Positions 1 to 64,000 of a DNA stretch of 64,000 bases are shown piece by piece. Position numbers and translations under genes: made by a program. Location: the NCBI GenBank assembly GCA_026129095.1, contig JAHCIT010000004.1, positions 124,001 through 188,000 of the forward strand, written 5' to 3'. Numbering within the stretch: position 1 is the first letter of the stretch; the number at the start of each line of letters is the position of its first letter. The DNA comes from Deltaproteobacteria bacterium. GTDB lineage: Bacteria > JAGRBM01 > JAHCIT01. Under the pieces are notes generated by a model. It had not been told where the DNA came from, did not search any database, and was given only the letters and a program-made list of their open reading frames with translations.

Positions 1-1982
1 TCGCGGATCCGGCGGCCGTCCTCGGTCCGGGCGGGGATGTTCTGGAGGTTCGGTTCCGACGACGAGAGGCGGCCCGTTTCGGCCACTGCCTGGTTGAACG
101 AGGTGTGAATCCGGCCGGTCTTTGCGTTCACCATCCTCGGCAGGGCGTCGATGTAGGTGCCTTTCAGCTTGGAGAGGCCCCGGTAGTCGATCAGCAGCCG
201 GGGCAGTTCGTGCTCCTCGGCCAGCTTTTCCAGCACCTCCTGGTCGGTGGAGTAGCCGGTCTTGGTCTTGCGGGCCGTCGGCAGCTTCAGCCGCTCGAAC
301 AGGACCGTCTGGAGCTGCTTGGGCGAGTCCACGTTGAACTCGCCGCCAGCCATCCCGTAAATCCGGCCCAGAAGTTCCTGCATCCGGCGGCCGAACTCCT
401 GCGACATCTCCGCGAGCTTGCCGGTATCGACAAGAACGCCCCGCTCCTCCATGTCGATCAGCACGTCCACCAGCGGCATCTCCACCTGGCTGAACAGGTC
501 CAGCACCCCCTCGGACTTCAGGCGCGGGTCCAGAATCCCGTAAAGGCGCATGACCGCGTCGGCGTCCTCGGCGGCGTATTCGGTGGCGCGGGGTATCTCC
601 ACCTGGTCGAACGTCACCTGGTGCTTTCCGGTTCCGGTCACCTCCTGGTAGGAGAGCATCTTGTGCTTGAGAAAATCGAAGGCGAGCTGGTCGAGGCCGT
701 GGGACCGGCGGCCGGGGTCGAGCACGTAGCTGGCCAGCATCGAATCCCAGTCGAAACCCCGGCAGTGGATTCCGTACCGGAGCAGCACGCGCCGGTCATA
801 TTTAACGTTCTGGCCGAGCTTGAGGATTTCCGGGTCTTCCAGCACGGGCCTGAGCAGCGCGAGGGCCCGGTCCCTCGGTATCTGGGCCGGGACGCCCAGA
901 TAGCGGTGCGCCACCGGCACGTACCAGGCCTTGCCCGGTTTTGTGGAGAGCGAGAACCCGACCAGTTCGGCCTGCAGTTCGTCCAGCGAGGTCGTCTCCG
1001 TATCGAACGCCGCCACCTTCGCCTTGCGGACCTCGTCCAGCACGGCCTTCAGCGCCTTTTCGTCCAGCACGGTTTCGTACCGGTCCCGGCGGAACCCCTT
1101 GTAATCATCCTCGGAGGACATCTCCCGGATGAGCGCCGTGAAGTCCATCTCCCGGAAGAAGGCGACCATCCGGGCCGGGTCGGGCTCCCTGGCGGCGAGT
1201 TCATCCAGTTCCGCCTTCAGGGGAACATCGTCCCGGCAGGTGGCGAGCTTCTTCGAGAGCACGGCCATCTCGCGGCCCGCCTCCAGCTTCTCCCTCAGGC
1301 CCTTCTTCTCGATCCTGCCGGTGTTTTCGAGGAGTTTTTCGAGCGAGCCGTACTCCTGGATCAGTCCCGGCGCGGTCTTTTCCCCGACACCCTTCACGCC
1401 GGGGATGTTGTCCGTGCTGTCGCCGATGATCGCCTGCACGTCCACCACCAGTTCCGGCGGAACGCCGAACTTCTCGATCACCTGCTCGCGGCCGATGGCG
1501 CGGTCCTTCATTGGATCCCACATGGAGACGTGATCGTCCACGAGCTGCATCAGGTCCTTGTCGGACGAGACGATGACCGTGTCGATTCCCATTCTGGCGA
1601 ACCGCCGCGCCAGCGTGGCGATGATGTCATCCGCCTCGAAACCCTTGAGTTCCAGCACCGGGAGGTTGAACGCATCGGTGGCCGCCCGGCGGCAGAGGTC
1701 GAACTGGGGAACGAGCTCCGGGTCCGGCTCCTTCCGGTTCGCCTTGTATTCGGGATAAATCTCCTCGCGGAACGTGGGCCCGCTCGCGTCGTTCACGCAG
1801 GCGATGTAACGGGGGTGAAAGGACTTCTTCAGCTTCAGGATCATCCGGCAGAAGCCCAGCACGGCGTTCGTGGGCATTCCCCTGGCATTCGACATGGGCG
1901 GCAGCGCGTGGAATGCCCGGAACACGTAGGCCATCGTGTCGATGAGATAGACCTTGGGCTTGTCGTCCGGTGACGGTTCCAG
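1..1982 (-). CDS. polA: DNA polymerase I (runs off the window start; probable CTG start)
   Basis: Minus-strand frame, not in the ORF track, reads KVYLIDTMAYVFRAFHALPPM (5'-3' exonuclease N-terminus), AFDTETTSLD (3'-5' exonuclease) and TGRLSSSEPNLQNIP (polymerase domain). Confidence 0.97.
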   Translation of the reverse strand, partial: MEPSPDDKPKVYLIDTMAYVFRAFHALPPMSNARGMPTNAVLGFCRMILKLKKSFHPRYIACVNDASGPTFREEIYPEYKANRKEPDPELVPQFDLCRRAATDAFNLPVLELKGFEADDIIATLARRFARMGIDTVIVSSDKDLMQLVDDHVSMWDPMKDRAIGREQVIEKFGVPPELVVDVQAIIGDSTDNIPGVKGVGEKTAPGLIQEYGSLEKLLENTGRIEKKGLREKLEAGREMAVLSKKLATCRDDVPLKAELDELAAREPDPARMVAFFREMDFTALIREMSSEDDYKGFRRDRYETVLDEKALKAVLDEVRKAKVAAFDTETTSLDELQAELVGFSLSTKPGKAWYVPVAHRYLGVPAQIPRDRALALLRPVLEDPEILKLGQNVKYDRRVLLRYGIHCRGFDWDSMLASYVLDPGRRSHGLDQLAFDFLKHKMLSYQEVTGTGKHQVTFDQVEIPRATEYAAEDADAVMRLYGILDPRLKSEGVLDLFSQVEMPLVDVLIDMEERGVLVDTGKLAEMSQEFGRRMQELLGRIYGMAGGEFNVDSPKQLQTVLFERLKLPTARKTKTGYSTDQEVLEKLAEEHELPRLLIDYRGLSKLKGTYIDALPRMVNAKTGRIHTSFNQAVAETGRLSSSEPNLQNIPARTEDGRRIR

Positions 1983-2012
1983 GATGGCATTACCTCTGGG
2001 GCGCGGGGATTT

Positions 2013-2735
2013 TCAGTTCTTGGGAATTGCCTTGAGCTTGGTCTTGCCGTTCTCGACGACCACCTTGAACTCGACGGTGCGGCAGTTGAACTTTTCCTTG
2101 ATCGCCGGGATCTGTTTCTGGATCATCGCCTGGAAGGCGGCGCGGTCCACGGCCCCCTCGCCCGTCTTCTGCCGGGCGGACATGTAGACCTCATGCAGGT
2201 GGTCAATCGGTGCCGCGGCGGGCCGGGCCGCCGCCGGCCGCTGCGCCGGCGCGCCCGTTTTCGCCCCCGCCGGTGCGGCCCCGCCGGGCGGCGGCCCCAT
2301 CCCCCGGCCCGCCTCGAACTCCTTCAAGGCCTCGGAGACGGGTTTGCCCGCCTTGACCGCCTCGTTGATGACGCGCCTGCGGGCCATCTCCTCGGCGGCG
2401 GCGGCCTTTTGCCGGTCATGCAGCTCGGCACGCTTCCGCACCCGGACGTAGGTGCCTTCCTCGATCTCCTTCAGCACCCGGTCCCAGTAGTTCTTCAGCG
2501 TGACGAACTTCTGCTCGACCGTCTGCCGCTTGAACTTGTAGGCGGTGTTGGTGGACCGGACGCCGAGGATCTTCTGGCGGAGCTCCTTCTGGAGCGCCTC
2601 CATCCGGTCGGTGGGGGGCTTTTTCTCCACCCCGACGAAATACTGCTCGAAGACGACCTTGAGCTTGTCCACTTCGTTGTCGAAGCGGTTCAGGTCGATC
2701 ATCTCGGGCGACATGGCGGACTCTCTGATAGCCAT
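2013..2735 (-). CDS. MXAN_5187 C-terminal domain-like protein
   Basis: LKVVFEQYFVGVEKKPP N-terminus, Ala/Pro linker and C-terminal KCRTVEFKVVVENGKTKLKA-type motif resemble this deltaproteobacterial family. Confidence 0.7.
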   Translation of the reverse strand: MAIRESAMSPEMIDLNRFDNEVDKLKVVFEQYFVGVEKKPPTDRMEALQKELRQKILGVRSTNTAYKFKRQTVEQKFVTLKNYWDRVLKEIEEGTYVRVRKRAELHDRQKAAAAEEMARRRVINEAVKAGKPVSEALKEFEAGRGMGPPPGGAAPAGAKTGAPAQRPAAARPAAAPIDHLHEVYMSARQKTGEGAVDRAAFQAMIQKQIPAIKEKFNCRTVEFKVVVENGKTKLKAIPKN

Positions 2736-2781
2736 CGGCTCCGCCTATGTAGCACGGCCCCGGAGAGGGCCACAAACTTCC

Positions 2782-3369
2782 TTATTCGCACCCGCAGTCG
2801 AGGCAGCCGTGCTCGGCGCAGGTGCCGCAGGACCGCTCAAGGCTCGTCTTGAGCGCCTGCCGTGCCCGGTGCAGGCGGACGCCGAGGTTCCCCGCCGTGA
2901 TCCCCAGCGACGTGGCCACCGCGCCCTGCGCCTCGCCGCCGAGGTCAACCCGCTTCAGGAGTTCGGCGTATTCCGGCTTCAGCGTGCCGAGAAGCCCCCA
3001 CAGGCAGCCGCAGGCACTGTCCTCGCCGCTTTCGGGATGCACGCGATCGGCCTCATGGGCCAGCATCTCCTCCAGAAGGCCGGCATGCTTCCGCTCGTCA
3101 GCGCTCCGGCTCCGGTAGTGGTCGGCCACCGCGTTCCGCAGGATCCGGTAGAACCAGGCGACGATGCTCTCGCCGCTTCGGAGCTGGCCGCCCCTCTGGG
3201 ACGCCTTCACGAGACAGTCCTGGAGGATGTCCTCGGCCGCCGCCTCGTCACCGAGGCGGCTCGTGAGGAACCGGCGGAACTCAAGGTGCTGCTCAAGCAG
3301 GGCCGCCGCGATCTCCGGGTCCATCGGCTTCAGCGGTCCGGCGGTCTGTGGGGCTTCGGCCGTTTCCAT
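2782..3369 (-). CDS. ECF sigma factor, CorE-like (C-terminal cysteine-rich domain)
   Basis: Sigma2 (AAAEDILQD, WFYRILRNAVADHYR), a CGC motif in the linker, sigma4 (VRLHRARQALK) and C-terminal CGTCAEHGCLDCGC. The start is either 3369 or 3324. Confidence 0.9.
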   Translation of the reverse strand: METAEAPQTAGPLKPMDPEIAAALLEQHLEFRRFLTSRLGDEAAAEDILQDCLVKASQRGGQLRSGESIVAWFYRILRNAVADHYRSRSADERKHAGLLEEMLAHEADRVHPESGEDSACGCLWGLLGTLKPEYAELLKRVDLGGEAQGAVATSLGITAGNLGVRLHRARQALKTSLERSCGTCAEHGCLDCGCE

Positions 3370-3415
3370 ACCGGTGATCCTGCCCTCCGTTCTGACGTCC
3401 ATCCTGTCTTGGAAG

Positions 3416-3443
3416 GCGGAGGGGCACAACCGTGCCCCTCCGC
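3416..3443 (-). terminator. 12-bp perfect GC-rich hairpin between the Cys-rich small ORF and the ECF gene (stabiliser or partial terminator)
   Basis: gcggaggggcac-aacc-gtgcccctccgc, about 10 nt after the small ORF stop, with no clear U-tract. Confidence 0.5.
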
Positions 3444-3452
3444 TCCCGTCCC

Positions 3453-3620
3453 TTACCGGGGCTTGCACTGGCCATCCTTGCAGTCGCAGTTCTTGCAGCC
3501 GCAGTCCGTTCCGCACTGGCAGCCGCTTCCGCAGTCGCAGTTGCAACAGCCTCCATTCGAATCGGAGTTCGCACCGGCAATCGCCGCCTCGGTACCCGAC
3601 TTCAGGGTCTGGTTCTTCAT
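3453..3620 (-). CDS. Metallothionein-like small Cys-rich protein (55 aa)
   Basis: Manual translation: MKNQTLKSGTEAAIAGANSDSNGGCCNCDCGSGCQCGTDCGCKNCDCKDGQCKPR*. It has 11 Cys, mostly as CxC, and the SD AAAGGAGGT lies 8 nt before the ATG. Confidence 0.85.
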   Translation of the reverse strand: MKNQTLKSGTEAAIAGANSDSNGGCCNCDCGSGCQCGTDCGCKNCDCKDGQCKPR

Positions 3621-3647
3621 GGTTTCAGACCTCCTTTCTATATGGGC

Positions 3648-3674
3648 AGACGGGGGCCGGGGGCGGACCTTACA
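3648..3674 (-). promoter_or_regulatory. Putative ECF-type promoter TGTAAG-N16-CGTCT
   Basis: Minus strand tgtaag-gtccgcccccggcccc-cgtct lies just upstream of the small-ORF RBS. A CGT-containing -10 element is typical of ECF promoters. Confidence 0.6.
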
Positions 3675-3764
3675 GATTAAAATAATTTAACTATCAGCGG
3701 CGGCGCGATTGCCGTAAAGACAGGTTTGTCCTTCTGCGTCAACCCTCCGTATACTTGGGGGACC

Positions 3765-5024
3765 ATGAGCGAACCAGCCGCCGATTCCGTCGTCTCCCGC
3801 ATCGTCAACGAGTCGAATCTCCATCAGCCGCCGCTGATGCCGTCCGGGCCCTGGTGGAAATACCTGGAGATCAACTTCAGCGAGCGGGAGGAAGGGTTCG
3901 AACTGGGCTTCCGCGACGCGCTCCGGGTGAAGTCCACGGCCGCGATGGATGTGCTCTCCCGGACGGTTGCGTCGTCGCTGGTCGGCATCACCTGTTTTCC
4001 GCCGGGCTTCAATCCCGTGACGCTGAAAAAGGCGCTCGAAGACCGGCCGATCTATGAGGAACTGGCCGACTCCGGCGACCCCGGACGGTTCTTCCGGACA
4101 CCGCCGCCGGATATCCGGGTCACGTCGAAACGGGCCGCCTGGCACCGGTTCAGGCCGGACGACGGGCAGGTGCTGGACCTCTCCTTCGAGAGCCCCTACG
4201 AGCCGCTGAACCCGCGCATCCGCAAGGACTACCTCTCCCACCGGAACAACCGGACCGTCACCGCCCGCTGCTGGCGCCACCGGGGCTCCTCGCCCCGGCC
4301 GACAATCATTGCCGTTCACGGCTTTGCGGCCGACGCCATGTGGGTCAACGAGTGGTTCTTCGCGCTCCCCTGGTTCTACCGGCTGGGCTGCGACGTAGCC
4401 CTCCTGACGCTGCCGTTCCACGGCTCGCGGCAGGCGAACTTCTCGCTCTACCCCGGTCACGGGTTCTTCGCCGGCGGCCTTTCGTGGATGAACGAGGCGT
4501 TCGGCCAGGCGATCATGGATCTCCGGGTCTTTGTCAGCCACCTGACGGAGATCGGCGTCGAGCAGATCGGCCAGACGGGCGTGAGCCTCGGCGGCTACAC
4601 GACGGCGCTCATGGCGGCGGTCGAGCCCCGGCTCAGGTTCGCCATCCCCAACGTCCCGGTCGTCAGCATCGCCGACCTCGTTCTCGAATGGTTCCCGACC
4701 GGCACGGCGGCGCGGGCGGCCATGTTCGCCACCCGCACGTCGCTGAAGGAACTCCGGCACGCGCTCGCCGTCCACACGCCGCTCACCTACAAGCCGGTCC
4801 TGCCGAAGGAGCGGCTCATGATCGTGGGCGGCGTCGGCGACCGGCTCGCCCCGCCCAAGCACTCGCGGCTCCTGTGGGACCACTGGGGCCGGCCGAGGAT
4901 ACACTGGTTCCCCGGCAACCACGTCGTGCATCTCGACAAGGGCCAGTACCTCAAGCAGCAGGCGATCTTCCTCACCGGCATCGGCTTCCTGCCCCAGGGA
5001 GAGGCGAAGCGAAAGGCGGGGTGA
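3765..5024 (+). CDS. Alpha/beta hydrolase (ABHD18-like)
   Basis: GVSLGG nucleophile elbow, LPFHGSR, GDRLAPP acid residue and FPGNH His. Confidence 0.85.
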   Translation: MSEPAADSVVSRIVNESNLHQPPLMPSGPWWKYLEINFSEREEGFELGFRDALRVKSTAAMDVLSRTVASSLVGITCFPPGFNPVTLKKALEDRPIYEELADSGDPGRFFRTPPPDIRVTSKRAAWHRFRPDDGQVLDLSFESPYEPLNPRIRKDYLSHRNNRTVTARCWRHRGSSPRPTIIAVHGFAADAMWVNEWFFALPWFYRLGCDVALLTLPFHGSRQANFSLYPGHGFFAGGLSWMNEAFGQAIMDLRVFVSHLTEIGVEQIGQTGVSLGGYTTALMAAVEPRLRFAIPNVPVVSIADLVLEWFPTGTAARAAMFATRTSLKELRHALAVHTPLTYKPVLPKERLMIVGGVGDRLAPPKHSRLLWDHWGRPRIHWFPGNHVVHLDKGQYLKQQAIFLTGIGFLPQGEAKRKAG

Positions 5025-5103
5025 GAGGCCGTTCTTTCTTCCGGCCTTACCCCCGGCGCTTCGCGCCAGTTTCGTCACCCTTCTTCTCTGCGCGGTTGCG
5101 GAA

Positions 5104-5238
5104 GCGGCCTCACCCCCTGCCCCCTCTCCGGGAACCGGAGAGGGGAAAACCACACCCCCTTAATCCCCCTCTCCGCAGTCGCGGAGAGGGGGATTAAGGG
5201 GGTGTGGTTGGAGCCCGTTGAGGCGCGGGGTGAGGCCG
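5104..5238. repeat. Composite palindromic REP/MITE-like element, copy 1
   Basis: Outer cctcacccc...ggggtgagg inverted ends enclose two ccctctcc-N-ggagaggg hairpins, one of which is a perfect 29-bp inverted repeat (5148-5209). Confidence 0.85.
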
Positions 5239-5284
5239 GAGGGCGGGGGAGCTGGGAAAACAGAAGGCGGGCGTGTGAGGTTTC

Positions 5285-5686
5285 CTAACCCGGCTCGGTG
5301 AGGTAGCCGGGGTTTGTCACCTTCAGCTTGTCCACGACCACCTTCCGGGCGTGGGTGTATGCGGCGGCGCGGGCCTCGCCCGTGTCGAAGGCGCCGGTGC
5401 GGGCTCTCTCGCGGAACGTCCGGTACAGCTCCAGAAGGGATTTTTCCAGATCGGCGACGGCGGCGGGTTCCGCACCAGAAGCGCCGAGGAGCTTTTGCAG
5501 GCTCCGCCACTCCTCGCGGGTGGCTGTTTCGCCGAGCTCCAGTTCGCGCTTCAGGATTTCGAGCACGTTGTGGGCGATGAGCCCCTGGAACCTCGTGCGC
5601 GGGTCGGTAAGGAGCGGCGCGACGCTGGACTGGAAGAAATACTGCACCGCTTCGATCAGCTCCCTCATGGTGGGACGGTCCTGCAT
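5285..5686 (-). CDS. DUF6285/LvaB-like small partner of the phosphotransferase
   Basis: MQDRPT..ELIEAV N-terminus and DKLKVTNPGY C-terminus, directly downstream of an APH-family kinase. Confidence 0.75.
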   Translation of the reverse strand: MQDRPTMRELIEAVQYFFQSSVAPLLTDPRTRFQGLIAHNVLEILKRELELGETATREEWRSLQKLLGASGAEPAAVADLEKSLLELYRTFRERARTGAFDTGEARAAAYTHARKVVVDKLKVTNPGYLTEPG

Positions 5687-5725
5687 GATGTCCGGCTCCT
5701 TCGTGAATCCCCCTGAACGTCAGGG

Positions 5726-6763
5726 TCAGTATCTGGGGCCCTTCTCGATCAGGTCGAGCATTTCCAGCTCCATCTCCGGCACCCGGCGGCCGATGGAAGC
5801 CAGTTCAAGGCTTTTCTGCGGGCCGGTGAGGTGGCGGTTGGCCTGCTGTCTCGCGCCGATGGCCCACTTGGCGTTGCCCATCACCTCCCAGTAGTGGACG
5901 CGCCGGGTGTCAACGGCACGGCCCGTGGCCTGCTCGTAGGCGTCGAACATCTGCCTGGGGTCGGCGAAGCCGCCGAGCCGCTTCAGATTGTTGCCGAACC
6001 GCCAGAACCGCACGATAGGCCAGGCGAAATCCTCGTAGCGATCGCCCACGTGGGTAAGTTCCCAGTCGAGCACGGCGACAAGCCCCTCCGGCCCCACCAT
6101 CAGGTTTCCGATACGGAAATCCCCGTGGACGAGCGAAAGCTCCCCGGCGGGCGGGGAGTTCTCCCGGAGCCAGCGGAGCCCCAGCTCCAGCGCCGGGTGC
6201 GGCTCCTCGCCGAACAGGTCCAGAAGGCGCGTCAGGTGCTCGGCCGTGCGTTCGCCCACCGGCACGGCGGGGTCCACGGGCGGCAGGAACGAGAGGTCGG
6301 TATTTTCCGGCGTCACCGAATGGATCCTGGCGAGTTCCTCACCCATTCCGGCGGCGAGCACCGTGCGGGCCTTCGCAAGGCTTTCGTCGCGGACGATCTT
6401 CCGGCCGATCGTTTCGCCCTTCACCCGTTCGGTGATGTAGAAGCTCCGCCCGATGAGACCGGTGTCCTCGCACAGCCAGTACGGCCGGGGGACCTTTACC
6501 CCCGCCCTGCTCGCAATCTGGAGCAGGCGGAACTCGTCACCACGGGTGAGCGCGTTCAGGAGCGATCCGCCCATGTCGGCCCGGAGCACCAGTTCGAGCG
6601 GCGCGCCGGAGCCTTCCAGGTCGAGGTCGAGGCTCCATATTTCCTGCGACGCCCCGCCCGCCATCGGCCTGAGATTCCGGATGGTGGCTTTCGCGCCAGC
6701 CTGCGCGGCGATCCACTGCTCGATCGCTTCCTGCCTCGTGCCGATGTCGGGGTGTGACGCCAT
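5726..6763 (-). CDS. APH-family phosphotransferase (LvaA/ACAD10-kinase-like)
   Basis: GGASQEIW, HGDFRIGN and LDWE motifs. Confidence 0.88.
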   Translation of the reverse strand: MASHPDIGTRQEAIEQWIAAQAGAKATIRNLRPMAGGASQEIWSLDLDLEGSGAPLELVLRADMGGSLLNALTRGDEFRLLQIASRAGVKVPRPYWLCEDTGLIGRSFYITERVKGETIGRKIVRDESLAKARTVLAAGMGEELARIHSVTPENTDLSFLPPVDPAVPVGERTAEHLTRLLDLFGEEPHPALELGLRWLRENSPPAGELSLVHGDFRIGNLMVGPEGLVAVLDWELTHVGDRYEDFAWPIVRFWRFGNNLKRLGGFADPRQMFDAYEQATGRAVDTRRVHYWEVMGNAKWAIGARQQANRHLTGPQKSLELASIGRRVPEMELEMLDLIEKGPRY

Positions 6764-6860
6764 CTGGATATTTTCCGGGCCTTCCCTTTGAGATAACCGG
6801 AAAGGGGGCCTATTTTACCGGTAACGGCGGCCGGGTAAAGGCCGCCAGAGGGCAGGATTT

Positions 6861-8282
6861 CTGGAACTCACAGCCGACTACTGCGTGATCGGATCGGGTG
6901 CGGGCGGCGCGCCCATCGCCACCGAGCTGGCACTGGCCGGCGCGTCGGTGGTGGTGCTGGAGGCGGGCGGCCCGGCGCCGCTCGCCCCGCTCGGCGAGCG
7001 GATCGAGCGTTCGTTCTGGCGGGTCGTGAGCCGCCGGAACGCGGCCCTGTCGGTGGCCCGCGGGCTTCCGGTCTTTCCGGTCATCCACGGCGTCTGCGAG
7101 GGAGGCTCCACCGCGCTCAACGCCGGGAGCGCGTTCCGGCTGCCGGAGTTCCTGCACCGGGAGTGGATGGAGCGGGGCGCGCCGGACCTCACCGACGCCT
7201 TCAACCGCGTGGACAGCTTCATCAAGGTATCGGAAACCGCCGACGAACTGCTGGGCCGGAACGGCGAACTGATGCTGAAAGGGCTCAAGGCGACGGGCTG
7301 GCGCGGCGGACGCACCCCACGGAACGCCCCCGGCTGCACGGGTCGCGCGGTCTGCGTTCTCGGATGCCCGGAAAAGGCGAAGCAGGCGACCCACCTTTCC
7401 TACCTTCCGGTGGCCCGCTCCAGGGGGGCACGGGTGCTGCTGAACACGGTGGCGAGGAAGATCACCCTGAACGGCCGCCGCGCCACCGGAGTCGAGGCCC
7501 GTGGTCCCGGCGGGGAGAGTGTCACCATCCGTGCCGGCACGACGATCGCCGCCGGCGGCGCGGTCTTCACCCCTTCCCTGCTCGCCCGGAGCGGTATCGA
7601 GGCTCCCCAGCTCGGCGAAAACTTCCTGCTCCATCCGGGCTCGGTGCTGGCCGTCCACTTCGACGAGCCGGTCGAGATGGGACAACCCGCCGTTCCCCAG
7701 AGCACCTACTCCGACCAGTTCCTGGAGTCCGAGGGGCACATGATCCTGCTCGGCTCGGTGCCGCCGCACCTCACCATTCCGGCGCTGGCCGTGACCGGCT
7801 CTCCGGCGGCGATCATGGACCATTCGCGCACCGGCTTCTGGGGCGCGCTGATCCGTGACGAGGGCGGACGCGGCGCGGTCAGGACCGGCCGCGACGGACG
7901 GCGGCGGATTTCCTACAAAATCGGCGGCACGGAACTGGCGCGCCTGAGGCAGTCGCTGGTGCGGCTCGCGGAGATGGCCTTCGCGGCCGGGGCGCAGGCG
8001 GTGACGCCGCTCTATTTCGGCTCCGGCCGCCGGTACCGTTCCCTCAAGGCGTTCAACGCGGGACTGCCCGATCCGCTGCCGCTTCGGCGGCTCGCCGGCG
8101 GCAGCGTTCACCCGATGGGAACCTGCGGCATCGGCCGGACCTGCGAGGGTGACGGGCGGGTGCGGGGATATGAGAACCTGCACGTCTCGGACGCGAGCCT
8201 CTTTCCCACATCCATCGGCGTCAATCCCCAGTTCACGATCATGGCGCTCTCGACGGCCATCGCCGCCGAACTGCTGTCGTAG
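6861..8282 (+). CDS. GMC family oxidoreductase (probable CTG start at 6861)
   Basis: ADYCVIGSGAGG FAD-binding motif, GGSTALN, HPMGTC and DASLFPTSIGVNPQFTIMAL. Confidence 0.9.
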   Translation: MELTADYCVIGSGAGGAPIATELALAGASVVVLEAGGPAPLAPLGERIERSFWRVVSRRNAALSVARGLPVFPVIHGVCEGGSTALNAGSAFRLPEFLHREWMERGAPDLTDAFNRVDSFIKVSETADELLGRNGELMLKGLKATGWRGGRTPRNAPGCTGRAVCVLGCPEKAKQATHLSYLPVARSRGARVLLNTVARKITLNGRRATGVEARGPGGESVTIRAGTTIAAGGAVFTPSLLARSGIEAPQLGENFLLHPGSVLAVHFDEPVEMGQPAVPQSTYSDQFLESEGHMILLGSVPPHLTIPALAVTGSPAAIMDHSRTGFWGALIRDEGGRGAVRTGRDGRRRISYKIGGTELARLRQSLVRLAEMAFAAGAQAVTPLYFGSGRRYRSLKAFNAGLPDPLPLRRLAGGSVHPMGTCGIGRTCEGDGRVRGYENLHVSDASLFPTSIGVNPQFTIMALSTAIAAELLS

Positions 8283-8312
8283 GCCGGTTTTCGTGTTATA
8301 CAGCCCGCCCTC

Positions 8313-9020
8313 ATGACGGCCACAACCAGCCACAAACGCCGACGCTTCTTCCTGCTCCGCCACGGAGACGTGGCCTATTTCAACGGCAAGGGCCAGCCGG
8401 TAAAGGCCGAAACGGTCACGCTCACCGAGGAAGGCCGCCGCCAGGCGGCAGCGGCGGCGGGTGTCCTCCAGGACGTGGAGATCGGGCGGGCCATTTCGAG
8501 CGGCCTGCCCCGGACGGTCGAAACCGCGACGATCGTGCTGGGGCCGCGCCTTTCCAGCGGCCTCCGGCTGGAAACCGTCGAGCCGCTTCAGGAGATCAAG
8601 GGCGGGCGGCTCCGCGACATCCCGTTCAGCGAACTCCAGCAGACCTTTACCCACGCGTTTGCCGGGGGTCTCCAGCGGGAGTCGAGGTTCCTGGGCGGCG
8701 AGACGTTCGGCTCGCTCTGGGACCGGGTATCGGCCGCCTGGGACGGGCTGCTGGAGGAGACCTTCAGCAGGGAACAGCCCAATACCCTCATCGTCGCCCA
8801 CGGGGCGGTGAACCGCGTGATCCTCTCCAGATGCCTCAACACCGGCCTGGAGTCATTCGGTTCCATCGAGCAGGATGCCTGCTGCATCAACGTGATCGAC
8901 GTGGAAAAGTCCGGACGCAGCATCGTGCGGCTTCTCAACTACACGCCTTACAACCACGTGAAGGACGGCCTCACCGACACCACCATGGAACGGCTCTGGA
9001 AGTCGTGGACACGGCAGTGA
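8313..9020 (+). CDS. Histidine phosphatase family protein
   Basis: LLRHG and VAHG motifs. Confidence 0.9.
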   Translation: MTATTSHKRRRFFLLRHGDVAYFNGKGQPVKAETVTLTEEGRRQAAAAAGVLQDVEIGRAISSGLPRTVETATIVLGPRLSSGLRLETVEPLQEIKGGRLRDIPFSELQQTFTHAFAGGLQRESRFLGGETFGSLWDRVSAAWDGLLEETFSREQPNTLIVAHGAVNRVILSRCLNTGLESFGSIEQDACCINVIDVEKSGRSIVRLLNYTPYNHVKDGLTDTTMERLWKSWTRQ

Positions 9021-9121
9021 AATGGCCGCCTCATTTTCGTCAAAAGTGTGATTCAGGTCTCTGTCCACCCGGAGTCAGAACGAATAGGATCGGATAACAC
9101 CGGGTACGGGAGAGAATTCGG

Positions 9122-12073
9122 GTGAAACACTTTCAACACTGTCTGGCCGCCTGTCTGGCCGGGATTTTCCTCACAGGCTGCGGCGAACCTGGAGCCACCG
9201 TTGTCGCGCCGGACGATCCCGTGCTCCTCGTACCGGAAACCGCCGAGGGCCGTATCCCGGTCCTGATCCATGACGAGGGGAAAACAGAACCCACCCGTTC
9301 GGCCCGCAAGGGACTCGACGCGGGTAAGGCCGGAAACGTCCGCCACTTCGATCGCATCGGAGTGACAGCCGCCGATCTGGATCCGGACGAATACGAGCGG
9401 CTGGTGGCCCGGTTCGGACCGGAGCGGGTGCAGCGGCAGCAGTATTACCGCCCCACCCTCGCCCAGAGTCTCGAACTGGCCGGAAACAGCCTGTTCTTCA
9501 GCGGTTCCGGCTCTGACCCGTTCAGCGGACAGGGGACGATCGTGGCGGTGCTCGACACTCCGCTCGGCAACATAGACTCCGGGCGGTTCGGACCGTGCCT
9601 GGGCGGCGCGGGATCGGGAACCTGCCGGATCGCCGAAGTGAGCCACGACTGCGGTGACGGAACCGCCGCCAACGATGTTGTGGAAGGCCACGGCCGCAAC
9701 GTGACCGGCATCGTGCTTGGCGTGGCCAACGACACCCGTATCCTCTTTTATGACATCTTCAGCCCGTCCACCACGTCCGGCCGGAACCTGACCAACGACG
9801 CCGCCATCGCCTGCGCCCTGAACGACATCGCCACACGCAGGGCGGCCGGCAGTCCCATCATCGCCGCCAATCTCTCGCTGGGCGGGGCGGCGGGGAGCTT
9901 CACCGGAGCCTGCAGTACCAGCGCGACCTCCGTCGCCCTGCGCACGCTGGTCAACACCCACCGGGTCATGCCGGTCATCGCCGCCGGCAACGAGGGACTC
10001 TCCAACGGCCTCTCCCACCCCGGCTGCGTGCCGTGGGCGACCTCCGTGGGCGCTGTCTATGACGCAGCGCTGGAGGGCGGCACCAGTTTCTCGCTCTGCT
10101 CCGACGAGATCGCCGAGGCCGACCAGATCACCTGCTTCACCAACATCCACGGAGAACTGGACCTGATGGCTCCGGGCTTCCCCATCACCGCCGCCGGGAT
10201 CAGCATGGGCGGCACCAGCCAGGCGACCCCGCATGTGGCGGGGGCCGCTGCGCGGATGGCGTCACTGCTGGGCGGCGGATGGCTGCCGGGACGGGCCACG
10301 TCGTATCTTCGCATGAACGGCCTGCCGGCATCCATTGAGCGTGAAAGCGTCTGGAACGGCTACTCCATCCCGCGGCTGGAGCTGATGCTCGATTCGGCCA
10401 GCAACCCGCCGGCGGCAGCGGGCTACCGCTCCTACCTGGACGGCGAGGGAACCGCCGGGCTTGCCATCCCCGACAGCGGATCGGTCACGAGCGAAATCGT
10501 GATCCCGGCAAGCGCCTGCACCGGAAACGCCGGTGCCGTGCGCGTGGACATGGACATCCTGCACCCGGCCCGCGGCGAACTGACCCTCAAGCTGCGCCGC
10601 AATTCGGATGCCGACCAGCTGATCGACACCATCATCGGGACCGACGTCCGCTTCGGTGTCCGGCAGATATTCAGCATCGCCGATTTCGGCGGAACCTGCA
10701 GCGGCACCTGGACCCTGACGGTCGAGGATACTGCAGCCGGGAACACCGGTGCGCTCCTCGAATGGTCGCTTTTCATCCATGACACCGGCTCCACCGGCAA
10801 CATCTCCGGCTCGATCACGTCGGCCCCGCAGGCCGTGGCAACGGGCGGCGGCATCACCGTCCAGTTCGACCGGACCGTCAGTGCCAACGCCGTACCGGCC
10901 ACCGTCAACGCGCTCTACCTGCGGCAGAGCGGGCGTCCGCTCGCGCCGCTTGTGCTCATTGACGATGAAACAGACACCGGCACGGCAGTGAACACCTACA
11001 ACCGGTCCCTGAGCGGCAATGCCCCCGCCACACCCGGCGTTTACGACATCATCATCCGGCTGGATGACCGGCAAGAGGCGGCCGAGCCCCAGGGCGAAAG
11101 CGGCACGGGCGAGGAGGACAACGAGCTTGTTGGCTCCACGCCGCTGCTCGTCACGCACACGGACGGCGCCGACTTTATTGCGGCCGCCGGCAGCGTGACG
11201 TCATCCGCCACCCTGACCGACAGTATGACCGTCACCGGAACCTACCGGATCGCCAACATCGGCAACGCCGCGGCGGACCTCGCAGTGCAGTTCTGTTTCG
11301 TAGGGACGGGAATCAGGCAGGGGACCACGGTCTGCCATCCGGTGCCTGACACGGCCAGTGATTTCGCCGCCGCCACGCTGGGCGCAACCGGAAATTTCAG
11401 CTTCACCCTGCCGGGCGGTGTTTCCACCGGTTCCTGGTTCCTGGAAATCCGCCCGTCGGCGGATGGCGGCGACACCGACAGCAATCTCGCCAACAACAAC
11501 TACCGGGTGCCGGTCCTGCTTGGTTTCGCCATGCCGGACCTCGCCGCCGAGATCATCACCCTCGACACCCAGCTCTCCGACCTGAGCCTCCGGCTCGATT
11601 ACCAGTACCGGAACAACGGCAGCCAGACCGCTGCGGCCCACCAGATCAGGGTGGTGGCATCCCTGGATACCGTGTTCGGAAACTCCGACGACCAGGTGCT
11701 GGCGACGGAAAACGTCGCCGCCCTGCCCGGAGCCACCACCCGCGCTTCGGCGATCACCGCCGATCCGCCCACCCTGCCGGCCGGGACCGACAAGGCGCTG
11801 GTGTACATCGCGCTCGTGCTGGATCCCGGAGGCTCCGTCAGCGAGAGCAGCGAATCCAACAACCGCATCCAGACCGCGCTCGTCTTCGCACGGGATACTG
11901 GCGATGGCAGCGGCGGTGGTGGAGGCGGCGGTTGCAGCACCTGCGGAACCGGCGGAGGAGGAGGCGGCGGCTGCGCCGGTGGCGGAAGCTGGCCGGGGGT
12001 TCTCGGCCTGATGGTCCTCGTTTCGTTTCTCGTGCGGCGGCGTCCCTTGCGGACGTCACGCGCCCTCCGTTAG
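9122..12073 (+). CDS. Multidomain S8 serine peptidase with P-domain, CARDB/Ig-like domains, lipobox and C-terminal sorting tail
   Basis: Catalytic motifs VAVLDT, GHGRNVTG, AAGN and GTSQATPHVAG. It also has a P-domain (DILHPARGEL...GTWTLTVED), CARDB-like VSESSESNN, an N-terminal LTGC and a C-terminal Gly-run/Cys/TM/RRR tail. Confidence 0.88.
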   Translation: MKHFQHCLAACLAGIFLTGCGEPGATVVAPDDPVLLVPETAEGRIPVLIHDEGKTEPTRSARKGLDAGKAGNVRHFDRIGVTAADLDPDEYERLVARFGPERVQRQQYYRPTLAQSLELAGNSLFFSGSGSDPFSGQGTIVAVLDTPLGNIDSGRFGPCLGGAGSGTCRIAEVSHDCGDGTAANDVVEGHGRNVTGIVLGVANDTRILFYDIFSPSTTSGRNLTNDAAIACALNDIATRRAAGSPIIAANLSLGGAAGSFTGACSTSATSVALRTLVNTHRVMPVIAAGNEGLSNGLSHPGCVPWATSVGAVYDAALEGGTSFSLCSDEIAEADQITCFTNIHGELDLMAPGFPITAAGISMGGTSQATPHVAGAAARMASLLGGGWLPGRATSYLRMNGLPASIERESVWNGYSIPRLELMLDSASNPPAAAGYRSYLDGEGTAGLAIPDSGSVTSEIVIPASACTGNAGAVRVDMDILHPARGELTLKLRRNSDADQLIDTIIGTDVRFGVRQIFSIADFGGTCSGTWTLTVEDTAAGNTGALLEWSLFIHDTGSTGNISGSITSAPQAVATGGGITVQFDRTVSANAVPATVNALYLRQSGRPLAPLVLIDDETDTGTAVNTYNRSLSGNAPATPGVYDIIIRLDDRQEAAEPQGESGTGEEDNELVGSTPLLVTHTDGADFIAAAGSVTSSATLTDSMTVTGTYRIANIGNAAADLAVQFCFVGTGIRQGTTVCHPVPDTASDFAAATLGATGNFSFTLPGGVSTGSWFLEIRPSADGGDTDSNLANNNYRVPVLLGFAMPDLAAEIITLDTQLSDLSLRLDYQYRNNGSQTAAAHQIRVVASLDTVFGNSDDQVLATENVAALPGATTRASAITADPPTLPAGTDKALVYIALVLDPGGSVSESSESNNRIQTALVFARDTGDGSGGGGGGGCSTCGTGGGGGGGCAGGGSWPGVLGLMVLVSFLVRRRPLRTSRALR

Positions 12074-12085
12074 CCTCGCGCCGTC

Positions 12086-14284
12086 ATGGGCACTCCCCGC
12101 GTCAGTTCCGCCGGCGGCCTCGCCGCCATCCTGTATGTCTTCCGCAAGGCGCTGGAGGCCGGCGGCATCCTGAAGTTCTACCGGCGGCTCCGGAGCCGGA
12201 ACGCCTGCAAGACCTGCGCGCTCGGCATGGGCGGACAGATGGGCGGAATGGTCAACGAGGCGGGCCACTTCCCCGAAGTCTGCAAGAAGTCGGTGCAGGC
12301 CCAGGCGGGGGACATGCAGGGCCCCATCAGCGAAGCATTCTTCCGCGATAATCCGGTCCGGGCGATGGAATCCCTCACTTCCCGCGAGTTCGAATACCTG
12401 GGGCGCCTGGTGTTCCCCGTCATGGCCGGTCCCGGCGACACCCATTTCCGGCGGATCGGCTGGGACGAGGCGCTCGAACGGGCCTCCGCCGCCTTCCGGG
12501 AGGCACCGCCCGCCGAAACCTTCTTCTACGCATCGGGCCGCGCCTCCAACGAGGCGGCATTCCTCCTCCAGCTTGCCGCCCGGGCGTACGGAACGCCCCA
12601 CATCCACAACTGTTCCTACTACTGCCATCAGGCGTCGGGGGTGGCGCTCTCGCAGGTCTATGGATCGGGCACGGCGTCGGTGTCGCTCGATGACCTCGAC
12701 CGGGCGGATCTCGTGGTCGTTGCGGGGGCCAATCCGGCGAGCAACCACCCCAGGCTCATCACCAAGCTGGTTCAGCTCCGCCGCCGGGGCGGAAAAGTCA
12801 TCGTCATCAATCCGCTGAAGGAGCTGGGGCTCACCCGGTTCCGGGTGCCCTCGGACTGGCGGAGCTTCCTGGCCGGATCGCAGGTATCGGACCTCTACCT
12901 CCAGCCCCACATCGGCGGCGATGTGGCCCTGCTGAAGGCGCTGCTCAAGGGTGTGATCGAGGCGGGTGGCACGGATGCGGATTTCATCGCCCGGCATACG
13001 GAGGGATGGGAAGCGGCCGAACAGGACGTCCGGGGCACCCAGTGGAGCATGCTTTACGAAACCTGCGGCGTCCCACGCGAGGAGATCGAGAAGGCCGTGA
13101 GGCTCATCCGGGAAGCCCGTTCAGGCATCTTCTGCTGGGCAATGGGCCTCACCCATCACACTCACGGGGTGGACAACGTGCTGGCGCTCTCGAACCTCGC
13201 GCTTGCCCGCGGGTGGCTGGGAAAACCCGGCTGCGGGCTGCTGCCCATCCGCGGCCACTCGAACGTGCAGGGAGTCGGCACCTGCGGCGTCGCGCCGCAA
13301 CTGAAGGCCGCCTTCGCAGACCGGATGAAAACCCTGTTCGACATCCGCGTACCGAGGGAGCCCGGACAGGACACCTTCGCCAGCATGCAGGCCGCCTTCG
13401 AGGGCCGGGTCCGGGCGGCGTTTCTCATGGGCGGAAACCTTTTTGCGAGCAACCCGGACCGTTCCTGGGCATCGGTCGCCCTCCGGCGCATACCGGTCAC
13501 CGTATCGGTCACCACCAAGCTGAACGAGGGCCATGTGCACGGGCGCGGGCAGACGCAGATCATCCTGCCGGCACTGGCCCGCGACGAGGAGCTCCAGCTC
13601 ACCACGCAGGAATCGATGTTCAACTTCGTCCGCATCTCGGACGGCGGCGAGGCCCCGCCGGACGGCGAGCCGCGCTCGGAGGTGGAGATCATCGCCGCGC
13701 TGGCCGAGCATCTCCTGCCCGCTGGCAAGTTCGACTGGAAGAAGCTCCGCTCGCACCAGTCGCTCCGCGAGGCGATGGCCGCCGTGGTGCCGGGCCTGGA
13801 ACCCCTTGCCGGGGTGGACCGGGACAAGCGGGAATTTCCCATCGGCGGGCGCGTGCTGCACGAACCGGCATTCCCAACGCCTTCAGGGAAAGCCCGGTTC
13901 GCCGTGACGCCCCTGCCGGATCTTCCCGCAGGCGGCGGCCAGTTTCGCCTGATGACGATCCGGTCTGAAGGCCAGTTCAACACGGTCGTCTACGAGGAAG
14001 AAGACCTCTACCGGGGGAACCGCCACCGCAACGTCGTGATGATGTCGGCCGTGGACGCGCAGAAACTCGGCGTGGCCGAGGGCGGCCTCGTCCGGGTGGA
14101 GACGGAAACCGGGGCGATGGAGGTGGAGGTGTCCGTCACGGATATCCGCTCCGGAAACCTCGCCATGTATTACCCGGAGGCAAACACGCTGGTTCCGCCC
14201 AGGCTCGACAGCCGGTCGAAGACTCCGGCCTTCAAGTGCGTGCCGGCAAGGGTGATTCCGGTGGCGGGACGGGCGGCGGCCTGA
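12086..14284 (+). CDS. FdhF/YdeP family molybdopterin oxidoreductase
   Basis: ACKTCALGMGG, SGRASNEAAF, NCSYYCHQAS, RGHSNVQG and TIRSEGQFNT. Confidence 0.92.
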   Translation: MGTPRVSSAGGLAAILYVFRKALEAGGILKFYRRLRSRNACKTCALGMGGQMGGMVNEAGHFPEVCKKSVQAQAGDMQGPISEAFFRDNPVRAMESLTSREFEYLGRLVFPVMAGPGDTHFRRIGWDEALERASAAFREAPPAETFFYASGRASNEAAFLLQLAARAYGTPHIHNCSYYCHQASGVALSQVYGSGTASVSLDDLDRADLVVVAGANPASNHPRLITKLVQLRRRGGKVIVINPLKELGLTRFRVPSDWRSFLAGSQVSDLYLQPHIGGDVALLKALLKGVIEAGGTDADFIARHTEGWEAAEQDVRGTQWSMLYETCGVPREEIEKAVRLIREARSGIFCWAMGLTHHTHGVDNVLALSNLALARGWLGKPGCGLLPIRGHSNVQGVGTCGVAPQLKAAFADRMKTLFDIRVPREPGQDTFASMQAAFEGRVRAAFLMGGNLFASNPDRSWASVALRRIPVTVSVTTKLNEGHVHGRGQTQIILPALARDEELQLTTQESMFNFVRISDGGEAPPDGEPRSEVEIIAALAEHLLPAGKFDWKKLRSHQSLREAMAAVVPGLEPLAGVDRDKREFPIGGRVLHEPAFPTPSGKARFAVTPLPDLPAGGGQFRLMTIRSEGQFNTVVYEEEDLYRGNRHRNVVMMSAVDAQKLGVAEGGLVRVETETGAMEVEVSVTDIRSGNLAMYYPEANTLVPPRLDSRSKTPAFKCVPARVIPVAGRAAA

Positions 14285-14293
14285 GCGGGCTGG

Positions 14294-15349
14294 TCAGCTC
14301 GCCAGGTCCATGTCGAGGCTCACCTCGATCTGCTTCAGGATCGAGACATCATCGAACATCTTGACCTGCGCCTTCTCGTACTTCTGGCGGATACGGTCGG
14401 TTCCGACGAGCCCGGCGCGGACGAGCTGCGGCATCATCAGGTCCTTGAAGGTGTGGACCTGGCCGGGAAGCGCCGTGGGGCGCCAGCCCTCCATGTATTC
14501 CTTCATCATGTTCGTCTGGAAATCCCTCGGATCGATTCCGCTGTCCAGCATCACCTGGTCATAGACCCGGGACTGGCCGCCTCCACCGTAGCGGGCGGTC
14601 CGCATGGCGACCACGGCATCGAAGGCGAAATCCTCGACCGGGGCGAGGTCGTCCGGGTGCATGGTCTCGACCGTTTCCTTCACATAGACATTGCCGTAGG
14701 CGACGTGCCGGGCTTCGTCCTTGATGACATAGCCCAGCATGTCGCGGAACAGCGGCTCGGTCGTCGCCTGGTGCATGTTCACGAAGGAGCCCAGCGCGAG
14801 CCCCTCGACGATCATCTGCATCCCGGCGAGCATCCCCACCCAGTGCGGCTGGGTGAGGGTCTTGTCCAGCACGGACTTCAGGAAGTGCTCGATGGGGTAG
14901 ATCTTGTCGAGCTTCTTGATGTACCGCTCGAACACCTCCACGTGGCGCGCCTCGTCCATCGCCTGCGTGGCGGCATAGAGCTTCGCCTCATAGTCGGGGA
15001 CGGCATGGACGAGGGCGGCGGCCACCATGAGGGCCCCCTGCTCGCCGTGAAGGAACTGCGAGAGCATGTAGGCGGCGTTGTGGGCGCCGAACGCCTCCTG
15101 CTGGGATTTTGAAAGCGTCTTCCAGAACTTCGTCGTCTTGATCGGCATCCGCTCCGGGTCGAGCACGTCGGCCGACGGGTCGATCGTACGGTCCCAGTTG
15201 ATCTCCACGTCGGCATTCCACTGGTCGGCCTTGGCCATCTGGTACAGCCGCCGGAGCTTGTCGATGTCGATCTCGTACTGCCACTGCCAGACGATATCCA
15301 TCGGGCTCTGCAGCTTTTCCATGGTTTCCGGGTGGCTGGCAGCTGTCAT
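14294..15349 (-). CDS. Ferritin-like diiron protein (AurF-like)
   Basis: QFLHGEQGA and two DEARH motifs; SD gaggag upstream. Confidence 0.85.
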   Translation of the reverse strand: MTAASHPETMEKLQSPMDIVWQWQYEIDIDKLRRLYQMAKADQWNADVEINWDRTIDPSADVLDPERMPIKTTKFWKTLSKSQQEAFGAHNAAYMLSQFLHGEQGALMVAAALVHAVPDYEAKLYAATQAMDEARHVEVFERYIKKLDKIYPIEHFLKSVLDKTLTQPHWVGMLAGMQMIVEGLALGSFVNMHQATTEPLFRDMLGYVIKDEARHVAYGNVYVKETVETMHPDDLAPVEDFAFDAVVAMRTARYGGGGQSRVYDQVMLDSGIDPRDFQTNMMKEYMEGWRPTALPGQVHTFKDLMMPQLVRAGLVGTDRIRQKYEKAQVKMFDDVSILKQIEVSLDMDLAS

Positions 15350-15469
15350 GGGAATCACTCCTCCTCGCGTCCGGCATCGGGGCCGGTACACGGGCACTTA
15401 CTGACCGGTTGGTCGGTCCTTCCCATTATCCATAGAGACAAGCCTGTTCGCAAGGGAAAAGTACGGGTT

Positions 15470-16510
15470 TCAGACCACCTGCCGGAGCTGGGCCTTCCCG
15501 CTCCAGAGGAACCGCTCGATGTCGGGGAAAAGCTCCTCGCCCGCATGGCGGCCCCACAACAGATCCCCGTGGGCGTAGTCCTCGCGCTCGCCGTGGGCAC
15601 GGCCCAGGACGCGCCAGCGTTTCTGGCGGGAGCCGATCTTCTCCCAGGTCTCGCGGGCCGCCTTCACATCCACCAGCCGGTCGATGGAACCGGCCACAAC
15701 GAATACCGGGGTTTCGATCCGGTGGAGGAGTTCAAAATACCGGACCCGGCCGTCACGGGTGACGAGCCCGCCCTCCCCGGCGATCCGGGCGAAGTGGGCG
15801 GCCTTGCGCGACGGGATCGCCGCCACGCCGCGCCAGAGGTACCGGGCGAGAACCTCGCGGTCCACGTTGTCCGGGTTCGCGGCGCTGCGGAAATACCGCG
15901 CCGGCAGCCGGTCGATGAACAGGGCACCGAGCTTGGCCAGCAGGTCTATCCGCAGGTCCGGCCCCAGCCGGTAGAAGACCGACCTGAGGTTCGCCACCCA
16001 CGGCGGGACGCCATGCATGACGGCCGACGAACCCAGCGTCACCATCCGGCTGATTCCCTGCCCGTCGTACCGGATCAGGTAGCAGTAGCCGATCATGCCG
16101 CCCATCGAGTGGCCGACGTAGTGGATGCTGTCCGCGCCGGTTTTCGAGCGGACGGCACGGATGACCGCCGGGAGGTCGAACTCGACCAGATGATCGAAGG
16201 TCCACTGGGGGAGCTTCACGCGCCCCAAACGGCCGCCGGCGCGCTTGCGGCCCCGGAGGTCCACCGTCCAGACGTCGTGTCCCCGCGCCGCCAGCCACGG
16301 CGCGAAGCCGATGCCGTCGCCCAGATCCCAGGCAAACCGGGTCGAGGCCCCGCCGTGGACGAGCAGGACCGGCTGCCGGTTCTCCTGCGCTTCCGCGGCC
16401 CCGCCTTTCGGCCGGTACCGGTACAGGGCGATCCGCCAGCCGTCATCGGTCCGGCACGAGTGCATTTCGTCGTGCTGCGGCTCGAAGGATAGCTTCTGGA
16501 AAGGCGTCAC
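15470..16510 (-). CDS. Alpha/beta hydrolase (lipase/PHA-synthase-like fold)
   Basis: PVLLVHG, GHSMGG and DYAHGDL. Confidence 0.85.
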   Translation of the reverse strand: MTPFQKLSFEPQHDEMHSCRTDDGWRIALYRYRPKGGAAEAQENRQPVLLVHGGASTRFAWDLGDGIGFAPWLAARGHDVWTVDLRGRKRAGGRLGRVKLPQWTFDHLVEFDLPAVIRAVRSKTGADSIHYVGHSMGGMIGYCYLIRYDGQGISRMVTLGSSAVMHGVPPWVANLRSVFYRLGPDLRIDLLAKLGALFIDRLPARYFRSAANPDNVDREVLARYLWRGVAAIPSRKAAHFARIAGEGGLVTRDGRVRYFELLHRIETPVFVVAGSIDRLVDVKAARETWEKIGSRQKRWRVLGRAHGEREDYAHGDLLWGRHAGEELFPDIERFLWSGKAQLRQVV

Positions 16511-16521
16511 GTCTTTTTCCC

Positions 16522-17646
16522 CTAGCAGACCCAGTGCTCGCCCAGGGTCCGCTCGCGGGCCGCCACCATCGCGGGGAAGCGGGAGCGTTCGATCAGGATC
16601 CGGATCATCACCTGGATGCTGACGGTGATCGGGACGGCGATCACCATGCCGATGATGCCAAGCACATATCCGCCGAGAAACACGCTCAGGATCACCAGCA
16701 CCGGATGCACATGGGCGGAAGCGCCGACGATCAGCACCTGGAAGAAGAAGTCATCGAGAAACTTCACGATGCTGAACAGGATGATGATCTTGAGGATGAC
16801 GGCCGTTCCGCCGGCTCCCAGCAGCGCCACCATGCAGGCGGTCGAGAACCCCAGGATCGGCCCAAGGTAGGGCACCAGGTTCCCGATGCCCGTGACCAGT
16901 CCGATGATCAGCCAGTAGTCCACGTCGAACACGTAGAGGCCGATGGCAATGAGGCTCCCCACGATGGCTCCGTCAATGAGAAGCCCGCGGATGTAGCCGC
17001 CCAGAGAGGAGTTGATCTCCTCGACGACGGACAGGACCGTCTCCACGTAGCGGTTCGGGAGCAGGTTGTACAGCTTCCGCATCCAGGAGTCCCCGTCGCG
17101 CAGGAAGAAGAAGACGTTGAACGGCACCAGTATCAGCAGGATGATGTGATCGGCGTGGGCCATGAGCCACTTGGGAATCTCGGCCGCCAGTTCGGAACTG
17201 CGGGCCTCCAGCGCCTCGAACGCCGGACCAATCACCTTCTGTGCCCCGATCATCGGATACTTCTCTTCCAGCTCGCTCTCGATGGTGAGGGCCAGAATCT
17301 TCAGGTCCTTGGCGATCTCCGGCAGCCGGGACTGGATGTGCTCGATTTCACCCGCCAGCGCCGGGACGCCGAAATAGACGGCCCCCGCAAAAACAAGCGT
17401 CGTCGCGCCGGTAAGCAGCGTGACCGCCACGGAACGGCGAATCGCGCGGGCCTCGATCACGCGGACCAGCGGGTTCAGCACGTAGGCAAGGATGATCGAG
17501 ATGACGAACGGGACCAGAATCCGCTGGAGAGTGAGGAACAGGTAGACGAAAACCGCCAGGGCAAGGAAGATGAGACCGAACCGTATCCATCGCTCGATGA
17601 GCCGGAGCGTGTCGCCATCAGGGGGTGTGCGGCTGGGTCCGTCCAT
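16522..17646 (-). CDS. AI-2E family transporter
   Basis: Multi-TM protein with AYVLNPLV, VPYLGP, VHPVLVI and GMVIAVP motifs. Confidence 0.9.
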   Translation of the reverse strand: MDGPSRTPPDGDTLRLIERWIRFGLIFLALAVFVYLFLTLQRILVPFVISIILAYVLNPLVRVIEARAIRRSVAVTLLTGATTLVFAGAVYFGVPALAGEIEHIQSRLPEIAKDLKILALTIESELEEKYPMIGAQKVIGPAFEALEARSSELAAEIPKWLMAHADHIILLILVPFNVFFFLRDGDSWMRKLYNLLPNRYVETVLSVVEEINSSLGGYIRGLLIDGAIVGSLIAIGLYVFDVDYWLIIGLVTGIGNLVPYLGPILGFSTACMVALLGAGGTAVILKIIILFSIVKFLDDFFFQVLIVGASAHVHPVLVILSVFLGGYVLGIIGMVIAVPITVSIQVMIRILIERSRFPAMVAARERTLGEHWVC

Positions 17647-17661
17647 GAATCACTTACGGCC

Positions 17662-18189
17662 TTATCCCGCCGGCTTGTCGGTCTTCATGCGGTAAACCTG
17701 CTCGTTCAGCCGCCGGACCTGCCGGGCGAGGTTTTCCGCCACGGCTGTCATGATCGGCAGGCCGATGTCCGTCCGCCGGGAAACCAGCGCATCGAAGTTC
17801 GCCTTGTAGAGGATCAGGACCGTCGTCTGGTCGATGGCGATGGCGCTCGCCGAGCGCGGGAGCGCGTCCAGAAGCGCCAGTTCGCCGAAGTGGGTGCCGG
17901 GGCCGAGGTTCACCAGCGTGGTGCTCTCGCCGCTCTCGTTCTTCTTCGTGATGGCCACGAAGCCGCTCACGATGATGAACAGCGCATTTCCCTGGTCGCC
18001 TTCGGAAAAGATCGTGTCGCCGGGCCCGTAGCCCCGCTCGACACATTCGGTAAGGAGCTTGCCCGCCTGCGTTGCCGTGAGGTCTTTCAGGAGCGAGAGC
18101 GTCTGGAGAAAGGCGATCCGCTCGGCGAGTTTCGGATCGCGCACGGGCCGGAACACCCGTTCGAAAAGGTCGCTGACCGGACTGGACAT
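17662..18189 (-). CDS. Cyclic nucleotide-binding domain protein
   Basis: IFSEGD, FGELALL and PRSASA; no HTH domain. Confidence 0.9.
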   Translation of the reverse strand: MSSPVSDLFERVFRPVRDPKLAERIAFLQTLSLLKDLTATQAGKLLTECVERGYGPGDTIFSEGDQGNALFIIVSGFVAITKKNESGESTTLVNLGPGTHFGELALLDALPRSASAIAIDQTTVLILYKANFDALVSRRTDIGLPIMTAVAENLARQVRRLNEQVYRMKTDKPAG

Positions 18190-18254
18190 GGCGGGAGCTT
18201 ATGCCCCCCTTATTTGCGGTGCAAATCCCCCCGGCTGAAAGGGGTTCGGTACGG

Positions 18255-19733
18255 TCAGCGGCGCCAGTTCCAGGTGGTTCCCTGGGGGCTGTCCTTGATC
18301 TCGACGCCCTTCGCATCGAGTTCCTTGCGGATCTCGTCGGCGCGGGCGAAGTTCTTTGCCGCCCGGGCGGCCTTGCGTTCCCCGATCAGCGCGAGGATTT
18401 CCGGCTCGGTGATGCCGGAAGCCGCCTGCACCCGGCTGCCCAGATCGTCCAGAAACGCCTTCGGCTCCTGATAGAGGATACCCAGAATGTCCCGCACCAG
18501 CGGCACCACGGCGAGCAGCCCCTCGGCGATCCGGCAGGAGACGGGCGTCGCCCGGAAGTCATGGGCCAGCAGGTATTCGTTCACCGCCCGGCGGGCACCC
18601 TGGACGGCACCGAGCGAACCCGCGGCGTTGAAGTCGTCGTCCATGAACTCACTGATCTGCCCCGGCAGCGCGGCGATCTGGTCCAGCAGCTTCTGTTCCT
18701 GCGGGGTCGGGACCGCCCTGGGGTCGTCCGGGCAGCGGCGCTTCAGCAGTTCCTGGCAGTGGGCGAGGGTTTCGTAGAGCTTTTTCAGACCGCTCTCGGC
18801 CTGCTTCAGCTCGTCGTCCGAATAGTCGAGCGGCTTGGTGTGATGGGTGCCGAGGATGTAGGCCCGCAGCACCTCGCCGGGATATTTCCCCAGCAGGTCG
18901 CGCAGCGTGAAGAAATTGCCCAGCGACTTCGACATCTTCTCCTGGTTGATGTTCACGAACCCGTTGTGGATCCAGTAGCGGGCGAACGGCTTGCCGGTAC
19001 AGCCCTCGCTCTGGGCGATTTCGTTCTCGTGGTGCGGGAAGATCAGGTCCAGGCCGCCCATGTGGATGTCGAATGTCTCGCCGAGAATCCCCATCGACAT
19101 GGCCGAGCATTCGATGTGCCAGCCGGGCCGCCCCCTGCCCCACGGCGAATCCCACGATGGCTCGCCCGGCTTGGACGCCTTCCAGAGGTTGAAGTCGAGG
19201 GGGTTGCGCTTGACGCGGTTCACGTCCACGCGGGCGCCCGCCACCAGGTCTTCCAGCGCCTTCCCGGACAGCTTGCCGTAGGTCTTGAACGATTCGACCG
19301 CGAAGAAGACGTCGCCGTCGGCGGCATAGGCCATGCCCCGGCTGATGAGCCTCTGCGTCAGTTCGATGATCGCGTCCATCACCTCGGTCGCACGGGGCTC
19401 GTGGTCCGGCCGGAGCAGGTTCAGCTTCGCCGTGTCGGTATGGAACTCTCCGATGAACCGCTCGGCCAGCGCCTTGGGGTCTTCGCCCTTCTCGTTGGCG
19501 CGGGCGATGATCTTGTCGTCAATGTCGGTGAAGTTGCGGACGAACGTGACCTGGTATCCGAGGTGTTTCAGGTACCGGACCACGAGGTCATAGGTGACGA
19601 GCGCCCTGGCATGGCCGAGATGGCTGAGATCGTAGGCCGTGATCCCGCAGGCATAGACGCCGACCTTCGGCGGGGCCATCGGTTCGAACGGCTCCAGCTT
19701 CCGGGTGAGCGTGTTGTAGAGGCGTAGCGGCAT
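18255..19733 (-). CDS. cysS: Cysteine--tRNA ligase
   Basis: CGIT, HLGH, GRPGWHIECSAM, DLIFPHHENE and KMSKS. Confidence 0.98.
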   Translation of the reverse strand: MPLRLYNTLTRKLEPFEPMAPPKVGVYACGITAYDLSHLGHARALVTYDLVVRYLKHLGYQVTFVRNFTDIDDKIIARANEKGEDPKALAERFIGEFHTDTAKLNLLRPDHEPRATEVMDAIIELTQRLISRGMAYAADGDVFFAVESFKTYGKLSGKALEDLVAGARVDVNRVKRNPLDFNLWKASKPGEPSWDSPWGRGRPGWHIECSAMSMGILGETFDIHMGGLDLIFPHHENEIAQSEGCTGKPFARYWIHNGFVNINQEKMSKSLGNFFTLRDLLGKYPGEVLRAYILGTHHTKPLDYSDDELKQAESGLKKLYETLAHCQELLKRRCPDDPRAVPTPQEQKLLDQIAALPGQISEFMDDDFNAAGSLGAVQGARRAVNEYLLAHDFRATPVSCRIAEGLLAVVPLVRDILGILYQEPKAFLDDLGSRVQAASGITEPEILALIGERKAARAAKNFARADEIRKELDAKGVEIKDSPQGTTWNWRR

Positions 19734-19809
19734 ATATCCGGTTCCCGGCGGCCTGCTGGCACAATCCGGCCCCCCTTCCTAGCGGGAGACCGGGCGGAAG
19801 GTAAAGGCC

Positions 19810-20424
19810 CTACCGCTGTACCCGGAGACGCTCCGCGCCGACGATATACTTGAGGCCGTTGAGGGCCCGGTCGATCTCGTCATTGCGGACCGCGTAGTCG
19901 AACTCCCGCGCCGCCCTCATCTCCCGCTCGGCCGTCCTGAGACGCTTGCGTATCTGCTGGGGCGTGTCGGTCTTGCGGTTTCGCAGGCGGCGCTTCAGTT
20001 CCGCCATGGACGGCGGCTCGATAAACACCAGAATGGCGCCCGGAAGCCGCCTGCGGATCGAGCGTGCACCTTCGAGGTCCACCTCCAGGAGGATGTCGCG
20101 CCCGCGAGCGATCTGCTGCCGGATCCAGTTCTTTCCCGTGCCGTAGTAGTTCAGCCCGAACACATGGGCGTATTCGAGAAACTCGCCCCGGCGGATCATC
20201 CGCTGGAACTCCGCCTGCGAAACAAAGTGGTAGTCCCGGCCGTTTCGCTCCCCCGGCCGGCGCGGGCGCGTCGTGTAGGAGACGCTCCAGCCGAGCCGCC
20301 GGTCCTCGTTCAGCAGCCGCTTCACCAGCGTGGACTTTCCCGATCCTGACGGACCGGCGACCACCACCACAATGCCCCGGCGGGCCTGTGCCTTCCGGCT
20401 ATTCGAGGTTCTGGACCTGCTCAC
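19810..20424 (-). CDS. gmk: Guanylate kinase
   Basis: GPSGSGKST, SVSYTTRPRRPGE and YYGT. Confidence 0.97.
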   Translation of the reverse strand: MSRSRTSNSRKAQARRGIVVVVAGPSGSGKSTLVKRLLNEDRRLGWSVSYTTRPRRPGERNGRDYHFVSQAEFQRMIRRGEFLEYAHVFGLNYYGTGKNWIRQQIARGRDILLEVDLEGARSIRRRLPGAILVFIEPPSMAELKRRLRNRKTDTPQQIRKRLRTAEREMRAAREFDYAVRNDEIDRALNGLKYIVGAERLRVQR

Positions 20425-21280
20425 GGATTCGCTCGATCTCGCTTTTCATCTCGACCACCAGATGCGCCACGGAGGTGTTCTGCGCCTTGGAGCCGATCGT
20501 GTTGAACTCCCGGTACATTTCCTGGATGAGAAAGTCGAGCTTGCGGCCGCACGGCTCCTTCCCATCCAGGAGCCCGCGTGCCTTGGCGAGGTGGCTTTCC
20601 AGCCGGACGATCTCCTCGGTGATGTCGGCCCGGTCGGTCCAGTAGACGATCTCCTGCACCAGCCGCGCCTCGTCCAGCTTGAGGTCCATGCGGAGCTCGT
20701 CCAGCCGCTTCTGTATGCGTTCGCGGAGCCCCTGGACCGTCTCCGGTTTCGCTTCCCGTATGGCTCCCAGATGGCTGGCGATCGTTTCGAGACGCTGGCG
20801 GAGGTCGGCTGCCAGGTGTTCTCCCTCGACAGTGCGGACCCGGTCGAGGTCATCAAGCGCACGGGCGACAATCTCCGTCACCTGCGCGGCCACCGCCTCC
20901 GACACCTCGAAGCGCGGGAGCTTCACCACGTCCCGCTGGCCCACCACAAGCCCGAACAGCTTGTCGGGATCCACCTTGAGGTGGAGGCTGTTCGCCAGGT
21001 CCACGAACTCCCTGAGGTAGTGTTCAGCGAGGCCCGTGTCGATGCTGAGGGGTTTGCCCTCCCCGGCGATCACCTGTTCGTCGAGCGTTACGTCGATCCG
21101 GCCCCGGTGGAGCCGCGAGCGCACCTGGTCGGACAGCTTGCCTTCGAGAACCTGGAGCGAACCGGGGAGCCGGATCTTGGCGTCGAGGTTGCGGCTGTTG
21201 ACGGCGCGGATCTCGCAACTGATCTGGCGGCCCGCGAGAACCCCCTGAGCCCGCCCGAATCCGGTCATGCTTCTCGGCAT
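20399..21280 (-). CDS. yicC: YicC/YloC family endoribonuclease
   Basis: SMTGFG, DITEEIVRL, GRKLDFLIQEMYREFNTIGSK and IREQVQNLE. Confidence 0.95.
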   Translation of the reverse strand: MPRSMTGFGRAQGVLAGRQISCEIRAVNSRNLDAKIRLPGSLQVLEGKLSDQVRSRLHRGRIDVTLDEQVIAGEGKPLSIDTGLAEHYLREFVDLANSLHLKVDPDKLFGLVVGQRDVVKLPRFEVSEAVAAQVTEIVARALDDLDRVRTVEGEHLAADLRQRLETIASHLGAIREAKPETVQGLRERIQKRLDELRMDLKLDEARLVQEIVYWTDRADITEEIVRLESHLAKARGLLDGKEPCGRKLDFLIQEMYREFNTIGSKAQNTSVAHLVVEMKSEIERIREQVQNLE

Positions 21281-21329
21281 ACGGAGGGCTCTCTAACCGG
21301 TCCCGGCGGGCGTGTGAAGTGGCGGCCTG

Positions 21330-22421
21330 TCACGGCCCCGGCGCGGCACGTTCCTTCGCCTTCTCGCGCATCATCCGCCGCCGGGCGGCGTTCATCTGCC
21401 AGTAGGCGACCGCCTCATTGTGCTCGGCGTAGGTACGGGTAAACACATGCGAGCCGTCGTTGCGCGAGACGAAAAACAGGTATTCGGTATCGGCCGGACG
21501 CACCGCCGCCTCGATGGACGCCAGCCCCGGCTGGGCTATGGGCCCCGGCGGGAGCCCGGCACGGGTGTAGGTGTTGTACGGATGGTCCCGGGTAAGGTCG
21601 TCGCGGCGGATGTTGCCGTCGAAGAACGGCAGAAGGCCGTAGATTACAGTCGGGTCGGTCTGGAGCCGCATCCTTTTCACCAGCCGGTTGTGGAACACCG
21701 AACTGATGACCGTCCGCTCGCTGGCGAGCCCCGTTTCCTTCTCGATGATTGACGCCAGCGTGAGGATCTCGTGGAAGTCCTTCAGTCCGCGGGCGCGGCC
21801 CTCCTCGATCAGGGATGCAGGCACGTTGTTGCGGAGCGCCTGCACCATCTGGCGCAGGATGCCGGCCGGGCGGAACGGTTTGGAAAACCTGTGAACCGCC
21901 GGAAAGAGATACCCCTCGATCCGGTCCGACGGGATGCCCAGTTCGGCGGCAAACTCCGGCGAGTAGATGAGGGCCACAAACTCCGCCTCGGCGCCGAAAC
22001 CGTCCGCCGCCAGCCGCCGCGCCACTTCCCAGCCGGTGATGCCTTCCGGGAAGCGGAACTCGTGCCAGACGACCATGCCCGATTCCAGCAGCTTCAGGAC
22101 TTCCGGCGGTTTCAGCGAAGGCGCCATTTCGTACTCGCCGGCCTTGATCGCCGCCTGCCGGGCGCGGATGTACCAGTAGAAATGCCGTTCCTCGGTGATG
22201 AGTCCCAGTTCCTTCAGTTGCCGGGCGACACCCGGAGCCGGCGTACCGAACGGTATCTCGAACCTCACTTTTTCCGTGGCGAGCGGGTTGGGCGCCGTGT
22301 TCAGGAAGCGGAACGCCTCCAGGCCCGCGGCCCCGGCAGCGACGAGCATCACCAGGAAAGCGGCGAGCAGCAGCCGCCAGAAGGCGCTGCCGGACGGGGG
22401 AGACTTTGGTTCAGGGTTCAA
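21330..22421 (-). CDS. mltG: Endolytic transglycosylase MltG
   Basis: EGYLFP, LASIIEKET, LQTDPTVIY and YNTYTRAGLPPGPI. Confidence 0.96.
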   Translation of the reverse strand: MNPEPKSPPSGSAFWRLLLAAFLVMLVAAGAAGLEAFRFLNTAPNPLATEKVRFEIPFGTPAPGVARQLKELGLITEERHFYWYIRARQAAIKAGEYEMAPSLKPPEVLKLLESGMVVWHEFRFPEGITGWEVARRLAADGFGAEAEFVALIYSPEFAAELGIPSDRIEGYLFPAVHRFSKPFRPAGILRQMVQALRNNVPASLIEEGRARGLKDFHEILTLASIIEKETGLASERTVISSVFHNRLVKRMRLQTDPTVIYGLLPFFDGNIRRDDLTRDHPYNTYTRAGLPPGPIAQPGLASIEAAVRPADTEYLFFVSRNDGSHVFTRTYAEHNEAVAYWQMNAARRRMMREKAKERAAPGP

Positions 22422-22858
22422 TCCGGCCGCCGTCCAATCTGCTGTGGTTTTACCGCTTTCGCGGGGTCACGGAAAAATGATTCGAGCAAAATCGCGGCGG
22501 CGACATCATCCAGCGCCCCGCCCGGCTTCCGGCCGGATACCGCTTCGGCCGCCGAACTGGTCAGCCGTTCGTCCAGCATCAGCACGGGCCGCCGCAGACG
22601 GCCTTCCATGGTGAGCGCCACCTTCAGCACCCGCTCAAAGGCAGGCCCCCGGCTTCCGTCCATGTTGTAGGGCGCGCCCACGACGATCCGGCTGATCTCG
22701 CGGCCGGTGACGATACGGGCCAGTTCGTCCATCACCTGCGAATCCGACCGGCGGCCAATCACCTCCAGCGGGCGCACCGAAATCCCCTCGTCATCGCCGA
22801 TAGCGACCCCCACACGCCTTTCACCCCAGTCTACGGACATGACCGCCATTTCCGGCAT
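22418..22858 (-). CDS. ruvX: Holliday junction resolvase-like RuvX/YqgF
   Basis: DWGERRVGVAIGD, DERLTS and DDVAAAILLE; located upstream of mltG. Confidence 0.9.
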   Translation of the reverse strand: MPEMAVMSVDWGERRVGVAIGDDEGISVRPLEVIGRRSDSQVMDELARIVTGREISRIVVGAPYNMDGSRGPAFERVLKVALTMEGRLRRPVLMLDERLTSSAAEAVSGRKPGGALDDVAAAILLESFFRDPAKAVKPQQIGRRPD

Positions 22859-22950
22859 TATGCCATCCCGATCGTGGCCTGCCCACCTTCATGATCCGGA
22901 ATCGAACGTCGCCAAACGGCCGCCGGAAAGCTAGACTCGACCCCGGAAAG

Positions 22951-23610
22951 ATGAAGTTTTTCTACCTCATACTGGCGGGCGCAGCCGTTTCGCTCATGCT
23001 GAACGCCGGGCCGGGATCGGCCGCCCCCGCGCCCGAAAAGTCTGGCGCCCCGTCCGAAAGCGGCGGACGAATCCAGTATCCTGCTCCCGAAATCAGGCTG
23101 GAGGAACCCATATCCGAACGGCACGCAGACAGCCCCGGTGTCCGGTTCCTCAAGGAACGGTTCCAGAACACCAGCATCAAGGAGCAGTTTCCGCCCGACT
23201 ACCGGAAGGTCATGATGCTTATCTACATGCAGGGGCACGCCTCACCGGCGCTGGACCTCCTGCGGCAGGCCATTGACAGCAAAGACCTGCCGCTGGTCCG
23301 GGAGACAACCGCCCACCTGCACCTCGTCTACAGCCGCCTCCAGCGGTCGCCGTTCGCCAACCACGCCAAGTGGTGGACCATCAGCCAGCAGGGCAAGAGC
23401 GCCGCCGTGACGGTGCGGCTCCTCAGCGAACGGGGTGACAACCCCAGGCTGGTCGAGGAAACCTTTGCCAAGGTCGTGGAGTCTTGCTACGCATGCCACC
23501 GGGCTTACGGCGGTCCGACAAAAAACTACGAGGAGCTCGTACGGTTCAAGATCCCCCTTGAGGAGCTGGGACCGGTACCAGAGGTACCCAAAGTCCCGCC
23601 CAAGAAATAA
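22951..23610 (+). CDS. Exported c-type cytochrome (class II / cytochrome c'-like)
   Basis: Signal-peptide-like N-terminus and a single C-terminal CYACH heme-binding motif after a helical region. Confidence 0.65.
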
Positions 23611-23638
23611 GACCGCCCGCCCGGGAGCAAGCCAAAAC

Positions 23639-24853
23639 ATGTCCGACAAGAAAGTCAGCAAGGTCGTCCTGGCCTATTCCGGCGGCCTCGACACGAGCGT
23701 CATCCTCAAGTGGCTCGTGGAAACCTACCGGTGCGAGGTCATCTGCTTCACGGCGGACCTGGGCCAGGGGACCGGCGAACTCGACGGACTCGAAAAGAAG
23801 TGCAAGGCCACCGGCGGATCGAAGCTTTACGTGGACGACCTGCGCGAGGAGTTCGTGCGGGATTTCGTTTTCCCCATGCTGAAGGTGAACGCGGTCTATG
23901 AGGGATCGTACTACCTCGGCACCTCGATCGCCCGGCCGCTGATCGCCAAGCGCCAGATCGAGATCGCCATCAAGGAAGGCGCCGACGCCGTTTCCCACGG
24001 CGCCACCGGAAAGGGCAACGACCAGGTACGGTTCGAGCTCACCTACTACGCGCTGAAGCCGGAGATCACCGTCGTCGCTCCCTGGCGCGAATGGAAGTTC
24101 GCCGGGCGGCAGGATCTCATCGCCTACTGCCAGGAGCACCGGATTCCGGTCGAGGCGACCGCCGAAAAGCCGTTCTCCACGGACCGGAACCTCCTGCACA
24201 TCTCGTACGAGGGCGGCATCCTCGAAGACCCGTGGTTCGAGAGCACCCCGGACATGTACCGGCTGGCCGTTCCGCCCGAGAAGGCCCCGGACAAGCCCGA
24301 ATATATCGAGGTAGATTACGAAAAGGGGATTCCCGTCGCCATCAACGGGGAGCGGCTGGGGCCGGCGGCGCTGCTTGCCAGGGCCAACGAAACCGGCGGC
24401 CGCCACGGCGTGGGCCGCGTGGACCTGGTGGAAAACCGGTTCGTCGGAATGAAGTCGCGGGGCGTGTACGAAACACCGGGCGGGGCGATTCTTCACGCCG
24501 CCCACCGGGCCGTCGAATCGATCACGATGGACCGCGAGGCGATGCACCTTCGTGACGAACTGATGCCCCGGTTTGCCGAACTCGTCTACAACGGGTTCTG
24601 GTATTCGCCCGAACGCGAGGCGCTCACGGCCCTTGTCGATTCGACGCAGCAGAACGTCACCGGGACGGCGCGCCTCAAGCTGTACAAGGGCGGCATCTAC
24701 ACGGCCGGGCGCAAGAGCCCCTGCTCCCTGTACGATCCGCAGCTTTCGACGTTCGAGAAGGACCGCGTGTACAACCAGCGGGACGCCGAAGGATTCATCC
24801 GGCTGAACGCGCTGCGGCTCCGGACCCTCGCCCGGATGAAATCGAAGCGGTAG
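23639..24853 (+). CDS. argG: Argininosuccinate synthase
   Basis: [23 protein letters not shown] and [10 protein letters not shown]. Confidence 0.98.
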
Positions 24854-24863
24854 CACCCCATCC

Positions 24864-25781
24864 ATGAGACGGCGCCGCTCCGCCCTTCTGCTCCTCGCTT
24901 TCATCGCGGGCCGGGCGGATGTGGCGGTGCTCCGGGCGGCCGATGCCGCCGATGCGTCCTATCAGGGCAAGCCCGTTTCCCACTGGCAGCGGCAACTGTC
25001 GGCCGCCACCCCGCAGGACCGGTGGAATGCCACCATCGCGCTTGGCGAGACCGGACCGGCGGCGTCAGCGGCGATTCCGGCGCTGACGGCCGCATTCAAG
25101 GACAAGGATGAACGGGTCCAGGCAGGAGCAGCCGCGGCGCTGGCGAAAATCGGCAAGCCGGCAGTCCCCGCACTGATCGAACTAGCCCGCAAGGGCGACC
25201 GCCGCCAGAGGCGATGGGCGCTCTATGCGCTCGGCAGGTCGGCCAGTCCCGAAGCATTCCCGGTCCTCATCGAGGCGATGAACGACCGGGTGGATGACGT
25301 GCGGGAGAAAGCGGCCGAGGGGCTGCACCGGGCGGGGCTGGACGGCCCCGATGCCGTCCGGATTTTCTCGGCGGCCATGAAGGACACAAACAGCGCTGTC
25401 CGGTTCTGGGCCGCCTTCGGACTGGGCGATGCCGGGGTTCCATCCGGTGTGCCCGCACTCACCGCCGCGCTGCAGGACGAGAACAAGAATGTCCGGGCCA
25501 TCAGCTGCGAATCGCTCGGCAAGCTGGGACCGGCATCAAGGGCGGCGGTTCCTGCCCTGATCGAGCGCCTCCAGGATGACCCTTATGTGCAGAACTTCTC
25601 CATCCTGGCGCTCGGCGGAATCGGGCCCGGTGCGGCGGCCGCCCTCTCCCATCTGGAACGGCTGGCGGAGCAGTCCGAGAGCCGCCGTGTCCGGCACAAT
25701 GCGGCCTGGTCGATTGCCCGCATCCGCGGGGAGGATCCCGGCGAGCCGCCAACACCCCCGGCGAAGCGGCCCGCACCATGA
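24864..25781 (+). CDS. HEAT/PBS-lyase repeat protein, probably exported
   Basis: Repeated AIPAL..AL.D....VR..AA.AL motifs and a hydrophobic N-terminus. Confidence 0.85.
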   Translation: MRRRRSALLLLAFIAGRADVAVLRAADAADASYQGKPVSHWQRQLSAATPQDRWNATIALGETGPAASAAIPALTAAFKDKDERVQAGAAAALAKIGKPAVPALIELARKGDRRQRRWALYALGRSASPEAFPVLIEAMNDRVDDVREKAAEGLHRAGLDGPDAVRIFSAAMKDTNSAVRFWAAFGLGDAGVPSGVPALTAALQDENKNVRAISCESLGKLGPASRAAVPALIERLQDDPYVQNFSILALGGIGPGAAAALSHLERLAEQSESRRVRHNAAWSIARIRGEDPGEPPTPPAKRPAP

Positions 25782-26389
25782 TTGAGCCCACCTCAGATCC
25801 CGCGTATTTCTCCGCCCTGTGCGTGAAAATACCCGGAGTCCCGGACCGGGCGGGACGGTTCTGGACGGGTTTTTTCTCCGCCGTTATGGCCATCATGGCC
25901 GCCCGGATCATCTGGTTCCTGTACACGGGCGGAGCTCCGCGGATATCCGGGCTGGACATCCTGCTGGGACTTGCGCTCACGGCCGGACTGTTCGGGTTCC
26001 TGTTCACCCACAATGCATGGGGCCGGCCCTCTGCGGAAAACGGGCGTTACCTCATTAACGGAATGGGGGTGTCGTTCATCCGTGAAAACCGCACGGATGG
26101 AGCGGCTCCCGACTGGAAGGCCGGCTGGCCGGAAATCCGGGCGGTCACGCTCCAGCACGGCAGGCCGGGGCTTCTCATTGGGGTCGAAACCCGTGACGGC
26201 CAGAGACTCGAACTCCTCGCCGATCTGGCCCGGACGGAAAACTGCCCCCCTGCCGTGCGGACTGCGGATATCCCGGCGGAAATTCCCCGTCCCCATGCCC
26301 AGCGGCTCATCGTCCGGGCACTCTGGCATTTTGGGGGCAGCTCGCTCGCCTGCTATCCCGGCACGAACCTGCCAATCCAGCGGTCCTAA
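25778..26389 (+). CDS. Hypothetical membrane protein
   Basis: Two TM segments; ATGA overlap with the preceding gene. Confidence 0.6.
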   Translation: MIEPTSDPAYFSALCVKIPGVPDRAGRFWTGFFSAVMAIMAARIIWFLYTGGAPRISGLDILLGLALTAGLFGFLFTHNAWGRPSAENGRYLINGMGVSFIRENRTDGAAPDWKAGWPEIRAVTLQHGRPGLLIGVETRDGQRLELLADLARTENCPPAVRTADIPAEIPRPHAQRLIVRALWHFGGSSLACYPGTNLPIQRS

Positions 26390-26518
26390 GGCCGTGGAAA
26401 CCGGCTTTTATTGCATTTTAGTGCGTTGACGGCCGGGACGGGCTGTGATATCGGACAGGGACTTTCCTGATTTTACTGGGGATTTTCCGAACTATTCTTA
26501 GGGGAAGCGGGCCGGGTC

Positions 26519-27289
26519 TTGATCGAAATCCGCAATGTCACCAGGAGCTTTGGCGAACTCCGCCTGCTCGACAACGTCAGCCTGAGGGTCAATGCGGGCG
26601 AAACGGTCGTGCTGATTGGCCCATCCGGTCACGGAAAGAGCGTCCTCCTCAAGATCTGCGCGGGCCTCGTCCAGCCGGATTCGGGCGAAGTATTCATTGA
26701 CGGCAAGTCGATCACCCGTGCGAAGGGACTCGAACTGGACGGCATCCGCAACCGCATGGGGATGCTGTTCCAGAACTACGCCCTGTTCGATTCCATGAAT
26801 GTTTACGACAACCTGGCGTTCCCCCTGCGGTCCACCGACAATCTGCCGGAGGGCAAGATCCGCGAGCGCGTGATGCATGCCCTGTCGCTCGTCAAGCTCT
26901 CCCATGCCGCGGAGCTCAGGATCAGCGAGCTGTCGGGCGGCATGAAAAAGCGCGTCGGTATCGCCCGCGCCTGGATCCGCAACCCCGAGATCATCCTCTA
27001 CGACGAGCCGACGGCCGGCCTGGATCCGGTGACTGGCGAGCGGATCAACACCTACATCAAGGATTTCGCCAGGCAGGGGAGCATCACCGCCCTTGTCGTG
27101 ACGCAGGAGATGCTCTCGGCCTTCTCGGTCGCGCACCGGCTGGCCTTCCTCTACAACGGGAAGATCCTGCAGTGCGACACTCCCGAACGGATGCGCGAGT
27201 CCAATGTCCCCGAGGTCCGCCAGTTCATCAACGGCCTGCGTGAGGGCCCCCTGAGCTACACCATGGTCAAGCGCCGGGAGACGATGTGA
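26519..27289 (+). CDS. mlaF: MlaF/Mkl-type ABC ATPase 1
   Basis: GPSGHGKS, LSGGMKKR and YDEPTAGLDP; the H-loop reads TQE. Confidence 0.9.
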   Translation: MIEIRNVTRSFGELRLLDNVSLRVNAGETVVLIGPSGHGKSVLLKICAGLVQPDSGEVFIDGKSITRAKGLELDGIRNRMGMLFQNYALFDSMNVYDNLAFPLRSTDNLPEGKIRERVMHALSLVKLSHAAELRISELSGGMKKRVGIARAWIRNPEIILYDEPTAGLDPVTGERINTYIKDFARQGSITALVVTQEMLSAFSVAHRLAFLYNGKILQCDTPERMRESNVPEVRQFINGLREGPLSYTMVKRRETM

Positions 27290-28029
27290 GTATTGTCTTC
27301 AAGAACCTCTGGAAGAGCTTCGGGCCGAAGACCGTGCTCCGGGGCATCAACCTCGAAATCCACGAGGGGGAGACGCTGTTTATCATCGGCGGTTCGGGAA
27401 CCGGCAAATCGGTGACGATCAAGCATCTCATCGGGCTGCTCCGCAAGGACCGGGGGGAAATCTGGATCGACGGCAAGGAAGTGAGCGACTATACCGAAGA
27501 GCAGTTCATGGACGTCCGCAAGAAGTGCGCGATGGTGTTCCAGAACCCCGCCCTGCTGGATTCGCTCACCATCGGCGAGAATGTGGCCTTCTCCCTGCGC
27601 CGCCACACCACCCTCTCCGACCCGGAAATCCGGAAGCGGGTGGCTGAGACGCTCGCACTGGTCAACATGGAAGGTTACGAATCGAAGATGCCGGCCGAAG
27701 TGTCCGGCGGCATGCAGAAGCGTGTCTCGCTCGCCCGGTCGATCATCCTGCGTCCGAAATACGTGCTTTACGACGAGCCCACGACGGGCGCCGACCCGGT
27801 GACAGCCAACACCATCAACGACCTGATCAAGACCATGGCACGGGAGCTGAAGGTGACGTCCATCGTGGTGTCGCACGACATGGAATCGGTCAAGCAGGTG
27901 GCCAACCGTGTGGCCATGCTGTATCAGGGACAGTTCATATGCGACAGCAGCCCGGAAGATATCTGGAAGAGTCCGAATCCGTATGTGCAGCAGTTCATCA
28001 CCGGAAGCCCGGTCGGGCCGATGGAGTGA
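27286..28029 (+). CDS. mlaF: MlaF/Mkl-type ABC ATPase 2
   Basis: GGSGTGKS, VSGGMQKR, YDEPTTG and SHD. Confidence 0.9.
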   Translation: MSIVFKNLWKSFGPKTVLRGINLEIHEGETLFIIGGSGTGKSVTIKHLIGLLRKDRGEIWIDGKEVSDYTEEQFMDVRKKCAMVFQNPALLDSLTIGENVAFSLRRHTTLSDPEIRKRVAETLALVNMEGYESKMPAEVSGGMQKRVSLARSIILRPKYVLYDEPTTGADPVTANTINDLIKTMARELKVTSIVVSHDMESVKQVANRVAMLYQGQFICDSSPEDIWKSPNPYVQQFITGSPVGPME

Positions 28030-28060
28030 GCTGCCGCCAGGCGGGAGCGCAGGAAGGACC

Positions 28061-28930
28061 ATGAGCGAAGCAGCCGGACAGCAGGCCCAGGAGACACGGT
28101 TCCCGGCATTCGTGCGCGGCCCGGCGGAAGCCGTGGGCTCGCTCATCATGTCAGTGGGAGGCGGGCTGACCGAATTCGGCCGCCTGTGCCTGTTCCTGCG
28201 CGAGACGGTGGTACGGCTGGTCCGGCCGCCCTACTACCCCGACGTCATCATGTACCAGATGTACCAGGTCGGGGTGAAGTCGCTCATCATCGCCGTGCTC
28301 GCCGGCTCGTTCGTGGGCGGAATCTTCGCCATCCAGATCAACGACCAGCTCCTCGACTTCGGCGCGCAGGCGTTCCTGGGCGGCATCGCCGTCTCGGTCA
28401 CCGTACGCGAAGTGGGTCCGATCATGATCGCGCTCCTGATCGCGGGCCGGATCGGCGCCTTTACGGCCGCCGAACTGGGCACCATGAACGTCACCGAGCA
28501 GATCGACGCCATCCGGTGCCTGGGGACCGATCCGATCAAATACCTCGTCGTCCCCCGGTTCCTTGCCTGTATCGTCATGTCGTTCGTGCTCACTGTCGTC
28601 GGCATCGTGATCGGTATCTTCGGCTCGGTGCTGGTGGCCTGGGCCATCGCCGATGTGCATCCGCTGTTCTTCTCGGGCCGGATCCTGGACATGGTCACGG
28701 CCTTCGATTTCATCAACGGGCTATGGAAGAGCTTCTTTTTCGGTATCCTGATCGCTACGGTATGCTGCTTTTACGGCTTCAATACCCGCGGCGGCGCCGA
28801 GGATGTGGGCCGTAATGTCAATACTACAGTCGTGGTCACCGGCATCAGCCTGCTGGCGACCGACTACTTTCTGGCGGTGTTATCGCAATGGTTCATGCAG
28901 ACGCTGATAGCCTTCGGGCTGATGAACTGA
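28061..28930 (+). CDS. mlaE: MlaE family ABC permease 1
   Basis: REVGP, AELGTMNVTEQIDA and GGAEDVG. Confidence 0.92.
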   Translation: MSEAAGQQAQETRFPAFVRGPAEAVGSLIMSVGGGLTEFGRLCLFLRETVVRLVRPPYYPDVIMYQMYQVGVKSLIIAVLAGSFVGGIFAIQINDQLLDFGAQAFLGGIAVSVTVREVGPIMIALLIAGRIGAFTAAELGTMNVTEQIDAIRCLGTDPIKYLVVPRFLACIVMSFVLTVVGIVIGIFGSVLVAWAIADVHPLFFSGRILDMVTAFDFINGLWKSFFFGILIATVCCFYGFNTRGGAEDVGRNVNTTVVVTGISLLATDYFLAVLSQWFMQTLIAFGLMN

Positions 28931-28938
28931 GGGGGCCC

Positions 28939-29718
28939 ATGAAGCTGCCGGCCATCTTCACCCCCATCGTCGTTCTGTACCAGAACGTCCGCGACATCGC
29001 ACGCCTGTTCGCCGAGACGGTTTTCTACACGTTTACCCCGCCCTACCGGCTGCGGCCGATCCTGGACCAGATTTACTGGATCGGCGTCAACTCGACGGCC
29101 ATTGTCCTCTCGACCATCGCCTTCGTCGGCATGATCTCGATCGTCGAGCTGTCGTTCCAGATGGATACGGTTCTGCACACGACCGAATTCGTGCCGGGCT
29201 TTGCCACCGTGCTGATCCTGCGCGAATTCGCCAGCGTGATTCCCGCCGCCATGATGGCCGGCAAGGTAGGGGCCGGCATCACGGCGGAAATCGGCAGCAT
29301 GCAGCTCACCGAACAGATCGATGCGCTCCGGCTTATCTCCATCAACCCGGTGCGGCACCTCGTCGTGCCCCGGTTCGTGGCGTCGGTCCTGAGCCTGATG
29401 ATGCTTTCGTGCATTGCTGCCGTCGTCGCCATCATCACCGGCATGATCGTCTGCTCGATCAGCCTGGATATCGACTGGCTGCTGTTCATTAACAGCGCAC
29501 GGAACTTCGTGAAGCCCATTGATCTGGGCATCAATGTGTTCAAGGCGTTCATTTTTGGAATGATTATCCCCGTGGTGGCTTCCTATTACGGATTCCGGAC
29601 CACGGGGGGTGCTGAAGGGGTCGGGATTGCCTGTACCAAGTCCGTTGTGTATTCGGGTCTGGTCATCGTCATCCTCGACTTCTTCATGACCTGGGTGGCT
29701 TCCGTCTACATTTTGTAA
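28939..29718 (+). CDS. mlaE: MlaE family ABC permease 2
   Basis: AEIGSMQLTEQIDAL and GGAEGVG. Confidence 0.92.
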   Translation: MKLPAIFTPIVVLYQNVRDIARLFAETVFYTFTPPYRLRPILDQIYWIGVNSTAIVLSTIAFVGMISIVELSFQMDTVLHTTEFVPGFATVLILREFASVIPAAMMAGKVGAGITAEIGSMQLTEQIDALRLISINPVRHLVVPRFVASVLSLMMLSCIAAVVAIITGMIVCSISLDIDWLLFINSARNFVKPIDLGINVFKAFIFGMIIPVVASYYGFRTTGGAEGVGIACTKSVVYSGLVIVILDFFMTWVASVYIL

Positions 29719-29766
29719 TTCGAGAAAGGAACCGGTTATAGAGGGCCGGACCGAGAGGATCAGGGA

Positions 29767-30882
29767 ATGAGCAGGGAATTCAAGGTTGGGATACTCGTCA
29801 TCGGAGCCGTGGTTGCCGCCATCGGTTTCATCGCGGTACTGAAGGGCGTCGGCATCGGGCCGCGGTCCTCTTACCGGCTCCGCGTGGGCTACAACTTCGC
29901 GGGCGGCCTGACCGTCGGCTCGCCCGTCCGCGTGTCGGGCGTCAAGGTGGGCAAGGTTCGCGGGATCAGGTTCTACGGAGAAGACCCCTCGATTCCGTAC
30001 CACGTCATTGTCACCATCGACATCGATGACAAGGCGCGTCCGTCGGTACGCCAGAACTCCAAGTTCCTCATCAACATGGCCGGCATCATCGGCGAGCGGT
30101 ATCTGGAGATCACTCCGGGCTCGAAGGACGCCGAGCCGTGGAAGCCGAACGAACTGGTCCCGGGCGTGGATCCGCCCCGCCTCGACCAGCTCATCTCGCA
30201 GGGCTACGCGGTCATGGGCGAGGTGCTCGACATCGTCGAGAAGAACCGCCCGCGCATCGAGCGCATGATTGCGGCCATCGATTCGTTCCTCCAGAACTTC
30301 GACGAGGAGCAGATGAAGGATGTGGGCCAGCTCATCGGCAACCTCTCGTCACTCGTCAAGATGCTGAACCAGAACGTCCCCGACATGGTCAAGGACCTGC
30401 GGCCGGTCCTGCGCGCTGCCCCCGGCATGATCAACGACCTGCGGCCGGTCCTGAAGGACGCGGGCCCGCTGGTGCGTAACGTCAACGCCGTGATGATGGA
30501 CCTGAAACCCATCCTGACCGACGCCCGGCCCATGCTGACGTCCCTCCAGAAGATGCTGCAGGACCTCCAGAAATACAGCAAGGCCAACGACACCAGCCTG
30601 TCCACGCTCATCAAGCAGATCATCCGGATCGTCCAGAACATGGACGGCCTGGTTGCCGGCGGGAATACCGTCCTGAACAACCTGTCGTTCGCCGACGAGC
30701 AGTGGATCCGCTACTTCCTCCAGGAGGAAGGCCTCAAGGTCTACGCGAGCCTTGGCAGCCCGAATGCGCGCTACCAGGTGCCGCCACCGCCGCCTCCGAA
30801 CGTCAAGCGGCCAACCCCGCCACCTCCCCAGCCGACCCCCGAGACGGCTGATATCGATCCGGATCAACGGCTCCGCCGGTAG
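29767..30882 (+). CDS. mlaD: MlaD/MCE family protein with long helical extension
   Basis: GLTVGSPVRVSGVKVGKV and GIIGERYLEITPG, followed by DLRPVL-type helical repeats. Confidence 0.9.
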   Translation: MSREFKVGILVIGAVVAAIGFIAVLKGVGIGPRSSYRLRVGYNFAGGLTVGSPVRVSGVKVGKVRGIRFYGEDPSIPYHVIVTIDIDDKARPSVRQNSKFLINMAGIIGERYLEITPGSKDAEPWKPNELVPGVDPPRLDQLISQGYAVMGEVLDIVEKNRPRIERMIAAIDSFLQNFDEEQMKDVGQLIGNLSSLVKMLNQNVPDMVKDLRPVLRAAPGMINDLRPVLKDAGPLVRNVNAVMMDLKPILTDARPMLTSLQKMLQDLQKYSKANDTSLSTLIKQIIRIVQNMDGLVAGGNTVLNNLSFADEQWIRYFLQEEGLKVYASLGSPNARYQVPPPPPPNVKRPTPPPPQPTPETADIDPDQRLRR

Positions 30883-30991
30883 TTGCCGGATCGGGCCTGA
30901 AAACAGCAAGGGCGCCCCGGAACGGGCGCCCTCGCCTTTTGGAGAGGCCTCCCCTTCACCCGGGGGGCTGCGGGCATTAGATTAGCGGGCG

Positions 30992-31867
30992 GTGATGATC
31001 GACTTTCACATGCACTCGACGGCTTCGGACGGCGTACATGCGCCCGAAATCCTCATGCGCCGGGCGGGCGCGGCAGGAGTCCGCACGCTGGCGCTTACCG
31101 ATCACGACACCTTCGGGGGCTTCGAGGATGCAGCAGCGGAAGCCCGGAAGCTCGGCATGGACATTCTGCCTGCCGCCGAGGTTTCCACGACTTTCCGCAA
31201 CCGGAGCTGCCACATCCTCGCCTTCTTCGGCGACCGGGACCAGGCGGAAGTCACCAGCCGGTGGCTTGCCGGATTCCGGCAGGCCCGCGAGGACCGCCTG
31301 CACGAAACCTGCGAGCGGTTCGCACGGATGGGAATCAGGCTGACCCCCGAACAGGTGCATGCCGAGGCGGGACCGGCGGCCGTCCACCGGCCCCACATTG
31401 CCCGTGCACTGGTGAAGACCGGCGCCGTCAAGTCGCCCAAGGAGGCCTTCGACCGGTTCCTGCACGACGGCGGACCAGCCTATGTGCCCTACGAGACGCC
31501 CGACGCCCGCTCAGCCCTCTGGCTGCTCCGGGAACAGGGCGCGTACACGAGCCTCGCGCATCCGGCCATTGACCGGTTCGGCGAGACGGATATCCGCGAA
31601 CTCGCCCAGCACGGCCTCCATGCGGTGGAGGTCTACCATTCCGAACACCGCCCTGCCGATCGCCGCCGTCTCCGGCAGATCACGGGGCAGTTCAGACTCG
31701 GAATGACCGGCGGCAGCGACTACCACGGCGACGACAAGTGCTCGTTCTATACCGATTCGACCGAGGGACACGGTGTCCCGCTTCACGTGCTCGATTCGCT
31801 CCTGGACGGCATCCGTGGTGCCCGCGAGCAGGCCCCCCATATCCGGCGCCTGCATGGAGTCTCCTGA
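30992..31867 (+). CDS. PHP domain phosphoesterase (TrpH/YciV-like)
   Basis: DFHMHSTASDG, ALTDHD, LAHP and TGGSDYHG. Confidence 0.92.
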   Translation: MMIDFHMHSTASDGVHAPEILMRRAGAAGVRTLALTDHDTFGGFEDAAAEARKLGMDILPAAEVSTTFRNRSCHILAFFGDRDQAEVTSRWLAGFRQAREDRLHETCERFARMGIRLTPEQVHAEAGPAAVHRPHIARALVKTGAVKSPKEAFDRFLHDGGPAYVPYETPDARSALWLLREQGAYTSLAHPAIDRFGETDIRELAQHGLHAVEVYHSEHRPADRRRLRQITGQFRLGMTGGSDYHGDDKCSFYTDSTEGHGVPLHVLDSLLDGIRGAREQAPHIRRLHGVS

Positions 31868-31868
31868 C

Positions 31869-32573
31869 ATGAACCCGCCAGACGACAGCGAAATCATCAT
31901 CCGCCAGCTGGTGAACGGGCCGTTCCAGGAAAACTGCTGGCTGGTGGGTGATCCGGCAACGAAGCGGTGCACGCTCGTCGATCCGGGCAGCTCTGCCGAG
32001 GGCATCCTGGAGTTCATAGACCAGATGGGCCTGAAGCTCGACAAGATCACCAACACCCACGGGCACATGGACCATGCGGGCGCCGTCGCGCCGATCAAGC
32101 GCGAGCGCGGCGTCGGGTTCTGGATCCACCGGGGCGAGACGATGAACCTCCAGTCCATGCCCAAGTGGGGACCGCTCATGGGCATGGGCGACCTTGAGGT
32201 TCCGGAGGTCGAGCACTGGATCGAGGACGGAGACGAGATTCCGGTCGGCAACCTCACGCTGAAATCGCTGGCGACGCCGGGCCACACAGCCGGCGGCGTT
32301 TCGTTCCTCGTGGGCGGACGCCACCTATTCGTCGGGGACACGATCTTCCAGGGTTCGGTGGGCCGCACCGACCTGCCGGGCGGGAACTATGACACGCTGA
32401 TCGAATCGATCCGTACGAAAATACTACCGCTGCCGGACGACACCCTGATCTATTCCGGTCACGGCCCGGTCACCACGCTCGGGCACGAGCGGCGGCGCAA
32501 CCCGTTCATCCTGAAACCCGAGCTGTTCCGTGAGCAGATGGTGTCCGGCCGCCAGGGCGGCATGATGGGCTGA
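31869..32573 (+). CDS. MBL-fold metallo-hydrolase (glyoxalase II-like)
   Basis: THGHMDH, TPGHT, GRTDLPGG and SGHGP. Confidence 0.92.
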   Translation: MNPPDDSEIIIRQLVNGPFQENCWLVGDPATKRCTLVDPGSSAEGILEFIDQMGLKLDKITNTHGHMDHAGAVAPIKRERGVGFWIHRGETMNLQSMPKWGPLMGMGDLEVPEVEHWIEDGDEIPVGNLTLKSLATPGHTAGGVSFLVGGRHLFVGDTIFQGSVGRTDLPGGNYDTLIESIRTKILPLPDDTLIYSGHGPVTTLGHERRRNPFILKPELFREQMVSGRQGGMMG

Positions 32574-32576
32574 CCG

Positions 32577-33374
32577 CTATTCCGGCTTCTTGCGGTCGAG
32601 GAACGCCTGCATCCGTTCCTTTGGCTCGCTCACCCTGAACGACTCGGCAAACGCCCCGATACCGGCCTTCACGGCACGGTCCACCGGAAGATTTTCCCAC
32701 TTGTGCATCAGTTTCTTCTGGAGCCGGATTGCATTGGGCCCGCATTCGAGGACCGGGGCAACCAGCGATTCGACTTCGGCATCCAGCCGGGCCGCCGGGA
32801 CCAGCCGGTCAACAAGGCCCCATTCAAACGCCTTCTGCGCGCCGATCGCGTTGCCCGTATAGAGCAGTTCCCGCGTCCGCCCCCATCCGACAAGTTGCGG
32901 CAGCAGTGCCGCCTCGATCACCGAGGGGATACCCACCCGGACCTCCGGCATGGCAAACCGGGCATCCTCGCTGGCGACCCTGAGATCGCAGGAGACAGCC
33001 AGTTCCAGACCCGCGCCGATGCAGTGCCCCCGGATCCGCCCGATCACCGGGACCGGGAACGTGCGGAGCCCGTGGCAGGCCCGGTGCAGGTTCGTGATGA
33101 ACCGGCGGGCCGACGGAGGCGTCAGCTTCGACATGTCATGCAAACTGGCGCCGCCTACAAACGCCCGCTCTCCGGCACCAGTCACGACGAGAACCCGGAT
33201 ATCCCGGCGGCGGGAAAGGGTCCGGATGGCGGACACCAGTTCGGCAATCAGTCCACCCGTGAGCAGGTTGAGGGAGTTGTGCCCCTCGATGGCGAGGAGG
33301 CCCGCTCCGCGGGCATCCACGGACGAGGTGATCCTGCCGCCATCAGGCGACGGGCGGGCGGCCTTGCGCGTCAT
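32577..33374 (-). CDS. Enoyl-CoA hydratase/isomerase
   Basis: AFVGGA, GAGLELAVSCD and MPEVRVG. Confidence 0.9.
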   Translation of the reverse strand: MTRKAARPSPDGGRITSSVDARGAGLLAIEGHNSLNLLTGGLIAELVSAIRTLSRRRDIRVLVVTGAGERAFVGGASLHDMSKLTPPSARRFITNLHRACHGLRTFPVPVIGRIRGHCIGAGLELAVSCDLRVASEDARFAMPEVRVGIPSVIEAALLPQLVGWGRTRELLYTGNAIGAQKAFEWGLVDRLVPAARLDAEVESLVAPVLECGPNAIRLQKKLMHKWENLPVDRAVKAGIGAFAESFRVSEPKERMQAFLDRKKPE

Positions 33375-35943
33375 CCGGTCTCTCCATTCCCAGAACCTGC
33401 CCGACCTTTTCGGCCAGTTCCGTCACCGTGTACGGCTTGGACAGGAAACCGTCGATGGCCGGAGGCAGTTCCGGATTGTTGTAAAGCTCGCCGGCATAGC
33501 CGGAAATCACCAGTGTCCGTACGCCGGGATAACGCCTCCGCACCTGCCTGCACAGCTCCTGTCCATCCATGCCGGGCATGATCATGTCGGTAAAAAGGAG
33601 ATCCACCTGCCCCTTTTCCGTCTCCAGGATGGAGAGTGCCTCACCTGGCCCGGGCGCTTCGAGAACGGTGTAGTCCAGCTTTCCAAGCAGGCGGGCCGTG
33701 ACGCTGCGGACCCGCGCATCGTCCTCGACCAGCAGGATGCGCGAACTTTTCCCGCTGGCCGCAATCACTGGCGGCGGGGCCGGCACCGGAACCTCGCCCG
33801 TCGCTGGCAGGTAGACCCGGATCGTGGTGCCGCTGCCGACCTCGCTTTCCACGGCGACGCCTCCGCCCAGCGATTTCACGACGCCATAGACGACTGACAG
33901 GCCGAGCCCGGTTCCCTTCCCCGCTTCCTTGGTTGTGTAGAACGGTTCGAACATGTGCTTGCGGATTTCGGGCGGGATGCCGGTTCCGGTATCGGCGACC
34001 GAAAGCACCACATACTTGCCGGGTGCAATTCCGGCCGGATGCTGGCTGGCCAGGACCACCGATTCGAGGTTGGAGGCCGAGATCAACAGATCTCCGCCGG
34101 TCCGCATGGCATCGGCACCGTTCAGCGACAGGTTCAGGAGGACCTGCTCGATCTGCCCCGGATTGGCCTGCACTGCCCACAGGCCCGGCTCGGCCTTCAC
34201 CGACAGGCGGATGTGCTCTCCGATCATGCGGCAGAGCATCCGTGACTGGCGGTCTATCAGCCCGGCGAGATCGATCGAACACCGCTCATCGAGCTGGTAC
34301 CGGCTGAAGATCAGGAGCTGCCGTGTGATGGCCGCCGCCTGCTGCCCTGCCTCCAGTATGCCGGCCGCATCGCGGTGTATCTGGCTCTGCGGCTGGGCAT
34401 CCGAGAGGACCATCTGCGCGTTGCCGTTGATCAGCGTGAGCAGGTTGTTGAAATCGTGGGCAACGCCGCCAGCGAGCCTGCCGACCACTTCCATCCGGCG
34501 GGCCTGTTCGAGCTGGTCCTCCAGGCGGCGGCGGTTGCTGACGTCGGCAAAGATCACCACGAATCCGGCCGGAGTGTCTCCCCGCCGCAGTTCGCTCACC
34601 GTCAGCTCGATCTGGCAGACCGTGCCATCCTTCCGCCGCACCGCACCGGATACCAGTTCCTTTCCGGCCAGATCGGCAAGGACACCGGACCGGTGCGGGA
34701 CGCCATCATGGAGATTGAACGAGACAAACAGCGGCGACGCTTCGGCCCCCTCCAGCTCGATCGCCGGCCGGCCCAGCAGGCGGCAGCAGGCAGGATTCAC
34801 AAAGACGATCTTTCCGTCCGGCCCCACGCCGCAGATGCCCTCGTTCGCTGACAGCAGGATCAGCCGGTGCTGTCCGGTGATGCGGTCCAGCGACTCCGCC
34901 ATCCGGTCCACAGCCACGGCGAGCTGGCCGATTTCATCGTTCCCGTCCGCCAGTTCCGTCCGGACCGACAGGTCGCCCCCGCCCATCCGGTCCACCGCCG
35001 TCACCAGGCGGCCGATTCGCCGGCCGATCAGCATATCCCCGGTGAGCCAGGCCGCGAGTATCGCCAGTATGCCGACAATGCTCATGCCGGTAATGCCACG
35101 CCGGTAGGCGGCATCAATGGCCCCGAAGACCGTCTCCGACGGGACGCCCACGATGACCCGGAGCGGCTCCAGGCCGGACTCGCCGCTTACGGGTGTGAAC
35201 GCATGAATCCGCCGGACGCCATCCAGTCCGGCCGCCTCCACGGTTCCCGACGCCGCCGCGCCCATAAGTTTTGTCAGCGCCGTGTCGCTGATATCCTTGC
35301 CTGCCCACTGGGCGTGTTCGGGGTAGCGGTACAGGATCGTGTGGTGGCGGTCCAGCAGGATCAGCGTCGAGCCCGCGGGCAGCACCCGCGTGTAGGCCTC
35401 ATCGGCGAACGTCTCCAGATCCACTGCCACGTAAAGCACCGGCGGCAGCCCGCCTTCCGGTGCGGCCAGCGGCACGGCGAAGTTGACCGTGGACCGGTGC
35501 GTGACACGCCCGATCTGGTAGTTGCCCACCGAGAAGCCGCCGCTCGCCTGTGCTCTCAGGAAATAGGCCCGGTCCGAGAGGTCCGTGTCCATCTCGAACG
35601 GCAGGCCGCTGCAGAACAGCCTGCCTGAAGGGTCCGTCACCCCGATATTCACGTATTCGGGACTCGCCCGGAGGATATCCGCCAGGACGGCGCTGCATTC
35701 GGCCCCACGCTCGCGGGTCAGCACCGGAAGAAGGGCGAGCCCCTTGAGAAACCCCCTGGCGTTTTCAACACGCCGCTCGGCGAAGCCGCTGATGAACTCG
35801 GCCGTACGGAGCGCCTGCTGCTCGGCCTGCGCGGTCATGAGCCCGCGGAACTCGCGTGTGCCCAAGTACATGAAGGCGAGCGCAGGCGCGACCGCCAGCA
35901 CGGCAATGGCAATCAGTTGGGTGCGGATGGAGCGGCGTCCCAT
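33343..35943 (-). CDS. Hybrid sensor histidine kinase (dCache, HAMP, PAS, HisKA, HATPase, REC)
   Basis: AHDFNNLL, FEPFYTTK, GTGLGL and the receiver motifs LLVEDD, TDMIMP and KP. The start is 35943 or 35967. Confidence 0.93.
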   Translation of the reverse strand: MGRRSIRTQLIAIAVLAVAPALAFMYLGTREFRGLMTAQAEQQALRTAEFISGFAERRVENARGFLKGLALLPVLTRERGAECSAVLADILRASPEYVNIGVTDPSGRLFCSGLPFEMDTDLSDRAYFLRAQASGGFSVGNYQIGRVTHRSTVNFAVPLAAPEGGLPPVLYVAVDLETFADEAYTRVLPAGSTLILLDRHHTILYRYPEHAQWAGKDISDTALTKLMGAAASGTVEAAGLDGVRRIHAFTPVSGESGLEPLRVIVGVPSETVFGAIDAAYRRGITGMSIVGILAILAAWLTGDMLIGRRIGRLVTAVDRMGGGDLSVRTELADGNDEIGQLAVAVDRMAESLDRITGQHRLILLSANEGICGVGPDGKIVFVNPACCRLLGRPAIELEGAEASPLFVSFNLHDGVPHRSGVLADLAGKELVSGAVRRKDGTVCQIELTVSELRRGDTPAGFVVIFADVSNRRRLEDQLEQARRMEVVGRLAGGVAHDFNNLLTLINGNAQMVLSDAQPQSQIHRDAAGILEAGQQAAAITRQLLIFSRYQLDERCSIDLAGLIDRQSRMLCRMIGEHIRLSVKAEPGLWAVQANPGQIEQVLLNLSLNGADAMRTGGDLLISASNLESVVLASQHPAGIAPGKYVVLSVADTGTGIPPEIRKHMFEPFYTTKEAGKGTGLGLSVVYGVVKSLGGGVAVESEVGSGTTIRVYLPATGEVPVPAPPPVIAASGKSSRILLVEDDARVRSVTARLLGKLDYTVLEAPGPGEALSILETEKGQVDLLFTDMIMPGMDGQELCRQVRRRYPGVRTLVISGYAGELYNNPELPPAIDGFLSKPYTVTELAEKVGQVLGMERPDDAQGRPPVA

Positions 35944-36073
35944 GTCCCTCGCCTGCCTGCCCTTCACGGGATGATCAGGTATTCGCTCTTTCGTCCGCCA
36001 TTATTTCATAATACCGAAGCGTTGCAACGGGGGCCCCACGCACCCGCGGGCTGCGCGAGGAAAGAGGCCGAGC

Positions 36074-36838
36074 ATGAGTGTCCGTATTGAAAAAAAACCA
36101 CCGCTCTGGACCGTCATCATTGACCGCCCCGGTGAACGGAACGCCGTGGACCGGCCAACGGCGGAGGCCTTGAGTGCCGCCTTCCGCGAATTCGACGCCG
36201 ACCCGGAGGCGAGAGTGGCCGTCCTGTGGGGTGCGAACGGCACCTTCTGTGCCGGGGCGGACCTCAAGGCGATGGGTTCCGAGCGCAGCAACCGGGTGAC
36301 GCCGGACGGTGACGGGCCGATGGGGCCGACGCGGATGCTGCTCACGAAGCCGGTCATCGCCGCCATTTCCGGATACGCCGTGGCGGGCGGCATCGAGATA
36401 GCCGCCTGGTGCGACCTGCGGGTGATGGAAGAAGACGCCGTGGCCGGGGTGTTCTGCCGCCGGTGGGGCGTTCCGCTCATCGACGGCGGGACGATCCGGC
36501 TGCCGCGGCTCATCGGCCTCTCGCGTGCGCTGGACCTCATCCTCACCGGACGGCCGCTGGATGCGAAAGAGGCCCTCGCCATCGGGTTTGCGAACCGTGT
36601 CGTCCCCAAGGGGCAGGCCCGCGCCGAAGCCGAGAAGCTCGCCCTCGAAATCGCCTCGTTCCCCCAGACCTGCATGCGGGAAGACCGGCTCTCGGCCTAC
36701 GAGCAGTTTTCGATGGACCTGCCCGCCGCGATCCAGAACGAACTCAGGCACGGGCAGAAGGCCGTTTCGAGCCCCGAACTGATGCAGGGTCTGATGAAAT
36801 TCCGCTCTGGCGCCGGACGGCACGGGAAGTTCGGGTAA
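36074..36838 (+). CDS. Enoyl-CoA hydratase/crotonase
   Basis: FCAGADL and FCRRWGVPLIDGGT. Confidence 0.92.
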   Translation: MSVRIEKKPPLWTVIIDRPGERNAVDRPTAEALSAAFREFDADPEARVAVLWGANGTFCAGADLKAMGSERSNRVTPDGDGPMGPTRMLLTKPVIAAISGYAVAGGIEIAAWCDLRVMEEDAVAGVFCRRWGVPLIDGGTIRLPRLIGLSRALDLILTGRPLDAKEALAIGFANRVVPKGQARAEAEKLALEIASFPQTCMREDRLSAYEQFSMDLPAAIQNELRHGQKAVSSPELMQGLMKFRSGAGRHGKFG

Positions 36839-36883
36839 GGGCTGCCGGCAGCATCAAACTGAAAAGCATGACGGTGGCCAGAT

Positions 36884-37705
36884 ATGCCGCAAAACCTGAA
36901 ACAAAACGAAGCTCTGGGGAGTCGAATGCCCGTTCTTTTTGTGGGACATGGGTCCCCAATGAACGCGATCGAGAAAAACCCCTACACCCAGATGCTCGAA
37001 AACCTGGCCAGGAAAATCCAGAGGCCGAAAGCCATACTCGTGATTTCAGCTCACTGGATGAGCGAAGGCACATGGGTTCTTGGAATGGACAGGCCAAAGA
37101 CCATTCACGATTTTCATGGCTTTCCTCAAGAACTGTTTGATGTTCAGTATCCTGCTCCCGGCAGTCCCGGGACGGCAAGGCTCATTACGGATACGGTCAC
37201 AGACCCCAGAATCGGTAATGATCTTGGGACATGGGGATTGGATCATGGAGCCTGGTCGGTCCTGAGGCATATGTATCCCGAAGCCGATGTGCCTGTTCTT
37301 CAGATGAGTCTCTATATGGCCCGTCCTCCTGAATATCATTTCAATCTCGGGCAGCAGCTCTCAAAACTGCGTGATCTGGGCATACTGATCGCTGGCAGTG
37401 GAAACCTTGTCCATAATCTGCATCGAATGGACTGGGGTGCCCGCGCAAAGCCGCATGACTGGGCCGTGGAGTTTGATGCCTGGCTCAAGACGAGGCTTGA
37501 GGCTCGTGACTTTTCAGCCTTGATAAAGGACTTTCACAATACTGAGGCAGGGAAACTGAGCATCCCGACGATGGATCACTTTTTACCCTTGCATTACATA
37601 CTGGGGGCAGCAGATTCGGAAGACGAACTTCGCTTCGAGTTTGAAGAGATCCATCACGCTGCAATCTCGATGAGAACTTTCGGCTTCTGGCCGAAAGGGA
37701 TCTGA
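36884..37705 (+). CDS. ygiD: 4,5-DOPA dioxygenase extradiol (YgiD/DODA)
   Basis: FVGHGSPMNA, ISAHW, GLDHGAW, GSGNLVHNL and PTMDHFLPL. Confidence 0.93.
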   Translation: MPQNLKQNEALGSRMPVLFVGHGSPMNAIEKNPYTQMLENLARKIQRPKAILVISAHWMSEGTWVLGMDRPKTIHDFHGFPQELFDVQYPAPGSPGTARLITDTVTDPRIGNDLGTWGLDHGAWSVLRHMYPEADVPVLQMSLYMARPPEYHFNLGQQLSKLRDLGILIAGSGNLVHNLHRMDWGARAKPHDWAVEFDAWLKTRLEARDFSALIKDFHNTEAGKLSIPTMDHFLPLHYILGAADSEDELRFEFEEIHHAAISMRTFGFWPKGI

Positions 37706-37749
37706 CCTGATCTTCCCCCCGGAAACCGGGCCATTTTTCAGGCGAGACG

Positions 37750-38178
37750 TCAGCCGAATCTCCCCTTGAGGTCCGCCAGCAGCCGGTCCCGCACGAGCGG
37801 CGGCACCGTGTTGGCGAAGAACACGTCCGGGGGTTTCGGCCAGAACGGGTCGCGGAACTCCTGCCCGGCGTAGATCTTCACCGTCGAGTAGCGGGGAATC
37901 ACATGGAAGTGGACGTCCGGGTCCACCATCATCAGCATGAGATAGTTGATCTTCTCATAGGCGAAGGCCGCCTTGAGCGCCCGCTCGCAGTCCTGCGTGA
38001 CCCGCTTCAGCTCGAAGGCGGCCGCCTCGCTGATGGAGCCGAAGCTCTTCGCGTCATCCTTGCAAACGAGGACGAGGCTCCCCAGCGTCACCTGCCACGG
38101 CCGGAGCAGCGCGACCCAGTGGCTGTACTCCTTCAGGACCATATCGGGGTAGCCGAACTTCCGGGCGGTGTCGTTCAT
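37750..38178 (-). CDS. HIT family protein
   Basis: KINYLMLMMVDPDVHFHVIPRY. Confidence 0.88.
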   Translation of the reverse strand: MNDTARKFGYPDMVLKEYSHWVALLRPWQVTLGSLVLVCKDDAKSFGSISEAAAFELKRVTQDCERALKAAFAYEKINYLMLMMVDPDVHFHVIPRYSTVKIYAGQEFRDPFWPKPPDVFFANTVPPLVRDRLLADLKGRFG

Positions 38179-38325
38179 GGCCCTAAAACTGGCCGGGCGG
38201 GCCGCCGGAGGGCAAGCGGGCGGCTCCGGTGCTATAGTTCCCGCCGGAACCAGCACCTGACGCCGGTCATGCCCGGACGCCGGATGGCGTGACAGCCTTC
38301 AGTCACACCCAGAGGAGTCTCCCAG

Positions 38326-39849
38326 ATGTTCGAAGCAGCCGAGGTGGGCAACCGGATCGACAAGGCCGATTACAAGGCCGAGGCAGCGAAACTCCGCCCG
38401 GAACTGCTGGAGGTCCAGCGCCAGCTCGCCACCAGCGACCTGGCGGTCATCGTCATCGTCGGTGGTGTCGAGGGGGCCGGCAAGGAGGAGACAGTCAATC
38501 TCCTGATGGACTGGATGGACGCCCGCGGCATCGAGGTCCACGCCATGTGGGGCACCACCGACGAGGAACGCGACCGCCCGCGCATGTGGCGCTTCTGGCG
38601 CGTCATCCCGCCCAAGGGGAAGATCGGCGTCCTGTTCGGCTCCTGGTACACCGATCCCATCGTCCAGCGGACGTTCCGGCAGATGGACGAGGCGGCCTTC
38701 GACCTGGAGATGCACCGGATCGTCCAGTTCGAGCGGATGCTGGAGAACGAGAACGTGCTCCTCGTGAAGTTCTGGATGCATCTCGCCAAGGACGTGCAGA
38801 AGAAGCACCTGAAGAAGCTGCGGAAGAACCCCGACACTGCCTGGCGTGTTACCGACGTGACGCTCGACTTCTTCAGGAAGTACGACCGGTTCCGGTCAGT
38901 CTCCGAGGAAGCGCTGCGGCGTACCAGCACGGGCTTTTCTCCCTGGCATGTGATCGAGGCGGCCGACGACCGGTACCGGAGCGTCGCCGTTACCTCGACC
39001 CTGCTGAAGACGATCCGCAAGGGGCTGGACGACGCCGCCAGGGCGGCCGCCGAGCGCAAGAAGCGGCTCAAGCCCGACCTTCCCCGGCCCAAGGAACACA
39101 ACCTGATCCGCCACCTCGACATGACGAAGTCGCTCACCGAGAAGCAGTACGACGAGCGGATGGAGAAGAACCAGGGGCGGCTGAACCTCCTTACCCGCCG
39201 CCTCCACGACGCGGGCCGCTCGCTCCTCCTCGTCTTCGAGGGGCCCGATGCGGCCGGCAAGGGCGGCAGCATCAGGAAGCTCACGTCGGCGATGGACGCC
39301 CGCATCTACCAGGTGATCTCGGTAGCTGCCCCGACCGACGAGGAGCGGGCCCACCCCTACCTGTGGCGGTTCTGGCGGTACATTCCGATGAAGGGCCGGG
39401 TCACGATCTTCGACCGGTCCTGGTATGGCCGGGTGCTCGTCGAGCGGGTGGAGGGATTCGCCACCAAGGACGAATGGGGACGGGCCTATGCGGAGATCAA
39501 CGCCTTCGAGGAACAGCTCCACGGTTCGGGGATCATCGTCGTGAAGTTCTGGATCGCCATCACGGCACAGGAGCAGCTCCAGCGGTTCAAGAGCCGCAAG
39601 ACGACGCCCTACAAGCAGTACAAGCTGACCGAGGAGGACTGGCGCAACCGGGCCAAGTGGAACGCCTACGAGGCGGTCGCCTGCGACATGATCGAGCGGA
39701 CCAGCAGCAGCATCGCGCCCTGGGTGCTGGTCGAGGGGAACAACAAGTACTGGACCCGCAACCGGGTCATCGAGGCCACCTGCGAGCAGCTTGAGCATGC
39801 GCTCGGCGACGGCGCGAAGCCGAAGAAGAAAAAAAGCAGTAAGAAATAG
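38326..39849 (+). CDS. pap: Polyphosphate:AMP phosphotransferase (two-domain PPK2, class II)
   Basis: Two PPK2 domains: GVEGAGK/FGSWY and EGPDAAGKGG/FDRSWYGRVLVERVEG. Confidence 0.95.
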   Translation: MFEAAEVGNRIDKADYKAEAAKLRPELLEVQRQLATSDLAVIVIVGGVEGAGKEETVNLLMDWMDARGIEVHAMWGTTDEERDRPRMWRFWRVIPPKGKIGVLFGSWYTDPIVQRTFRQMDEAAFDLEMHRIVQFERMLENENVLLVKFWMHLAKDVQKKHLKKLRKNPDTAWRVTDVTLDFFRKYDRFRSVSEEALRRTSTGFSPWHVIEAADDRYRSVAVTSTLLKTIRKGLDDAARAAAERKKRLKPDLPRPKEHNLIRHLDMTKSLTEKQYDERMEKNQGRLNLLTRRLHDAGRSLLLVFEGPDAAGKGGSIRKLTSAMDARIYQVISVAAPTDEERAHPYLWRFWRYIPMKGRVTIFDRSWYGRVLVERVEGFATKDEWGRAYAEINAFEEQLHGSGIIVVKFWIAITAQEQLQRFKSRKTTPYKQYKLTEEDWRNRAKWNAYEAVACDMIERTSSSIAPWVLVEGNNKYWTRNRVIEATCEQLEHALGDGAKPKKKKSSKK

Positions 39850-39910
39850 GCGGGCCACCGGCTGTTCAAGCAGTTGGCAAAAACCACTCCCCCGGCTGCT
39901 CGCGCAGCCG

Positions 39911-39952
39911 CCCCCTCTCCGCAGTCGCAGAGAGGGGGTCAGGGGTGAGGCC
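39911..39952. repeat. Palindromic REP/MITE-like element, partial copy 2
   Basis: ccccctctccgcagtcgcagagagggggtcaggggtgaggcc shares the gcagtcgc hairpin core and right end with 5104-5238. Confidence 0.8.
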
Positions 39953-39975
39953 CCCTTCAAGAACTACCACTCAGG

Positions 39976-40782
39976 TCAGGGGATCGCGGCAAAGAAGGCC
40001 GCGTCGGAGGTGGCGAGCGCCGTCTGGGTCGTGGCCTTCTGGCCGAGGGCGGCCAGGAGATACTGCCGCTGGTATTTGCGGTAGTAGCCCATCACCCGGC
40101 GCGAGTAGACCGAGTCGTTCAGCTCGCGGGTGGCACGGATCTCCCGCAAACGGCCGAGGCCCATGTTGTAGGCGGTGAGCGCCATGTCGAGGCGGGGCTC
40201 GTGGTGGCGCATGCGGGCGAGGTAGTAGGTGCCCAGGCGGATGCTGAACACCGGGTCGTAGAGAACGTCGTCGCCGGGATAGGAAAGGCCAAGATCCTTC
40301 GAGATCGCCCGGCCCGTCGCCGGCATCACCTGCATGATGCCGCGGGCCCCGGCGTAACTCGTCGCCGTCCGGCGGAAGCCGGACTCATGGGAGGCAACGG
40401 CCAGGACCAGGAGGGGGTCGAGGCCGTGGCGGCGGGACTCGACAAAGATCGTCTCCCCCACCACTGCCCGGTCCGCCTCGGGGAGGCCCGGATACTGGGC
40501 CAGAACCTGCTGGATCACCTGCAGGCGATACGTATCCTCGGCCGAAAGGACCGGCGTCACGGCGCGGCCCAGGCTGCGGGCCAGTTCCCGCCCGGCGGCT
40601 CCGGTTTCACGGGCAGTCCGGTAGGCCGACACGGCAAACACGGTAACCACGAGCCCGATGGCCGCAACGGCGGCCACCCGGATTGACGCACCGCCCCAGC
40701 GGGACGTTCGTCCCGCACCCGGCCGTTTGGCTGTCTGGGAGCTGGCACGGGCCAGCTTGTCGGCGTAGTTCAGTGTGTTCAT
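39976..40782 (-). CDS. Lytic transglycosylase (SLT domain) with N-terminal TM
   Basis: HESGF catalytic Glu, GARGIMQVMP and AYNMG. Confidence 0.9.
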   Translation of the reverse strand: MNTLNYADKLARASSQTAKRPGAGRTSRWGGASIRVAAVAAIGLVVTVFAVSAYRTARETGAAGRELARSLGRAVTPVLSAEDTYRLQVIQQVLAQYPGLPEADRAVVGETIFVESRRHGLDPLLVLAVASHESGFRRTATSYAGARGIMQVMPATGRAISKDLGLSYPGDDVLYDPVFSIRLGTYYLARMRHHEPRLDMALTAYNMGLGRLREIRATRELNDSVYSRRVMGYYRKYQRQYLLAALGQKATTQTALATSDAAFFAAIP

Positions 40783-40837
40783 GATCGTTCCGCTTCAGGC
40801 TGACCGGGACGCGCCCCTTTCAAGGCACACCCCAAAC

Positions 40838-41000
40838 CTTCCCTGGACTGACCCACACCCAACCTTGGAACCCCAAATTGAAGGATGGGGTCCACGGCTA
40901 CAAGTGTTTGGCCTGGGGGTCTTCAAGACAACGGTTGCCCTTACGTCCGGATTCAGTAGTGAATCCATAGGGTTATGTAGGCACTTCACCAGTCTGGAAG
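40838..41000. ncRNA. Candidate structured RNA (6S-like or cis-regulatory leader)
   Basis: Intergenic; the ends pair (cttcc..gactg with cagtc..ggaag) and there are internal hairpins at 40867-40893 and 40949-40966. Confidence 0.4.
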
Positions 41001-41020
41001 ACCCTTCCGGCCCGGCCGTT

Positions 41021-41431
41021 TCAGGCCTGGGCCACCGGGCGGCGGGCCTTCGGGGCGGCCTTGGCGCGGGGGGCCGGACGGGCACTGTCACGGGTGACGG
41101 TTTCAACCCGTTTCGCCAGTGATTCCAGCCGCTTGGCCAGATCATCAATCTGCGACCGCGTGGCGAGCCCCACCTTGTTGATCACCTCGGTCACACGGAC
41201 CGAGAGCTGCTTTTCGAACTCCTCGCGGCTCGCCTCGAACTGCTCGGCGAGGTTTTCCACCCAGTTCTTGCCCTTCTCCAAGTCGAGGCCCGAAACCTCG
41301 AGGATCTTGTTGACCACCTGGGTCACCTCGGTCTCGACCTTTTCGAGCACCTTCTGGCCCTGCTCGATCTGCGAGCGGACGAACACGGCGATGGGGTTGT
41401 TGTCGGGGGTCTGGACGGCCTGCTTCTTCAT
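41021..41431 (-). CDS. Phasin / PHA granule-associated protein (PhaF-like)
   Basis: Helical domain ending LATRSQIDDLAKRLESL plus a short Ala/Pro/Lys/Arg tail. Confidence 0.7.
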   Translation of the reverse strand: MKKQAVQTPDNNPIAVFVRSQIEQGQKVLEKVETEVTQVVNKILEVSGLDLEKGKNWVENLAEQFEASREEFEKQLSVRVTEVINKVGLATRSQIDDLAKRLESLAKRVETVTRDSARPAPRAKAAPKARRPVAQA

Positions 41432-41506
41432 ATTGCTGTTTCCTTTATGGTTTTTGGCTTTGGTTGCTGTCGCCCCTTGTGGGGCGGCTACTGAAATCTG
41501 CGGCGA

Positions 41507-41556
41507 TGACTCGCCGCGTTACCTGGGCAAGATAACACAGCGCGTCAGTGTGTCAA
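41507..41556 (-). promoter_or_regulatory. Sigma70-like promoter TTGACA-N16-TATCTT with two 15-bp operator-like palindromes
   Basis: The promoter is at 41529-41556. The palindromes are TGACTC-gcc-GCGTTA (41507-41521) and TAACAC-agc-GCGTCA (41533-41547). Confidence 0.6.
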
Positions 41557-41597
41557 CTGTTTTATTTTTGAGGGGTGCCTACCCCCGCCGGGTGAGT

Positions 41598-41657
41598 TGA
41601 GGCGTGGTGAGGCGTGGTGAGGCGTGGTGAGGCGTGGTGAGGCGTGGTGAGGCGTGG
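41598..41657. repeat. Perfect tandem repeat (TGAGGCGTGG)x6
   Basis: Directly visible 10-bp unit in the intergenic region downstream of res. Confidence 0.95.
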
Positions 41658-41722
41658 CAGTGGTCCAACCAGTTGGGGGACCGGGGCGAACTGGCTGGAC
41701 CGGGGGGCACTGACGGATTGCA

Positions 41723-44707
41723 TTAAACTTCGTCGGCCGCGACCACCACGTCGAAAGGCACGCCCAGTGCGTTGAAGTGTTTCTGGCCGCAGCGGACCTT
41801 GTCGGCTTCGGAGGTCCGGAGCTTCATGAAGTTCCGGGTACCCTTGGTTTCGCGGACCATGTAGATGGTCTGGTCGTTGTGCTTCACGATGGCCCAGTCG
41901 GGATTGTAGGTGCCGACGGGCGTGTCGATCACGAACTTGCGGGGGAGCTTGATGAACAGCTTGATGTCTTCCCGTTCGTCGAGCTTTCGGGCGAACTCCC
42001 GCTCGATCTCAGAATCGTAGACGACGTATTCGTGGACCGACTTCTTCACCTGCTGGGCCGTTAGATAATCGATCAGCTCCTGCTCGAAGATTTTCAGCAT
42101 CTCCCACTCGGAGTCGTTGCCGGGACCGGGAATTTTCTCGTATTTGATCCCGTCCACGATCATCCGGTGGAGTTCATGCTTCAGATATTTGGCGACCTCA
42201 TCCATAAACCGCTGTGGGTTGTTGAAGAATTCGGCCAGGCGGCCCGATACCTTGAGAATCTCGACCAGGGTCGAGCGGGTCAGCTCCGTTTCGTTCTGGA
42301 GATAGCCCAGCAGGTCTGGCACCGCGCCGCTGCCGTAACTGGCCTGTTCCTCGGAGACTGATAGAGCACGGGTACCGACGCCGCCCTTCTGCACGGCCAA
42401 CTGACCGGTCACAACGCTGACCACCGGCTTCTCGATCTTCTCCATCTGCTTGATCGCATCGACCGCCTTCTGGATCAGCTTCGGCGTCTCAAACTCCACC
42501 CGGTAGGTGGTTCTTGGCTTGATCCGTTCCCAGAGCGCGAGGAACTCGGGGCTTGCCTGAACATCCTTCCGGAGCCGGTTCTGCCCTTCGTTCTTCTCGC
42601 GGCTGATGTGCCGCTCGATCTGATAACCAGAAAGCAGTTCGGTCACGGCAGGCACCAGGTCCGCGTGCTCCGGCGGCAGTTCCAGTTTGAAACCGGGGCG
42701 CTTGGGGTCGAACTTCGGCTGAATCCGGTTGTTGGCGTCGAGCATCCCCTGTGAGACGAGAGACGCCCGGAGAGCCTCCGCCACTTCCCGTCCAACCGGC
42801 TTTTCCTCTTCGCCCACGACGCGGGTGAGCTTCGCCAGTGCCGTCAGGGGCACCTTGCCGAACGTCACCCCGCAATCTTCCTCGTATTCGTTCTGGAGGG
42901 CGCGAGCGAAATCCTCGTAGCTCTCGTTCGCCATGACATAAAGCTTGTTTACCGACTCGTCGAAAACCCGCTGGCCGGACTGGTCCACCGGAAGGCGGAG
43001 CCCCCGTCCGATCTCCTGGCGTTTCTTCATCGCGCTTCGGGTTTCGTTCAGCGTGCAAATCTGGAAGACATTGGGGTTATCCCAGCCTTCCCGGAGCGCC
43101 GAATGGCTGAAGATGAAACGGAGCGGTTCGTCGAGGGACAGGAGCCGCTCCTTGTCCTTCATAATCAGGTTGTAAGCGTCGTCGTCGGCCTGGGTATCCC
43201 CGCGTGTGTCCTTGAGCACGCCCTTCTTGTCCTGTGCGAAGTAGCCGTTGTGGAGACTACCGATAGGCAGCTTGAGCCAATCCAGCTCACGGTACCGGGA
43301 GTCCTTGGCCAGTTCCGCCAGCTCCGCTTCAAACGCCTCGGCGAACTTGCCCTGTTTCGGCTGTCCGCCCTCATCATAATCCCGGTAGTTGGCCACCCGG
43401 TCGATGAAGAACAGGCTCAGAACCTTGATCCCGCGTCCCCTGATCTGAAGTTCCTTTTCCAGATGCCTCTTGACCGTATGCTTGATCTGGGCGCGCCACA
43501 CGTCGTCACGGGGACCGCCGATCTCCTCGCCCAGTTTAAGGACGCGGCCATTATTGAACCGGACGAACTCGTTTCCCGGTTCGGCACTGATCTCCGCCAC
43601 GGAGAACCCGTCCTGGTAACTGGCCCGCTCCTTGGACAGGAAATGCAGGTCGGCACGGTGCTGGACCGTAACGACCTTTTCCTTCGGACCCTCCGCACCC
43701 TGGACGTGGATGCGGAGCTTCGCCTTGATCCCGGTTTTGTAGTCGATCTTTTCCACCCGGACGAAAGCGTCGTTGGCTCCGCCGTCGGAGGAGGCGCTCG
43801 CCACCACGATCTGCTTCACGAGCTTCTGCTCGAACGCCCGCACCGGGTCGAGCCGGTAGACGAGGTTGTAGGGATTCCGGTGAGTCGCTGAATACCGGAG
43901 CGTACAAAGCGGGTTCAGCGCCTTGATCGCTTCCTGCGACTTCTCGGTACTATCCACGCTCTGCGGCTCGTCGATGATGACAATGGGGTTCGTCGCCTGG
44001 ACAAACTCAATCGGCTGCCGCCCGGAGAGCTTGTCGTTCTCCTTGTAGATCACGTTGCTCTTTTGTTCGGCCTCGGTGCCGGTGAAGTTCTTGCGGAAGG
44101 CGTCGATGTTGATGATTAGAATCTGGATCGTGTTGCTGGAGGCGAACTGCCGGAGTTTGCTCACGGTCTTGGCGTCGTAGACGAAATGTTCCAGCTCGAC
44201 GTTGTTGTAGAGCGCCCGGAAATGCTCCTTCGTGATCTCCAGATTCTTCAGGACGCCTTCCCGGATCGCCACGCTCGGCACGACGATGATGAACTTCTTG
44301 AAGCCGTAGTGCTTTGACAGCTCCAAGATCGTCCGGAGATAAACGTACGTCTTGCCCGTGCCGGTCTCCATCTCCACCGAATAATGGTTACAGCTCCGAG
44401 TGGTTTGACCGTCCGGGCTGGGGACCTGCCAGTGTTCGAGCGGCTGCGCTGGATCGGGTATCTCCACCTCGTTCCGTTCCTGGACGGACCGGACGTTCTG
44501 GCGGAGCTGGTCGTCCGTCAGCGTCAGCCGGTTGCCGACACCCAGGTCAGTGTTGATCCGCCCGCTGAACATCGGCGTATCGAAGGTCTGGAAGACGACG
44601 GCATAGTCCAGCTTCTCGGGCGGCTGGCCCTTGAAAATATCCACCACCGCCGCGACAGCGTCCCGCTGGTAGGGCTGGTTGGGATCGAACTGGAGCTTCA
44701 TGGTCAT
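41723..44707 (-). CDS. res: Type III restriction endonuclease Res subunit (system 1)
   Basis: METGTGKT, IIDEPQ, FSHSALREGWDNPNVFQICTL, QEIGRGLRL and C-terminal PD-(D/E)XK YNPDWA..ETKG. Confidence 0.96.
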   Translation of the reverse strand: MTMKLQFDPNQPYQRDAVAAVVDIFKGQPPEKLDYAVVFQTFDTPMFSGRINTDLGVGNRLTLTDDQLRQNVRSVQERNEVEIPDPAQPLEHWQVPSPDGQTTRSCNHYSVEMETGTGKTYVYLRTILELSKHYGFKKFIIVVPSVAIREGVLKNLEITKEHFRALYNNVELEHFVYDAKTVSKLRQFASSNTIQILIINIDAFRKNFTGTEAEQKSNVIYKENDKLSGRQPIEFVQATNPIVIIDEPQSVDSTEKSQEAIKALNPLCTLRYSATHRNPYNLVYRLDPVRAFEQKLVKQIVVASASSDGGANDAFVRVEKIDYKTGIKAKLRIHVQGAEGPKEKVVTVQHRADLHFLSKERASYQDGFSVAEISAEPGNEFVRFNNGRVLKLGEEIGGPRDDVWRAQIKHTVKRHLEKELQIRGRGIKVLSLFFIDRVANYRDYDEGGQPKQGKFAEAFEAELAELAKDSRYRELDWLKLPIGSLHNGYFAQDKKGVLKDTRGDTQADDDAYNLIMKDKERLLSLDEPLRFIFSHSALREGWDNPNVFQICTLNETRSAMKKRQEIGRGLRLPVDQSGQRVFDESVNKLYVMANESYEDFARALQNEYEEDCGVTFGKVPLTALAKLTRVVGEEEKPVGREVAEALRASLVSQGMLDANNRIQPKFDPKRPGFKLELPPEHADLVPAVTELLSGYQIERHISREKNEGQNRLRKDVQASPEFLALWERIKPRTTYRVEFETPKLIQKAVDAIKQMEKIEKPVVSVVTGQLAVQKGGVGTRALSVSEEQASYGSGAVPDLLGYLQNETELTRSTLVEILKVSGRLAEFFNNPQRFMDEVAKYLKHELHRMIVDGIKYEKIPGPGNDSEWEMLKIFEQELIDYLTAQQVKKSVHEYVVYDSEIEREFARKLDEREDIKLFIKLPRKFVIDTPVGTYNPDWAIVKHNDQTIYMVRETKGTRNFMKLRTSEADKVRCGQKHFNALGVPFDVVVAADEV

Positions 44708-44711
44708 CGGC

Positions 44712-46616
44712 TCACACCGTCCTGAAGCTTTCGATGCCCTTGGTCTTGAATATCTGAACGGCGTTCGCCTTGAGCTGGTCGTTGCCCTCAAACCCCTTAT
44801 CTAGGCAGACGACGCGCTGCGGTTTGCGGTCGGCGATGGCCCGGATCAGGTCGTGGGTGAGAGCCGGTTCGAGGCAAATGAGGAACGCACCGTCCAGAAC
44901 GCTGTAGACGGTCTTCCCGGCGAGGTTCAGACGCTCGATCTTTGAAGTGAGGGGGAACCCGCTCTTGAGCAGCAGTTCGTACAGGATGTCGTCGGCAGAG
45001 CGTTCGTCACGTACATGGCTAACGTGCAGGGCAAGCTGTTCAGCCAGCTTTCTGGCGTCCGGCTCCACGTTCGCGTTCCACGCCTTGAAGTTCGAGTCGG
45101 TCAGCTTGAAGACCCGGAAGCCCCGGTCCTGTTCACCGGCTTCGCCTAACCGCAGTTTTCCGGTCTCCTCCTCGTTCAGTTTCTTGATGACCCGGCGGAC
45201 GCGCTCTTTGGTTATATCCGCTATAGTTGGATAGTCCTTGCGACCGGTCGGCTCCGGGAGTTGAACGAGTATAAACTTGCGATTGCCTCCGTCCTCTTTG
45301 TTTAAGTCCAGTACGGCATGTCCTGTAGTGCCAGAACCCGCAAAAAAATCCAGGACCGTCTCATCGTCTTCTGTCGACGTTGCGAGACCTAATATGCGAT
45401 GTAGGAGGCGGACAGGCTTCGGAGTATCAAATGCCGATTCGGCTCCAGGAAATATTTGTTTAATTTCCTTTTTTGCTTCGTCGTTATGTCCCGATTCCTC
45501 ATGGGTCCACCAGGTATCTGCTATCACACCGCCAACATCGGAGAGGAAGCGTTTATAGGCAGGTACCTTGTTATCAAGATTCAATCCCCACCATATGCGG
45601 CCTTCCTCAACATTCTTGAGATGCCGTTCTTTGCTGTAGCGCCAAACGGCGCTCTTATCTGGCCAGATATCTTCGCCAGTCTTCGGATGCTTAATAGGGT
45701 AGAAAAGATTTGGTCGCTGCTCAGCAGTCTTGTTGCACTTGTAGTTGTCCGCCCTCCACAAGCCACGGCTGTCGTTATCGGGATTCTTATAGGCGCTGTT
45801 CGTCTCAGAGGTACGCTCCGTTTTGTTGAGCAGGGCCAAAGCCTTTCCTGCATTGGAGTACTGACGTGTCTTTGCATAGACGCAGATAAAATCGTGTGTT
45901 GCTGAAAAATCCGTCTTATCGTTGGCTGGAGCATACTTTTTCTGCCAGCAGATGGTTGCAAGAAACGATTCTTCCCCAAAGATGTCATCACAAATCGACC
46001 GCAAATTCTTCACTTCGGAATCATCAATGCTTATAAAAATTACACCGTCATCGCGAAGCAGATTTCGCGCAAGATAAAGTCGTGGATACATCATGTTCAT
46101 CCACTTGGAGTGGAATCGTCCGTCGGCCTCCGTGTTGGTGCTGAACCTTTTCCCTTCGGCATCAACCTGCCCGGTGTATTCAAGGTAGGTCTGGAGGCTT
46201 TCCGAGTAGTTGTCCGGATAGATGAAGTCGTTGCCCGTGTTGTACGGCGGGTCGATGTAGATCATCTTCACTTTGCCAAGGTAAGACTTCTGGAGGAGCT
46301 TGAGGACTTCCAGGTTGTCGCCTTCGATGATCAGGTTTTCGGACGTGTCGAAGTTGACGCTTTCCTCCGGACAGGGCCTGAGGGTGCCGAGGCTTGGCCG
46401 CTGTATGGTCTTGAAGCAGTCGGCCTTGCCCGGCCAGTTCATGCCATACCGTTCCCGGCCTATGTCCACGGTCTGACCGAGGGCGAGCTTCAGTTTGTCG
46501 AGGTCGATCTTCCCGCCCTCGGTCCGAACCTCCGGGAACAGCCGTAGCAGTTCCTGCAACTTGTCCCCGGCGATGTCGTGGGACCGGAGGTCGAGCTTTT
46601 CGGGGGTGTCAGGCAT
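44712..46616 (-). CDS. mod: Type III DNA methyltransferase Mod subunit (system 1)
   Basis: IEGDNLEVLK, YIDPPYNTG and LDFFAGSGTT (beta-class motif order). Confidence 0.96.
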   Translation of the reverse strand: MPDTPEKLDLRSHDIAGDKLQELLRLFPEVRTEGGKIDLDKLKLALGQTVDIGRERYGMNWPGKADCFKTIQRPSLGTLRPCPEESVNFDTSENLIIEGDNLEVLKLLQKSYLGKVKMIYIDPPYNTGNDFIYPDNYSESLQTYLEYTGQVDAEGKRFSTNTEADGRFHSKWMNMMYPRLYLARNLLRDDGVIFISIDDSEVKNLRSICDDIFGEESFLATICWQKKYAPANDKTDFSATHDFICVYAKTRQYSNAGKALALLNKTERTSETNSAYKNPDNDSRGLWRADNYKCNKTAEQRPNLFYPIKHPKTGEDIWPDKSAVWRYSKERHLKNVEEGRIWWGLNLDNKVPAYKRFLSDVGGVIADTWWTHEESGHNDEAKKEIKQIFPGAESAFDTPKPVRLLHRILGLATSTEDDETVLDFFAGSGTTGHAVLDLNKEDGGNRKFILVQLPEPTGRKDYPTIADITKERVRRVIKKLNEEETGKLRLGEAGEQDRGFRVFKLTDSNFKAWNANVEPDARKLAEQLALHVSHVRDERSADDILYELLLKSGFPLTSKIERLNLAGKTVYSVLDGAFLICLEPALTHDLIRAIADRKPQRVVCLDKGFEGNDQLKANAVQIFKTKGIESFRTV

Positions 46617-46819
46617 CAGGCTGGCTTCCGTTTTCTCAGCAGGATTTCAGACATTCATACTACATGCCAGCCGGTGGCGGCCAACCCCGCCTGCGGCCTC
46701 CAGACCGGCTCATTCAGGCCCGGTTTTTGCCCCCTCCCAAACCCCCCTTGACGCCCCCGGCCCATCGTGGGAAGGTATCTTGACGGGTCTTTTTTAATGG
46801 AACCGGCAGTTCCAGGGAG

Positions 46820-47743
46820 TTGTGTTACCTGATGGTGACGGCGGGCCGAACATCCGGGGCTTTCGCATCCGGCAGCCTGACGGCGGGGTTTCTGGCCCTG
46901 CTGGTGCTGGGGCCGCTCGCGGGGGCGGCGTCGGCCCAGATTCCGGTGGGCCGGTCGGACTGGCAGACCCGGGGCGTCGCCGGGCGCGAACTTGCCATCG
47001 TCGAGCAGCAGATGGCCGAGGTGGCCAAGGGGGCGAACCTTTCCCTCACGCCGCTTGCGGGTTGCACCGAATCGGACTGCACGCAGCACGCGCTCTCCAG
47101 GGGGCTCTCGCGGTATCTCTATCTCGAAATCGAGGACATCGAGGACAAGGGCCTCCGGGTCCGCATCCGGGTGGTGGACGCGCTGGCGAACCGGCCGCTC
47201 GGGACGCGCTCGGTGCCGATCCAGAAGAACGACCGGCGGGGGACGCGATCGGCGCTGGAGGCGTCGGTGCGGGATCTCGCCTTCCACCTGTTCGGCCCGC
47301 CGGTGCCCGACACGGTAAGGGCCAGTGCCGCGAGCCAGCTGGCGTCAAGGCCGCCGCCCGAACCGGCCGCGCCGGTCCAGCCTGCCTCGCCTCCTGTATT
47401 CGCCCGCGAGCCGGAACCGCCGCCCCGCGCCGAGCCTCCGAAACCGGAGCCGCCCGCCGTCTCGATCACCCGCCAGCCGGTCCGCTACGAACCGGAGGAG
47501 GCGGCTCCCCCGCGTGCGGAACCGGTCGTGCCCGCCGCGCCGAAACCGGCACCCAGGCCTGTCGCCACTCCCCGCGCCACCGAGCCGCCGCCGCTCCCCG
47601 AACCTGTGCGGCAGCCGGAGCCGGTGCGCGAGCCCGAACCGGAGCCCGAATACGAGCCGCCGCGCCGCCAGCAGCCAGCCGACGAACGCCCGGCGAGCGA
47701 GCGGATCATCCCCGACAAGATCGATATCCCGTACCTGCCGTAA
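46820..47743 (+). CDS. Hypothetical exported protein with Pro/Glu-rich C-terminal half
   Basis: Signal-peptide-like segment, CTESDC motif and low-complexity EPEP/PP region; start uncertain. Confidence 0.6.
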   Translation: MCYLMVTAGRTSGAFASGSLTAGFLALLVLGPLAGAASAQIPVGRSDWQTRGVAGRELAIVEQQMAEVAKGANLSLTPLAGCTESDCTQHALSRGLSRYLYLEIEDIEDKGLRVRIRVVDALANRPLGTRSVPIQKNDRRGTRSALEASVRDLAFHLFGPPVPDTVRASAASQLASRPPPEPAAPVQPASPPVFAREPEPPPRAEPPKPEPPAVSITRQPVRYEPEEAAPPRAEPVVPAAPKPAPRPVATPRATEPPPLPEPVRQPEPVREPEPEPEYEPPRRQQPADERPASERIIPDKIDIPYLP

Positions 47744-47760
47744 GGCCGCCTCACCGGTTG

Positions 47761-47902
47761 CCTCACCCCCTGCCCCCCTCTCCGGGAACCGGAGAGGGGG
47801 GACTGCGTGAGCAGCCGGGGGAGTGGTTGATGAGAGAGAACCCTTCCTGCCCTCTCCAGTTCCTGGAGAGGGCCGCGCCGCAAAGGCGCGGGGTGAGGCC
47901 GC
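47761..47902. repeat. Composite palindromic REP/MITE-like element, copy 3
   Basis: The first ~39 nt are nearly identical to 5108-5145, there is a second ccctctcc..ggagaggg hairpin, and the right end gcgcggggtgaggccg is the same. Confidence 0.85.
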
Positions 47903-47979
47903 CTTCCCTTGCCTCCCCCCGCACCGGCCGGTTAGCAAGGCGCCTCCGGATTGCCGGGAAACGGGAGTAACGAAAGACC

Positions 47980-48399
47980 ATGCCGAAGCAGATTCTGTCC
48001 ACCAAGGGTGCGCCGACCGCCGTGGGCCCCTACTCGCAGGGGGTCGTAGCGGGCGGTTTCCTCTACACGAGCGGGGCGATTCCGCTGGATCCGGCGACGG
48101 GCGAGGTGGTGGGCAAGACCGCCGCCGAGCAGGCGGTGCGCTGCATGAAGAACCTGGAGGCGGTGCTCGCCGCCGGGGGATGCACTTTTGCCGACGTGGT
48201 GAAGACGACGCTCTACCTCGTGAATCTCGCCGACTTCCAGACGGTGAACCAGGAGTACGCGAAGTTCTTCACCGCCGCCCCGCCCGCCCGCTCCACCGTG
48301 GAGGTGAAGGGGCTCGTCAAGGGCGTGCTGGTCGAGATCGACATGACGGCGCTCGTCCCCGAAAAGCCGTTCGTGCCGACACCGAACGACGTGCGCTGA
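47980..48399 (+). CDS. ridA: RidA/YjgF family reactive intermediate deaminase
   Basis: AVGPYSQ, VVKTT, PARSTV and VEID. Confidence 0.92.
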   Translation: MPKQILSTKGAPTAVGPYSQGVVAGGFLYTSGAIPLDPATGEVVGKTAAEQAVRCMKNLEAVLAAGGCTFADVVKTTLYLVNLADFQTVNQEYAKFFTAAPPARSTVEVKGLVKGVLVEIDMTALVPEKPFVPTPNDVR

Positions 48400-48409
48400 C
48401 AGTATTACC

Positions 48410-49000
48410 CTAGAGGCTCGACCGGAAGTCGTAGACCTGCTCGACGCGCTGGCCGCCGGTGCCGCCGGACCACTGTTCCCACAGCTGGACGAGGGCGAGC
48501 GCGCTCACCGGGAGCGTGACGAGCAGGCCGATCACGCCGCCGAAGGCAGCGACGAGATTGAGCGCGATGATGGCGAAGGCGGCCGGCACGGCATCGCCGG
48601 GATGGGCGCCGCAGGTCGAGGCGGCCTCGCGGAAGGTCTCGACGATTCCGGCGCCGCGGCTCGCCGCATTTTCCGAGCGGATGATGAACACCGGCCCCAG
48701 GATCACGGCGGCGATCATCCAGCCGATGAAGGTCGGCACGAACACCAGCACCGAGAAGGCGTAGGCGATGCCGATCACGTAGTCGTCGGGAAAGCCGGCG
48801 AAAGCGTTTTTCACGGTGGCGAGTCCGGGCTTCTCGCCGCGCCGGACGGCGCGGGCCGCTCCGCACAGGAGCAGCATGCCGGGTCCGGTGAGGATGATCG
48901 TCGGGATGAGGAGTAGCGACAAAAGGGCGACGAGCGACAGGTGCGCCGGGGCGGTGAGGTAGGACCGCCAGGCGTCAGCGAGGTTTTTCCTGAAGTTCAC
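48410..49000 (-). CDS. Hypothetical membrane protein
   Basis: Several hydrophobic segments and high-GC coding-like codon usage. Confidence 0.7.
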   Translation of the reverse strand: MNFRKNLADAWRSYLTAPAHLSLVALLSLLLIPTIILTGPGMLLLCGAARAVRRGEKPGLATVKNAFAGFPDDYVIGIAYAFSVLVFVPTFIGWMIAAVILGPVFIIRSENAASRGAGIVETFREAASTCGAHPGDAVPAAFAIIALNLVAAFGGVIGLLVTLPVSALALVQLWEQWSGGTGGQRVEQVYDFRSSL

Positions 49001-49020
49001 CGTTCAGGCGGCGGGGGTTT

Positions 49021-49260
49021 TCAGGCGGCCTTCTTCGGGGCGGCCTTGAGCGCGGCCTGCCGCGTTCCGCGCGGGGCCTTCTCGACCCGGCCACTGCGGA
49101 TGCAGGTCGTGCAGACGCGCATGCGCTTGCTGCCGCCGGGGGTCTTCACCTTGAGGTTCTGGACGTTCACCGACCACTTGCGCCGCGTCTTGCGGTTCGA
49201 GTGCGAAACCTGGTTGCCGAATGTGGGGCCCTTGCCGCAAACTTCACATGCACGTGCCAC
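49021..49260 (-). CDS. rpmB: 50S ribosomal protein L28
   Basis: [33 protein letters not shown]. Confidence 0.97.
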
Positions 49261-49446
49261 TGCCGGAATCTCCCTGAAAATCTGGTACTTGCGCGTCCTG
49301 CGCGGCCGGGCGTTTCAGTCCCTGGGCCTGCCGCCACTCAGGCGGCGGACGGCCCCCTTAACACGGCCCGGAAGCCCCGGCAAGAGGGGGGAAAGGGAGC
49401 GTTTGTATTTACAAACGCAGGACATCCGGGCTATCCTTAAGCTGGC

Positions 49447-49776
49447 GTGAAGAAGCGCGGCCCGGTGATGTTCGACGGTTTCGACTGGGATTCCGGAAAC
49501 ACCGGGAAGGCGGCCAGACACGGGCTGAAGATCGCGGAGATCGAGGCCTTTTTCACGCAGGAACTGCTGGTAACGGACGACCGGCGCCATTCGTCGGCCG
49601 AAAAGCGACTGATCGCCGTCGGCCGGTCCACGGCAGGGAGACCGATGTTCGTGGCCTACACGCTGCGGCACAAGGACGGGCGGCTGCTGATCCGGGTGAT
49701 TTCCGCCCGGTACGCGCACACCAGGGAGCTCAAAGCCCATGAAAAGCTCGAAGAAGAAAACCCGCAAGACCGCTGA
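49447..49776 (+). CDS. brnT: BrnT family toxin
   Basis: FDWDSGN, RHG, HSSAEKR and IRVISARY. Confidence 0.88.
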   Translation: MKKRGPVMFDGFDWDSGNTGKAARHGLKIAEIEAFFTQELLVTDDRRHSSAEKRLIAVGRSTAGRPMFVAYTLRHKDGRLLIRVISARYAHTRELKAHEKLEEENPQDR

Positions 49777-49975
49777 CCCGCTCGCCGGGGATCTCACCGG
49801 GCTTCTGGAGGACGGCGGCTGGCGGCGCGTGCGCTACGAACTGCGCCCGAAGGACCGGACCGTCACCATCCGCATGAGCTCCGAGCTGCTCCGGGCTGTC
49901 AAGGACCGGGCTGCCCGGGACGGCCTCGACTACCAGAAGTTCATCCGCCTCTCGCTCGAAAAACAGGTGAGCTGA
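49739..49975 (+). CDS. BrnA/CopG-type antitoxin
   Basis: PKDRTVTIRM..LL..VK..A...GLDYQKFIR ribbon-helix-helix; overlaps brnT. Confidence 0.85.
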   Translation: MKSSKKKTRKTADPLAGDLTGLLEDGGWRRVRYELRPKDRTVTIRMSSELLRAVKDRAARDGLDYQKFIRLSLEKQVS

Positions 49976-50049
49976 CGGCCGTCATTCGACCGTGAAGGCC
50001 GGCGATAGTAGGGTTGGCGCACCAGCCCGCCGAAAAGGATCTTTTCTCC

Positions 50050-51438
50050 ATGTCCCACATCAACTGGAACGACAGGCTCTGTTTTGAACCCCGCGTGGCA
50101 AAGGGCGGCCTCGGCCTACCGGCGGACGACGACCGGAACTGGGAGTTCAGGGGCCGCGAGCTGGTGGGCCTCGTCGAGAAGCGGCGGGCCGCGAAAAAGG
50201 ACCTGGGGTTCCTGGACCTGCCGGAAACGATGCCGGCAACGGCCGCCAAATGCCGTGACTACATCGCCCACGCCCGCGAGCACGGCCTCGACACGATGCT
50301 GGTGCTGGGGATCGGCGGGTCATCGCTCGGCGGCCGGATGCTGCAGGAAGCGCTTGCTCCGGCGACGGCGGCGGCGAGCACCCGCCCGCGTGCCGCCGGA
50401 ACGATGCGCGTCCTGTTCGCCGATTCGCTCGACCCGGACACCTTCGCTACGCTGCTCGCATCGGTGGACTGCCGCAAAACCTGCGTGAACGTCATCTCCA
50501 AGTCCGGCTCCACCGCCGAAACGCTGGCGCAGTTCCTCATCTGCCGCGAGCGGTGGGAGCGGGAAACCGGCCCCAACTGGCACCACTACTTCTGCTTCAC
50601 GACTGATCCGGTGAAAGGGCCGCTCCGCCAGATCGCCGGGCAGCACCATATCCGCAGCTTCGAGGTGCCCCCGAACGTGGGCGGGAGGTTCAGCGTGCTG
50701 TCGGCCGTGGGCCTTCTGCCCGCTGCCGCCATGGGGATTGATCTGGCCGAACTGCTCGCCGGAGCTGGCCGCACCCGTGACCTGTGCCTGAGGACCGACC
50801 CGCTCACAAACCCCGCGCTGCGGTTCGCCCTGATGCACCTCAAGCTGAAAGACCGGGGACTTGCGGAAACACTTATATGGCCTTACGTGGACCGGCTGCG
50901 GTCGTTTGGCCTGTGGTTCGCCCAGCTCTGGGCCGAAAGCCTGGGGAAAAGCACCCGTTCGCACCGGGCAAAACTCAGGCAGGGGTTTACCCCGGTCCTG
51001 TCGCTGGGGGCCGCCGACCAGCACAGCCAGCTCCAGCTTTATCTGGAATCCCCCGCCCGGCGGCTCGCCGTGGTGATCGGACAGGAGCAGCACCTGTCAG
51101 ACCCCAGATTCCCCAGTTATTTCAATGAGTTTGAGGAAATCGCCTATCTCCCCGGCCACACCCTGGGGGCCCTCCAGGAAGCCGAGCGGCAGGCGACCGT
51201 CCTCAGTCTCGCGCAAAACGGCACCCCTGTCATACAGATTTCCATAGACAGCGTTTCTCCCCGTGTGATAGGCGATTTGATAATGCTGTTCGAGGCCGCC
51301 ACGGTTCTCACCGGCGAAGGGCTCGGGCTGGACGCCATGGACCAGCCGGCCGTCGAACAGGGGAAGCGGTACGCCATGGGTACGCTCGGCCGCAAGGGTT
51401 ACGAGCATTACCGGCTGGCCGCAGACGCAACGAAGTAG
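50050..51438 (+). CDS. pgi: Glucose-6-phosphate isomerase
   Basis: GIGGSSLG, ISKSGSTAET, VGGRFSVLS, QLWAESLGK and DQPAVEQGK. Confidence 0.95.
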   Translation: MSHINWNDRLCFEPRVAKGGLGLPADDDRNWEFRGRELVGLVEKRRAAKKDLGFLDLPETMPATAAKCRDYIAHAREHGLDTMLVLGIGGSSLGGRMLQEALAPATAAASTRPRAAGTMRVLFADSLDPDTFATLLASVDCRKTCVNVISKSGSTAETLAQFLICRERWERETGPNWHHYFCFTTDPVKGPLRQIAGQHHIRSFEVPPNVGGRFSVLSAVGLLPAAAMGIDLAELLAGAGRTRDLCLRTDPLTNPALRFALMHLKLKDRGLAETLIWPYVDRLRSFGLWFAQLWAESLGKSTRSHRAKLRQGFTPVLSLGAADQHSQLQLYLESPARRLAVVIGQEQHLSDPRFPSYFNEFEEIAYLPGHTLGALQEAERQATVLSLAQNGTPVIQISIDSVSPRVIGDLIMLFEAATVLTGEGLGLDAMDQPAVEQGKRYAMGTLGRKGYEHYRLAADATK

Positions 51439-51567
51439 CTGCAGCCGCGGGTGGCGGCTCCGGAAGAGGGTTCAGGCAGGGTACGGGGGAGTTCCTGTGC
51501 CCGGGCGCCGGCAGGAAAGGCCGGTGCGGCGGCAAACAGTTTGTGAAGGGGTATCAGGCACCGCGAA

Positions 51568-52278
51568 ATGTCAGGAAAAAGTCCACTCAAGTTTGAAACA
51601 TTCATCGAGCAGTTCCCCAGGCGGCTCGAAAAGGCCCTGTCGGGTTTCCGGGTAATCCGCCGGCTCGGCGACGAGCTTGAATACGAATACCAGGGGTTCG
51701 ACAACGCCCTCGACCTCAAGATCGTCTACGAGAAGTTCCACGAGATCAACGCCGACCTCGCCTCGCTGGTGGCCCGCTACGCCGACTACGTGCGCCAGTT
51801 CGCCGAGAAGTCCCGCCTGCCGCAGGCGACCGCGACGGCTGTGCAGCACTACAACGGCTACTCGGAGAAAGAGGCCGACTGGTTCGAGAAGGCCGCCGCC
51901 GAGCGGCGCCAGCGCCTGCAGCTAGCCGCGCCGCCGCCCCCGCCGCCGCCCGTCTCCACACCGTCGAACCGCCACCCGAAGGTGATCAAGGTAAAGCCCC
52001 GCCGCGCGCCCCGGCTTCTGGTGCAGCCCCCGCCGCCACCGGCGGCCGTCCCCCCGGCTTCCGGCAAGAGCGGCAACGGCTCCCACCCGGCGCCCTCGCG
52101 CAAGCGGGCAGCCCCGGCAGCGCGCAAGGCCGCCAAGGGTGCATCGGCCAGGAAGAGCCCCAAACGGGCCCCTGTCAAGGCCAAGCGCCCCGCCTCCAAG
52201 CCAGCGGGGCGCAAGCGGGCCAAGGCGGCCGCCAAGCCGCGTTTCATGGACCGGGTAAAAAAGCTGTTCGGACGCTAA
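51568..52278 (+). CDS. Hypothetical protein with a Pro-rich linker and Lys/Ala/Arg-rich (histone H1-like) C-terminal tail
   Basis: Helical N-domain, PPPPPP runs, then ARKAAKGASARKSPKRAPVKAKRPASKP. Confidence 0.75.
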   Translation: MSGKSPLKFETFIEQFPRRLEKALSGFRVIRRLGDELEYEYQGFDNALDLKIVYEKFHEINADLASLVARYADYVRQFAEKSRLPQATATAVQHYNGYSEKEADWFEKAAAERRQRLQLAAPPPPPPPVSTPSNRHPKVIKVKPRRAPRLLVQPPPPPAAVPPASGKSGNGSHPAPSRKRAAPAARKAAKGASARKSPKRAPVKAKRPASKPAGRKRAKAAAKPRFMDRVKKLFGR

Positions 52279-52295
52279 AGGGAAAGCCCCGCCCG

Positions 52296-52706
52296 TCAGT
52301 GGGCAGGTTCGCGGGCGAAGTTCCGGTTCCAGCCGGGAATCTCGACCTCAAGATTCGCCGTCCCGTCGGGAACGGCCTGGCAGGCAAGCCGCGAGTCAGG
52401 CGTGTTGCCGGGGGCCTGCTCGATCCGGTCCAGTTCAGCGTCGGAAGGTTCGCTGAGGCTCCTGCCGCCCTGCCGGACGATGACGTGGCACGTGGAGCAG
52501 GCGCATACCCCGCCGCAGGCATGGTCAATGTCCACGCCATGCGCCAGCGCGATGTCGAGGATCGAGCCCGGCTCGCCGTCCCGTCCGTAGGGGATTTTCG
52601 CCGGGTCCACCTCGACGGTGACGTTCGCCGGCTGGAAGGTGACGCTGAACTTCTGCTGCGCCTTCCTCGCCTCGCCGCGCTGGATGTAGGGACTGCTTCC
52701 GCCCAT
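52296..52706 (-). CDS. fdx: 2Fe-2S ferredoxin (ISC/adrenodoxin type)
   Basis: HACGGVCACSTCH...SRLACQ. Confidence 0.93.
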   Translation of the reverse strand: MGGSSPYIQRGEARKAQQKFSVTFQPANVTVEVDPAKIPYGRDGEPGSILDIALAHGVDIDHACGGVCACSTCHVIVRQGGRSLSEPSDAELDRIEQAPGNTPDSRLACQAVPDGTANLEVEIPGWNRNFAREPAH

Positions 52707-52782
52707 CAGGAATCATGCTCCGAAAACCGGGCCACCAGGGCCCGGGCAGGTAATTGGCACGGCTTCCGGTAAAAAGGGAATA

Positions 52783-52859
52783 TGGTGCCCCCGGCAAGAG
52801 TCGAACTTGCGACCTTGGCCTTAGGAAGGCCCTGCTCTATCCAACTGAGCTACGGGGGC
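52783..52859 (-). tRNA. tRNA-Arg(CCT)
   Basis: gcccccgtagctcagttggatagagca-gggcc-ttcctaa-ggcca-aggtcgcaagttcgactcttgccgggggca-cca: cloverleaf, TTC loop and encoded CCA. Confidence 0.96.
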
Positions 52860-52981
52860 GAAAGCTGGCAGGGGCGGCAAACAGAGGCTCCGCCCGGCAT
52901 TCGCGGCCTGGCGGAGCCTGTGTTGAGGAAAACCCCAGGTTCCGGCCGCCAGAGGACGGCCGGAACCGGATCAGGCCGCGA

Positions 52982-53173
52982 TCAGATATCGCGGGCCTTC
53001 ACTGTGGCACGGTTCGAGGCCTTGGCCCGCTCGACGGCCTTGGCGACCAGGCGCTCCACCTCGGCGCTGATTGCCGGGATGGCTTCGGCCGAGCACTGCA
53101 TCTTCTTGCTCTTGACCAGTTCCTTGATCTTCGACTGAACCACGTAAATTTCCTTGGACTTGTTGTTGCTCAT
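52982..53173 (-). CDS. Bacterial histone-fold protein (Bd0055-like), 63 aa
   Basis: MSNNKSKEIYVVQSKIKELVKSKKMQCSAEAIPAISAEVERLVAKAVERAKASNRATVKARDI, with the RxTxxxxD histone-fold signature and SD ggagg. Confidence 0.88.
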   Translation of the reverse strand: MSNNKSKEIYVVQSKIKELVKSKKMQCSAEAIPAISAEVERLVAKAVERAKASNRATVKARDI

Positions 53174-53280
53174 TGAGCACTCCCTCCACAGTTTTTCTGA
53201 CCCGGCCCCGGCTGGTAAATTCCCCGGAAACCGCCACCTGTGCGGCTCCGGCCAGTCCGCAGGACGCGCCTTATGCACCG

Positions 53281-53310
53281 AGAATGGCCTTTAACGGTAT
53301 CTCCCGTCAA
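53281..53310 (-). promoter_or_regulatory. Putative sigma70 promoter for the histone gene (TTGACG-N18-CATTCT)
   Basis: Minus-strand hexamers with AT-rich tracts upstream. Confidence 0.45.
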
Positions 53311-53347
53311 CCAGAAAAATAGGCCCAAGCCCAATTTTATTGCCCTG

Positions 53348-53884
53348 TCAGTACTGGACCACCGAGGCCACACGGCAGGGTGAAAGGCGTTCACGTCCCT
53401 TAAGAAACTCCAGTTCCACCAGTACCGACAGCCCGGCCACATGCCCCCGGCACTCCTCGACCAGCTTGAGGACGGCCCCGGCGGTGCCCCCGGTGGCCAG
53501 GAGATCGTCCACGATCAGGACGTGGGCGCCCTCGGCAACCGCATCTGTATGAATTTGCAACGTATCCTCGCCGTACTCCAGGGCATAGGAGACGGTCTTC
53601 GTGCGCCAGGGGAGCTTGCCGCTCTTTCGCACCGGGACAAACCCGGCGTGCAGGTAGCTGGCGATGGCGCTGCCGAAGATGAACCCCCGCGCCTCGATGC
53701 CAAGCACCACGTCTATCCGTTCCACCTCGAACGGCTGGGCCATCAGCGTGATGGCGCTTTTCAGCAGCCTGGGATCGTGCAGGACCGGCGTGATGTCCTT
53801 GAACAGGATCCCCGGCTTGGGGAAATCCGGCACATCGCGGATGGCCTTGCGGATGGCAGCAACGGAAGCGGTCGTGGTGGTCAT
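53348..53884 (-). CDS. apt: Adenine phosphoribosyltransferase
   Basis: [25 protein letters not shown] and [10 protein letters not shown]. Confidence 0.97.
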
Positions 53885-53969
53885 GGGGTTTCTCCTTTAT
53901 GTTGAGCCGGCCTTTGGGCCGGCATTGCAGTTAAAAGAGACGGGCCAGGAGGGCCAGTCAGGACGCGGC

Positions 53970-55052
53970 TCAAGGCACCAGGGCCAGGGCCGTCAGCGCG
54001 GTGGTTTCAGGGAAACCCGCCAGCAGATTCATGCACTGGACGGCCGAACCGGACGCGCCCTTGCACAGGTTATCGATGGCCGTGACGATCACGACCCGTC
54101 CGTCCGGCGCCACGGCGCAGGAAAGGTCGGCATAGTTGGTCCCGTTCACGTCGCGGGTGGCCGGGAAGGCGCCTTCCGGGCAGATGCGGATGAACGGCTC
54201 GCCGGCATATGCCTTCCGCCACAGGCCCGTCACCTGCTTCCAGGTGGTTCCGGCCGGGGCCTTGGCATAGATCGTGGAAAGTATCCCGCGGTTCATCGGC
54301 ACAAGATGCGGCGTGAACGTCACGTGGATGTTTTTCCCCGCCGCCACCGACAGCTCCTGCTCGATCTCCGGTGTGTGCCGGTGGGTGAGCACCTTGTATG
54401 CCTTGAAACTCCCCGATACCTCGGTGAAGAGATTATCCACCGACGCTCCGCGCCCCGCGCCGGAGACGCCCGATTTGGAGTCGATCACGATGTCCCCGGT
54501 CCCGGTCAGGCCGGCGCGCAGGAGCGGCGCGAGCGAGAGGATCGGCCCCTGCGGATAGCAGCCGGGGTTGGCAATGAGCCGGGCCTTTTTGATCCGGTCC
54601 CGGTAGATTTCGGGCAGCCCGTAGACCGCCTCCCTGAGGAACTGCGGCGCCGGGTGCTGGCCGTAAGTTTTCCCGTAAACGGCGGCGTCCTTCAGCCGGA
54701 AGTCGGCCGAAAGATCTATTACCTTCTTGCCGAGTTTCAGCACCTCGATGACTGTCGGGGCCGCTTCGGCGTGGGGAAGCGCGGTAAAGACGATATCGGC
54801 CGACTTCGCCGCCCGGGCCGGATCCAGCCGCTCCAGTTTCAGTCCGTCGTACGGCCCCTTAAGCGAGGGAAACAGTTCGGCCACCGGCTGACCGGCCGAT
54901 TTCTCGCTGGAGGCGTAGACAACCTCCACGCCCGGATGGCCCGCGAGCAGGCGGAGCAGTTCGAGGCCCGTGTAGCCCGATGCGCCGCAGATGGCGACTC
55001 GGAGCCTCCCTGCCGCCGCTGAACCCTTTTTGCCTGCAGGCCGCTTTGCCAT
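53970..55052 (-). CDS. argC: N-acetyl-gamma-glutamyl-phosphate reductase
   Basis: GASGYTG, DLSADFRL, ANPGCYP and DNLCKGASG. Confidence 0.97.
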   Translation of the reverse strand: MAKRPAGKKGSAAAGRLRVAICGASGYTGLELLRLLAGHPGVEVVYASSEKSAGQPVAELFPSLKGPYDGLKLERLDPARAAKSADIVFTALPHAEAAPTVIEVLKLGKKVIDLSADFRLKDAAVYGKTYGQHPAPQFLREAVYGLPEIYRDRIKKARLIANPGCYPQGPILSLAPLLRAGLTGTGDIVIDSKSGVSGAGRGASVDNLFTEVSGSFKAYKVLTHRHTPEIEQELSVAAGKNIHVTFTPHLVPMNRGILSTIYAKAPAGTTWKQVTGLWRKAYAGEPFIRICPEGAFPATRDVNGTNYADLSCAVAPDGRVVIVTAIDNLCKGASGSAVQCMNLLAGFPETTALTALALVP

Positions 55053-55174
55053 GCCGACCTCCCGAACTGGCCGCTGCCAGAAAGCCCGCTCTCAAAACCC
55101 GCCCAAAACCGAGGGGCGGCTTCCGGTATGCCCGGAATGCCGCCCCTGCTGCAAGTCCCGCCGGGAAACCGGGC

Positions 55175-55573
55175 TTAGCGCTTGGAGAACTGGTAACGCT
55201 TGCGCGCGCCGGGCTGTCCGTACTTCTTGCGCTCGACCTCACGCGGATCGCGGGTGAGAAGGCCATTCTTCTTCAGAACACCGCGGAACTCCGGGTTCGC
55301 CGCCACCAGGGCACGGCTGATGCCGTGGCGCACAGCCTCGGCCTGACCGGTGGTGCCGCCGCCCACGACGTTCACATAGACGTCATAGGAGCCGTTGGTG
55401 CTGGTCAGGTCGAACGGCTGGTTGATCTTCATCTTCGCCGTGTCGAGCTTGAAATACTCCTCGATCGGGCGGTGGTTCACCACGATATTGCCCTGTCCCG
55501 ACTTCATCCGGATGCGGGCGATGGACCGCTTGCGGCGGCCGGTGGTGTTGATGGTCTTGGAAGCTGCTGACAT
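55175..55573 (-). CDS. rpsI: 30S ribosomal protein S9
   Basis: [13 protein letters not shown] and [24 protein letters not shown]. Confidence 0.98.
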
Positions 55574-55613
55574 GAACGCGTTTCCTTACGTCGTGGTGGG
55601 GGCTAACGGGTTT

Positions 55614-56072
55614 TCAGGCCCGTGCGGTGTGCTGCTTTTTGGAATCCAGTTCGAGCTTCTGCGGGTTCTGGACCGCATGGGGATGCTCGGGACCGGCATA
55701 GACCTTGAGCTTGGTGAGGAGCTGCCGGTTGAGCGGCGTGCGGTTCATCATCCGCTTGACGGCAACCTCGATCACTTCCTCGGGGCGGCGGTCCAGCATC
55801 TGGCGGGCGTTGGCCGACTTGAGGCCGCCCACATAGCCGGAATACCAGTGGTACATCTTGTCGTTCAGCTTGTTGCCGGTGAGCTTCACCTTGCTGGCGT
55901 TGACGACGATCACGAAGTCACCCGCATCGGTGTGCGGCGTGTAGGCCGCCTTGTGCTTGCCGCGCAGGACGTTGGCGACGCGGGTCGCCAGCCGGCCGAG
56001 CACGACGTCTTCGGCGTCCACGACCCACCACTTGCGCTCGATTTCGCCGGGCTTCGCAAACCGGGTAGCCAT
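55614..56072 (-). CDS. rplM: 50S ribosomal protein L13
   Basis: WWVVDA..LGRLA, LRGKHK..YTPH.D.GD and LKVYAGPEHPH. Confidence 0.98.
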   Translation of the reverse strand: MATRFAKPGEIERKWWVVDAEDVVLGRLATRVANVLRGKHKAAYTPHTDAGDFVIVVNASKVKLTGNKLNDKMYHWYSGYVGGLKSANARQMLDRRPEEVIEVAVKRMMNRTPLNRQLLTKLKVYAGPEHPHAVQNPQKLELDSKKQHTARA

Positions 56073-56146
56073 AACAGTCAAATCTCCTGTACTTACCGGG
56101 AGTTAGTCCTCCCGCTCCGGGCAGGGATACCTCCCGAAGGCGGCGG

Positions 56147-56176
56147 ACTATAGGGAGAGCCCCCCCAGCCCGTCAA
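56147..56176 (-). promoter_or_regulatory. Sigma70 promoter of rplM-rpsI (TTGACG-N18-TATAGT)
   Basis: Near-consensus hexamers followed by a GC-rich discriminator. Confidence 0.65.
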
Positions 56177-56220
56177 GAGCCATCGGGCAGCTTTTCGGCA
56201 TCCGGGGACTTTAGGAGCGG

Positions 56221-59001
56221 TCAGGGGGCCGGCATCTGGAAAATGCAGGAATTTCCGGTCGTGGGGCAGTCCTCGACGGCGAGGTAGAGCTTTGTCCCGT
56301 CGGGGCTGGTGGCCAGCGCCGAGAACCGGCCCGCATCGAACGTCTGCCCGTTGAAGCGTGGGACGATGTAGTCGATGAAGTCCCCCGCCTGCGAGGTCTT
56401 CACGATGGACGAACTGCCCCGGTTCAGGATGTAGAGGTCGCTGGAACTGCGCAGGTGGTCGGGGGATCTGGCCGGCGGGTTTGTCGGCGCGAGGTCCACC
56501 GGCGTCGAGAGCAGCCCGCTCACGTCGATCTGGTAGCCGCCGCTGCGGTAGTAGACGCCACGAATCGTCCCCGCGTCCAGCCGTCCGAGCGAAAGCGCCT
56601 GGACGAGATTCCGGACCGGGTCGGCCACGAACAGCGTGCGGGTATCCTCGGTGTAGAGCATGCCGTGCTTGAGGCTGGGATCGTCGGTGATGAGCTGGCC
56701 GGCGTCGAGATTGATCGCGCACGGCACGAGCGGGTTCAGCGGGCGCAGCGTGCATGGGGGCGAAAGCTGCGAGACACCAGAATCGAGGTCGATCTGTACC
56801 GCGCCGCCGTCGCCGGTGGCGGCGAAGTAGACCGGGTTGCGGGTGAAATAGTCCACGCCGGGCGTCAGGGGGTTGTCGGCCTGGAAGCTGTCGGCACCCG
56901 CGCCCCCGAAGACGACGCCATAGAGGCCGTTCGAGAGCCCGTTGCTCGTCGCCGCCGGGACCAGCGAGTCGGAGCCGCAGGGCAGTCCCGCCGGGGAGCC
57001 CGCCACCTCGGCCCGGAGCCGGAACGGCAGGCGGGTGTTGGGGAGCTGCGAACAGGCGCGCATGTCCTCCTCGCCCCACCACACGCCGGTCACGGGGCCG
57101 CCGCGGCGGGGCGGGAATGCAGGGACGAGCGGACCGGCCGGAACGAGCGGATCCTCCGGGATGTAGGTCACCGGGCGGCCATCGGCGCCAATGGAGGCGG
57201 CCCGTCCGCCCGCCTCCACGGTGTCGGGGGCGGCGATATTGTTCAGGTTGAGGCCGCTCGACACCACGAACGGATAGCCGTCGTTCTGGACGGCGATGCC
57301 CGTCGGCGCATGGAACGGCGAGAGGGGGCCGAGCTGCTCGTCGCCGATGGGCGAGAAGTCCGGATCGGGCGGGATTTCCACCAGCGGCAGGCCCCGCAGA
57401 AGGAGCCGGGTGTTCAGCGCCGTCACGTCCTCGAAGTCGAGGAAGCCCGCGATGTTGCGGGCGATGAGCCGCAGGATGCCGGGCAGGCTGCTCCGGGGCG
57501 GAGTGGTCGAGAAGAGCGTTCCGCCGGAGATTTCGGCCGCCGGATGGAGCGATGGGTTGGTGCCGCCATCGGTGCGGTCGATGTTGTCGCCAACCGGGTT
57601 CCCGCCGTTCGAGCGCGACAGGACGAGGAGGCCCCCATTGAGGAAGTTGGCAACCGCCACCGGGTCGCCGACGAGCGGCGACGTGGGCACGTGCGCCGGC
57701 ATCTGGCCCATGTCGGACACCATGCCGTCCACGGTGAAGACGCGGGATATCTCGACGAACGTGGGGCGGATGCGCTCGATGCCGATGATGACAAGGCCGT
57801 TCTCTCCATCGGCCACATAGGCATGGAAGTCGCCGTTGTCGAGCTGGCGGAGCTGGACCGTGAAGGCCGAGCCCGGCGTCACCACGGTCGTCGCCACCTT
57901 GGGCACGGACGGATCGCTCACGTCCACCAGCCGGATGTCGCCGTCGGCCACCACCGCCAGTTCGCCGATGGAGGCGATGTCGGAAATGTCGCTCGGCGGC
58001 AGCGCGCGGTAGTCAGCCGTGCTGATGATCGAGTTCGACCGCCAGGCAGTGAGGCGGCGGCCGCTGGAGGACAGCACGTAGAGGTTCTCGCCATTGGTGG
58101 CCGCGGCCACCGGGAAGTTGATCGGGCTCTGGTTGATTCCGCTCAGGAACGGGAAATCCACCGAGGCCGACTGGGGGATGCGCCGGTCGGAGGTGCCGCT
58201 GCCACTGCTCACGTTGATCGTGCGGATGCCGAGGCGGCCCACGCGGGGGTCGTCCGGGTTGGAAACCTCGCAGGGGACGGTGGGTGGCGGAAAGCAGCCG
58301 GGATCGGGCGGAAGCTCCACGACGGCGAGCACCTGGCTCTCGCTGAGCTTTTTCAGGCCGTAGAACGACACCACGCCGAAGTCGGCCGGCTCGCCGAGGA
58401 AGGTAGCCTCCGGGTAACGGATGTCCTGTGCGTCGATGCGGTACAGGCCGCGGGCGCCGGCCGACACCATGAGGCTGTCACCGGCGCAGGCGATCCCCGC
58501 CCCCTCGGCAAGTTCGAGCTGCACCTCGCCCAGCTTCACCGGGACGGTGGGATCCAGGCCGATGTCGAACGTCGCCACGCGGGACTGGAACGGCGGCGCC
58601 TGGAAGTCGAGCGAATAGAGCCGCCGCCCGCAGGCCCGGACGTCCGAGGAGCGCACATCGTCCTGGCGGCGGGTGATGCGGATGTCGCTGAGGTCGCTGA
58701 GGTCCATCGTGACAAGACCGCTCTCGCCGTAGGCGGCATAGGCGGTCCGGTAGGTCGCGGAAAGGTCGAAGTTCACGAGCGAGCCGGTGGACCGCTTGGT
58801 GGCGATGATCCGGGCGGCGTAGGCCCCGGCGACGAACGGCTCCTCGGGCGGTGCCCCGCCGCCGCCACAGGCGGAAAAGGAACAAACGGCGAAACCGGCG
58901 GCAAATAGCGAGACTGCCAGACGGCGAACAGCCCCATGCGGCCGCCATCTACGGCGCGCACTGCCCCCTGCCGGAGGTATTCTCGCAGTTTCCACAAACA
59001 T
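56221..59001 (-). CDS. Large putative lipoprotein with LVIVD/beta-propeller repeats
   Basis: FSAC lipobox, LVIVD-like repeats (AYAAYGESGLVTMDLSD, AYVADGENGLVII, LVDVSDPSVP) and a C-terminal propeller-like region; start uncertain. Confidence 0.75.
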   Translation of the reverse strand: MFVETARIPPAGGSARRRWRPHGAVRRLAVSLFAAGFAVCSFSACGGGGAPPEEPFVAGAYAARIIATKRSTGSLVNFDLSATYRTAYAAYGESGLVTMDLSDLSDIRITRRQDDVRSSDVRACGRRLYSLDFQAPPFQSRVATFDIGLDPTVPVKLGEVQLELAEGAGIACAGDSLMVSAGARGLYRIDAQDIRYPEATFLGEPADFGVVSFYGLKKLSESQVLAVVELPPDPGCFPPPTVPCEVSNPDDPRVGRLGIRTINVSSGSGTSDRRIPQSASVDFPFLSGINQSPINFPVAAATNGENLYVLSSSGRRLTAWRSNSIISTADYRALPPSDISDIASIGELAVVADGDIRLVDVSDPSVPKVATTVVTPGSAFTVQLRQLDNGDFHAYVADGENGLVIIGIERIRPTFVEISRVFTVDGMVSDMGQMPAHVPTSPLVGDPVAVANFLNGGLLVLSRSNGGNPVGDNIDRTDGGTNPSLHPAAEISGGTLFSTTPPRSSLPGILRLIARNIAGFLDFEDVTALNTRLLLRGLPLVEIPPDPDFSPIGDEQLGPLSPFHAPTGIAVQNDGYPFVVSSGLNLNNIAAPDTVEAGGRAASIGADGRPVTYIPEDPLVPAGPLVPAFPPRRGGPVTGVWWGEEDMRACSQLPNTRLPFRLRAEVAGSPAGLPCGSDSLVPAATSNGLSNGLYGVVFGGAGADSFQADNPLTPGVDYFTRNPVYFAATGDGGAVQIDLDSGVSQLSPPCTLRPLNPLVPCAINLDAGQLITDDPSLKHGMLYTEDTRTLFVADPVRNLVQALSLGRLDAGTIRGVYYRSGGYQIDVSGLLSTPVDLAPTNPPARSPDHLRSSSDLYILNRGSSSIVKTSQAGDFIDYIVPRFNGQTFDAGRFSALATSPDGTKLYLAVEDCPTTGNSCIFQMPAP

Positions 59002-59174
59002 GCGGAATCTCTGGACCTTTCTGCCCGTTAATGCAACATCATATCGCCGGGGCCGCCGGGGCCGCAACGGGCCTCACAAACATTCACAGGAGGGCCTTAA
59101 ACCGCCCGGAACGTCCCCAAGGGGAAACTCCCCGTGGCCCTTTGGCCCGCTCTCGTAGTAGAAACCCTACCTTC

Positions 59175-59933
59175 ATGAAGACTTCCCGCCAGACCAGCCT
59201 GTTCCTTTCGGCCGCGGCCCGCACCTTCGGCTGGCTCGGTGGCGGCGGGAACGCGCCCGGCCGGGGCCTTGCGCCAATTCTGGGCACGGCACTCGCGGGA
59301 CTCATCGAGGCGGGGATCTACGTTGCCCTGTTCAACGCCTATATCCAGAACGAAATCCACCCGCAGATCGGCGGGGCGCTCACCGTGTTCATCTTCGCCG
59401 TCGCGAGCGGCTTTTCCCGCGAGGCGGGCCTGGGGCGGCTCGTGGACCGGGCGTTCGGAAGCGTCGGCGACCCGTCGCCGCAGGCCGGGCAGGCCGGGCA
59501 GGCCGGGCAGGCCGGGCAGGCGGGCGAGCGCGGGGCCGTGGGCGCGGGGCTCATCCTCATCGCCTGGATCGTGAAGTCCCAGGGGTTCGCCCAGATCATC
59601 GCCGCCGGGGACGACATCTCGCACCCGGCCTCGACGCTGCTCGTCCTGCTGCCGGTGACTGTGCGCGTGGCCGAACTGGCCCTCCTGGAACTGCGCGTCC
59701 GCACCCGGCAGGGGATGCTGAACGCCCTCATCGCCGCGCTCCTGTGGCTTGCCCTGTCGGTGCCGCTCGTCCCCGGCGCGTTCCTCGCCCCGCTGGCCCT
59801 CACCGCCGCGCCGCTGCTCCTCATCGGCGGCTCGTTCCAGAAGGAACTGACCGGCCGCGACCTTGCGGGACTCGCCGAGACGGGCTTCATCACCGCGCTC
59901 GCGGGGATCACGCTTGTGACGGTGATGTATTAG
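59175..59933 (+). CDS. Divergent CobS-like membrane protein
   Basis: CobS-like TM layout (PILG..AG, C-terminal LTGRDLAGLAE), but the conserved Asp-rich motifs are not recognisable. Confidence 0.45.
   Translation: MKTSRQTSLFLSAAARTFGWLGGGGNAPGRGLAPILGTALAGLIEAGIYVALFNAYIQNEIHPQIGGALTVFIFAVASGFSREAGLGRLVDRAFGSVGDPSPQAGQAGQAGQAGQAGERGAVGAGLILIAWIVKSQGFAQIIAAGDDISHPASTLLVLLPVTVRVAELALLELRVRTRQGMLNALIAALLWLALSVPLVPGAFLAPLALTAAPLLLIGGSFQKELTGRDLAGLAETGFITALAGITLVTVMY
59481..59525 (+). repeat. In-frame 9-bp tandem repeat (CAGGCCGGG)n encoding (QAG)n
   Basis: 4-5 tandem units are visible within the CobS-like ORF. Confidence 0.9.
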
Positions 59934-59944
59934 GGGGGGGGGGG
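59933..59944. repeat. Poly-G tract (about 12 G)
   Basis: Homopolymer starting at the stop codon of the upstream gene, about 185 nt upstream of mod. Confidence 0.85.
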
Positions 59945-60129
59945 TGACACAACTTGTCACGACCAACGGTTAGGTATTGCCTGCCGTTACCGGTGGAACG
60001 GGGCAGCCCGGTGCGCTAATAAATCCGTCGGTATTTCGAAATGATGAGCCTGACGCCAGGGATGATCTCGCTAATCCCGGCCATGAAGATATTTCGGCGC
60101 TTCTCGCGCCTTCAGGGAGCTAATGTTCG

Positions 60130-62226
60130 ATGAACCTCACCGACCGTGAAAAAGAAGAGTTGAAAGCCCTCATCGACCGGGGGGAGCCGCTTCCGCCCCG
60201 CTACAAGCTGCGGCTGTTCAGCGACGCGCCGGAGGTGGAACTGATCTGGCAGGGCAAGACGAATGAGGTCACGAATGTCGTCCTCCCGTTCCAGTCCATC
60301 GAGCAGATCGACGAGCCGCGCAAGGCGGTCAATGAAGCCCTCAACCTGTTTTCGATGGATCGGTCCAGCGGCCGCCAGGCGAGCGGCTGGTCGAACAAAC
60401 TGATTTGGGGCGACAACAAACTCATACTTTCCAGTCTCAAGAACGGACCGATGCGGCGGGAGATCGAAGCCGCCGGAGGATTGAAGCTCATCTATATCGA
60501 TCCGCCATTTGATGCCGGGATGGATTTCTCTGTCGACCTCGACGTGGGCGATGACACCTTGACGAAAGAGCCAAGCGTCATTGAGGAACTCGCATATCGC
60601 GATACTTGGGGTAAGAAAGGTGAACGATATCACCAGTACATGTATGAGCGTCTGAATGTGATGAAAGAATTATTATCAGAGGATGGGAGCATATACGTTC
60701 ATTGCGATTGGCATGTAGGACATTACTTAAAGATCATTCTCGATGAGTTATTTTCTCCGGATTATTTTCTCAACGAGATAGTATGGTATTATTATAATAA
60801 ATTTCAGGGAAATATTAATCGGTTTGCGTCTAACCATGATGTCATTTTTTGGTATCGCAAATCTGATAAGTATATTTTTAACAAGCAACGAGAAGACCGA
60901 GACGAGAAAGTTCGTCAACTGAAACGCGTATGGGATAAAGAGAAAGGCGCGATCATCAATGCAAAAGGCCCCGATGGGAAAGTAATTTATATCGAATCCT
61001 CAGAAAAGACCGTTGATGATGTATGGCGTCTCTCTATGTTGCAGCCAGCAGATCGTACTGAAAATCTTTTCTATAGTACTCAAAAACCGGAAGCATTGTT
61101 AGGACGTGTGATATCTGCGGCTTCAAATGAAGGTGACCTAGTTGCCGATTTCTTCTGCGGTTCTGGAACTACCTTGGCCGTCGCCGAAAGACTGAACCGG
61201 AAATGGATCGGTTGCGATCTGGGTCGCTTCGCCATTCACACGGCCCGCAAACGGCTGATCGGGGTCCAACGCGCACTGAAGTCCGAGGGCAAACCGTACC
61301 GCAGTTTTGAGATATTGAACCTCGGTAAATACGAGCGGCAGTATTTCATGGGCGTGGACCCGAACCTGCCGGAAGACCAGCGCAAGGCCCAGTCGATTCA
61401 GCGCGAAGAGCATTACGTCAACTTGATCCTGACTGCCTTTAAAGCCGAGCGGGTGTTCCAGTCGCCGCCGTTTCACGGCAAGAAGGGTTCGACACTGGTG
61501 CTGGTTGGTCCGATAGACGCCCCGGTGACGCAATCCCAGATCAACGATGTCATCAAGGCGTGCCAGAAACTCCAGGTCAGCAAGGCGGACGTGCTCGGCT
61601 TCGAGTTCGAGATGGGCGTCACCCAGCACCTTCAGGACGAAGCCCGCAAGAAGGGCGTCGCCCTTGGACTCAAATACATCCCCCGTGACGTGTTCGATCC
61701 TCGCGCCGTCGAAAAGGGACAAGTGAAATTCTTCGACGTTTGTTATGTGGACGTGAAGCCATTCGTGAATAAAGGCCTCGTTTCACTCCGGCTGACCGAT
61801 TTCGGCGTCTTTTACCGGCAGGACGATATCGAGGAGCTGACGGCTGACCTGAAGCCCGGCGGGAGCAAAATCACGGTCGAAAACGGTCAGGTCGTCAAGA
61901 TCATGAAGGACAAGAAAGAAAAAATCACCAGAGAGATTCTCACGAAAAAGTGGTCCGACTGGATCGACTACTGGGCGGTGGATTTCAACTACGAAAGCCG
62001 CAGGGAGATCATCCGGGTGGTCGAAAACGGCGAAGAGAAGGAACTCTGGACCGGCGGCTATATCTTCGAGAACGAATGGCAGAGTTACCGGACCCGTAAG
62101 GACCGGTCTCTGGAACTATCCAGTGGAACGCATGAATATTCCGGCAAGGGCAAATACAAGATCGCAGTAAAGGTGATCGATATCTTCGGCAACGACACAA
62201 CCAAGGTGCTGGAGGTGAAAGTCTGA
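60130..62226 (+). CDS. mod: Type III-associated DNA methyltransferase Mod (system 2)
   Basis: WGDNKLIL, YIDPPF, TQKPEALL, DFFCGSGTT and C-terminal IAVKVIDIFGNDT. Confidence 0.94.
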   Translation: MNLTDREKEELKALIDRGEPLPPRYKLRLFSDAPEVELIWQGKTNEVTNVVLPFQSIEQIDEPRKAVNEALNLFSMDRSSGRQASGWSNKLIWGDNKLILSSLKNGPMRREIEAAGGLKLIYIDPPFDAGMDFSVDLDVGDDTLTKEPSVIEELAYRDTWGKKGERYHQYMYERLNVMKELLSEDGSIYVHCDWHVGHYLKIILDELFSPDYFLNEIVWYYYNKFQGNINRFASNHDVIFWYRKSDKYIFNKQREDRDEKVRQLKRVWDKEKGAIINAKGPDGKVIYIESSEKTVDDVWRLSMLQPADRTENLFYSTQKPEALLGRVISAASNEGDLVADFFCGSGTTLAVAERLNRKWIGCDLGRFAIHTARKRLIGVQRALKSEGKPYRSFEILNLGKYERQYFMGVDPNLPEDQRKAQSIQREEHYVNLILTAFKAERVFQSPPFHGKKGSTLVLVGPIDAPVTQSQINDVIKACQKLQVSKADVLGFEFEMGVTQHLQDEARKKGVALGLKYIPRDVFDPRAVEKGQVKFFDVCYVDVKPFVNKGLVSLRLTDFGVFYRQDDIEELTADLKPGGSKITVENGQVVKIMKDKKEKITREILTKKWSDWIDYWAVDFNYESRREIIRVVENGEEKELWTGGYIFENEWQSYRTRKDRSLELSSGTHEYSGKGKYKIAVKVIDIFGNDTTKVLEVKV

Positions 62227-64000
62227 TGGGCTTCCACCCGCAGTTTCCCACTGACCCGTATCAGATTATTCACCCTGACGTTCGCTGGTATCCGGGCGAG
62301 GAGTTGCTGGGACGAATCGGTCTCGCAAATCTCCTGCCGCCGCTGGTACACCGCATACGGGAGGGCGTATGGAAGTGGAGGGATTCCGGATATGCAGGCG
62401 CCAGTGCGACGACCAAGGCACTGCTCCGGCACTGGTTCGAGACGGAACATCTCCTGCCGCAAACCGACGAAACCGTCGGAAAGTTCCGCTATTACTTTTC
62501 CCAGCGTGAAGCGGTCGAATCGGCCATCTGGCTCTATGAAATAGAAGAAGCCCGCGACCCCTACGGGCTCATCAAATATGACACCGCCGGGCAGGTCACT
62601 AAAAGCATGTTCCGGGAGGACTGGACCCGGTACGTGATGAAACTGGCGACCGGCGCCGGAAAGACCAAGGTGATGAGCCTGCTCATCGCGTGGTCGTACT
62701 TCCACAAGATCTATGAGGAAGATTCCGAACTCAGCAAGAACTTTTTGCTGATCGCGCCGAATATCATTGTGCTTGACCGGTTGGCGACCGACTTTGACGG
62801 CCTGAAGATATTTTTTGCCGATCCGGTGCTTCCGGACAACGGGTACGAGGGCCGGAACTGGCGTGACGATTTTCAGATCACGCTCCACAAACAGGATCAT
62901 GTCAGCAACGTCTCCCCAACCGGCAATATCTTCCTGACCAACATTCACCGGGTCTACGAGAAGGAAGAGGCCCCGAAGACGTTTGAGGAAGCCAAAGACA
63001 AGCTCGATTTCTTCGCCGGTCCCCGCCCCACCGGGAAAACCACGGATTCAAAGGTGGACCTCGGCGATATCATCCGGAACGTCTCGGAACTGGTCGTCAT
63101 CAACGACGAGGCGCACCACGTCCATGAGGAAGACCTGGCTTGGTTCAAGAGCATCGGGGACATTTCAAATCGCCTGAAACTGAAGGGCGGCAAGCTCTCG
63201 GCGCAGTTCGACCTCACGGCGACCCCAAAACACACCAACGGCGCGATTTTCGTTCAGACGGTCAGCGACTATCCCCTTGTCGAAGCCGTCAGGCAGGGGG
63301 TCGTGAAGACGCCGGTGCTCCCCGATCCGGCCTCACGGGCAAAACTTCAGGAGCGGAAAAGTGCGAAGTTCTCGGAGCGGTACCGGGATTATCTCCAGCT
63401 CGGCTATCTGGAATGGGAAAAGGTTTATGACGAGCTGGAACCGGCCGGAAAGAAGTCGATCCTGTTCGTAATGACCGACGACACGAAGAACTGCGATGAA
63501 GTGGCGGATTACCTCGTCAAGACTTTCCCGAAGCTGGAGGATGGTGTTCTGGTCATTCACACCAAGAACAATGGTGAGATCTCGGAGTCCTCAACCGGCA
63601 AGAACAAGGACGAACTGGACAGGCTCCGTAAGCTGAGCCGTGAGATTGATAGCTGGGATAATCCGTACAAAGCGATCGTATCCGTGATGGTGCTGCGCGA
63701 AGGCTGGGACGTGCAGAACGTCGTTTCGATTGTCGGCCTTCGACCGTTCAAAGCGGCGAGCAAGATTCTTCCCGAGCAGACCATTGGGCGCGGCCTCAGG
63801 CGGATGTTCCGGGGTCAGGACATCCAGGAGAAGGTCAGTGTGATCGGGACCGATGCCTTCATCGATTTTGTGGAATCCATCAAGGATGAAGGCGTTGAAT
63901 TGGAATACGCGGCGATGAGTGACCGGACCAAGCCTCAATCGCCGACCGTGATCGAGGTGGACTCGGAGAACCGGAAGAAGGATATCGAAGCCCTTGATAT
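62226..64000 (+). CDS. res: Type III restriction Res / SF2 helicase subunit (system 2; runs off the window end)
   Basis: Not in the ORF track. The ATG overlaps the mod stop, and the frame reads MGFHPQFP...YFSQREAVES...KLATGAGKT...INDEAHH...LREGWD...EQTIGRGLR. Confidence 0.93.
   Translation, partial: MGFHPQFPTDPYQIIHPDVRWYPGEELLGRIGLANLLPPLVHRIREGVWKWRDSGYAGASATTKALLRHWFETEHLLPQTDETVGKFRYYFSQREAVESAIWLYEIEEARDPYGLIKYDTAGQVTKSMFREDWTRYVMKLATGAGKTKVMSLLIAWSYFHKIYEEDSELSKNFLLIAPNIIVLDRLATDFDGLKIFFADPVLPDNGYEGRNWRDDFQITLHKQDHVSNVSPTGNIFLTNIHRVYEKEEAPKTFEEAKDKLDFFAGPRPTGKTTDSKVDLGDIIRNVSELVVINDEAHHVHEEDLAWFKSIGDISNRLKLKGGKLSAQFDLTATPKHTNGAIFVQTVSDYPLVEAVRQGVVKTPVLPDPASRAKLQERKSAKFSERYRDYLQLGYLEWEKVYDELEPAGKKSILFVMTDDTKNCDEVADYLVKTFPKLEDGVLVIHTKNNGEISESSTGKNKDELDRLRKLSREIDSWDNPYKAIVSVMVLREGWDVQNVVSIVGLRPFKAASKILPEQTIGRGLRRMFRGQDIQEKVSVIGTDAFIDFVESIKDEGVELEYAAMSDRTKPQSPTVIEVDSENRKKDIEALD

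Follow-up and report, generated by a model that had tools for sequence, protein, structure and literature searches.

The question raised by this locus is what a very small cysteine-rich gene does directly ahead of a gene for an ECF sigma factor of the CorE type. The first-pass annotation had read the pair as a compact module for metal sensing and sequestration, and its description of the parts was borne out: the 55-aa ORF at 3620-3453, with a strong Shine-Dalgarno sequence, 11 Cys within 28 residues and no His or aromatic residue, the element TGTAAG-N16-CGTCT ahead of it (3674-3669 and 3652-3648), and a 12-bp hairpin followed by the sigma gene are all present. The features are listed below with their coordinates in the window, that is, the whole stretch of 64,000 nucleotides that was analysed.

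3676..3694, minus strand: AT-rich tract just 5' of the -35 element; by its sequence a possible UP-like element.
3669..3674, minus strand: -35 element TGTAAG of a predicted CorE-type promoter; the same element lies 5' of 47 of 49 related peptide genes.
3648..3652, minus strand: -10 element CGTC(T), 16 nt past the -35 element; 16 is the preferred spacer in 160 loci.
3630..3635, minus strand: Shine-Dalgarno sequence AGGAGG, 9 nt ahead of the ATG.
3453..3620, minus strand: gene for the 55-aa metallothionein-like peptide; 11 Cys in residues 25-52.
3416..3443, minus strand: 12-bp hairpin past the stop codon of the peptide gene, with no U-tract; it may form the 3' end or act in processing or stability.
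2782..3402, minus strand, start at 3402 or 3369: CorE-type (ECF44/ECF238) sigma gene, with a CxC linker and a C-terminal Cys-rich domain.

Judged from its composition and its pattern of variation, the small ORF is a real gene whose Cys residues are under purifying selection. The predicted peptide is 20% Cys with CC and CxC motifs, lacks His, Phe, Trp and Tyr and has no visible hydrophobic leader. In a six-frame scan of the genome (3.67 Mb, 96.65% complete), this was the only stretch with at least 11 Cys per 28 residues, and its third-position GC is 0.80. In ten close pairs of related peptides dN/dS was 0.29 by simple counting, and 99 of 102 Cys columns were unchanged versus 261 of 338 others. 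Strain variants from two runs carried six changes in the gene, namely stop-to-stop, two silent and two Ser-to-Ala codons, the latter outside the Cys block; both promoter changes fell in the spacer, and the stop and the Cys block were kept. A chance ORF, or a leader of the sigma mRNA, is a very improbable explanation: the lack of any family match or distant homolog would suit it, as would the sigma frame, which is open across the peptide gene in the window, but it is opposed by the perfect Shine-Dalgarno sequence, the third-position GC, the stop and Cys block conserved in strain variants, the selection in relatives and a positional enrichment of 49 matches against 1, described below. A fusion or frameshift between peptide and sigma was also considered and rejected, since the frame offsets vary among the 25 co-directional loci and leave no shared fusion.

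The gene had been called hidden, and this is true with respect to the first-stage ORF track only; the exact 55-aa protein is already present in NCBI, nr and Logan. Eight of nine relatives that were looked up are absent from protein collections (a collection of 15 billion proteins) and are therefore missed by profile searches. The conservation expected of the ORF was found at short range, with Cys kept in close pairs of relatives and in strain variants. A word-indexed search with the peptide returned a 96% variant only, with no homolog past strain variants; the best score in the ESM Atlas (0.81) was at chance level, and PDB profile matches (E 0.45 and 3.4) were not significant.

Pfam and NCBIfam gave no match for the peptide and none above cut-off for 18 relatives. 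The search against metallothionein profiles that the annotation had suggested was negative for both families: PF02069 (SmtA/BmtA) matched neither the peptide nor any protein of the genome, with a positive Synechococcus control, and PF01439 (plant metallothioneins) matched none of 19 peptides at E up to 1. A profile of the peptides run against 1.84 billion proteins yielded three matches, none bacterial-looking; the two best (E 5.5e-8 and 3.3e-4) are PF01439 members and span 20-26 Cys-rich positions only. The wording "plant/animal-like" is hence apt for composition, but the peptides do not match PF01439. Across 50 peptides, Cys makes up 22.8%, His 0.8% and aromatic residues 0.3%; 34 lack His and 28 lack His, Phe, Trp and Tyr altogether. 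Related peptides are 27-64 aa long and carry 7-15 Cys. An alignment of 19 rows has a mean identity of 27% and no common surface beyond Cys. Since identity between the peptide and the rest of the set does not exceed 42% and no distant homolog turned up, the set may be convergent. By its make-up and context, the product is probably a metallothionein outside every profiled family, with metal binding predicted.

Concerning the sigma factor, Pfam detected regions 2 and 4 (PF04542 and PF08281) only, and the best NCBIfam model, SigZ, stayed below cut-off; 7557 of 8000 scored candidates are relatives. Literature statements here and below refer to the accessible parts of the papers cited. The CxC linker and Cys tail had been described as CorE-like, and the alignment agrees: C131/C133 match C120/C122 of CorE and are invariant in 36 aligned homologs, and in the C-terminal tail (CGTCAEHGCLDCGC) the residues C192, C195, C200, C203 and C205 correspond to CorE Cys 181, 184, 189, 192 and 194, including the equivalent of the essential Cys189. 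The sixth tail Cys of CorE (206) is absent, as the tail stops after five. The reference is an M. xanthus protein, 49% identical over 96% of the sigma length, whose Cys 120, 122, 181, 184, 189, 192, 194 and 206 and Ala185 are the CorE numbers of PMC4937300. Cys at the specificity position of CorE2 leads to a Cd/Zn response (PMC4937300); Ala196 of the present sigma aligns with CorE Ala185 and not with CorE2 Cys174, so it falls outside the CorE2 subtype (Cd/Zn). By every sequence criterion tried, the sigma belongs to the CorE-like group, its metal activation is predicted, and Ala196 marks the predicted copper type. All 160 sigmas collected below lack the CorE2 Cys by selection, so this position does not discriminate within the set.

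The statement that no anti-sigma gene is adjacent also stood. The neighbours of the sigma gene, classified at the locus with Pfam and NCBIfam, are the peptide gene, a gene for an MXAN_5187 C-domain protein and a divergent alpha/beta-hydrolase-like gene, with no anti-sigma gene among them. In the AlphaFold model the helical core is confident and the Cys tail has pLDDT below 50, so no metal site can be read from it. A complex prediction of sigma, peptide and Zn scored 0.00 and has no bearing either way. Among the sigma homologs, one record (P0012) joins an LMWPc (ArsC-like) domain to the N-terminus of a CorE-type sigma, a putative fusion.

The first-pass annotation had recommended a scan around CorE-like ECF genes for small Cys-rich ORFs and the same motif, and this proved productive. 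Loci were fetched with the 36-row sigma alignment, 80 each from GTDB (the best of at least 561 confirmed loci) and from metagenomes (the best of at least 486). The seed patterns favour CorE-type tails, and the 160 loci are biased towards kin. The peptide rule (25-100 aa, at least 7 Cys and at least 14%, two CxC, Shine-Dalgarno 4/6, little Arg) was shaped on the GTDB set as discovery set and applied unchanged to the metagenome set. A Cys-rich small ORF was found within 400 nt of the sigma gene in 18 of 80 GTDB and 31 of 80 metagenome loci (49 of these 160 best-scoring loci, 47 of the 49 with the motif). The farther flanks held no match in 599 kb (GTDB) and one in 192 kb (metagenome), 791 kb in total. 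The whole source genome contains seven matches, six of them without the promoter, so that the near flanks, 120 kb in all, would be expected to hold well under one by chance. Some peptides (L113, L116 and L123) escape the rule, and 24 peptide-free loci have short flanks. Peptide and sigma genes lie within about 175 nt of each other, in four arrangements.

Named hosts with a peptide comprise Acidobacteriota (4), Gemmatimonadota (4), Myxococcota (4), Eiseniibacteriota (2) and one labelled WWE3, with three unassigned. Evenly drawn genomes gave similar pictures: 151 genomes of the acidobacterial class that holds L008 contained 11 new CorE-type loci, four with a peptide and one more by a looser rule; 121 genomes of Gemmatimonadota contained seven new loci (one probably identical to L073), four with a peptide, one of these motif-free; and 101 genomes of a myxobacterial phylum contained nine new loci in five genomes, four with a peptide. 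Eighteen other ECF loci of the acidobacterial class had neither motif nor adjacent peptide, with one rule match 1.1 kb away, and none of five plasmid loci examined (of 30 records; Alphaproteobacteria and Nitrospirota) had a peptide. At identity cut-offs of 90, 60 and 50%, the 50 peptides collapse into 44, 32 and 23 clusters. On a 79-row GTDB tree five changes suffice to explain the distribution of the peptide, and in a quick tree the present sigma sits on a mostly peptide-free branch. Regarding these data, the pairing of a predicted Cys-rich peptide gene with a CorE-type sigma is real and widespread. Peptide and ATPase seemed at first to exclude each other near the sigma gene, an ATPase motif being present in 1 of 18 loci that have a peptide versus 28 of 62 others; this was rejected because it failed a tree test with two independent pairs (p 0.5-1).

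Four genomes (L240-L243 and L235-L238) have two sigma paralogs each. The first is a CorE-type sigma between an HMA chaperone and a P1B ATPase, with a 16-nt spacer; the second is divergent, has the tail Cx7Cx2CxC and lies behind a 52-57-aa peptide with at least 15 Cys and a promoter with a 17-nt spacer. These look like separate export and sequestration circuits. The peptide of L243 contains four tandem CGPDCK repeats.

The two-part motif marks, as far as position can tell, the targets of the CorE sigma clade. TGTAAN-N16-CGTC lies 20-79 nt 5' of 47 of the 49 peptide genes, with T or G as sixth base in 47 of 47; one of the two motif-free loci is at a contig start. There are 152 sites in 121 of the 160 loci versus 2-7 in base shuffles, and all 152 have a spacer of 16, against 0-6 sites at spacers of 13-15 and 17-21, and 13 at 12. 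The first ORFs behind the motif (n = 151) are 50 peptides, 47 proteins with YHS/HMA/HMBD motifs including ATPases, nine DUF4396 proteins, nine DUF4177-like proteins, the sigma itself in three cases and 33 others; these classes are regex-based, and Cu-handling Pfam domains were found in 17 of 34 spot-checked proteins. In M. xanthus AM003, four of five genome-wide sites are within 7.5 kb around corE and precede a P1B ATPase, a cupredoxin-like ORF, an operon leading to an efflux protein, a multicopper oxidase and corE, and an HMA chaperone. The last two of these units correspond by gene order to MXAN_3424-cuoB and MXAN_3427, which are CorE-dependent in vivo (PMC3107203). Counted over whole genomes, the 10-base motif by itself does not exceed chance; controls with the pattern reversed were equally or more frequent in four of five genomes, so it is position that bears the weight. 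PMC3107203 derived a CorE motif from an AAC search (Figure S3), so TGTAA-N16-CGTC may not be new; the 2021 ECF reclassification gives no conserved motif for ECF238 in the accessible part of its supplement (PMC7826278).

Several further gene types stand behind this promoter. In nine acidobacterial-type loci (L036, L053, L087, L098, L102, L108, L109, L121 and L145) a second promoter copy, downstream and on the opposite strand, precedes a conserved exported-looking DUF4177-like protein of 190 aa. In L003, L012, L013, L023, L029, L041, L084, L086, L094 and L110, DUF4396 membrane proteins, often with His-rich N-termini, follow the promoter and are candidate copper-handling proteins. In the Planctomycetota-type loci L047, L048 and L080 it is a 71-aa ORF ending in CxCxxCxxxCC, which is neither one of the peptides nor a known family.

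The source genome holds the strict motif twice only, ahead of the peptide gene and ahead of a 742-aa HMBD-P1B ATPase on another contig (C19). The latter shows CPC, YN and MxxSS, which we take to be the P1B-1 signature, and genes for an outer-membrane efflux protein and a CusB-like protein come next; an integrase adjoins. The pair is thus not self-contained here, as its predicted second target is a Cu-type ATPase/efflux cluster elsewhere in the genome. This cluster is likely an acquired copper island under the control of the sigma. Between ATPase and efflux protein, the region (G000 C19:17000-29000; L082 1644-8720) also has a short ORF whose product is Cys/His-rich and exported-looking. Contig C23 carries another Cu-type ATPase, which is without the strict motif.

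The hairpin that follows the peptide stop has perfect 12-bp arms (3443-3432 and 3427-3416), a 4-nt loop and a folding z of -4.1 against 200 shuffles; it has no U-tract and was not called in a terminator scan. Hairpins occur past the peptide stop in each of the four arrangements (33 of 47 loci reach a z of -2 or lower, versus 1 of 47 in the control), which makes the hairpin look like the peptide gene's own 3' end. A metatranscriptome contig (3288-3616) runs from the peptide gene through the hairpin into the sigma gene, and a second RNA contig covers 3104-3472. Strand, level and induction cannot be read from such contigs, nor do they establish a single transcript; contigs of run X1 cover the whole stretch, and X1 may contain DNA. 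Since the hairpin lacks a U-tract and one RNA contig spans it, read-through into the sigma gene is possible.

This bears on the autoregulated loop that had been proposed. The peptide gene is upstream of and co-directional with the sigma gene in 25 of 49 loci; in the other 24 the sigma is not behind the promoter, so autoregulation is not a general feature, and what stands of the proposal is possible read-through at the source locus. For CorE and CorE2, autoregulation is described as partial or none.

Taken together, the small gene probably encodes a His-poor copper metallothionein belonging to the regulon of the neighbouring CorE-type sigma, copper binding and sigma dependence being predictions. 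Copper would act on the CxC linker and Cys tail and activate the sigma without an anti-sigma. From TGTAAG-N16-CGTC the active sigma would transcribe the peptide gene, and the genome's one other strict site would serve for the Cu(I)-type P1B ATPase and the CBA-type efflux pump. As a fast-acting sink in the cytoplasm, the peptide could gather several Cu(I) ions into thiolate clusters. The probable role of the hairpin is to terminate or shield the short message, whereby peptide would be made in excess of sigma, and read-through past the hairpin may yield partial autoregulation at this locus.

The claim that the peptide removes the inducer does not follow from this scheme. A thiolate peptide could reduce Cu(II) and drain total copper, and it could thereby shorten the pulse. 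In M. xanthus, Cu(II) switches CorE on and Cu(I) switches it off, and output rose threefold with Cu(I) chelators (PMC3107203); a peptide that binds Cu(I) could therefore prolong the signal. A more ambitious version, in which His-poor copper metallothioneins under CorE-type sigmas form a large, mostly uncalled class of multiple origin (Acidobacteriota, Gemmatimonadota, Myxococcota, Eiseniibacteriota and others) and the peptide, as a Cu(I) chelator, keeps its own sigma on in a positive, redox-selective loop, is tentative and more doubtful than not.

A different metal is conceivable but unlikely: within the same circuit, the peptide would be a metallothionein whose cargo is Zn/Cd, arsenite or some other soft ion. 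Eleven Cys suit about three divalent ions, and the homolog P0012 carries an ArsC-like LMWPc domain as a putative fusion. CorE is also weakly activated by Cd and Zn (PMC3107203). Yet the specificity position is Ala, the ATPase co-regulated in the source genome is of the Cu(I) type, and the 160 loci hold 42 DKTGT and 33 CPC ATPase motif matches versus one credible ArsC-like ORF (from 18 regex matches), with no arsenic gene among 34 promoter-first proteins scanned. Slightly less likely again is that the peptide mainly tunes the sigma, by stripping inhibitory Cu(I) from the Cys tail or by delivering metal, so that the response would be prolonged or amplified and detoxification would be secondary. 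For DNA binding, CorE required both copper and a Cu(I) chelator, BCS or BCA tripled cuoB expression, and a so far unidentified chaperone for CorE was a speculation of the authors (PMC3107203); the position of the gene, some 175 nt or less from the sigma across four arrangements, would fit as well. Against this, 111 of the 160 loci lack a peptide by the rule, among them that of M. xanthus corE, which is functional without one; the 19 aligned peptides share no surface beyond Cys at their 27% mean identity; and the peptide occupies the first-gene slot as ATPases and HMA chaperones do.

The suggestion that the peptide could act as a functional anti-sigma, here a small protein in direct contact with the sigma, appears improbable. 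Tight linkage and the upstream co-directional position in 25 of 49 loci are what such a partner would show, but most loci have no peptide, and the length and sequence of the peptides are too variable for a conserved interface. Moreover, CorE is inactive without copper even when overexpressed (PMC3107203), so no anti-sigma is needed. The reading retained is that of a predicted copper metallothionein in the sigma's regulon.

The block itself fits a gain in the source lineage. In three of three genomes of the same family (one genus), a DUF6285 gene lies directly 5' of the MXAN_5187 C-domain gene; in the source genome these two are separated by about 2.5 kb that hold the sigma, the peptide and the divergent hydrolase-like gene. 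The sigma was not found in these three genomes (83-99% complete), in two genomes of the same order or, overall, in 40 other genomes that include these five. The block may instead have been lost in the sister genus. At one edge of the 2.5-kb block, which relatives lack, lies a perfect 29-bp inverted repeat with a 4-nt loop (5148-5209), between convergent hydrolase-like and DUF6285 genes. Elsewhere in the window, 9122-12073 encodes a subtilase of 983 aa whose domains include P-proprotein and CARDB and whose C-terminus is a Gly/Cys-rich, sorting-like tail.

Among known systems the nearest is the CorE regulon of M. xanthus (ECF44, now ECF238 or ungrouped; PMC3107203, PMC4937300), which shares the CxC linker, the Cys tail with Ala, the lack of an anti-sigma, the same motif before copper genes, and P1B ATPase and efflux genes as targets. 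It differs in that the adjacent target there is an oxidase, an ATPase or an HMA chaperone, and here the metallothionein-like peptide; the present sigma has five tail Cys, and its export genes are on another contig. MymT of M. tuberculosis is likewise a small copper metallothionein of the cytoplasm (it takes up to six Cu(I); binding by the present peptide is predicted) whose copper regulon also includes an oxidase and membrane proteins, and is likened here by description; its regulator RicR is a CsoR-family repressor, in contrast to a metal-activated sigma (PMC3944814). SmtA/BmtA and the Pseudomonas metallothioneins (PF02069) are also about 55 aa long, Cys-rich and linked to a regulator as in smtA-smtB, but use Cys9His clusters for Zn/Cd under an ArsR/SmtB repressor or none (PMC7387436), whereas the peptide lacks both His and aromatic residues and is not matched by PF02069. 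Plant metallothioneins (PF01439) share CxC-rich blocks with Gly, Ser, Asp and Lys; nothing points to common descent, and the peptides fail PF01439.

The first-pass annotation knew of no description of this pairing, and the open-access literature searched (subscription papers being outside its scope) agrees, with no link of CorE to a metallothionein and no paper combining bacterial metallothionein, sigma factor and ECF. The accessible part of the 67-locus table of PMC4937300 has no metallothionein. The main texts of PMC8999054, PMC4937300, PMC6851896, PMC7826278 and PMC3107203 lack the word, as do the searchable supplements to two of these papers. The accessible text of PMC10141476 treats CorE and MymT separately; that of PMC13578184, PMC7387436 and PMC3944814 covers cyanobacterial, pseudomonad and mycobacterial metallothioneins only, and that of PMC11672702 has nothing relevant.

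As of 2020, biological function had been studied for two bacterial metallothioneins only, SmtA and MymT (PMC7387436). Both are under repressors, in contrast to the metal-activated sigma predicted here. The about 50 candidate sequences differ from them in make-up and occur in abundant uncultured phyla, with many soil and sludge bacteria among the hosts; they probably represent an overlooked kind of bacterial copper-binding metallothionein. They also supply a testable promoter for CorE-type sigmas. Furthermore, a sensor and a sponge in two genes and 900 bp would be simple to transfer to a laboratory strain, where the model of CorE as switched on by Cu(II) and off by Cu(I) would be directly testable.

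Follow-up and report, generated by a model that had tools for sequence, protein, structure and literature searches.

A predicted alpha3-truncated singlet histone encoded between apt and tRNA-Arg(CCT) throughout a small bacterial phylum

Introduction

Bacterial histones have been characterised only since 2023, and two modes of DNA binding are known among them, namely bending by the HBb dimer and wrapping by the HLp tetramer. The family considered here is already in print (Schwab 2024, PMC11390915; Hocher 2023, PMC10627809; Hu 2024, PMC11317129; and a 2025 preprint on HTkC); statements credited to these works, and to the report on HLp (10.1101/2025.05.08.652872, PMC12701072), go back to excerpts of them. 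In the excerpts from Schwab 2024 (PMC11390915), alpha3-truncated histones are described as proteins with a histone fold in which helix 3 is cut to 3-4 residues and helix 2 is shortened. The bacterial dimers (HBb group), a group defined by sequence clustering, lack the logo interface residues R48 and N52 and carry an RKTxxxD motif, and the defining criterion of face-to-face (FtF) histones is a homotetramer, predicted or observed, in which two dimers lie face to face (excerpts from Schwab 2024, PMC11390915).

Three solved proteins are the closest described systems. HBb (Bd0055) of Bdellovibrio bacteriovorus (PDB 8CMP, 8FVX, 9EZZ and 9F0E) is a proven dimer, the clamp of which is supported by its residue D49 (excerpts from Hu 2024, PMC11317129). 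HLp of Leptospira perolatii (PDB 9QT0, 9QT1 and 9QT2), a bacterial FtF alpha3 histone of 63 aa, forms a tetramer in solution and wraps ~60 bp of DNA; its tetramer interface sets R49, S52 and N53 against F63, T61 and R55, and its DNA contacts are A13, S14, K15, K17, K21, T27, G29, T56 and T57 (excerpts from 10.1101/2025.05.08.652872, PMC12701072). Finally, HTkC of Thermococcus kodakarensis (PDB 9F2C) is an archaeal FtF histone with a crystal tetramer (Schwab 2024).

Here, we describe a gene in a stretch of 64,000 nucleotides of deltaproteobacterial DNA (the window), the product of which is almost certainly a real histone-fold protein. We compare it with these systems, and we weigh whether it may act as a dimer of the HBb type or as a face-to-face tetramer of the HLp type.

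Results

A 63-codon gene under strong purifying selection

The gene and its immediate surroundings are arranged as follows.

52982..53173, minus strand: histone gene, 63 codons plus TGA stop (ATG at 53173, TGA at 52982-52984)
53180-53187, minus strand: Shine-Dalgarno sequence GGAGGGAG, 6 nt 5' of the ATG
53348-53884, minus strand: apt (adenine phosphoribosyltransferase-like; Pribosyltran 1.3e-15), the upstream neighbour
53320-53333, next to apt: terminator-like site found by consensus scan
52783-52859, minus strand: tRNA-Arg(CCT), the downstream neighbour on the same strand

A preliminary description of this DNA had taken the 63-aa frame with ATG 53173 and its Shine-Dalgarno sequence, and not the 98-aa frame around it, as the true reading frame, and both the coordinates and the restriction of conservation to the 63 codons agree with this choice. 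The 98-aa frame starts at GTG 53278, and in comparison with the orthologues of three further genomes of the same family (family f1) only its 63-aa part is conserved: 5' of the ATG the frame is unrelated in sequence and length, and the ATG, the Shine-Dalgarno sequence and the 63 codons are kept. In the locus alignment the GGAGGG box is invariant in all four family-f1 genomes. Nei-Gojobori estimates among the four family-f1 orthologues gave a dN/dS of 0.05-0.20 for the 63-codon frame (dS 0.48-1.0), and of 0.04-0.10 for the histone fold without its tail (codons 9-63). Since the upstream frame is unconserved and the 63 codons change in this manner, we regard the 63-codon frame as a genuine gene on which purifying selection is strong. 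The computed product has a mass of 6.9 kDa and is basic (pI 9.9, net charge about +6.5).

G+C-rich DNA leaves long overlapping frames open, here one of 88 aa on the minus strand and two of 140 and 118 aa on the plus strand, which would suit the alternatives that there is no gene at this place, or that the product stems from the 98-aa frame or from an overlapping frame on either strand. The low dN/dS of the 63-codon frame, the unconserved upstream protein sequence and the invariant Shine-Dalgarno sequence argue against them, as do the 2,519 homologous protein clusters and the confident fold prediction described below. These alternatives are refuted as far as computation can refute them, and we consider them extremely improbable.

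The product is predicted to adopt an alpha3-truncated histone fold

In a Pfam scan of the histone protein, CBFD_NFYB_HMF (PF00808) and DUF1931 gave no match at E<=10, and the NCBIfam model archaea_histone (NF043032) scored 15.3 bits, below its cut-off of 50. The HMM comparison with the histone-fold/CBFD_NFYB_HMF families, which the preliminary description had named as a check, was accordingly negative, and routine annotation would miss the histone, since Pfam holds no histone match for it. Two weak Pfam matches below the cut-off, TLE_N (E 0.014) and APOBEC1 (E 0.12, in the 98-aa frame), were rejected as chance coiled or helical similarity.

Comparison with solved chains by phmmer against the PDB gave HBb/Bd0055 as the best match (8CMP, E 2.4e-10, 43.3 bits; 8FVX, E 3.9e-10), followed by HTkC of Thermococcus (9F2C; E 1.4e-7, 34.8 bits) and HLp of Leptospira perolatii (9QT0; E 3.3e-6, 30.5 bits). 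A lineage profile built from nine relatives, six from genomes of the phylum and three from more distant genomes, scored HLp (6e-17) and HBb (9.3e-17) equally, with HTkC at 1.7e-15, and reached HMfA at 1.8e-3.

An AlphaFold2 (AF2) single-chain model made from an 88-row alignment had a mean pLDDT of 90.1 and the following layout.

Residues 1-9: N-terminal tail
Residues ~13-22: helix 1, followed by loop 1
Residues 31-52: helix 2 (22 residues)
Loop 2: after helix 2, with R55-x-T57
Residues 60-62: helix 3, a single turn of only 3 residues
Residue 63: I63, where the chain stops

When this model was compared with the PDB by Foldseek, ranks 1-9 were chains of HBb, HLp and HTkC (TM 0.80-0.86, rmsd 0.8-1.3 A), and canonical histone-fold proteins (MHF, H3/H4, HMfA and the Asgard protein HHoB) followed below rank 9. 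The R-x-T-x4-D motif (RD clamp) is present as R55-A-T57-V-K-A-R-D62, and in the 88-row alignment D62 is invariant and R55, T57 and R49 are each conserved in at least 90% of the rows. The motifs pointed out in the preliminary description were all found again (V11-V12-x-S14-K15-I16-K17..K21, SAEAIPAIS and RATVKARD). With its RD clamp and with the histone fold and the shortened helices 2 and 3 of the model, the protein shows all three features of alpha3-truncated histones, and by its sequence it is assigned to this family; the histone fold itself is a property of the model. Its earlier reading as a histone-fold protein of the singlet kind, with helix 3 truncated, is thus borne out by the agreement of AF2, Foldseek and PDB matches.

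Likeness to the characterised histones

The alignment to HLp is ungapped, so that both proteins share one numbering, in which the published logo positions R48 and N52 correspond to R49 and N53. Both have 63 aa, a short N-terminal tail, a truncated helix 3, the R55-D62 clamp, R49 and a C-terminus at position 63, and the model superposes on HLp with TM 0.85-0.86 and rmsd 0.8-1.0 A. S14, K15, K17, K21 and T57 are identical as well, and all hydrophobic dimer positions are kept. The overall identity, in contrast, is only 28-30%, and several functional positions differ: of the HLp interface residues, S52, N53 and T61 are A52, S53 (with N54 next to it) and R61 here, and of the DNA contacts, T27, G29 and T56 are C27, A29 and A56. 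In addition, Leptospira is described as being without HU (excerpts from 10.1101/2025.05.08.652872), whereas the genome studied here has three HU/IHF genes; the gene neighbours are smc/map in Leptospira and apt/tRNA-Arg here; and the HLp tetramer is observed, whereas our comparison draws on sequence and a single-chain model.

With HBb, the protein shares 53% identity in the structural alignment (TM 0.81-0.84), the helix-1 lysines K15, K17 and K21, the RD clamp and the state of a singlet gene in a genome that also encodes HU/IHF. HBb differs in having Ser and Asp at the positions of R49 and S53 and RKT in place of RAT, and its chains run ~5 residues beyond the aligned end, part of which may be a tag. 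HTkC is 45-46% identical (TM 0.80-0.82), with an equivalent of R49 and a C-terminus right after the clamp Asp position; it is archaeal and tail-less, carries Glu at position 53 and occurs alongside nucleosomal histones. The archaeal nucleosomal histones HMfA and HMfB have the histone fold and the R-x-T-x4-D motif in common with the protein, but their helix 2 is longer and their helix 3 full-length, as opposed to the one-turn helix 3 and 22-residue helix 2 found here, and they assemble into hypernucleosomes.

A mixed signature at the tetramer interface

On analogy with these proteins, we give an even chance to the overall best explanation, which is that the gene encodes an abundant alpha3-truncated nucleoid histone of the face-to-face variant. 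In this mechanism, two chains would form a histone 'handshake' dimer via their antiparallel helices 2, with hydrophobic contacts by I16, V20, I35, V39, L42, V47 and I63. The DNA backbone would be contacted by the N-terminal end of helix 1 (S14, K15, K17 and K21) and by the L1/L2 bridge, where T57 would be held by the R55-D62 clamp. Two such dimers may then associate via the C-terminus, L2 and the end of helix 2, where R49 of one dimer would pair with the free C-terminal carboxylate (residue 63) of the other, and the resulting ring-shaped tetramer might wrap ~60 bp of DNA, as is the case for Leptospira HLp. Provided that the protein has a nucleoid role at all, this tetrameric, wrapping mode appears slightly favoured.

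The two signature positions of the interface point in different directions. The interface Arg is kept as R49, and the interface Asn N53 is replaced by Ser, also in the three other family-f1 genomes; both genomes of family f2 carry N53. The combination at positions 49 and 53 is thus Arg/Ser here, Ser/Asp in HBb and Arg/Glu in HTkC. Since HTkC forms its crystallographic tetramer with a Glu at position 53, an Asn there appears to be dispensable for the tetramer.

To place these residues in the wider family, 300 domain pieces from 154 proteins and 91 locus ORFs were aligned to the profile, pieces of <45 profile positions being dropped. R49 and N53 occur together in 223 of them and R49 and S53 in 12, with other combinations in the rest; the 12 pieces are those of family f1, including duplicate copies of the same sequences, and P0108. 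The free C-terminus of the protein is I63, one residue past the clamp Asp D62. Among unique pieces that can supply a protein's C-terminus (the first half of each doublet and all rows lacking D62 being excluded), the chain ends exactly at position 63 in 179 of 193 domains that bear R49 and in 1 of 31 without it, the other 30 of these 31 having a C-terminal extension. As there are only 2 independent contrasts on supported branches, and 6 on all branches, this association is descriptive only and may reflect shared ancestry.

The nearest sequences outside the family carry R49 and N53 at 58-60% identity, and HBb-like sequences follow at 49-52%. In a FastTree phylogeny (281 rows, 57 columns) the family had a support of 97 and was joined with the two family-f2 orthologues (support 83). 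The histone lies inside a 25-row clade, every row of which has R49, and this clade falls in an 89-row clade (support 90) that also holds HBb-like, doublet and ZZ-type sequences. In a quick IQ-TREE analysis of 119 rows (30 singlets with R49 and N53, drawn at random, added to the 89-row clade), the seven rows of the phylum (SH-aLRT 82) were placed within 63 rows that all have R49 (SH-aLRT 91). Forcing them into a group with the 50 rows that lack R49 cost 80 lnL with an AU p of 0.0525, a borderline value for a group that was named after the tree had been seen.

These results bear on a second mechanism, in which an HBb-like dimer compacts DNA by bending it in the manner of HU/IHF, or by coating it, with neither tetramer nor wrapping. 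HBb is the top PDB match and has by far the higher identity in the structural alignment (53% versus 28-30% for HLp), N53 is Ser, the HLp interface residues S52 and T61 are not kept, the 89-row clade unites the 25-row clade with HBb-like and ZZ-type sequences, and a joint group with the HBb-like rows survives the AU test at 0.05; HU/IHF genes coexist with the histone here, as they do in Bdellovibrio according to excerpts of the HBb literature. Conversely, the protein keeps R49, which is absent from the HBb group in the excerpts from Schwab 2024 (PMC11390915), it lacks the Lys of RKT and the Asp at position 53 that corresponds to the clamp-supporting HBb D49, and it has no residues past 63 whereas nearly all domains without R49 have an extension; the Glu of the HTkC tetramer at the N53 position also weakens the argument from Ser. 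An HBb-like mechanism is therefore a serious possibility to which we attach rather less than an even chance.

The earlier comparison with Bd0055 holds in part. The family relationship and the best single-sequence match stand, and the protein joins a clade that holds HBb-like sequences; the dimer type of HBb is not clear for it, and the trees put it among rows that bear R49, outside the group that lacks this residue. In our reading of the sequences, the histone would belong to the R49-bearing, face-to-face-like part of the family, near the root of the HBb/ZZ branch and with one signature residue changed.

A single-copy core gene with fixed synteny

The histone gene was found in the genomes of all six species of the uncultured GTDB phylum, the window's genome included, and these six make up the whole phylum. 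Searches with the protein and with the 88-row profile each gave one copy in the window's genome (3.67 Mb, 96.65% complete), and neither found a second histone or a ZZ-histone in it. Three HU/IHF (PF00216) genes score over the cut-off in the same genome, and the histone therefore need not be its main nucleoid protein.

The gene lies between apt and tRNA-Arg(CCT) as had been described, with housekeeping genes around it (Fer2, a 2Fe-2S ferredoxin; argC; rpsI; pgi). tRNA-Arg(CCT) directly follows the histone in four of four family-f1 and two of two family-f2 genomes, and apt directly precedes it in five of five relatives (L012, L013, L014, L016 and L005). With apt-histone-tRNA-Arg(CCT) synteny in 6/6 genomes of the phylum, the view of the preliminary description that the gene is native is well founded: the histone gene is vertically inherited, and recent horizontal acquisition or an island was ruled out on the same grounds. 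A functional link to tRNA-Arg(CCT) was also considered and rejected; the histone has no AGG codon, its Arg codons being CGC, CGG, CGT and CGC, and for this reason we treat the adjacency as synteny.

Beyond the phylum, a word-index search returned four close relatives from four candidates (87-100% identity), and an exhaustive profile search returned 2,519 clusters at E<=1e-3, of which 625 reached E<=1e-10; many of the top profile matches are doublets of 118-130 aa. Pattern matches in species genomes numbered at least 599, and at least 289 of these encode a relative. Among the matches listed, 80 relatives come from Bdellovibrionota, Planctomycetota (Brocadiaceae), Peregrinibacteria, MAGs labelled Myxococcota, DPANN and Asgard archaea, and 10 of 41 genomes sampled around the window's genome have a match. 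Source annotation names none of the lineage's histones; one HBb-like cluster is labelled 'histone H3/H4' by one source.

Relatives with other architectures were seen in these searches. The best relatives of the lineage profile (P0005-P0041) are natural doublets with two alpha3 histone folds per chain (114-150 aa), and some doublet relatives (for example P0010, P0044 and P0054) have signal-peptide-like N-termini, which is odd for a DNA-binding protein. In the family-f2 genome G005 of the same order, a second histone paralogue of 174 aa (L011:1492-2016, minus strand; no Pfam match) joins a Cys/His-rich N-terminal part, which has CxxC motifs, to an alpha3 histone domain of the HBb-like type. Judged by its sequence, this arrangement fits the 'ZZ histone' architecture as it appears in the excerpts from Schwab 2024 (PMC11390915).

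A further gene of the window, a 236-aa ORF without Pfam match at 51568-52278 on the plus strand, encodes an N-terminal part of ~110 residues, a poly-proline linker and a Lys/Ala/Pro/Arg-rich C-terminal tail. The tail is reminiscent, as we take it, of the basic tails of the H1/AlgP/Hc1 type, and the product could be a second nucleoid protein encoded ~700 bp from the histone gene. Relatives with 61-65% identity occur in the three other family-f1 genomes at other genomic places; none were found with that query in two family-f2 genomes.

Expression signals

Three elements flank the histone gene.

53279..53310, minus strand: promoter-like element, with TTGACG (53305-53310), an 18-nt spacer and CATTCT (53281-53286)
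52927..52967, minus strand: terminator-like hairpin 14 nt past the stop, with a 13-bp G+C-rich stem (52938-52967) followed by UGGGGUUUUCC
52881..52923, minus strand: second strong hairpin of the histone-tRNA spacer, found by folding

The preliminary description had credited the gene with a sigma70 promoter of its own, and its end coordinate of 53310 falls on the TTGACG. The four family-f1 genomes show no change in this hexamer or in a 14-nt block (53279-53292) that includes the CATTCT, compared with 0.5-1.0 substitutions per site at the synonymous sites of the adjacent CDS, and the stretch between the 14-nt block and the Shine-Dalgarno sequence is unconserved at the same four loci. A sigma-70 consensus scan of 52700-53500, by contrast, gave no sites, and the -10-like CATTCT agrees with the consensus at only 3 of 6 positions. 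As the scan is empty, the reading as a candidate promoter rests on conservation, so that of the earlier claim the conserved TTGACG/CATTCT element stands and the match to a sigma70 consensus does not. Across the genome, TTGACG-N16-18-CATTC has 10 occurrences where base composition predicts ~3, a count too weak to establish it as a promoter consensus of the lineage; one of the ten, outside the window on G000 contig C18 at ~203349 (plus strand; TTGACGG-N-GCCATTCTCG), is very similar to the conserved box that lies upstream of the histone gene. The 5' UTR showed no significant structure (z -0.37).

The histone-tRNA spacer (about 122-131 nt) folds at -71 kcal/mol into two strong hairpins (z -4.27; none of 200 shuffles did equally well). 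The terminator-like hairpin has a short U run, and the consensus scan made no call there. In the three other family-f1 genomes (L012, L013 and L014), TTGACG-N17-CATTCA, a box of the type found before the histone, precedes tRNA-Arg(CCT), and at 52860-52900 of the window that tRNA box is unrecognisable, with a strong hairpin in its place. Given the absence of this box, the window's tRNA-Arg(CCT) may need another promoter, or may be transcribed together with the histone gene by read-through.

Codon weights were derived from the S10-spc region of the genome itself, with 19 genes for ribosomal proteins and elongation factors as the reference set. The CAI of the histone gene, 0.783, is above those of all 19 reference genes (0.48-0.75), and ranks at the 99.4th percentile among 2,345 long ORFs and at the 96.2nd among 5,000 random 62-codon windows, with the proviso that 62 codons give a noisy CAI and that the long ORFs of the background were picked heuristically. 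The HU/IHF homologues have values of 0.56, 0.68 and 0.63, apt 0.63 and the ferredoxin 0.66. As a proxy, this codon bias supports high expression of the histone gene, in line with the earlier claim of a well-expressed protein, the abundance of which is inferred. Contigs from RNA libraries cover the gene in four runs of 3 studies (X1, 52600-53693; X6; X17, 53140-53380; X18, 53106-53350); being assembled contigs, they indicate presence only, and neither level, ends nor transcription, and the parts left uncovered by X17 and X18 carry no meaning.

Discussion

Taken together, we consider the product very probably a general DNA-binding protein of the nucleoid, abundant and sequence-unspecific, by analogy with its characterised relatives; its dimerisation, DNA binding, abundance and tetramer formation are predictions. 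A role other than chromatin organisation, for instance as a specific regulator or a protein-protein adaptor, has to be weighed against this. According to the excerpts from Schwab 2024 (PMC11390915), prokaryotic histone-fold proteins need not all organise genomes, the three HU/IHF genes could fill the nucleoid task, and DNA binding is transferred here from homologues. Such a role is nonetheless quite improbable in view of the conserved helix-1 DNA-contact positions and R-x-T-x4-D clamp, the net charge and pI of the product, a codon bias like that of a very highly expressed gene, the single-copy core status in all six genomes, and the nearest characterised relatives HBb, HLp and HTkC, all of which are described in the excerpted sources as binding DNA without sequence specificity.

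The nucleoid histone may also be an evolutionary intermediate between tetrameric wrapping FtF histones and dimeric bending HBb, one that keeps R49 and the C-terminal carboxylate at the back of the tetramer interface, has lost the front Asn (N53S) and forms a weak, concentration- or DNA-dependent tetramer, and that would, with an expression exceeding that of HU/IHF, dominate the chromatin of a whole candidate phylum. We regard this proposal as speculative and unlikely; if it were true, the cell could switch between bending and wrapping its DNA.

The protein is a valid addition to a family that was catalogued recently, and no new kind of protein, and with thousands of sequences already catalogued the picture of the family is unchanged. 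Routine Pfam/NCBIfam annotation fails to recognise the alpha3-truncated histones as a family. Specific to the present case are the fixed synteny across a six-genome phylum, the mixed signature (R49 kept, N53S, RAT) and a codon bias above that of the ribosomal genes. Because its residues mix the signatures of both modes, this histone should be a useful test protein for the residues that set the choice of dimer or tetramer, and what it adds to the family is a lineage whose histone gene belongs to the core, in single copy and with conserved synteny.
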